From the NCBI GenBank assembly GCA_049969855.1, contig JBMFOB010000019.1:1-26406 (forward strand): a stretch of DNA of 26,406 nucleotides, written 5' to 3'. The translations under genes were made by a program, and so were the position numbers. Numbering within the stretch: position 1 is the first letter of the stretch; every line of letters starts with the position of its first letter. The notes beneath the pieces are model-generated. The model made no database searches. It saw only the letters and a program-made list of their open reading frames with translations, and was not told where the DNA came from. Of the stretch, positions 1 to 26,406 are shown in pieces. The stretch comes from Candidatus Bathyarchaeia archaeon. GTDB taxonomy: Archaea; Thermoproteota; Bathyarchaeia; Bathyarchaeales; Bathycorpusculaceae.

Positions 1-182
1 GTACAATCTTAGAAGCTGTCACAAGTATACCAGCATATGGAACAAGCCGGCTGCGTTACTATCCTCCCACATCAGAAGTTGCAAGCTACCGTATTCCAAA
101 TTATAAACAATCCAATATTTCTAGTGGTATGATGTTTTCGTCAACAATAATTTTAAGGAAAATTAAAGGGTAACACAAAATT

Positions 183-527
183 TTAGGTCTTACTTGAACT
201 GATTTGACTTATCAAATTTTTCATTCTTCTTGAAACTGTGGCGTGTAGTTGGCTGCGAAGGGTTTCTCCTGTCAAATTAGCCTTTTGTATTTTTCTGAAT
301 TCTGCAGCTAACTCTTCATCTTGCAGAACTTCGTTTACCCATTTTTCAAAGTCTCCGCGGCAGAGGTGAAACTCTAAGGATTTTACATTAACCACGTTTA
401 TTTTTTCCATGAATTCTTTTAGGGATGCGGCGCTTTCGCCTGTGTAATTGCCTATTGATGTGAAGAAGTAGAAGGCTTTTTCTCGGGGAACTGTTCTTAA
501 AATTTTTGCGGCATTTTCTATATTCAT
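183..527 (-). CDS. DUF5752-like protein
   Basis: ILRTVP..KAFYF..IG.YTG..A.SL.EF...SLEFH..RGDFEKWV pattern recalled for DUF5752; start lies 1 nt past the stop of the Lrp gene. Confidence 0.75.
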   Translation of the reverse strand: MNIENAAKILRTVPREKAFYFFTSIGNYTGESAASLKEFMEKINVVNVKSLEFHLCRGDFEKWVNEVLQDEELAAEFRKIQKANLTGETLRSQLHATVSRRMKNLISQISSSKT

Positions 528-528
528 T

Positions 529-1062
529 TTATTTCTCTTCCTTTATTTGGGTTGTTTCCTTTATAAGTGTTAACTTTTTCGGGTCATTGGCTATTGAAAG
601 TTGGGTTTCCTTAAACTTTTTTGTTATTATTGAAGTGCGAATTCTTAGAACTCCACGAAGTGGCGCAATAGAGTTGGCGATGAAAGTGTGGAGGTTTTCT
701 TGGTTTTCGGCTACGACTTTGGCTATTATTTGGAGTTCTTCTGATAGGGATGTGTAAACTTCTAAGACTTGCGGTGCCATGCATAGTTTTTCTGCGACTT
801 TTTCGCTTTCTTTTGGGTCTGTGTAGATGGTCATTATGGCTGTGATGTTTTTTGCTCCAGTTTTTTCAGCATCTATCATAGTCGTATATTTCTTTATTAT
901 GCCATGTTGCTCCATCCTTTTTATTCTGTCGTAAACTGTGGAGTGGGCTATGCCTAAGCGTTTTCCTATGGCTGTGTAAGTTTGCCTCGCGTCTTCTTGT
1001 AAAGCCTCCAAAATTTTCAAATCTGTGGGGTCTAAAGTTAATGTGTTATTTTTGAATTTCAA
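529..1062 (-). CDS. Lrp/AsnC family transcriptional regulator
   Basis: LDPTDLKILEALQEDARQTYTAIGKRLG..STVYDRIKRM..GII winged HTH followed by a RAM-like domain; start codon uncertain (TTG). Confidence 0.92.
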   Translation of the reverse strand: MKFKNNTLTLDPTDLKILEALQEDARQTYTAIGKRLGIAHSTVYDRIKRMEQHGIIKKYTTMIDAEKTGAKNITAIMTIYTDPKESEKVAEKLCMAPQVLEVYTSLSEELQIIAKVVAENQENLHTFIANSIAPLRGVLRIRTSIITKKFKETQLSIANDPKKLTLIKETTQIKEEK

Positions 1063-1118
1063 AGGACGGTTCTGCCTCTCGCTTATTAATAAAATGTTTT
1101 TGAATTTATTGTTTTTTG

Positions 1119-1249
1119 TCGGAAAAGTGTAGATTTTTCCTTATTTTTCCTTCAGAATTTTATTCTGAATCTTCCGTAAACTTGTAGGTAATCAGCCATT
1201 TTATCTACAAACTTTCAATTTATGAACACAATATCCTACATTTTTACAG
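1119..1249. promoter_or_regulatory. Array of candidate Lrp-family binding sites in a divergent promoter region
   Basis: Palindrome TTCAGAAT-TTT-ATTCTGAA at 1151-1169 plus four related 15-mers ending TGTAGR at 1119-1133, 1174-1188, 1204-1218 (reverse) and 1235-1249 (reverse). Confidence 0.55.
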
Positions 1250-1335
1250 ATAAATTGACAAACAAGTTTAAATTTATGTGTGCGCAATAGAATATTGTTC
1301 TAGAAGATTCTATCAGAGAGGTTTGTGATGAGAAG

Positions 1336-1824
1336 ATGAAGATGCCTAGAGTTTGGGAAATAATAAGAAAGTTTAAGGATTTCTGCAAGTTTCACGGTTG
1401 GAAAACTTCTGAAACTGAAGATTGGGTGGAGGTTGACGATAAATATCACAATTTCCTCTGGACTAGGGATGTTCATCCATCGTCATTTAAAAGTATAGCT
1501 TCTCATAATAGGTGTGTGGTTAGAGAAGGCTTGTCTTATCGTGTTGTTGAAGCATATTATACTGCTTGGCTTTTCTCGGAAAAGCCTTCCGAGGCTCTTG
1601 TTAAAGCGATTTTTGAAAATCCAGAATTTTCTAAGCGGATAGCCCTTTACGATTTAAGCCCCTTGCTTGAGGGCAAAAACCTCTGTGGAAAACTCAACAA
1701 TACGGACAGTTCTGTTTTTCAAGAGTTTGAAAGTTTTCTAAAAAATGAGTTAAAAGTTGAACTTAAACCAATTTCCAACATGGAATTTACGCCGGAAAGC
1801 TGCTCAGTTACGGAAATGGCTTAA
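1336..1824 (+). CDS. Hypothetical protein (globular alpha/beta)
   Basis: 162-aa ORF with normal composition and GTGATG upstream; no recognised motif. Confidence 0.8.
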   Translation: MKMPRVWEIIRKFKDFCKFHGWKTSETEDWVEVDDKYHNFLWTRDVHPSSFKSIASHNRCVVREGLSYRVVEAYYTAWLFSEKPSEALVKAIFENPEFSKRIALYDLSPLLEGKNLCGKLNNTDSSVFQEFESFLKNELKVELKPISNMEFTPESCSVTEMA

Positions 1825-1881
1825 CATTAAATTGAAAGGTTTGATAAGGGAAAAGCGTTCTAAATTATTATTGTGAGGAGT

Positions 1882-2475
1882 ATGTCTGAAGACGCTGAAA
1901 AAATAAAGAGGCTTGTGGCTTTCAAGAAAAAGCTTGAAAAGAAAGTTGAAGATTTAGAGTCTGAGCTTAAAGAACTGCAGACGATGCTTGAGGCGGTAAA
2001 CTCGATATTGTTGGAAAAAGGGTTTAAACGGGCAGAACTTCCAAAAGCGCCAGCCGAAGTGGAGGCTTTACCGCCAAAAGAAGAGGCTCCAGTTGAAAAA
2101 GCGCCTCTAATAGAATATGAAAGTGTTACGCCTTTAAAGACTGCGGATGGCGAAATACTCGCAAATCTTTACGTGAGTGGAGACTCGCTGCGGGTTGTGC
2201 CAGCAGAAGGTAAAAACTTTAACGTGAACACCCCTCCTTTCACTCCATTTCTTGTGGAGAGGGTTTTTGCAAAAATGCAGGAAAAAGACAACGAGTTGTC
2301 TAGAACAGGACAACTGACGCCTGACAAGGTTTTCTCTTACAATGTTATTCGAGAAGGCGACGTAATTCGTGAAATAATTGTTGAGAACGTGGACCAAGAC
2401 CGTTTGAGGGAGCTTAAATCAAGCATCCGCTGGACATTGGAGAAAATGTATGAAAAGATGAAGAGTCAAGGTTGA
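1882..2475 (+). CDS. Hypothetical protein: N-terminal coiled coil, Pro/Glu/Ala linker, C-terminal globular domain
   Basis: Heptad-rich KKKLEKKVEDLESELKELQTML; ATG at 1882 preceded by GTGAGG (ORF track opens at GTG 1873). Confidence 0.8.
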   Translation: MSEDAEKIKRLVAFKKKLEKKVEDLESELKELQTMLEAVNSILLEKGFKRAELPKAPAEVEALPPKEEAPVEKAPLIEYESVTPLKTADGEILANLYVSGDSLRVVPAEGKNFNVNTPPFTPFLVERVFAKMQEKDNELSRTGQLTPDKVFSYNVIREGDVIREIIVENVDQDRLRELKSSIRWTLEKMYEKMKSQG

Positions 2476-2488
2476 GGCTAAAGCAAAA

Positions 2489-3049
2489 TCATTTGCGGTC
2501 AAAGTATATGCTTTTGCCTTTAGCGGATATTGGAATTCCCATTATAATTGTTGCTTCTGGCATAAGCTTCAGTTTCATTGCTGCTGTGCCGACACGATAC
2601 ATTATGCGGTTGTCAACGTTCAATATGCTTGCTATTTTCACGGCTGAGCCTAAGGCTATTCCAAGGTCTAAGGCTTTGAAAATGCATGTTGGACCAGTGA
2701 AATCTATTCCAAGCCTTTTCTCTGCTTCTTCAAATTCATTGCAGCTTTTGTAGCCGCATGCGCCACAATTTAATCCAAAATTTTTGTTTCCTTTAACGCC
2801 AATGAGAATTACGGCTTCTGAGTCTCTAACGTTTTTTGCGTCACGCTTAAAGCCTTCAATTTTTCTTTCCTCAGCTATTTGCTCCATTTTCTCGGCGATA
2901 GTGTCTTTCTCTTTGTCATAAACGATTAATGTTAAAGTGTCGTCTATGCCTCCTGTTTTTGGAGCTGTTCTTGCGGCTACGAGCATGAGTTTGGCTGCTT
3001 CCAAAAGTGCTCCTTTTTCTGCGTTTTGGCTTTCGATTGTTGGACCCAT
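2489..3049 (-). CDS. DUF2148 ferredoxin-domain (Fe-S) protein
   Basis: AARTAPK.GG.D, GLNCGACGYKSC, GPTC, DLGIALGSA, VDNRIMYRVG motifs. Confidence 0.85.
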   Translation of the reverse strand: MGPTIESQNAEKGALLEAAKLMLVAARTAPKTGGIDDTLTLIVYDKEKDTIAEKMEQIAEERKIEGFKRDAKNVRDSEAVILIGVKGNKNFGLNCGACGYKSCNEFEEAEKRLGIDFTGPTCIFKALDLGIALGSAVKIASILNVDNRIMYRVGTAAMKLKLMPEATIIMGIPISAKGKSIYFDRK

Positions 3050-3076
3050 TTTTCGCCTTCCTAACTATGATGGGTG

Positions 3077-3211
3077 TTACAGTGTGGTGAATGCTTTCTT
3101 TAACATTTCTAATATTGTGTTTAACTGTTCTTTATATATGCCAACAGCCAAGAAGGAGACTCCTAAAAGAAGTAGAAGCGCTCCTATTACTCTTCGTTCT
3201 GGAATTTCCAT
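3077..3211 (-). CDS. Small single-pass membrane protein (44 aa, not in ORF track)
   Basis: Manual translation MEIPERRVIGALLLLLGVSFLAVGIYKEQLNTILEMLKKAFTTL*; starts 7 nt after the trxA stop and fills the gap on the same strand. Confidence 0.7.
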   Translation of the reverse strand: MEIPERRVIGALLLLLGVSFLAVGIYKEQLNTILEMLKKAFTTL

Positions 3212-3218
3212 GCTGTTC

Positions 3219-3644
3219 CTATCCTAAATGTTTTCTTAAAACAACTTCAATTTGCTTTTTCGGCACAAGTCCAACGATTCTGTCCACTTCCTTTCCGTCT
3301 TTCATTATTATTAGGGTTGGGATGCTGAAAATTTGGAATTGCTCCGCAGTTTCTGGGTTTTCGTCAACATTAAGTTTTCCAACAAATATTTTTCCAGAAT
3401 ACTCCTCAGCTAATTCTTCAATTGTTGGGGCAAGGGCTAGGCATGGACCGCACCATGGAGCCCAAAAATCAATTAAAGCCAAATGGTGCTGATTTACTAT
3501 TTGGTTAAAGTTTGAATCTGTTACGTGGACTGGTTCCGACGCCATTTCACGTTTTCTCTCCTTCAGTTCTCTAAGTTTTCTTTCTCTGATACGTTTCAGT
3601 TCTTCATCTTCCCCAGATATAAACTGTTCGTGCTCTCCGCTCAT
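3219..3644 (-). CDS. trxA: Thioredoxin with N-terminal charged helix
   Basis: [10 protein letters not shown] active site, SIPT cis-Pro motif, LNVDEN. Confidence 0.95.
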
Positions 3645-4090
3645 GTCTTTTCATCAACCATTTTCAAAGAGTTTTGTAAAGCCTTAAGCCTTTTGTAAGC
3701 CTCGTTTGGATTTGAAATTTCGGTTGCCAATTTTTCGAAGGGACATACTCCAACCTTTTTAAAGTCAAGTATGTTTTCAACAAGCTTCTCCCATTCATGA
3801 TAAACTTCATGTTCTTCAAAAAATGCCTTCGCTTCTCTGCTTAAGGTTACAGCATAAACCATTTTGACGCTTTTGTAAACGCATAATAATGCTATGGCTT
3901 TTCCAACAACCTTATCCGCAACAGAAGCCCCATTAAGCATGTCTCCAAGCTTTTCAACAGCTTCTAAAAAGCCCGAAATTCCATGGGATGAAGTTTCAAA
4001 AATTATCTTTCCATTCTTCGCTATAGCAAGTGTTAAAATTTTCTCTTTTAATAGGCGTTTTTTCGCTAGGATTAAATCTTGCTTTTCCAT
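3641..4090 (-). CDS. DUF1893 (TM1506-like) protein
   Basis: ADKVVGKA.A and CPFE motifs; ATG at 4090 (ORF track opens at TTG 4102); ATGA overlap with trxA. Confidence 0.85.
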
Positions 4091-4131
4091 TTCAATTGGC
4101 AATTATAATTCATCAAACTATTATTGTTTTT

Positions 4132-4560
4132 TCATAATGAAAATTTGGTTTTTTCAGGCGTAGTGGCAATTTCCCATGCGAGTTCTTCGTTTGATGCGCC
4201 TTCTGAAAACTTTTTCATTAGGGTTTTTGTTATTTGCGAGTTAATGGTTATGGCTAATTTTTTGCCAGTGTTTACACATTGAAAGTCTACACATATTCCT
4301 TTTGATGAGTTTTCAATCTTTAACTTTTGATTTCCAATAGTGCATTGAGTTGCCACTTGGATTCCGTCCAACACGCATGAGAAGGGCGTTGAAAGTGGAA
4401 GTTTAGCAGTTACTTTTAAATTTGCTGTTTTCAAAATTTTCTTGGCTGTTTCTCCCATTCTAACGCCTAAAACAAGAAAGGGACCAAAATGCCCATGCAA
4501 ATCTGCAGCCTTCTCTATAAGCTTCGCGAAATCTGCAGCTTTTTCAGTTTTTGCTTCCAT
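4132..4560 (-). CDS. FmdE-family metal-binding protein
   Basis: LHGH.GPF..LG.RMG and SC..DGIQ..T.CT.GN motifs. Confidence 0.88.
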   Translation of the reverse strand: MEAKTEKAADFAKLIEKAADLHGHFGPFLVLGVRMGETAKKILKTANLKVTAKLPLSTPFSCVLDGIQVATQCTIGNQKLKIENSSKGICVDFQCVNTGKKLAITINSQITKTLMKKFSEGASNEELAWEIATTPEKTKFSL

Positions 4561-4561
4561 T

Positions 4562-5116
4562 TTACACCCTTGCCAAGTTAATCCGCTTTAGTAGCGCTTT
4601 AGTTAAAGTAATGCCTATTATTGCTCCGATGACACCGCCAGTCACATGCAAAGCCACAAAGAAAGCTACACCTCCAAACCATTGTATCAAAAAGTTTGGA
4701 TTCATGAAAATGTAGCCTATTATGACGCCCGCTGTGGCTGCAGAAACGATTGATGCGAAGAGTAGACTGATTACACTTAGCTTTGGTTTTTCTAAGCTGT
4801 TTCTGTATCCAATGAGTTTTGTTAAGATGTCAAAGACTATGCTTGCAGCTGTAAAGCCAAAGAATTGAGTGGAATATGGGTTAAGCGTTAAGGTTACGAT
4901 TGTGGCAATTACGCCGGTGGCAGTTACTGCTCCATATTTTTTGACCCACCATAATGTGAGGATGAATGTGAACATACCTAAAGTGTCACAGAAAAAAGGC
5001 AAATGAGTGGCACTCCAAAAGATTGGCGCTATATAAGCGCTCAGCACACCGTACAAAGCTGCGCTTATAGCTATAGCAGCAATTTGCCTACTTGTGAAAT
5101 ATGTTTTGTTTTTCAT
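4562..5116 (-). CDS. Integral membrane protein, ECF S-component-like
   Basis: About 5-6 hydrophobic segments, N-terminal FTSRQIAAIAISAAL (AxxxA), KKYG loop; ATGA overlap with nikN. Confidence 0.6.
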   Translation of the reverse strand: MKNKTYFTSRQIAAIAISAALYGVLSAYIAPIFWSATHLPFFCDTLGMFTFILTLWWVKKYGAVTATGVIATIVTLTLNPYSTQFFGFTAASIVFDILTKLIGYRNSLEKPKLSVISLLFASIVSAATAGVIIGYIFMNPNFLIQWFGGVAFFVALHVTGGVIGAIIGITLTKALLKRINLARV

Positions 5117-5397
5117 GTCTTTTTACCTTTTGACTTGTCTATTATCATACCTAGCATAAATGTGATACAGAAAACCAAAAATACTCCGAAAACGCCTGCT
5201 GCAAGGGTTGAAATGTAGGGCGTGTCTATTATTGACAATTTGTAGTCTGGCATTAATCCCGTCCATGAGGGTTCATTCTCTTTTACTCCGAGGGTTTCAG
5301 CCACCTTTTCTAATCCATCTGGGAATTCTGAAGCGAAAGGTATCAGAACTGCAAGACAGAGCAATATTAGAATTAAGGCTTTAAAGTATCCCTTCAC
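5113..5397 (-). CDS. nikN: PDGLE-domain protein, NikN-like accessory subunit of Ni/Co ECF transporter
   Basis: AS..PDGLEKVAE and MPDY motifs, two TM helices, directly after nikM. Confidence 0.85.
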   Translation of the reverse strand: MKGYFKALILILLCLAVLIPFASEFPDGLEKVAETLGVKENEPSWTGLMPDYKLSIIDTPYISTLAAGVFGVFLVFCITFMLGMIIDKSKGKKT

Positions 5398-6055
5398 TTG
5401 GATTCCCCTTAAGAATTTTCAAACCATTAAGAACGTTTGGTTGCAGTCTCTGAAGTTGAGATACAAGCGTAGTTGTTATTGCTGCTTCTCCTAAACCAAT
5501 CAGCACATGCCAAAAAAGCATTGCAGGAACAGTAACCGCTATTCCTCCAGCCTCAGAAAAAACGGGAGAAAAACCAATTTCTAAACCGCAAGCCAAAGCG
5601 CCTAAAACAACAGAAAGCCAAGAAACTGCGAAAACTGACGGAAAAAGCCACTTTCTTCTTTTAAGGTCTTTTGTGAGGAATTTTATTAGGAAGAAGCTTA
5701 ATCCGCCTATGATGGCCATGTTGAAGACGTTAGCGCCAAACGTGAACAAGCCGCCATCTGCAAAGAACAATGCCTGCATCAGCAAGACAATTGTCATGCT
5801 TAAGATTGCTGCGTAAGGCCCCAGTAACATTGAGAGGAATGTGCCGCCCACTAAGTGTCCGCTTGTTCCGTAGGTTATTGGAAAGTTTATCATTTGGGCT
5901 GCAAAAATGAAGGCGCTTGAAACCGCCAACAAAGGTGTAAGAGCACTTGAATAGGTGGCTCTTGCTCTTCGCCAAGACAAAACAAGAAACCCTATGGATA
6001 TGACGTACATTAAAGCGCATATTGCTGGGCTTAGGAATCCGTCTGGGATGTGCAC
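5381..6055 (-). CDS. nikM: NikM/CbiM substrate-binding component of Ni/Co ECF transporter
   Basis: GTG at 6055 gives the N-terminus MHIPDGFL; GTSGHLVGG, QALFFADGG, GANVFNM, HVLIGLGEA motifs; divergent nikR favours nickel. Confidence 0.9.
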   Translation of the reverse strand: MHIPDGFLSPAICALMYVISIGFLVLSWRRARATYSSALTPLLAVSSAFIFAAQMINFPITYGTSGHLVGGTFLSMLLGPYAAILSMTIVLLMQALFFADGGLFTFGANVFNMAIIGGLSFFLIKFLTKDLKRRKWLFPSVFAVSWLSVVLGALACGLEIGFSPVFSEAGGIAVTVPAMLFWHVLIGLGEAAITTTLVSQLQRLQPNVLNGLKILKGNPSEGIL

Positions 6056-6067
6056 ACGCTTTTCCTC

Positions 6068-6097
6068 GGTAACACTTTTTATTATTTTAGTGTTACC
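6068..6097. promoter_or_regulatory. NikR operator (candidate)
   Basis: Perfect inverted repeat GGTAACACT-N12-AGTGTTACC, i.e. GTAACA-N16-TGTTAC, between divergent nikM and nikR. Confidence 0.8.
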
Positions 6098-6150
6098 ATA
6101 TTCGCATAAAAGCTTTATGGTCAACACTCCTACCTTAAAATGGGAAGTTT

Positions 6151-6558
6151 ATGACAAAAATAATCCGCGTAGGAGTAACATTCCCACCAGACTTGCTTAA
6201 AGATTTTGACGAAGTAATCAACAAAATGGGTTATGAAAACCGTTCAAAAGCTGTTCAGGACGCTGTAAGAATGTTTGTTTCCGAAAGGAAATGGCTTCAA
6301 GAAGAAAGAGGCGTGCAAGCAGGAGTGCTCATGATGCTTTACGACCATGAAGTTAGGGATTTGGAGAGTACACTAACAGACATTCAGCATAACTATTCCC
6401 ACGTAATTTCCTCAACATTGCATGTTCACCTTAGCGAAAGAGACTGTTTAGAGGCTATTGCCGTAAAGGGCGATGCAGCGGAAATTAGAAAGCTAAGTGA
6501 TGAACTGGCAGCAAAAAGAGGAGTTAAAATCCTAAAAACAATGCTTGTTTCCCTTTAA
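6151..6558 (+). CDS. nikR: Nickel-responsive regulator NikR
   Basis: RHH domain (RVGVTF...GYENRSKA), YDH, DIQH, HVH...CLE nickel site. Confidence 0.95.
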   Translation: MTKIIRVGVTFPPDLLKDFDEVINKMGYENRSKAVQDAVRMFVSERKWLQEERGVQAGVLMMLYDHEVRDLESTLTDIQHNYSHVISSTLHVHLSERDCLEAIAVKGDAAEIRKLSDELAAKRGVKILKTMLVSL

Positions 6559-6567
6559 CGCCTCATC

Positions 6568-7479
6568 TCAATTTGTTAACTCAAACATCTTTTCCAAAGC
6601 CTTCCTAGCATTTTTTGCTATGGCTTCTGGAACCGTAACCAAGTATTTCTCTTCTTTAAGGGCTGCATAAAGCCTCTCAAGAGTGTTCAACTTCATGTTT
6701 GGACAAACCGCTTCTTCATAGGCTAAAATGAACTGTTTTTCTGGATTGTCCTTCCTCAAGCGGTGCAAGATTCCCTCCTCAGTGGCTACGATGAAAGTTT
6801 TAGCGTTGTTTTCCTTTGCATAACGACACATCTGCGATGTGCTTCCAACGAAGTCGGCAATGTTTCGCATTTCAAGAGTGCATTCAGGGTGAACCATAAC
6901 AACAGCCTCTGGATATTGCTTCTTAAGCATTTGCACATCTTCTGGTTGGAAGAGCAAATGGGTTGGGCAAAAGCCCCATTCTGGAATTGGAATTATTGTC
7001 TTTCCAGTTTTCCTTTGAACGTAATCCGCCAAGTTGCGGTCTGGTCCGAAAAGCACTGTTTCTGCATTAACAGATTCTACAACCTTCACGGCATTTGCCG
7101 AAGTGCAACAAACATCGCAGTAGGCTTTGGCTGAAGCTAAAGTATTCACATAAAGAACAACAGGCACAAGAGGATAAAGCGCCTTCCACCTCTTAATCTC
7201 CTCAACCGTAAGCATTTGCGCCATGGGACACCGCGCCCCCAAAGAAGGCAACAAAACCTTCTTTTCAGGATTCAAAATCGCAGCGGATTCTGCCATAAAA
7301 TCGACGGCGGAGAAAAGTATTACTTCTGCTTCCTTTTCTTCCATGGCTTTTCTACTCAATTCTATGCTGTCGCCAACATAATCTGCAATATCCTGAATTT
7401 CTGGTCTTTGATAGTTGTGGGCTAAGATTACGGCTTTCTTTTCCCTTTTCAACTTAATTATTTTATCCGCTAATGCCAC
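6568..7479 (-). CDS. nadA: Quinolinate synthase
   Basis: ILAHNYQ, GDS, FMAE, CPMA, YVN, CTSANA, CPTH, HPEC, GST, CPNM motifs. Confidence 0.96.
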   Translation of the reverse strand: MALADKIIKLKREKKAVILAHNYQRPEIQDIADYVGDSIELSRKAMEEKEAEVILFSAVDFMAESAAILNPEKKVLLPSLGARCPMAQMLTVEEIKRWKALYPLVPVVLYVNTLASAKAYCDVCCTSANAVKVVESVNAETVLFGPDRNLADYVQRKTGKTIIPIPEWGFCPTHLLFQPEDVQMLKKQYPEAVVMVHPECTLEMRNIADFVGSTSQMCRYAKENNAKTFIVATEEGILHRLRKDNPEKQFILAYEEAVCPNMKLNTLERLYAALKEEKYLVTVPEAIAKNARKALEKMFELTN

Positions 7480-7543
7480 TCTGTTCGCCTTTTAAATTTG
7501 TTTGTGAAGATTTTCTAACAGCGTCGATGGATATATCCTTTGC

Positions 7544-8017
7544 TTACAACTTCATTTTGGATAAGTCTGCTCCACAGTGATAACACTTCTTCTTCATTGC
7601 GCCAGCTGATAATGGTTTTCCGCATATTGGGCATTTGTATTTTTCTTCACTTTCAATAAGCCACTCCTCTGTTTCACCATTCTTAATTCTTTCAAGATTT
7701 GCCCTCAAATCCACGCCGTCCTCTTCCAAGTAAGGCTTAGCTAATTTCTCAAATTTTTCGCAAGTTCCATTTTCGTATTCGCTGCATTGATAACAAAATT
7801 CTAAGCCCTTATCCCTCAAGCATTGGACGATTCTACAATCGTATCCCCAGCATTCTGGCGTTAAAGCCATGCAGCCTTCGCATTGCACCTTTTCTGGTGG
7901 GCATTTGAAGTGTTGTGCAAGTTTCGCTAAATATTCTCCATTGTCTTTGTATGCTCTGTAAATGGCACAGGCGCCACAGTATAATCCGCATCTTCCCACA
8001 AGATTAGCATCAGCCAA
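7544..8017 (-). CDS. DUF3795 Cys-rich protein with C-terminal Zn ribbon
   Basis: CGLYCGAC...CEGC...C.IVQC...FCYQC, then CPICG...CYHCG. Confidence 0.85.
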   Translation of the reverse strand: MADANLVGRCGLYCGACAIYRAYKDNGEYLAKLAQHFKCPPEKVQCEGCMALTPECWGYDCRIVQCLRDKGLEFCYQCSEYENGTCEKFEKLAKPYLEEDGVDLRANLERIKNGETEEWLIESEEKYKCPICGKPLSAGAMKKKCYHCGADLSKMKL

Positions 8018-8093
8018 AGTTTAAACTCCCTTTTTCGTGAATGTCCACACAGACTTTGGAACTGTCTTAAAAGCGTGATGTTTTATTTTTGTT

Positions 8094-8207
8094 TTAATAT
8101 GGTCTTTTTTGAATGAGAAGCTGATATGCTATAGGGTAGTCAACGATTAATTCAAATTCTAAAGCATTTTTGCTTCTTTCCACTTTTGTGTCGAGATTTT
8201 TTCTCAT
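8094..8207 (-). CDS. Possible 37-aa small protein
   Basis: MRKNLDTKVERSKNALEFELIVDYPIAYQLLIQKRPY* with GGTGA 7 nt upstream; no homology recognised. Confidence 0.3.
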   Translation of the reverse strand: MRKNLDTKVERSKNALEFELIVDYPIAYQLLIQKRPY

Positions 8208-8385
8208 CTTTCATTCACCGACTTTTCAGCCTATTATATCGCAAGTCTTAATAAACATTTCCGTTTAAACGCACAACAAAAATACTCAAAGGTGTTTGTT
8301 TGACAAATGCCATGCATAGCATGTAGAGACACGCAGTTTTTAATTAATCACTTAAAGTAAACTGCGGATTGAGTTAGGTGACACT

Positions 8386-9486
8386 ATGAGTTCATTAAGC
8401 GATTTTGCCAAAGGTTTCCTCACGATGACAGTTATTATTTGGATTTTGAATATCGTCACATTTTTTGTGTTGGGAAAGACCTTGGCAGCCACGCTCTTTC
8501 TTCTAATTCTAATAATTCCTATCTCAATAATAGCCTATGAAAGCTGGAAGTGGAAAACAGGAAAGAAAAACGTAAATCGTTTAGGTAGGCTAAAGCAGAT
8601 TCTAATTTCCATGTATGGCATTTCATTTGCTTGTTGGATGTTTGACGTTTGTAGCACTTACTATGCCATTGATGTTCTAGGAGTTGCCGCTGAGCAGAAC
8701 CCTTTAGGCTGGCCTTTTGGAGCTTTAGGCGCTTTAATATTCTATGTTCCAGCAATGATCTTCACTTATTTGCTTTTGTTTAAGGTCAAACAAAAATATG
8801 CGATTCTGACTGCCACCATAATAACTTTTTTAACTCTATACCTTGGCTTCTTGAATTTTGTTGCTGGCAGTCAAAATTTCGGTTTTTTCATAGACTCGGT
8901 ACCTTCAGTTTCTGAGGCTTACAACTATCTATTCTTAACTGCCATTGTAATCGACATTATTTATGTATTTGTCTTTGTAAAGTTAACGAAACTACCACTA
9001 CCCATGTGGATGAAAACTAGACCAAACTTATCTGTGATTGCTGTTATTTTAAGCACAATCGCTCTCATTATAAGTCTCACACAACCTATCTACACCCTAA
9101 TCGTTAATAACAGTAAGCAACAAGGCAAGCCATCCTTTGAGTTGGCTAACTTCTACGTATCCTATACCTACACGCTTATTGAAATTCGAAATAATGGAAC
9201 CGCAACAGCAAAAAACGTAATTGTAACGTTCTATTTCCTTAGACCGCCAAGCTCAAATTCTTCCTATCGACCCTTCGAGTGGGCGACAACTGAATTTATA
9301 GAAGAAATAAAGGAAGGCGAATCAGCATTTATGAGTGTTCCTGTGGGAAGCTATCATCATGAATCAACCTACCAAAACATAAATGCCACAGACTATTCTG
9401 CTGAAGTGATTGTCCATTGTGAACAAGCAGAAAACCTCAACACAGTCTTTTATTTGGAACATTTCGAAGTATTACCCTTGCCCTAA
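8386..9486 (+). CDS. Multi-pass membrane protein with DUF5658-like core and C-terminal Ig/CARDB-like extracellular domain
   Basis: About 7 TM segments; D..STYYA....EQNP motif; IEIRNNGTATAKNVIVTF beta-sandwich motif; several NxS/T sequons; AGGTGA SD. Confidence 0.75.
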   Translation: MSSLSDFAKGFLTMTVIIWILNIVTFFVLGKTLAATLFLLILIIPISIIAYESWKWKTGKKNVNRLGRLKQILISMYGISFACWMFDVCSTYYAIDVLGVAAEQNPLGWPFGALGALIFYVPAMIFTYLLLFKVKQKYAILTATIITFLTLYLGFLNFVAGSQNFGFFIDSVPSVSEAYNYLFLTAIVIDIIYVFVFVKLTKLPLPMWMKTRPNLSVIAVILSTIALIISLTQPIYTLIVNNSKQQGKPSFELANFYVSYTYTLIEIRNNGTATAKNVIVTFYFLRPPSSNSSYRPFEWATTEFIEEIKEGESAFMSVPVGSYHHESTYQNINATDYSAEVIVHCEQAENLNTVFYLEHFEVLPLP

Positions 9487-9503
9487 AATTTACAGATAAA
9501 ATT

Positions 9504-9689
9504 CTAACCTTTTTTCTTGTATTGCATATACTCATAGGCTATAATGGATAAGGGAATAAACAAACCAATAAGAAATAGCAATGCCATTCCCGTCTGCCCA
9601 CTAAAAGCAAAATAAAGCAATACAATAACCCACCAAACAACCCATGTAATAAGTATAGCCTTAGCCAAATCCCCTATAAAGCCCAACAA
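9504..9689 (-). CDS. Small two-TM membrane protein, paralog of the N-terminus of 8386-9486
   Basis: D.AK...W...G.T...LFL....IP.SIIAYE shared with the neighbouring gene. Confidence 0.7.
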   Translation of the reverse strand: MLGFIGDLAKAILITWVVWWVIVLLYFAFSGQTGMALLFLIGLFIPLSIIAYEYMQYKKKG

Positions 9690-9758
9690 TAAACACCAGA
9701 TAGAATAAAGCCTTATAGCGTGTATTAAAGCTTACGATAAGCCCTATCCATAATAAAA

Positions 9759-9795
9759 AGTGCGACGGGTCGAATTTGAACCGGCGAACCCCTAC
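9759..9795 (-). repeat. Degenerate direct repeat of the tRNA-Leu 3' end (att-like)
   Basis: agtgcgacgggtcgaatttgaaccggcgaacccctac matches 10373-10409 at 34/37 nt. Confidence 0.9.
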
Positions 9796-9895
9796 TGCTG
9801 GAATTTTGAGTTTGGTGTTTGATTATATCTGTTAGAGTAAGTTTTAAGTTTTAAAATAGCTGAATCGTTGTTTGCGGTCCAGCTGAGGTTTTCAT

Positions 9896-10132
9896 GTGGT
9901 TGTATTTAAAATTCTGTCAAAAATGGGAAAAGTTGTAAATCCGGATGAAGTTAGGACAAGCGTCCACGACGCATCAGCTCTTCTTTTCTATAAACTTTAT
10001 AAGAAAACTCCAGTGACAGAAAAATACCTAACAGTCGTAATCAAACCCCTAAATAGGGAAGGGTTTATAGTTACGGCGTTCTTTACAGATAGAGTGAAGA
10101 AAAGTGACTTGGTGTGGAGGAAAAAGCCATAA
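9896..10132 (+). pseudogene. RelE/BECR-fold toxin-like gene, probably internally deleted
   Basis: NPDEV..S......FYK......KYL.VV.K.....GFIVTAFFT resembles DUF2283-associated toxins, but the His-containing N-terminal helices seem absent (GKVV joins directly to NPDEV). Confidence 0.5.
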
Positions 10133-10350
10133 GAATATGGTTTGATCCAGAAGGTGATCTACTCGAAATAGGACAAACAAAACCCACAAAAGGGTTTTTC
10201 AAGGATGTAGGTGATGACATATTCATTAGAGTGGATCATAGAGGAAACATAACGGGCTTTGCTATACTAAACGTGACGAAAAGAATGGCAAAGATAAGAG
10301 AGGTAACGCTTCCAGTGAAAGCCGCATTTTCCAAGGAAGAAACATCATAA
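10114..10350 (+). CDS. DUF2283 family antitoxin-like protein
   Basis: IWFDPEGDLLEI...DDIFIRVD..GNITGFAILN pattern; overlaps the upstream gene by 19 nt. Confidence 0.8.
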   Translation: MEEKAIRIWFDPEGDLLEIGQTKPTKGFFKDVGDDIFIRVDHRGNITGFAILNVTKRMAKIREVTLPVKAAFSKEETS

Positions 10351-10374
10351 CTTTTTTGAAAAAAATTATTTTAG

Positions 10375-10481
10375 TGCGGCGGGCCGGATTTGAACCGGCG
10401 AACCCCTACGGGAGAGGATGGCTCATAGGAGTTTTGCCGATCTTGAGTCCTCCGCCTTTGACCTGGCTTGGCTACCGCCGC
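10375..10481 (-). tRNA. tRNA-Leu(CAA) with 22-nt intron at 37/38 (10420-10441)
   Basis: Acceptor GCGGCGG/CCGCCGC-A, anticodon stem GAGGA/TCCTC, CT-CAA-G, long variable arm, GCCGG-TTCAAAT-CCGGC T arm; BHB motif CTCA/TGAG with AGA and CCA bulges; CCA end not encoded. Confidence 0.95.
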
Positions 10482-10795
10482 CCAATGTTTCAAATTGGAT
10501 AATGGAGATTTAAGCTTACCGACGCTGAAAAATCTAGAGGGTAGGGTCCGTATTGGGATCGAAAAAGCCCAATAAATGATTAAATTTAGGGCTAAAGTTT
10601 GCGTGATGCAAGAGAGAAGTTGAAGATTTTATGAAAAAGTTTATTAGTGAGGTGTGTGGTTTCTGTGTTTAGCTCTTTAAAATTGGAGACAATTTTTCGG
10701 TTGGATGAACCAACTGTTGGAGGAAATTGAAAGTTTGAGAAAACCCGCATCACATAATCCTATCCACGCATGTTTAAGGGTAAAACGGCGGGGGT

Positions 10796-13700
10796 TTGTT
10801 AAAATTGGCTGAAATTTCAAGAGAAGACGCAAACCTTTTGTTAAAGGCATTTTTTAAGGAGAAAGGCTTAGTCCGTCAACATTTAGATTCTTTCAACGAG
10901 TTTATAGACCATGGCTTACAAGAAGTTATAGATGAAGTTGGCGAAATTCCAATAGATGTTCCAGAAAGTCCCTACAAAGTTAAACTTGGACAAGTTTGGA
11001 TTATAGATCCTCAAACGCGAATTACTGGTCCATACACAACAGAAGTGGACGGAACAAAGCATGAAATTTATCCGATGGAGGCAAGGCTTCGAAACCTAAC
11101 CTATGCGGCTCCAGTAGCCCTTGAGATGACGCCAGTCATTGACGGCAGAGAGCAGGACACGGAGCTTGTTTACATTGGAAACATTCCAGTAATGCTGAAA
11201 TCAAAACTTTGCTTCTTGTCACAGCTTTCAAGGGAAGAATTAATAGCGTGTGGGGAAGATCCAGATGATCCTGGCGGCTATTTCATAGTTAACGGTTCAG
11301 AACGTGTGATAGTGGCTATGGAGGATTTGGCTCCGAACCGCATAATAGTGGACATAGACGAGAAAGGCGCAACGCCAGTGTATCAAGCGAAAATGTTCTC
11401 CACAACTGTGGGTTTCAGGGCGAGAATAGAATTAAAAATGAAGTCGGACGGCGCAATATATGTTTCAATGCCAGGCGTTCCCACAGAAGTCCCAGTTGTC
11501 ATAGTAATGCGTGCTTTAGGCTTAGAATCTGATAAGGAAATTGCTGAAGCCGTTTCTCTGGATAAGGAAATACAGAGAGAATTGGAATCCTCTTTTGAAA
11601 AGGCTTTAGGTGTAGACACAGTGAAAGATGCAATAATTTTCATTGGAAATCGTGTTGCCCACGGTCAAGTTGAAGAATATCGTATACAAAAGGCGGAAAC
11701 AATCCTTGACAAAAACTTTCTGCCGCATATAGGACGAACAAACGAGAGCAGAAAAGACAAGGCTTTATTCTTAGGCGAGATGGTTTGCAGAGTAATTGAA
11801 CTAAAGCTTGGAAGGAGAAAAGTAGACGACAAAGACCACTTCAAAAACAAACGCCTAAGACTTGCTGGTCCACTTCTTGCAGACCTCTTCAGAGTAGCCT
11901 TCCGAAACCTTATCAGAGACATAAAGTATCAGCTTGAACGTATAGGCGTGAAAGGACCAATAATAACGGTTTCTGCGGCTGTCCGCCCCGGAATAATAAC
12001 GGAACGCCTTCAGCATGCGCTTGCAACTGGAAACTGGGGAAGGGGAAGAGTTGGCGTAACCCAGCTTTTGGACAGGACAAACCATATTTCAGCCTTAAGC
12101 CATCTGCGCAGGCTTCAATCACCGTTAAGTCGGAGTCAACCAAACTTTGAAGCAAGAGACTTACATCCAACTCATTGGGGTCGCCTATGCCCAAACGAAA
12201 CGCCGGAAGGCTCAAACTGTGGTCTTGTCAAAAATTTGGCCTTATCAGCATGCATTTCAGTCGGCGTCAATCCTGAGAAGATAAAGCAAGTATTATTCAG
12301 CATGGGTGTAATACCAGTTTATGAAGCAAACGAAACCATCAAACTTTCTGGAGCTAAAGTCTTCGTTGACGGAAACCTCATTGGATACTGCAACTCTCCA
12401 GAGGAGTTAACACGAGAATTTAGGGATAGAAGAAGAAGAGGAGAAATTTCAACAGAAGTAAACATCGCTTACTTCTCAAAAGTTCATGAGGAAAGGGATG
12501 AAGTATACTTAAACTGTGATGAGGGAAGAGTTAGGAGACCCCTCATAATAGTTGAAGACGGCGTGCCGAGGCTTCAACGGGAACATGTGGAAAAAGTGGT
12601 TTCTGGAGAATGGTCATGGGAAGACCTTGTCAAAAACGGCATAATCGAATATTTGGATGCTGAGGAAGAAGAAAACGCCTATGTAGCCGTAAGCCTTGAC
12701 AAAATAACCCCTGAGCATACACATGTGGAAATTGCAACATACACGATTCTTGGCATTTGTGCATCAACAATACCCTACGCAGAACACAACCAGTCACCCC
12801 GCAACTCTTACCAAGCGGCAATGGCAAAACAAGCCTTAGGAATTTACGCCACAAACTTTAACCAACGCGTAGACTCAAGGTCTCACGTTCTGCATTATCC
12901 GCAAGTACCACTGGTTGAAACGGCTTTAATGGATATTATAGGATATAAGCTTCGACCTTCTGGGCAGAACTGTGTAGTTGCCGTTTTATCCTTTGAAGGC
13001 TATAACATGGAGGACGCCCTAATCTTTAACAAAGCTTCAATTGAAAGAGGCTTGGGACGCTCAACCTTTTATAGAATTTATGAAGCAGAATGTCGCCAGT
13101 ATTTGGGTGGATTAAAGGATAAGTTCATTGTTCCAGAGCCTGGAACACGCGGTTTTAGGGGAGAACAATATTATAGGCTTCTTGAGCCTGATGGCATAAT
13201 AAGTTTGGAGGCAAGTGTTGCTGGTGGGGACGTTCTGATAGGCAGAATAAGCCCGCCACGGTTTATTGAGGAATATAAAGAGTTTGAGGTTAAAGGTCCT
13301 TCAATGCGAGACACGTCGGTTGATATGCGTCCTTCAGAGACTGGAATTGTTGACGCTGTCTTCTTAACGGAATCTGGAGAAGGAAGCAAACTTGTGAAGG
13401 TTCGCGTTAGAGACCAACGCATTCCAGAGTTGGGCGACAAATTTGCTTCTCGCCATGGGCAAAAGGGTGTCATAGGATTGATTGTTCCCCAGGAGGATAT
13501 GCCCTTCACAGAAGACGGAATAGTTCCAGACATAATAATTAATCCGCATGCTATTCCATCAAGAATGACTATTGGACACTTTATGGAGTCATTGGCTGGA
13601 AAAGTTGCCGCTGCAAGGGGAAAACCAGTGGATGGAACACCATTCTCCAACGAAAAATCAGAAGAGCTTAGAAAGGCTCTAATCCACTTGGGCTTCAGCC

Positions 13701-14170
13701 ACACTGGCAGCGAAGTTTTCTATAATGGTGTTACTGGCGAAAAATTTGTTGCAGACATTTTTGTCGGAGTTGTTTATTACCAAAAATTGCATCACATGGT
13801 TGCTGACAAAATCCATGCAAGAGCCAGAGGACAAGTGCAAATGTTGACTAGGCAACCCACAGAAGGAAGGGCTAGGGGCGGAGGCTTAAGGTTCGGTGAA
13901 ATGGAGCGCGACTGCCTAATTGGACATGGAGCTGCCATGCTTCTGCGGGATAGGCTTTTAGAAGAGTCTGATAAGTATACGCTTTACGTTTGTGAAAACT
14001 GCGGTTACATTGCCTATTATGACATGAAACAGAGAAAATACGTTTGCAGAATATGCGGGGACAAAGCAAAAATCTCCCCAGTGGTAGTTTCCTACGCTTT
14101 CAAACTTCTCCTCCAAGAATTGATGAGCCTTTGCATAGCTCCAAAATTGAAGCTTAAGGAGAGGGCTTAA
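10796..14170 (+). CDS. rpoB: DNA-directed RNA polymerase subunit B (Rpo2), unsplit
   Basis: [46 protein letters not shown]-terminal Zn ribbon; true start may be TTG 10805. Confidence 0.98.
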
Positions 14171-14171
14171 T

Positions 14172-17100
14172 ATGGCTGCTGAAGAAGTAGTCCACAAAGT
14201 CATAGACGGCATCCACTTCAGCCTATTCTCGCCACAAGATGTGCGCAAACTCTCTGTTGTAGAAATTCAAACTCCAGACACTTACGATGAAGACGGCGCC
14301 CCAATAACGGCTGGACTCATGGATGGCAGACTTGGAACCCTTGAACCGAGGCAAAGATGCAAAACCTGTGGAAACACGGCCATCCGTTGTCCAGGTCATT
14401 TCGGTCACATTGAACTTGCAGTTCCAATAGTTCACATTGAATTCACCAAATTAATCTATGAACTTTTGAAATCCACATGCAGAAACTGTGGGCGCATATT
14501 GCTTCCAGATGAAACCATAAAGAGAGCCAGAGCAAGAATTGACAAGAGTCGTCAACTTTTGGGATTGGTTCCAGATGAAGTTTACAAATCTATTACGCAG
14601 GAAATAAAGGCGAAACAGTGTCCCCACTGTGGGGCAGTTCAATATAAGATAGTTTTTGAAAAGCCAACAAAGTTTAGTGAACAAATTCCTGAAAGTGGTT
14701 CAGAACCTTTAACGCCAAGCATGATTAGGGAAAGGATGGAACGCATACCTGACGAAGACCTTGAACTTTTAGGTTTCAATCCAAAAGCTGCCCGTCCAGA
14801 ATGGATGATTCTGCAAGTTTTACCAGTTCCACCAGTTTACGTTCGCCCCTCAATAACGCTGGAATCGGGCATCCGTTCAGAGGATGATTTAACCCACAAA
14901 CTTGTGGACATAATCCGCATTAACCAGCGGCTTAAGGAAAACATGGATGCTGGCGCTCCAACGCTTATAATTCAAGACTTGTCGGAGCTTCTGCAATACC
15001 ATGTTACAACATACTTCAACAATGAAGCCTCAGGGATACCGCCAGCGAGGCATCGTTCTGGAAGAGCATTAAAAACGCTTTCTCAAAGGTTGAAGGGAAA
15101 GGAGGGAAGATTCAGAAGCAACCTTTCCGGAAAAAGGGTTGACTTTTCAGCCCGAACAGTTGTTTCTCCAGACCCAAACCTTGACATAAGCGAGGTTGGC
15201 GTTCCAATAGAAGTTGCCATGCGCTTATCTGTGCCAGAAAAGGTTACGGAATGGAACCTTGAAGAGATGCGGCAACTTGTAGTAAATGGACCTGAAAAGT
15301 ATCCTGGCGCCCTCTACATTATAAGACCCGACGGCAAACGAATAAGACTTGAGTTTGTCACGGATAGGGAAAAGATTGCCGAGGCTTTAATGCCCGGCTT
15401 TATTGTAGAGAGGCATCTTAAAAATGGCGACATAGCCATATTTAACCGTCAACCTTCACTGCACCGCATGTCAATAATGGCTCACCGTGTCCGCGTTTTG
15501 CCCTATAAAACCTTCCGTTTGCACTTGTGCGTTTGTCCACCCTACAACGCAGATTTTGATGGAGACGAAATGAACCTTCACATACCGCAAAGCGAAGAAG
15601 CCCGAACAGAAGCGCTTCTACTAATGCAGGTTCAAGACCAAATTCTCTCGCCAAGGTTTGGTGGTCCAATAATAGGGGCAATTCGAGACTTTATAACAGC
15701 AGCATACCTTTTCACGAGAAGAACAAACTATGTAACGAAAGAAGAAGTAAGCAGGCTGCTGATGGCTGCCGGTTATGAAGGACCTTTACCAGAGCCTAAA
15801 ATTAAAGAGCCCCAGCCATTATGGACGGGTAAGCAGATTTTCAGTCTCTTCTTGCCAAAAGATATGAATTATGTTTTGAAGGCGAACATTTGTCAAGGAT
15901 GCGCAAAATGTGAGGAAGAAGACTGCAAGTATGATGCTTATGTTGTTGTTAAAAATGGTGAACTTATAAGCGGTGTCATAGATAGGCGTTCAATAGGCGC
16001 CGAACAATCAGAAAGTCTCCTCCACAGAATAATAAAAGATTATGGAACCCAAGCTGGACGCGAATTCTTAAACAAGATAACAAGACTGTTGAAGCTTTTC
16101 ATCACAATGCGAGGCTTCACATACTCTTACGACCAGCTTGTACTATCTTCCAAAGCTGAAAGCAAAATAAACAAAACCATGGAAAGAGTCCAGAAAAGAG
16201 TGGAAGAGCTCATAGAAAGTTACCGTAATGGCACGTTACCGAGGCTTCCAGGACAAACTCTGGAAGATTCTTTCGAAATTTACGTAATGAACGAACTTGC
16301 CAAAGCTAGGGATGATGCTGGAAAAATTGCTGATGAAGACTTCACATTGGAAAATGCTGGCATAGTAATGACAAGAACAGGCGCTAGGGGTTCAAGCCTA
16401 AACATTGGACAAATGAGCGCATGCATAGGGCAACAGTCAGTGCGTGGAAAACGAATACTTCGTGGATATGTTGGTAGAGCCTTACCCCACTTCAAGTCTG
16501 GCGACCCAAGCCCAAAGGCAAGAGGCTTCGTTTACTCTTCATATCAGACAGGATTAGACGCCATTGAATTTTTCTTCCACGCCATGGGTGGAAGGGAAGG
16601 CTTGGTAGATACTGCCGTTAGAACACAACAGAGTGGTTACATGCAAAGGAGACTGATTAATGCTCTTGAGCATATACGCTTAGAATATGATGGAACTGTT
16701 AGAAATTCAGCGGGAGACATAATCCAATTTAAATACGGAGAAGACGGCGTTGACCCAGCAAAAAGCGACCATGGAAAAGCCGTTAACGTAAGCCGCCTAG
16801 TTGAACAGTTCAAAATTTCAGAAGAGAAAGGTAGACCAGCCCCAGCAGAATACATCAAAAAACAGCTGAAAGAAGTTGAAGACCAGCTTACACCAGTGCT
16901 CATAGAAGAACTTGAACAAAGCCTAGCCAAGGCGAAACTGAGCAAGGCAGGCGTTGACAAAGCCATAAAATTAACTGTTGAGCATTATAAGCGTGCATTA
17001 ATGGAGCCTGGCGAAGCAGTAGGCATAGTTGCAGCCCAATCAATTGGTGAGCCTGGAACACAGATGACTTTAAGGACATTCCATTATGCTGGAGTTAGAG

Positions 17101-17993
17101 AGCAGAACGTAACCTTGGGTTTGCCAAGATTGATAGAAATTGTTGATGCGCGGAGAATTCCATCCACGCCGATAATGACAATTTACCTAACTGGAGAACA
17201 CAAGAAAAGCAGGGAGGCAGCAGTGAAAATTGCGCGTAACATATATTACACAACTTTGGAGGATTTGGCTGAAACAGTTTATGAAGATCCTATGCATGAG
17301 GAAATAGTTGTTGAGCTTAACAAATCAATGATGGAGGATAGAGGCGTTTCGCTTCAAGAGTTGAAGGAAAAACTGCAGATGCAAAACTGCACAATAAAAG
17401 TAAGGGGCAACAGCATACATATAAAGCCTAAAAAAGCTGAACTCCTCAAAAAAATGTTAGACAAGGTTTCATCATTTTACATTAAAGGAGTTCCAGGCAT
17501 AAAGCGAGTCTTAATCACAGAAGAACATGGAGAATGGGTTATAAGAACTGACGGCTCAAACCTGCCAAAAGTCTTAGAAGTTTACGGCGTAGACACATCA
17601 AGAACAACGACAAACAATGTTCACGAAATAGCCAAAACCTTAGGAATAGAAGCCGCAAGAAACGCCTTAATCCACGAGTCTAAAGGTGTTCTGGAAGATC
17701 AAGGTTTAGATGTTGACGTTCGCCACGTCATGCTTGTCGCTGACATGATGACGTCCACTGGCGAGGTGCAACAGATAGGGCGTCATGGCATAAGCGGCAA
17801 GAAGTCAAGTGTTCTGGCTAGGGCTGCCTTCGAAATAACTGTTCCAAACATTGTTGACGCAGCCATAAAGGGCGAAAGTGACCCCTTGGAAGGGGTAACC
17901 GAAAACGTTATTGTTGGGCAATCTATACCTATTGGCACTGGATTGGTTGAATTATTCATGTCAACCATAGATTTAGGAAGGGAGAACAAATGA
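14172..17993 (+). CDS. rpoA1: DNA-directed RNA polymerase largest subunit (Rpo1), A' and A'' fused
   Basis: NADFDGDEM catalytic motif, CPGHFGHIEL, then in-frame AAQSIGEPGTQMTLRTFH and ENVIVGQSIPIGTG of A''. Confidence 0.97.
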   Translation: MAAEEVVHKVIDGIHFSLFSPQDVRKLSVVEIQTPDTYDEDGAPITAGLMDGRLGTLEPRQRCKTCGNTAIRCPGHFGHIELAVPIVHIEFTKLIYELLKSTCRNCGRILLPDETIKRARARIDKSRQLLGLVPDEVYKSITQEIKAKQCPHCGAVQYKIVFEKPTKFSEQIPESGSEPLTPSMIRERMERIPDEDLELLGFNPKAARPEWMILQVLPVPPVYVRPSITLESGIRSEDDLTHKLVDIIRINQRLKENMDAGAPTLIIQDLSELLQYHVTTYFNNEASGIPPARHRSGRALKTLSQRLKGKEGRFRSNLSGKRVDFSARTVVSPDPNLDISEVGVPIEVAMRLSVPEKVTEWNLEEMRQLVVNGPEKYPGALYIIRPDGKRIRLEFVTDREKIAEALMPGFIVERHLKNGDIAIFNRQPSLHRMSIMAHRVRVLPYKTFRLHLCVCPPYNADFDGDEMNLHIPQSEEARTEALLLMQVQDQILSPRFGGPIIGAIRDFITAAYLFTRRTNYVTKEEVSRLLMAAGYEGPLPEPKIKEPQPLWTGKQIFSLFLPKDMNYVLKANICQGCAKCEEEDCKYDAYVVVKNGELISGVIDRRSIGAEQSESLLHRIIKDYGTQAGREFLNKITRLLKLFITMRGFTYSYDQLVLSSKAESKINKTMERVQKRVEELIESYRNGTLPRLPGQTLEDSFEIYVMNELAKARDDAGKIADEDFTLENAGIVMTRTGARGSSLNIGQMSACIGQQSVRGKRILRGYVGRALPHFKSGDPSPKARGFVYSSYQTGLDAIEFFFHAMGGREGLVDTAVRTQQSGYMQRRLINALEHIRLEYDGTVRNSAGDIIQFKYGEDGVDPAKSDHGKAVNVSRLVEQFKISEEKGRPAPAEYIKKQLKEVEDQLTPVLIEELEQSLAKAKLSKAGVDKAIKLTVEHYKRALMEPGEAVGIVAAQSIGEPGTQMTLRTFHYAGVREQNVTLGLPRLIEIVDARRIPSTPIMTIYLTGEHKKSREAAVKIARNIYYTTLEDLAETVYEDPMHEEIVVELNKSMMEDRGVSLQELKEKLQMQNCTIKVRGNSIHIKPKKAELLKKMLDKVSSFYIKGVPGIKRVLITEEHGEWVIRTDGSNLPKVLEVYGVDTSRTTTNNVHEIAKTLGIEAARNALIHESKGVLEDQGLDVDVRHVMLVADMMTSTGEVQQIGRHGISGKKSSVLARAAFEITVPNIVDAAIKGESDPLEGVTENVIVGQSIPIGTGLVELFMSTIDLGRENK

Positions 17994-18325
17994 TAGATGT
18001 GGATAAGGCTATCGCAACCGCTGTGAAAACTGGCAAAGTATCCTTTGGAGCAAACGTTGCCCTCCAAAATGCAAAAACAGGCAAAGCGAAAATGATAATT
18101 TTAGCTTCGAACTGTCCCACAACACTGCGTGAGGACATAGAATATTATTGCAAGCTTTCAAATGTTCCTTTAATAACATATAAGGGTTCATCAATGGATT
18201 TGGCTTCTGTTTGCGGTAAACCCTTCACAATTTCAGCGTTAAGTATAAGAGAACCCGGCGACTCAGAAATTCTTGAACTGACACAAAGCGCGGAGTCAGA
18301 GGAAACCCACGGAGGAAACGAATGA
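17990..18325 (+). CDS. rpl30e: 50S ribosomal protein L30e
   Basis: AVKTGKVSFG...IILASNCP...CGKPF...PGDS.I; canonical position after rpoA. Confidence 0.95.
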   Translation: MIDVDKAIATAVKTGKVSFGANVALQNAKTGKAKMIILASNCPTTLREDIEYYCKLSNVPLITYKGSSMDLASVCGKPFTISALSIREPGDSEILELTQSAESEETHGGNE

Positions 18326-18759
18326 CAAGCGGAATCAAATTCACAAGCACAGAGATGCGCTATATAGCGTTGTTTGAAAGCATAACAGGCGCAAGCGTCA
18401 AAGACTGCATAGTTGACGAGGAACAGGGACGAGTAATTTTCATTGTTAATGAGGGTCAAGTCGGCGTAGCCATCGGAAAAGGCGGAAGGAACATCCGCAC
18501 TTTGGAGAGAATGACTGGGAAAAAACATGAGATAATAGAGTATTCAGAAGACCCAGCCCAATTTATCAAAAACGCCCTAAAACCAGCAACCGTCAAAGAG
18601 ATTCGCCTAACAGAAAGACCTGACGGAAAAACAATAGCTGTTGTCTCAGTTAATCCAAGAGACAAAGGCGTAGCCATAGGCAAAAACGGAAGAAACGCTG
18701 AGCGCTTGCGCTTTTTAGCCAAAAGATATTTCCAAATACAAAACGTCAGCATAACTTAG
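18322..18759 (+). CDS. nusA: Archaeal NusA (two KH domains)
   Basis: AIGKGGRNI and AIGKNGRN GxxG loops, IIEYSED. Confidence 0.95.
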   Translation: MTSGIKFTSTEMRYIALFESITGASVKDCIVDEEQGRVIFIVNEGQVGVAIGKGGRNIRTLERMTGKKHEIIEYSEDPAQFIKNALKPATVKEIRLTERPDGKTIAVVSVNPRDKGVAIGKNGRNAERLRFLAKRYFQIQNVSIT

Positions 18760-18774
18760 AAAGGTGAGTAGCGT

Positions 18775-18876
18775 ATGGAGTTTATAGATCAGTTTATTGG
18801 CAGTCCACTATTGATTCTTGCAGCGTTCATCGTCATTGACTTAATAGCTATCCTATACCATAAAATAAGAAAATGA
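18775..18876 (+). CDS. 33-aa single-TM microprotein (not in ORF track)
   Basis: MEFIDQFIGSPLLILAAFIVIDLIAILYHKIRK* with AGGTGA SD, 15 nt after the nusA stop. Confidence 0.6.
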   Translation: MEFIDQFIGSPLLILAAFIVIDLIAILYHKIRK

Positions 18877-19007
18877 AAGAGTAATTTTCACACTTTTTGC
18901 ATTTGATTTCCGCTTGGACTAGAAGACTATTCTATGCAGATTTATTTACCATGGTAAAGTCTGTGTTTCTTGTGAGAAAGGGAGAAGGAGTAATCGAACG
19001 ATAAGAA

Positions 19008-19196
19008 TTGGAAGATAGCCTCATGAAGCTGAGACAAGCATGGATTATTGCATCTAGTATTGGAATAGGAATAGCAATGATACCATTGGCTTTCAGCATG
19101 ATGCCTCAAGAACTTTGGCTATTTTATTTGGCTTGGAAAGCATGGTTATTCGGCGTAGCTCCTATAGTGTTTCTTTATTTGTTAAGCAAAAAGTAA
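19008..19196 (+). CDS. Small two-TM membrane protein
   Basis: Two hydrophobic segments with basic ends; start may be ATG 19023. Confidence 0.55.
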   Translation: MEDSLMKLRQAWIIASSIGIGIAMIPLAFSMMPQELWLFYLAWKAWLFGVAPIVFLYLLSKK

Positions 19197-19245
19197 TTTT
19201 AGAAAGAGAAGATTCTGGTGCTAAGCGCTGAAGAAATTTACTGTT

Positions 19246-19800
19246 CTATTTTGACAAAATCATGTCTATGAGGGCTTTTTGGTCTACTTCTGCTCGTGTT
19301 CTCCAATCCAAATATAACTGCTCATTTTCATCCTGCGTTAAATATCCATAGCGAATGTAACGGTCAATGTTTAAGCCCACCTTCCATCCTGGAAGCTTAT
19401 CACGCAATAACTCCTCAACCTCTTTTCGTGGCACTTTGCCCTTTTTCGATATTATGTATGCGATTGTTATTGCCAAGCCTGCCAAATCGTCGATGCGCCA
19501 CCCTATCATTTTAGCTTCTTTCGGCGTTAAATCGCCCCTTAATGTGATGTAGAATCTTGCCTTGTCCAAATCCTCTAAAGTTGGCTTTTCCACAGCTTTT
19601 TCTCCTTCAAAAACCGTTTTAACCTGCAAATCCAACGCTTTTAAATAGTCGTCTAAAATTTTCAAGACTTTTGGATAGTCTGCGCCTAAGGCTTTGCGGA
19701 GTTCCCAGCCTTTCACTCCTGGCTTTTTGTGTCTCCTGTAAAAGAGCATGTGGGTTGCTCGTTTTATTTTGCTTGCGTAATAGCCTTTTCTCTTGCTCAC
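19246..19800 (-). CDS. KITE-family tandem winged-helix protein (Nse1/Nse3-MAGE/ScpB-like)
   Basis: Third gene of the SMC operon; two WH-like halves; C-terminal GYL.....LYLDWRTRAEV; GTG 19800 overlaps the upstream TGA (ORF track opens at ATG 19821). Confidence 0.7.
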   Translation of the reverse strand: MSKRKGYYASKIKRATHMLFYRRHKKPGVKGWELRKALGADYPKVLKILDDYLKALDLQVKTVFEGEKAVEKPTLEDLDKARFYITLRGDLTPKEAKMIGWRIDDLAGLAITIAYIISKKGKVPRKEVEELLRDKLPGWKVGLNIDRYIRYGYLTQDENEQLYLDWRTRAEVDQKALIDMILSK

Positions 19801-20615
19801 TTTAGCTCTCCCTTCTTCCATTTCATCCAGTCTTCTGGCGAAACAGTTATGGGAATGGAAACCAACTGTTTTTTTCCAATTTTTGTTATGGGTTTTTCAT
19901 TTGGTTTTATGAAAATTTCCTCTTCTAACGGATGAACCTCCAAAGTTGCGTATCCGTATGTGACGAGGAAGCTTGTTAAAAAGGCTCTGTGTACTGTTTC
20001 CTCGTAGTTTTCTGCGCCCACAAAATCCCAGTAATGAATTTTTCCGTTTTCTCCAACCTTAGCCTTCAGTTCTTGCCAGAGATTTTCAAGCTCTTCCGAA
20101 AAAGCTTTGTCTCGCAAAATTTTCTGTCTAATAAGTTCTTCTCTTGTTGCAAGGCTTGTTTCAACCTCTGCTGGCGGAAACCCCTTCCACCTTTCTTTCA
20201 GTGGCAGTAAGCTTTCCCAGTATCTTGTGGCTTCTGCCAAGCTGTAAAGCGAAATCTGCTCCATCTCCACTATTGGATGCCAAGCTTGGAGGAAGGCTTC
20301 AACAATTTCTTCCTTTTCTATGCGTGCAAGCTTTTCTTCAAGCAGAAAAGGGTCCGTGTAGAGGGATGTGGAGCGATGTTTAACCCATTCGCTTTGAAGT
20401 TTTATAACTGAAGCCAAATGATGTATTGTTTCAGCGTCTAAGCAAAGGTCTTCTGGGATTTCCCATTCTGGAAAATACTCTTTAACTATGCCTATTAATT
20501 CTTCAACATTTATTAAAAACGGGTCCAGAGAGCGTTCTTCAACTGACTTGCACATTTCTATTATGCGTTGAAGTTTTTCCCTTCCAAATTTCACATGCTC
20601 TTTTTTCGACTGCAT
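19797..20615 (-). CDS. Kleisin (Nse4/ScpA-like)
   Basis: N-terminal LDPF.INV.EL...L.LDA..I..LASVIKLQS helices; C-terminal YWDFV...YEETV..AFLTSFLV..G.A.L WH motif; TAATG-coupled to the SMC gene. Confidence 0.75.
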   Translation of the reverse strand: MQSKKEHVKFGREKLQRIIEMCKSVEERSLDPFLINVEELIGIVKEYFPEWEIPEDLCLDAETIHHLASVIKLQSEWVKHRSTSLYTDPFLLEEKLARIEKEEIVEAFLQAWHPIVEMEQISLYSLAEATRYWESLLPLKERWKGFPPAEVETSLATREELIRQKILRDKAFSEELENLWQELKAKVGENGKIHYWDFVGAENYEETVHRAFLTSFLVTYGYATLEVHPLEEEIFIKPNEKPITKIGKKQLVSIPITVSPEDWMKWKKGELK

Positions 20616-22564
20616 TAGACAACCTCTCTGATTATGGATTTTCCTTCAATGTTTTGAACAGTTATTATGTTTGCCTCTTCCTTTGCAAATGTCACTTGAC
20701 TTGGCGTTATAACGATGTATTGGGCGTTTGCGTCTTTAACAGTTGAAATTAATATTTTTGCGATTAACTCCCGATTTTTCGGGTCCATGTGAATGTCATA
20801 CTCGTCCACGGCTCTGAATGGCGAACGAACATGCTGTTGCAAAGCCAACAAAAAGCTCATGGTTGCTGTTGTTCTTTCTCCGCCACTTTGCGTGTAAGCA
20901 TCAAGTGGAACGGGTTTGCCGCCCTTAAAACCAACATCAATTTCCAATCCTGCAGCCTCTATGTCATGTCCATTAACAAGTTTAACCTCTCCAACGGCTT
21001 GGGCTTGAGCCAAAATCTTCTGATATTCCAAATTTACACGGTCTAGGAGGCTTTGGATAACTGTTCGCCAGTTCTGCATTCGCACTTTAACCTCTTCTAA
21101 AGCCTTTTCACGGTTTTCGGCAACTTGCTGCGCCTTCTCCTTCAACTCTAAATAAAGTTTTGAGTAGGATTCATACATGCGTTCTATGTCCTCTGAAACA
21201 TCTGCAAGCGCAGCCAAATGTCCATCTGTAACACGAATTTCATCCAAAATTTCGCCAACATTCTTTGTAACAGCAATTCTCGGACCAGTTTGCTCAGCCT
21301 TTGCCAAAGCTTCATTCAAATTTGCCTTTGCACTTTTAAGCTCGCCTTCAAGTCTTTCCAAGTTGGCTGTTATGTTTTCTTTGCGGTACTGCAGTAAAGC
21401 CAATTGGATGCGGCTGTCCACAACTTGGTTGCCAACTTTGTCCATATTTTCTTCCAAAAACTTGGTTCTCTTTTGATTCTCGTCAATTTCTACATTCAAC
21501 TTTAAAATTTGCTGGTTAGAGTTTTGCATAAGCTCCTTCAAATTTTCGCTTTTCAGAAACTTGAACTGAGCTGGGTTCTCTTTAATTGTTATGCTTGTTT
21601 GGATTGAAGGATTTCCCTTCTCCAAGATTGCAGTTTCTTTCAGAATTTGCTCGCAAAATAAAATGGTTGCTTCGCTCTTGGCTTTTTCTTTTTCAAGGCT
21701 TAAGCGTTCCGTGAAAAGGGTTTTCCACTCATTTTTTAGCTTTTCAAGTTCGCCCTGTTGAGTTTGCAGTTGCTCCTTCGCTATTTTTGTCTTTTCTTCA
21801 ACCTGATTTAAGGCATCAAGTTCCCTTTTTCTGTTCGCTTCCAAAACCTTAACAATTTCCTCTCTTTTTGAAACTTCCGCCCAGGCAAGTTCCCTCTCCA
21901 AAAATCTCCTCTTAGTCTGCAATTGCTTCTTCGCCTGGTATCTCTCGTACTGTTCCCTCCAATAATTAAGCGTCTGCTCAGCTGATTCCAAAAGCTTGTT
22001 TACAGAATCTTCTTGGCTTAATATTCGCGTTAGCTTTTTCTGAGCTTCTAAAACGTTTTGGCGGTATGGCTCCAACCCCACAGCCGCCTCAACCATTCGC
22101 AGTTTTTCTTGTTGAGAAAGCACAGTGAACTGTTCAACCATGTTCTGATGCATTATTATAAGCATATTTTCCGGGTCAACACCCAACTTTGACAATAACC
22201 TTTCCACGTCAGTTTTTGTGGCAGCCCTATTTTCCAATTCAAACCAGTATTTGCCATCCCGACGCAAAACCCTTGTTAAGAAAATTTGGTCTTTGTTAAC
22301 TTTTGGAACAGGTCGCTTTCCACCCCTCTTCGTGTTATCCAATATTAATGTGACACGGGCTTGGTCTTTCCCCCAACGAATCAAATCGCTCAATTTTCTG
22401 GAACGTTCCGTATACGATTGCCCAAGCGCCACGGAAATAGCCAACAGAAGCGAAGACTTTCCAGAACCATTCGGTCCGCAAATGACGTTTACGCCATGTT
22501 TAAAGGGTACCCTAGCATACTCGTAACTCATGAAGTTTTCAAGGATTACTTCGCTAATCAGCAT
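20615..22564 (-). CDS. Short SMC-family ATPase, Smc5/6-like
   Basis: ENFMSY, Walker A GPNGSGKS, Q-loop IIMHQ, long coiled coils, signature QSGGER, Walker B/D-loop PFRAVDEYDIHMD, QYIVITP. Confidence 0.88.
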   Translation of the reverse strand: MLISEVILENFMSYEYARVPFKHGVNVICGPNGSGKSSLLLAISVALGQSYTERSRKLSDLIRWGKDQARVTLILDNTKRGGKRPVPKVNKDQIFLTRVLRRDGKYWFELENRAATKTDVERLLSKLGVDPENMLIIMHQNMVEQFTVLSQQEKLRMVEAAVGLEPYRQNVLEAQKKLTRILSQEDSVNKLLESAEQTLNYWREQYERYQAKKQLQTKRRFLERELAWAEVSKREEIVKVLEANRKRELDALNQVEEKTKIAKEQLQTQQGELEKLKNEWKTLFTERLSLEKEKAKSEATILFCEQILKETAILEKGNPSIQTSITIKENPAQFKFLKSENLKELMQNSNQQILKLNVEIDENQKRTKFLEENMDKVGNQVVDSRIQLALLQYRKENITANLERLEGELKSAKANLNEALAKAEQTGPRIAVTKNVGEILDEIRVTDGHLAALADVSEDIERMYESYSKLYLELKEKAQQVAENREKALEEVKVRMQNWRTVIQSLLDRVNLEYQKILAQAQAVGEVKLVNGHDIEAAGLEIDVGFKGGKPVPLDAYTQSGGERTTATMSFLLALQQHVRSPFRAVDEYDIHMDPKNRELIAKILISTVKDANAQYIVITPSQVTFAKEEANIITVQNIEGKSIIREVV

Positions 22565-22745
22565 TGAAGCCCATACGCCTCTCTTTGCGGTAAAATAATA
22601 GAGGTGAAAACTCCCTTATTAAAACAATTAGCCAATTTATAATTAAAGCTGCATTCCAGTTATAACAAGAATTTGACTGGTTGGAGGCTAAACTGAACCT
22701 TAAACTTCTTAAGCAAATATTTCCTATTCAAGATTGGTGAAAATT

Positions 22746-23438
22746 ATGGTTGTTGCTGGTAAGGTTTTTAGGCTTTCTGAACCGCTTTCCATTGCGGAAA
22801 TTGCTTCTAGGCTTGAGGGTTATCGCACTGAAGAAGCTTATGAGGAAGGTGATTACAAGTTTACGCTTGTAAGCGAAGTTGTGGGATTATTGCCAAAGTC
22901 AAAAGAGAATATGCTTAGAGGTGTTTATTCGCATGATTATGTGATTCACGTTTTTCATAGGGGTAAGATGGCGCCTTTGCCACGCACTATTGAAGCGGTT
23001 TTCAGTTTTGCCCAACATGATGATAACACTTTCTTGACGATTGTTGAGAAGAAGCGCCTAGCCAATTTTATAGCCAATAAGCTTAGCGAGATTATTTTTG
23101 AAAAGGTTGGTGGCATTGTTGAAGCACGAATTCCGCCAGAAACCCTAAGGGAGTTTCACCTGAAAAATCCTGAAGACACGAAAATTACGTTTTTTGACAA
23201 TGTGGATATTCCAAACGTGAATAAGCTTTCGCTTTACGGTCCAGACTTGATAAACACTTCGCTTTTCGAAGACTATTGTAAGCATGGCGACTTGTGGTAT
23301 GTGGTAGCTAGGGCTAGGGAATATGGCTATGTTGTTGGCATAACAAGAGACGCTTCTGTGACTGTTTTCAATTTGACCGATAAGGAAAAGTATTTGGAGT
23401 ATGTTGCAGAAGAAGTTTACAAGCTAATAATAAAATAA
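22746..23438 (+). CDS. Hypothetical alpha/beta protein divergent from the SMC operon
   Basis: 230-aa ORF; GGTGA SD before ATG 22746 (ORF track opens at TTG 22734). Confidence 0.85.
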   Translation: MVVAGKVFRLSEPLSIAEIASRLEGYRTEEAYEEGDYKFTLVSEVVGLLPKSKENMLRGVYSHDYVIHVFHRGKMAPLPRTIEAVFSFAQHDDNTFLTIVEKKRLANFIANKLSEIIFEKVGGIVEARIPPETLREFHLKNPEDTKITFFDNVDIPNVNKLSLYGPDLINTSLFEDYCKHGDLWYVVARAREYGYVVGITRDASVTVFNLTDKEKYLEYVAEEVYKLIIK

Positions 23439-23469
23439 AGCAAAACACGAAACACCAAACAGTTAGACG

Positions 23470-23487
23470 CTGAACAAATTTGTTCAG
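23470..23487. promoter_or_regulatory. Perfect 18-bp palindrome next to the kinase RBS
   Basis: CTGAACAAA-TTTGTTCAG, 3 nt before GGTGA; function unknown. Confidence 0.4.
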
Positions 23488-23500
23488 TAAGGTGAATTAA

Positions 23501-24106
23501 ATGAGGGTTGCTGTTAAGGGTTTATGGAATATTGTTTTAAGCGGCTATCCAAGATCTGGCAAAACAACGCTTGCCAAAAGGTTGATTGCTGAAAACCCAA
23601 AATTTGCAAGAATAGGCGTGGACGAGTTGAGGGAAATGCTTTTCAATGAGGCGCCTCCATGCCGTGACGAATTTCTAGTATATTCCATGATTGCTAACAT
23701 GCGAGATGCCTTGTTGGAGAAAGGTTACAGCGTTGTCATTGATTCAACGGCGCCTGACAATATTACACGTCAGTTTTTGTTAACAACGAGAAGGAAACTT
23801 GTGAACCGCTTGCTTATCATGCTAACCGTGGATAGGGATGTTTTAATTAAAAGAAACATTGAAAAGTTCGGCGATGCAAACGCTGTTATCGCATGGGATA
23901 AGCATTGGCAAAAACCTGCTGGCGACATTCCAGTATTCAAGTTCAAAAGCAGCAATATATTAGAGTTTGAAGTCTACTACGCCCGTTTAATGGAGCTTTT
24001 AGAAAGCGAAGTGCACCCTTTCAAACCAGAATTTCACCTTATCCCTCAGCCCTTAAAGGAGATTCGGGAAGCCCTCAAAAATCTATTAAAGAAACGTAAC
24101 CCATAA
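23501..24106 (+). CDS. P-loop kinase (AAA_33 / polynucleotide-kinase-like)
   Basis: SGYPRSGKTT, DELREML, VVIDST, lid Arg (LIKRN). Confidence 0.85.
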   Translation: MRVAVKGLWNIVLSGYPRSGKTTLAKRLIAENPKFARIGVDELREMLFNEAPPCRDEFLVYSMIANMRDALLEKGYSVVIDSTAPDNITRQFLLTTRRKLVNRLLIMLTVDRDVLIKRNIEKFGDANAVIAWDKHWQKPAGDIPVFKFKSSNILEFEVYYARLMELLESEVHPFKPEFHLIPQPLKEIREALKNLLKKRNP

Positions 24107-24111
24107 TTTTG

Positions 24112-24642
24112 CTAAAATTCTATCCCCTTTCTTGCTTGGAAGCCCTTATTGTATGGATGTTTAACCTCCCTCATTTCCGTGACTAAATCTGCTGCTTCAA
24201 TTATTTCCTTTGACGCATACCGTCCAGTCAATACGAGTTCAACATGTTTTGGCTTATTTTTTATCAAATTAACAACTTTCTCAATCTCTATTAGTTTCAA
24301 GTTTATGGCTACGTTAATTTCGTCCAAAATTACTATGTCATATTCGCCCCCTTTAACAATTTTTTCAGCCAATGTTAAAGCTTCTTCTGCAAGTTTAACA
24401 TCCTCTTCCGCTGGGGGCTTTTCTGTTACAAATTTGCCTCTTCCGAAAGCCTTTAGTTCCAAGTTTGGAAGCTTATCCGCTATGTATAGTTCGCCATAAT
24501 CGAATCCGCCCTTAATAAACTGGATTATGTAAACCTTCAATCCTCTCCCTATGGCTCTTAGGGCCAGCCCAAAAGCTGCTGAAGTTTTGCCCTTCCCATT
24601 TCCAGTGTAAACCTGAACCATTCCCTTTTCAAGTTTTGGCAT
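24112..24642 (-). CDS. cobO: Cob(I)alamin adenosyltransferase (CobA/BtuR/CobO type)
   Basis: VYTGNGKGKTSAAFG, QFIKG, ILDE, VLTGR, ADLVTEM..KHPY, GIEF. Confidence 0.95.
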   Translation of the reverse strand: MPKLEKGMVQVYTGNGKGKTSAAFGLALRAIGRGLKVYIIQFIKGGFDYGELYIADKLPNLELKAFGRGKFVTEKPPAEEDVKLAEEALTLAEKIVKGGEYDIVILDEINVAINLKLIEIEKVVNLIKNKPKHVELVLTGRYASKEIIEAADLVTEMREVKHPYNKGFQARKGIEF

Positions 24643-25598
24643 TATTTTGCCTTCTTAAATTTTGAATGTAAAAGCTCTTCTGCTGCTGAAGCTGGGTCCA
24701 TTTTTTTAGCCATAATCTTTTGTAGGGCTTCTTGGAATTTTCCTTCTCTTTTTAACTCTTCTATTATGGAGTTTACTGCTTTTTCTTTTATGGCTTCGAC
24801 AAGTTCGGTTTCTGCTCTTAGAAGGCTTTTTTCTTCAGCTTTTTCTTTCTTTAGGAAGTTTCTGTGTTCTTCCAGTTTTTCGATGAGTTGTGGGACTCCT
24901 TCGCCTGTTATGGCTATTGTTTTTAGAACTGGAGGCTTCCACTTTTTTTCTTTAGTGTTTAGTTGAAGCATTGCTTGTATGTCTGTTACGGCTTTTTCTG
25001 CGTTTTCGCGGTCTGCCTTGTTTACAACGAAGATGTCGGCTATTTCCATTAAACCAGCCTTTATGGCTTGGATATCGTCGCCTAAACCAGGCGCGTGGAT
25101 AACGACTATTGTTTCTGCAACCTTGATTATTTCAACTTCTGATTGTCCAGCGCCAACAGTTTCCACAACAACTATGTCTTTGCCTGCTGCATCCAAAATT
25201 TTAACAGCGTCCCGTGTTGCTTTTGCTATTCCTCCTGAATAGTTGCGGGTTGCCATGCTCCTTATGAAGACGCCTTCATCAGTGCTTAGTTCCTGCATTC
25301 TTATTCTGTCGCCTAAGAAGGCTCCGCCAGTGAATGGGCTTGTGGGGTCCACGGCTACGACGCCAACGGTCTTGCCCCTTCGTCTATATTCTCTAACGAT
25401 TTTGTCGATTAGGGTGCTTTTTCCAGAACCGCCTGGACCCGTCAGCCCTATAATGTGGGCTTTTCCAGTGTGGGGGTAAATTTTTGCAATAAGCCTTTTT
25501 GCTTCTGGAGCGTCGTTTTCTATTATTGTTATTGCCCTTGCTATGCTTCTGCGGTCTCCAGCTAAGACGCCTTGAGCTAGTTCTTCAATTTTCGACAA
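24642..25598 (-). CDS. meaB: MeaB/ArgK G-protein chaperone of B12 mutase
   Basis: GPGGSGKST, VDPTSPFTGGAFLGDRIRM, VETVGAGQSE, NKAD; likely start TTG 25598 (ORF track opens at 25643). Confidence 0.93.
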   Translation of the reverse strand: MSKIEELAQGVLAGDRRSIARAITIIENDAPEAKRLIAKIYPHTGKAHIIGLTGPGGSGKSTLIDKIVREYRRRGKTVGVVAVDPTSPFTGGAFLGDRIRMQELSTDEGVFIRSMATRNYSGGIAKATRDAVKILDAAGKDIVVVETVGAGQSEVEIIKVAETIVVIHAPGLGDDIQAIKAGLMEIADIFVVNKADRENAEKAVTDIQAMLQLNTKEKKWKPPVLKTIAITGEGVPQLIEKLEEHRNFLKKEKAEEKSLLRAETELVEAIKEKAVNSIIEELKREGKFQEALQKIMAKKMDPASAAEELLHSKFKKAK

Positions 25599-25611
25599 TT
25601 TCTGGCACGTT

Positions 25612-26019
25612 TTAGGTTCTTTTCGGCACGTTTTCCAAAACAAACTCTATTATCTTTTCCGTTGGGGTTCCAGGTCCAAATATTTCTTTTATGCCTATCT
25701 TTTTCATTTCTGGAATGTCTTCGTCTGGGATTATTCCTCCAGCGAAAACCATAACGTCTGTTAATCCCTTTTCTTTAAGAAGTTCCATTATTCTTGGGAA
25801 AAGTGATTTGTGGGCTCCTGAAAGGATGCTTAAACCTATGACGTCCACGTCTTCTTGAAGGGCTGTTTCAACAATTTGTTCTGGCGTCTGCCTCAAACCC
25901 GTGTAGATTACTTCCATTCCAGCGTCCCTTAGGGCTCTGGCTACAACTTTGGCGCCTCTGTCGTGGCTGTCTAAGCCTGGTTTGGCGATTAATACTCTAA
26001 TTTTTCTTTTGCTCTGCAT
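25612..26019 (-). CDS. Methylmalonyl/acyl-CoA mutase cobalamin-binding subunit
   Basis: [10 protein letters not shown] (DxHxxG), [19 protein letters not shown]. Confidence 0.95.
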
Positions 26020-26038
26020 ATTCCTTGCCCCTTTCTTA

Positions 26039-26406
26039 TTAGATTACTATTAACTCTTTATATTCTCCGTAAACTTTTCGCAAAACATCCGTGATTTCGC
26101 CGATGGTTGCGTAGGCTTTTACTGCTTCGATTATTGTTGGCATTAGGTTTTCTTCTTTTTCTGCTGCGTAGTGGAGTTTTTCGAGGATTTCCTTCACCTT
26201 CCTGTTGTCGCGTTCTCTCCTTAGTTTTTGAAGTCTTTCGACTTGTTCTTTTTCAACTTTTGGGTCTATCCTTAAAAGCTCTATTGGACATTCTTCTCCT
26301 TCTATGGTGAATTCGTTTACGCCTACTAATATGCGTTTTTTCTCGTCAACCTCCCTCTGGTATCTGTAGGCGCTGTCGGCAATTTCTTTTTGGAAGAATC
26401 CTTTTA
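26039..26406 (-). CDS. Methylmalonyl/acyl-CoA mutase large subunit, C-terminal part (5' end outside window)
   Basis: Manual translation [32 protein letters not shown]...[31 protein letters not shown]. Confidence 0.93.

Follow-up and report, generated by a model that had tools for sequence, protein, structure and literature searches.

A short-armed SMC without a hinge domain, encoded in a probable Smc5/6-related operon of a Bathyarchaeia archaeon

Introduction

In TACK and Asgard archaea, operons have been described in which the gene for an SMC5/6-related SMC protein is joined by genes for a kleisin related to Nse4 and a kite resembling Nse1/3; the genomes concerned carry a further operon of the condensin/cohesin-related kind (Yoshinaga & Inagaki 2021, PMC8665677; van Hooff, Raas, Tromer & Eme, bioRxiv 10.1101/2024.01.07.573240). 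In the available text of these two studies, the trees of the SMC, the kleisin and the KITE agree with a relation to Smc5/6, and Bathyarchaeota are named among the carriers (Yoshinaga & Inagaki 2021).

Here we analyze such an operon in a 26,406-nucleotide stretch of a Bathyarchaeia contig (JBMFOB010000019.1, hereafter the window). A preliminary description, made from the DNA alone, had proposed a three-subunit archaeal counterpart of Smc5/6 and had cautioned that the family might not be new. That caution was justified: the gene family is already published in the two studies above, as far as their available text goes, and the window operon is a member of it. Arm length, hinge loss, a CxxC tip and a fourth conserved neighbor are not mentioned in the available text of either study, the preprint's supplement aside, and we found no earlier description, in the literature searched, of the hinge-less short SMC, its CxxC-tipped long kin or a divergent gene for a 234-aa protein. 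We conclude, with a probability of roughly 0.78, that the operon encodes the second SMC complex of this archaeon and belongs to the archaeal 'SMC5/6-related' lineage, sister to eukaryotic Smc5/6.

Results

Three overlapping genes form a conserved operon

The SMC, kleisin and KITE genes lie on the minus strand and overlap at both junctions (Table 1), as had been noted at the outset. The SMC stop codon TAA (20617-20615) and the kleisin ATG (20615-20613) have one base in common, giving TAATG, while the kleisin TGA (19799-19797) is overlapped by the KITE GTG (19800-19798), giving GTGA. Read from this in-frame GTG, the KITE has 184 aa; an alternative start, the ATG at 19821, gives 191 aa and a 25-nt overlap with the kleisin gene. 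The coupling is held in most related loci. With starts set by the longest ORF, the gap between SMC and kleisin was 10 nt or less, mostly an overlap, in 31 of 36 loci that carry all three genes on the same strand, and that between kleisin and KITE was 10 nt or less in all 36. Most of 40 loci keep the three genes side by side, and the coupling of the genes exceeds chance. An A+T-rich, TATA-like stretch, read by eye some 25-35 nt ahead of the SMC start codon, is a putative promoter element of the operon.

Table 1. Coordinates of the operon and its features in the window.
Feature	Position	Strand	Basis
Nse1/Nse3-like KITE, two tandem winged helices, no RING	19246..19821	-	
GTGA kleisin/KITE start-stop overlap	19797..19800	-	read from sequence
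Nse4-like kleisin, 272 aa	19797..20615	-	ORF
Kleisin C-terminal winged-helix region, residues 196-264	19824..20030	-	Pfam Nse4_C E 7.4e-4
TAATG SMC/kleisin stop-start overlap	20613..20617	-	read from sequence
SMC ATPase, probably SMC5/6-related, 649 aa	20615..22564	-	ORF; Pfam SMC_N 3.3e-37
Walker B and D-loop SPFRAVDEYDIHMDPKNR, residues 581-598	20771..20824	-	translation
ABC signature QSGGER, residues 559-564	20873..20890	-	translation
Distal C-helix, residues 382-393, other half of predicted interface	21386..21421	-	two-copy model
Arm-tip loop at usual hinge site, residues 317-336	21557..21616	-	AF2, pLDDT <50, no secondary structure
Distal N-helix, residues 287-314, predicted homodimer interface	21623..21706	-	two-copy model
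Walker A GPNGSGKS, residues 30-37	22454..22477	-	translation
Divergent intergenic region, shared by operon and 234-aa gene	22565..22733	.	
Conserved 234-aa protein, no known family	22734..23438	+	ORF; divergent from operon

The partner subunits are closest to Nse4 and to Nse1/Nse3

The alternative that survives best, although we consider it unlikely, is that the operon is a divergent paralogue of the Smc-ScpAB condensin, in which case its likeness to Nse4 and Nse3 would reflect slow evolution or an origin that all kleisins and KITEs have in common. The same genome does encode a canonical SMC (1184 aa, C3:15959-19513) with ScpA-like and ScpB genes downstream (ScpB: PF04079, 1.6e-39), and its gene order of SMC, kleisin and KITE is matched by the window operon. 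The kleisin argues against this alternative. A profile of 41 kleisin orthologues matched human EID3 (an NSE4 paralogue) at 5.6e-6 and yeast Nse4 at 1.4e-5 in the PDB, compared with 0.39-0.43 for ScpA, a difference of about five orders of magnitude. Pfam Nse4_C was detected in 29 of the 41 orthologues (E ≤0.01, best 3.5e-7) and SMC_ScpA in none. The window kleisin itself scores 20.2 bits for Nse4_C, below the Pfam cut-off of 26, and is the sole Nse4_C match in the six-frame translation of the genome; no protein of the window matched the ScpA or ScpB families of Pfam. These results provide support for the Nse4-like kleisin of the preliminary description.

The KITE was likewise closest to subunits of Smc5/6. 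Its AF2 model (pLDDT 87.3) contains tandem winged helices, and the top four Foldseek matches were MAGE-G1, Nse3 and Nse1 (2.7e-5 to 1.9e-4). JetB (7e-4), ScpB (1.3e-3) and MukE (7e-3) followed lower down, so that the presence of ScpB and JetB among the matches offers something to the condensin-paralogue alternative. In full-length VIA comparisons, however, the Z-score was 13.4 for Nse3 (7dg2_C; rmsd 4.2, 169 residues aligned) and 10.8-11.2 for Nse1/Nse3 among the other chains, versus 9.1 for ScpB. ESM features placed the protein in the MAGE cluster at 0.91. Among the 41 KITE orthologues, Pfam matched MAGE in six and SMC_Nse1 in six (E up to 0.1), and SMC_ScpB was not among the families matched; the window's own KITE had no Pfam match, and the sequence profile gave no significant match in the PDB (Nse3 at 0.37). 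The fold comparison that had been proposed as a check thus agrees with an Nse1/3-like KITE, with weak support at the level of sequence.

The SMC head carries Smc5/6-type motifs

The head motifs quoted previously are all present, namely QSGGER, SPFRAVDEYDIHMDPKNR and QYIVITP (the last at residues 615-621). Across 36 SMC sequences, the invariant positions comprise G30, P31, N32, G33, G35, K36 and S37 of Walker A, S560-R564 of the signature, and P582, R584, A585, D587, E588, H592, D594, N597 and R598 of the Walker B/D-loop region. The Q ahead of SGGE is common to the window SMC and the Smc5 clade. The motifs PFR.VDE, DE..[VQ].MD..N, MDP.N and Q...TP/ITP occur in the window SMC, its kin, ten Smc5-clade rows and seven Smc6-clade rows. 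In contrast, PFR.VDE, MDP.N and ITP are absent from three canonical archaeal SMCs and from Rad50-like rows; the three canonical proteins carry FY.FDE.DAHLD and ITL instead, and F(Y).FDE.DAHLD and ITL are likewise found in the genome's own canonical SMC. That the window SMC is of the Smc5/6 type in its Walker B, D-loop and ITP motifs argues against a condensin paralogue, and the assignment of these motifs in the preliminary description stands for the sequences compared.

Overall similarity was divided. A phmmer search of the PDB gave 103.5 bits for human SMC6 and 97 for yeast Smc5, followed by Smc3 (74), Smc1 (61), Smc2 (54) and Rad50 (35). The top single PDB match was nevertheless Pyrococcus Smc (sequence 107.3 bits, fold 5.1e-23), and the best NCBIfam model was SMC_prok_A (176 bits, far under its cut-off); both matches are to prokaryotic SMC and favor the condensin-paralogue alternative. 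Beyond the family itself, the best full-length matches among 1.84 billion representatives were proteins of 1000-1130 aa, two of which, one per clade, matched human SMC6 (349.8 bits) and SMC5 (500.6 bits) over their whole length.

We placed the head in a maximum-likelihood (ML) tree of 52 rows that holds only three canonical SMCs and is without Smc1-4, bacterial SMC, MukB, JetC and named ASRP. From a Rad50-like root, the canonical SMCs branched first (99), followed by a clade of 43 rows (96) within which the window's family (92) forms the sister group of Smc6 (100) plus Smc5 (100), joined at SH-aLRT 91. This topology, with which the published trees of the three subunits agree as far as their available text goes, favors Smc5/6 over canonical SMC. 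An approximately unbiased (AU) test, however, did not reject a tree that groups the family with canonical archaeal SMC (delta lnL 8.66, p-AU 0.314, under thin outgroup sampling), and this is a point for the condensin paralogue. The head tree suggested earlier thus puts the family beside Smc5 and Smc6, with Rad50-like proteins as outgroup; the motifs concur with a Smc5/6-related head, while the AU test and the Pyrococcus match keep the canonical grouping in play.

About half of the phylum carries the operon, in conserved synteny

A search of 401 genomes of the phylum turned up a KITE of this family in 198, spread over 86 of 162 genera, at 42-55% identity and in conserved synteny. The window's genome has one SMC gene of the Smc5/6-related type and one KITE match. 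As the preliminary description had stated for the operon, no gene for Nse2, the SP-RING SUMO ligase, was detected: the best six-frame match to PF11789 (zf-Nse) in the genome scored 16.4 bits against a cut-off of 27 and fell in a stop-containing frame of 34 aa.

These data also bear on a second alternative, that the operon uses its SMC to defend the cell from plasmids or viruses, in the manner of Wadjet (JetABCD) or Lamassu (LmuB), rather than being chromosomal housekeeping machinery. PADLOC scored the SMC head at 97.9 bits for mad3 and 70.6 bits for LmuB, and LmuB likewise has short arms. The same search, however, left kleisin and KITE without a match and gave JetC just 28 bits on the SMC. Among the window ORFs, no nuclease or other effector gene lies within the operon, whose surroundings comprise rpoA, L30e, nusA-like and cobalamin/mutase genes. 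The wide and syntenic distribution is unlike that of patchy defense islands. Moreover, in three of the five genomes examined (G008, G057 and G080; 97, 92 and 99% complete), no long SMC_N frame and no ScpB were found. We regard a role in defense as somewhat less likely still than descent from the condensin. Instead, we take the Smc5/6-related complex to be a housekeeping genome-maintenance motor, which may act in chromosome folding or on replication/repair intermediates.

A protein of 234 aa, which may in fact begin at the ATG at 22746, is encoded divergently from the operon (Table 1). Its homologue lies upstream of the SMC gene in 15 of 40 loci, is divergent in all 15, and is separated from the SMC gene by at most 149 bp in ten of them. 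The protein occurs in 196 of the 401 genomes; counted by family, its tallies equal those of the KITE in 26 of 30 families. It had no match in Pfam, NCBIfam, the PDB or PADLOC. It is a candidate accessory factor of the operon.

The SMC has short arms and lacks a hinge domain

The window SMC consists of an N-terminal head (residues 1-164), an arm helix (165-316), a tip loop (317-336), a return helix (339-426), a region of joint-like breaks (427-459), a further helix (460-520) and a C-terminal head (521-649). No Pfam SMC_hinge (PF06470) match was detected in it, and its AF2 model (pLDDT 84.8) shows helix, 20-residue loop and helix at the arm tip. The window SMC is thus without a hinge domain. Its arm of about 150 residues, or about 22 nm, is half the usual length and folds back through a short, variable loop; in the family alignment, the tip is hypervariable in both length and sequence. 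Complete SMC ORFs measured 572-756 aa in all 35 relatives, from loci chosen by their KITE match. Rare long kin (P0254, P0266, P0270 and P0304) carry C[DE][KR]CGS at the arm tip, a CxxC reminiscent of the Rad50 hook, whereas the mid-region and tip of the window SMC have no CxxC. The missing hinge had gone unmentioned in the preliminary description.

A two-copy model predicts that the arms run in parallel and meet in a distal four-helix bundle, with symmetric i-to-i contacts (295-295, 292-292). Its score, which is the model's own confidence and no measurement, was 0.55, versus 0.01 for the best of three controls. Runs agreed in at least 87% of contacts, with pLDDT of at least 81. The score mark was attained by 20 of 30 proteins whose solved structure is a pair of one and the same chain, versus 1 of 23 whose solved structure is a single chain, counts that hold only roughly because our own alignment was used for the two-copy model. 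The shortest family members are without the aligned segment that holds the predicted interface; there is therefore no family-wide interface in that register.

We consider very improbable a Rad50-, RecN- or ASRP/ClsN-type ATPase without a kleisin ring, followed by two unrelated genes: the short arms, the missing hinge and NCBIfam scores for Rad50 (75.2 bits) and ASRP (NF045487, 67.8 bits) would fit, but these scores are far under their cut-offs (700 and 300) and below that of SMC_prok_A, Rad50-like rows stand as outgroup in the tree (99), the tip has no CxxC, Mre11-Rad50 is encoded elsewhere in the genome (contig C10), and what follows the SMC gene is a kleisin gene and a KITE gene that remain coupled to it throughout the phylum.

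Discussion

The proposal of an archaeal Smc5/6 counterpart is favored by the kleisin, the KITE, the head motifs and the ML tree, whereas the AU test retains the grouping with canonical SMC. In a complex of the Smc5/6-related kind, two SMC copies would engage their heads on ATP, and a single kleisin would link the two heads, binding one at its neck and the other at its cap, with a KITE homodimer seated on the kleisin. Kleisin and KITE may then clamp DNA onto the ATPase heads, as happens in both Smc5/6-Nse1/3/4 and Smc-ScpAB. If the arms are parallel and closed by the distal bundle (residues 287-314 and 382-393), the SMC lumen would be small. Gene structure, family relations, the missing hinge and the distribution come directly from the data, and the subunit contacts, the stoichiometry, the DNA clamping and the cellular role are inferred.

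Among known systems, the archaeal SMC5/6-related complexes have the same operon as the window, in the available text of their descriptions. With eukaryotic Smc5/6, the window operon shares the Q-SGGE, PFR.VDE, MDP.N and ITP head motifs, the C-terminal winged helix of an Nse4-type kleisin and a tandem winged-helix KITE of the MAGE/Nse1 type. It has one SMC gene, presumably for a homodimer, in place of the Smc5/Smc6 heterodimer, and one KITE gene, without a RING, in place of Nse1 and Nse3; its genome has no Nse2 match, and its SMC has no hinge and arms of about half the length. Smc-ScpAB has in common with it the gene order, the three-part architecture and the ABC-type head, and the proximal arm and a joint-like break are similar to those in the head-joint structure of Pyrococcus Smc (5xei). 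The window's partner subunits, in contrast, lack ScpA/ScpB Pfam matches, and the canonical SMC is far longer.

MukBEF and Wadjet JetABC(D) are also complexes of SMC, kleisin and KITE, and JetB and MukE were among the fold matches of the window KITE. Unlike Wadjet, the window has no PADLOC match for kleisin or KITE, a weak JetC match on the SMC and no JetD-type gene; the gene order of Wadjet is also different. Rad50 resembles the window SMC in its short arms without a hinge and the long kin in its CxxC tip, but the window SMC has no CxxC, and the partner of Rad50 is Mre11 rather than a kleisin and a KITE.

Departures from the usual SMC arm and hinge have precedents. The engineered Mini-Smc of B. 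subtilis and the zinc-hook chimera Smc(Zh) are functional, according to the available text (Bürmann et al. 2017, PMC5344682), and 'hinge-less' SMC variants of oceanic Actinobacteria are reported from metagenome catalogues (PMC12153180). The latter are bacterial, and the available text gives no partner genes and no link to Smc5/6. With its missing hinge and its arm of about 150 residues, the window SMC differs from every characterized SMC-kleisin-KITE complex.

Gene coupling and genomic setting

The preliminary description had joined three minus-strand genes through TAATG and GTGA stop/start overlaps, and both overlaps were present in the sequence where they had been placed (see table). Gene coupling is conserved among related loci. 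Of 40 loci fetched by a KITE match, 36 carry all three genes on one strand; with starts set at the longest ORF, the gap from SMC to kleisin is at most 10 nt in 31 of these 36 and the gap from kleisin to KITE is at most 10 nt in all of them. The operon is followed by genes for rpoA, L30e and a NusA-like KH protein and preceded by a 234-aa ORF, a P-loop kinase-like gene and cobalamin/methylmalonyl-CoA mutase genes.

Features of the operon, its divergent neighbor and the AF2 model of the SMC protein (nucleotides of the window for genes and overlaps; residues of the window SMC for the model)
Feature	Position	Strand	Remark
SMC ORF	20615-22564	minus	649 aa
Kleisin ORF	19797-20615	minus	272 aa
KITE ORF	19246-19821	minus	191 aa; 184 aa if the in-frame GTG at 19800 is the start
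TAATG overlap, SMC/kleisin	20613-20617	minus	read in the sequence
GTGA overlap, kleisin/KITE	19797-19800	minus	read in the sequence
234-aa ORF	22734-23438	plus	divergent from SMC across 170-181 bp
Head	residues 1-164		AF2 model
Arm helix	residues 165-316		AF2 model
Tip loop, 20 residues	residues 317-336		AF2 model; pLDDT <50
Return helix	residues 339-426		AF2 model
Two short breaks	residues 427-459		best fold match there is the Pyrococcus head-joint structure 5xei
Helix (the C-head follows it)	residues 460-520		AF2 model

The assembly itself (1.28 Mb in 49 contigs, 93% complete) encodes a canonical SMC of 1184 aa on contig C3, followed by an ScpA-like gene (232 aa) and ScpB (208 aa; PF04079 1.6e-39). 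Given this separate canonical SMC-ScpA-ScpB set, the window operon represents a second SMC-type system and not the ordinary condensin of the cell. Contig C10 of the same genome encodes an Mre11 (401 aa)/short Rad50 (695 aa) pair (C10:45609-48898).

Two other genes of the window deserve mention. RNA polymerase subunit A is present as a single 1273-aa ORF (14172-17993, plus strand); this subunit is split into A' and A'' in most archaea, with unsplit forms on record for some TACK lineages. The 201-aa P-loop kinase-like protein (23501-24106, plus strand; AAA_33 1.2e-11, with weak likeness to KTI12 and PSTK) had no homologue across the 40 related loci, so a link with the operon is improbable.

The SMC head and its probable relation to Smc5 and Smc6

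The ATPase-head motifs quoted in the preliminary description were found in the SMC translation (QSGGER at 559-564, SPFRAVDEYDIHMDPKNR at 581-598 and QYIVITP at 615-621). Pfam assigned the protein to SMC_N (3.3e-37), and its NCBIfam matches all fell far under their cut-offs (SMC_prok_A, 176 bits against 729; Rad50, 75 against 700; ASRP, 68 against 300). The PDB sequence ranking was headed by Pyrococcus Smc (107 bits), human SMC6 (103.5), yeast Smc5 (97), human SMC5 (95) and yeast Smc6 (84), with Smc3 (74), Smc1 (61), Smc2 (54) and Rad50 (35) further down. A Foldseek search with the SMC model could not tell Smc5/6 apart from the other SMCs.

In a representative library of 1.84 billion proteins, ~60 of the matching clusters are full-length, with 550-690 aa and 36-69% identity to the window SMC. 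Beyond this family and fragments, the next full-length matches were proteins of 1000-1130 aa that form two clades, each named from a PDB search with one member: P0363 aligns over its whole length to human SMC6 (349.8 bits), and P0358 matches human SMC5 (500.6 bits).

We then compared head motifs across these groups. The forms PFR.VDE, DE(Y/F)D(I/V)HMDP.NR and Q(Y)I.ITP of the family are common to the Smc5 clade (QSGGE., PFRVVDEINQGMDP.NE, QYFLITP) and the Smc6 clade (PFR..DEFDV.MD..NR, ..TP). In their place, the canonical archaeal SMCs (three rows) have F(Y).FDE.DAHLD and ITL, and the Rad50-like rows have LDEP and TH. The Smc5/6-type motif argument of the preliminary description thus holds on the Smc5-clade, Smc6-clade and canonical rows actually compared, and at the level of sequence the motif table is independent support for a relation to Smc5/6.

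A head tree (52 rows, 383 columns; quick IQ-TREE run, LG+C20+F+G4 PMSF) was computed after dropping 19 of the 36 aligned family rows and was rooted on six Rad50-like rows. Canonical archaeal SMCs (3 rows, SH-aLRT 99) branch first, followed by a 43-row clade (96) in which the family (92) is sister to the Smc6 clade (7 rows, 100) and the Smc5 clade (10 rows, 100), joined at 91. The alternative that the family belongs with canonical SMC was not rejected by an AU test (delta lnL 8.66, p 0.314), and the sampling was without Smc1-4, bacterial SMC, MukB, JetC and named ASRP. Given this p value and the thin sampling, the head tree is suggestive but not decisive of a sister relationship between the family and Smc5 plus Smc6.

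The kleisin and KITE subunits

As a single sequence, the kleisin matched Pfam Nse4_C at 7.4e-4 (20.2 bits, under the cut-off of 26) and yeast Nse4 in the PDB at a non-significant 0.41. A profile of 41 orthologues matched human EID3, an NSE4 paralogue (chain of the human SMC5/6 entry 9lwi; 5.6e-6), and yeast Nse4 (1.4e-5) in alignments spanning the C-terminal winged helix; the same profile reached ScpA chains at 0.39-0.43. Nse4_C was found in 29 of 41 orthologues at E <=0.01 (best 3.5e-7) and SMC_ScpA in none of the 41. Across the genome, searched in all six frames, the kleisin gene was the only Nse4_C match.

The window KITE protein had no sequence match in Pfam, NCBIfam or the PDB; neither the single sequence nor the profile gave a significant PDB match, the best long profile match being Nse3 (7dg2_C) at 0.37. 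Its AF2 model (41 sequences, pLDDT 87.3) contains two winged-helix units, and the protein ends right after the second, leaving no RING. Foldseek ranked MAGE-G1, the human NSE3, first (2.7e-5), followed by Nse3 (1.3e-4), NSE1 (1.3e-4) and Nse1 (1.9e-4; TM 0.66), with JetB (7e-4), ScpB (1.3e-3) and MukE (7e-3) next. VIA-align gave Z 13.4 for Nse3 7dg2_C (rmsd 4.2 over 169 residues), 10.8-11.2 for other full-length Nse1/Nse3 chains and 9.1 for ScpB. An ESM feature search returned a MAGE cluster at 0.91. Six of 41 orthologues touch Pfam MAGE (best 2.8e-4) and six touch SMC_Nse1 (best 0.015), compared with none of the 41 for the ScpB Pfam model. The assignments of an Nse4-like kleisin and an Nse1/3-like KITE are therefore upheld, the first by a profile that favors EID3/Nse4 over ScpA and the second by a predicted fold closest to MAGE-G1/Nse3/Nse1, above ScpB. 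We infer subunit contacts, stoichiometry and function from homology.

The KITE is unusually conserved, at ~90% identity among many Bathyarchaeia clusters versus ~83% for the kleisin; across the phylum, outside the class, its identity is 42-55%.

A short SMC arm without a hinge

Pfam SMC_hinge was not detected in the window SMC, and the AF2 model (36 sequences, pLDDT 84.8) contains no globular tip domain. In the 36-sequence alignment, the heads and proximal arm are conserved and the distal arm and tip are free in length and sequence, some family members lacking a further ~130 alignment columns. In the 40 fetched loci, the 35 SMC ORFs that are complete all measure 572-756 aa; two further matches run off the end of a locus or contig, and three loci have no SMC match inside 6.5 kb.

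A two-copy model of residues 165-520 scored 0.55, versus 0.01 in the best of 3 controls. This value lies above a mark that 20 of 30 proteins solved as one-chain pairs attained, compared with 1 of 23 proteins with single-chain structures, a calibration that applies roughly here because a custom alignment was supplied. The runs agreed in at least 87% of contacts, with pLDDT of at least 81. The predicted interface comprises residues 287-314, 333-337 and 382-393 in both copies, and its symmetric i-to-i contacts imply that the arms run parallel, with the two heads at one end, and meet in a distal four-helix bundle. The arms are thus predicted to be closed by this parallel bundle, the score being the model's own confidence. 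The shortest relatives are without the predicted interface segment.

Relatives with other arm tips

Four relatives, P0254 (1047 aa), P0266 (1028 aa), P0270 (1016 aa) and P0304 (795 aa, probably cut), match the window SMC at 45-51% over 12-308 and 383-648. Between the two matched stretches sit ~460 residues of coiled coil with a conserved C[DE][KR]CGS..L...QW at the midpoint, which places a CxxC apex at positions about 522-545. This motif is a candidate Rad50-like zinc hook in SMC5/6-related proteins. Of 63 family proteins of at least 540 aa, 4 have it, and none of the 36 aligned operon SMCs does; the long CxxC forms nest within the short family in the head tree.

Other tips were found nearby. 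The near-basal family member P0300 (982 aa) has a Pro/Gly-rich, non-helical and globular-looking apex of ~170 aa that matched neither Pfam SMC_hinge at E <=0.01 nor, significantly, any PDB chain. In a neighboring clade, P0339 (835 aa) has a Pfam hinge (4.6e-11), but its neighbors P0326 (633 aa) and P0332 (628 aa) do not. Together with the hinge-less family, this pattern suggests that the hinge was lost more than once and hints at an independent loss in the neighboring clade.

Distribution and probable role

The KITE was found in 198 of the 401 genomes sampled from the phylum (86 of 162 genera; 148 of 335 when high-quality genomes are counted) and was not found in several large families (0/56, 0/23, 0/16, 0/15 and 0/12). 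A search for related loci in genome contigs gave 456 relatives, the best 80 of which are all Bathyarchaeia/-ota. Among five genomes checked, two (G396 and G026) carry a long SMC and ScpB alongside the short SMC. The other three (G008, G057 and G080; 97, 92 and 99% complete) yielded the short SMC only, with no SMC_N frame >1000 aa and no ScpB; in these genomes the hinge-less complex is possibly the sole SMC-kleisin complex. PADLOC gave no match for the kleisin or the KITE, and the operon contains no effector gene. Taken with the distribution, these results disfavor a defense island and argue for a housekeeping role.

A divergent neighboring gene

Homologues of the 234-aa gene were detected in 15 of the 40 loci; each of the 15 lies upstream of SMC in divergent orientation, 10 of them within 149 bp of it. 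The gene occurs in 196 of 401 genomes. Across the 30 families covered by both searches, it and the KITE are both present in 17, neither is found in 9 and the two disagree in 4, tallies in which kin are not independent; the four disagreeing families are represented by one or two genomes. Two genera of the family to which the window belongs have the operon but not the 234-aa gene (6/10 versus 0/10; 3/3 versus 0/3). The protein is well conserved, with a mean column identity of 60%, and had no match in Pfam, NCBIfam or PADLOC, nor in the PDB by single sequence or by profile. In the ESM atlas, only unnamed clusters came up; likenesses to CENP-L (0.83) and RdgC (0.78) are leads at chance level and were set aside. 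The 234-aa protein is a candidate accessory factor and nothing more.

Relation to published work and known systems

The core proposal of the preliminary description, an archaeal Smc5/6-like operon, is correct but already published at the phylogenomic level. Yoshinaga and Inagaki 2021 place SMCs of Crenarchaeota, Verstraetearchaeota, Thaumarchaeota and Bathyarchaeota in the SMC5+6 clan (PMC8665677), and van Hooff et al. group Nse4 with a TACK/Asgard kleisin clade, describe the Nse1/3-like kites as archaeal and report a non-significant AU test on their SMC tree (bioRxiv 10.1101/2024.01.07.573240). With the operon family already in print, this part is not a discovery. Our literature search, with the supplement of van Hooff et al. 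outside its scope, found no hinge loss or hook in archaeal SMC5/6-related proteins and, in the text it covered, no description of the co-distributed 234-aa neighbor gene; nor did it find a functional study of archaeal SMC5/6-related complexes. A hinge-less, half-length SMC with a predicted distal helical closure, together with its CxxC-tipped kin, looks new.

Our overall reading is tentative, and we give it a probability of about 0.3. The archaeal sister of eukaryotic Smc5/6 would be a hinge-less SMC with half-length arms, found across most Thermoproteota and still paired with a kleisin and a KITE. Its arms would be closed by a parallel distal four-helix bundle or, in one sub-clade, by a Rad50-type zinc hook on re-lengthened arms; a fourth, 234-aa partner would be encoded divergently, and the complex would be the sole SMC complex where Smc-ScpAB is absent. 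If this reading is true, a natural SMC-kleisin-KITE machine can do without a hinge, and whether the Smc5/6 ancestor ever had one becomes an open question.

Among eukaryotic SMC complexes, Smc5/6 is the one least understood, and what is known of its archaeal relatives comes from phylogenomics only. A homodimeric version built from three proteins would offer a simple model of DNA handling by the Nse1/3/4-head module. If the hinge is absent and closure is by a short helical bundle, the complex would provide a natural test of two questions: do SMC motors require a hinge and arms of 50 nm, and what is the smallest unit that can entrap DNA? As a possible new accessory subunit, the co-distributed 234-aa protein can be put to the test.

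Precedents for altered SMC tips exist. Hinge-less SMCs have been noted in oceanic Actinobacteria (PMC12153180), and in B. subtilis functional shortened Smc proteins and a Smc/zinc-hook chimera have been engineered (PMC5344682). Compared with an ordinary Smc, whose arm is given as ~47 nm by Bürmann et al., the predicted arm of the window SMC is ~22 nm long at ~0.15 nm per residue, and the CxxC-tipped relatives would be a natural counterpart of the engineered Smc/zinc-hook chimera.
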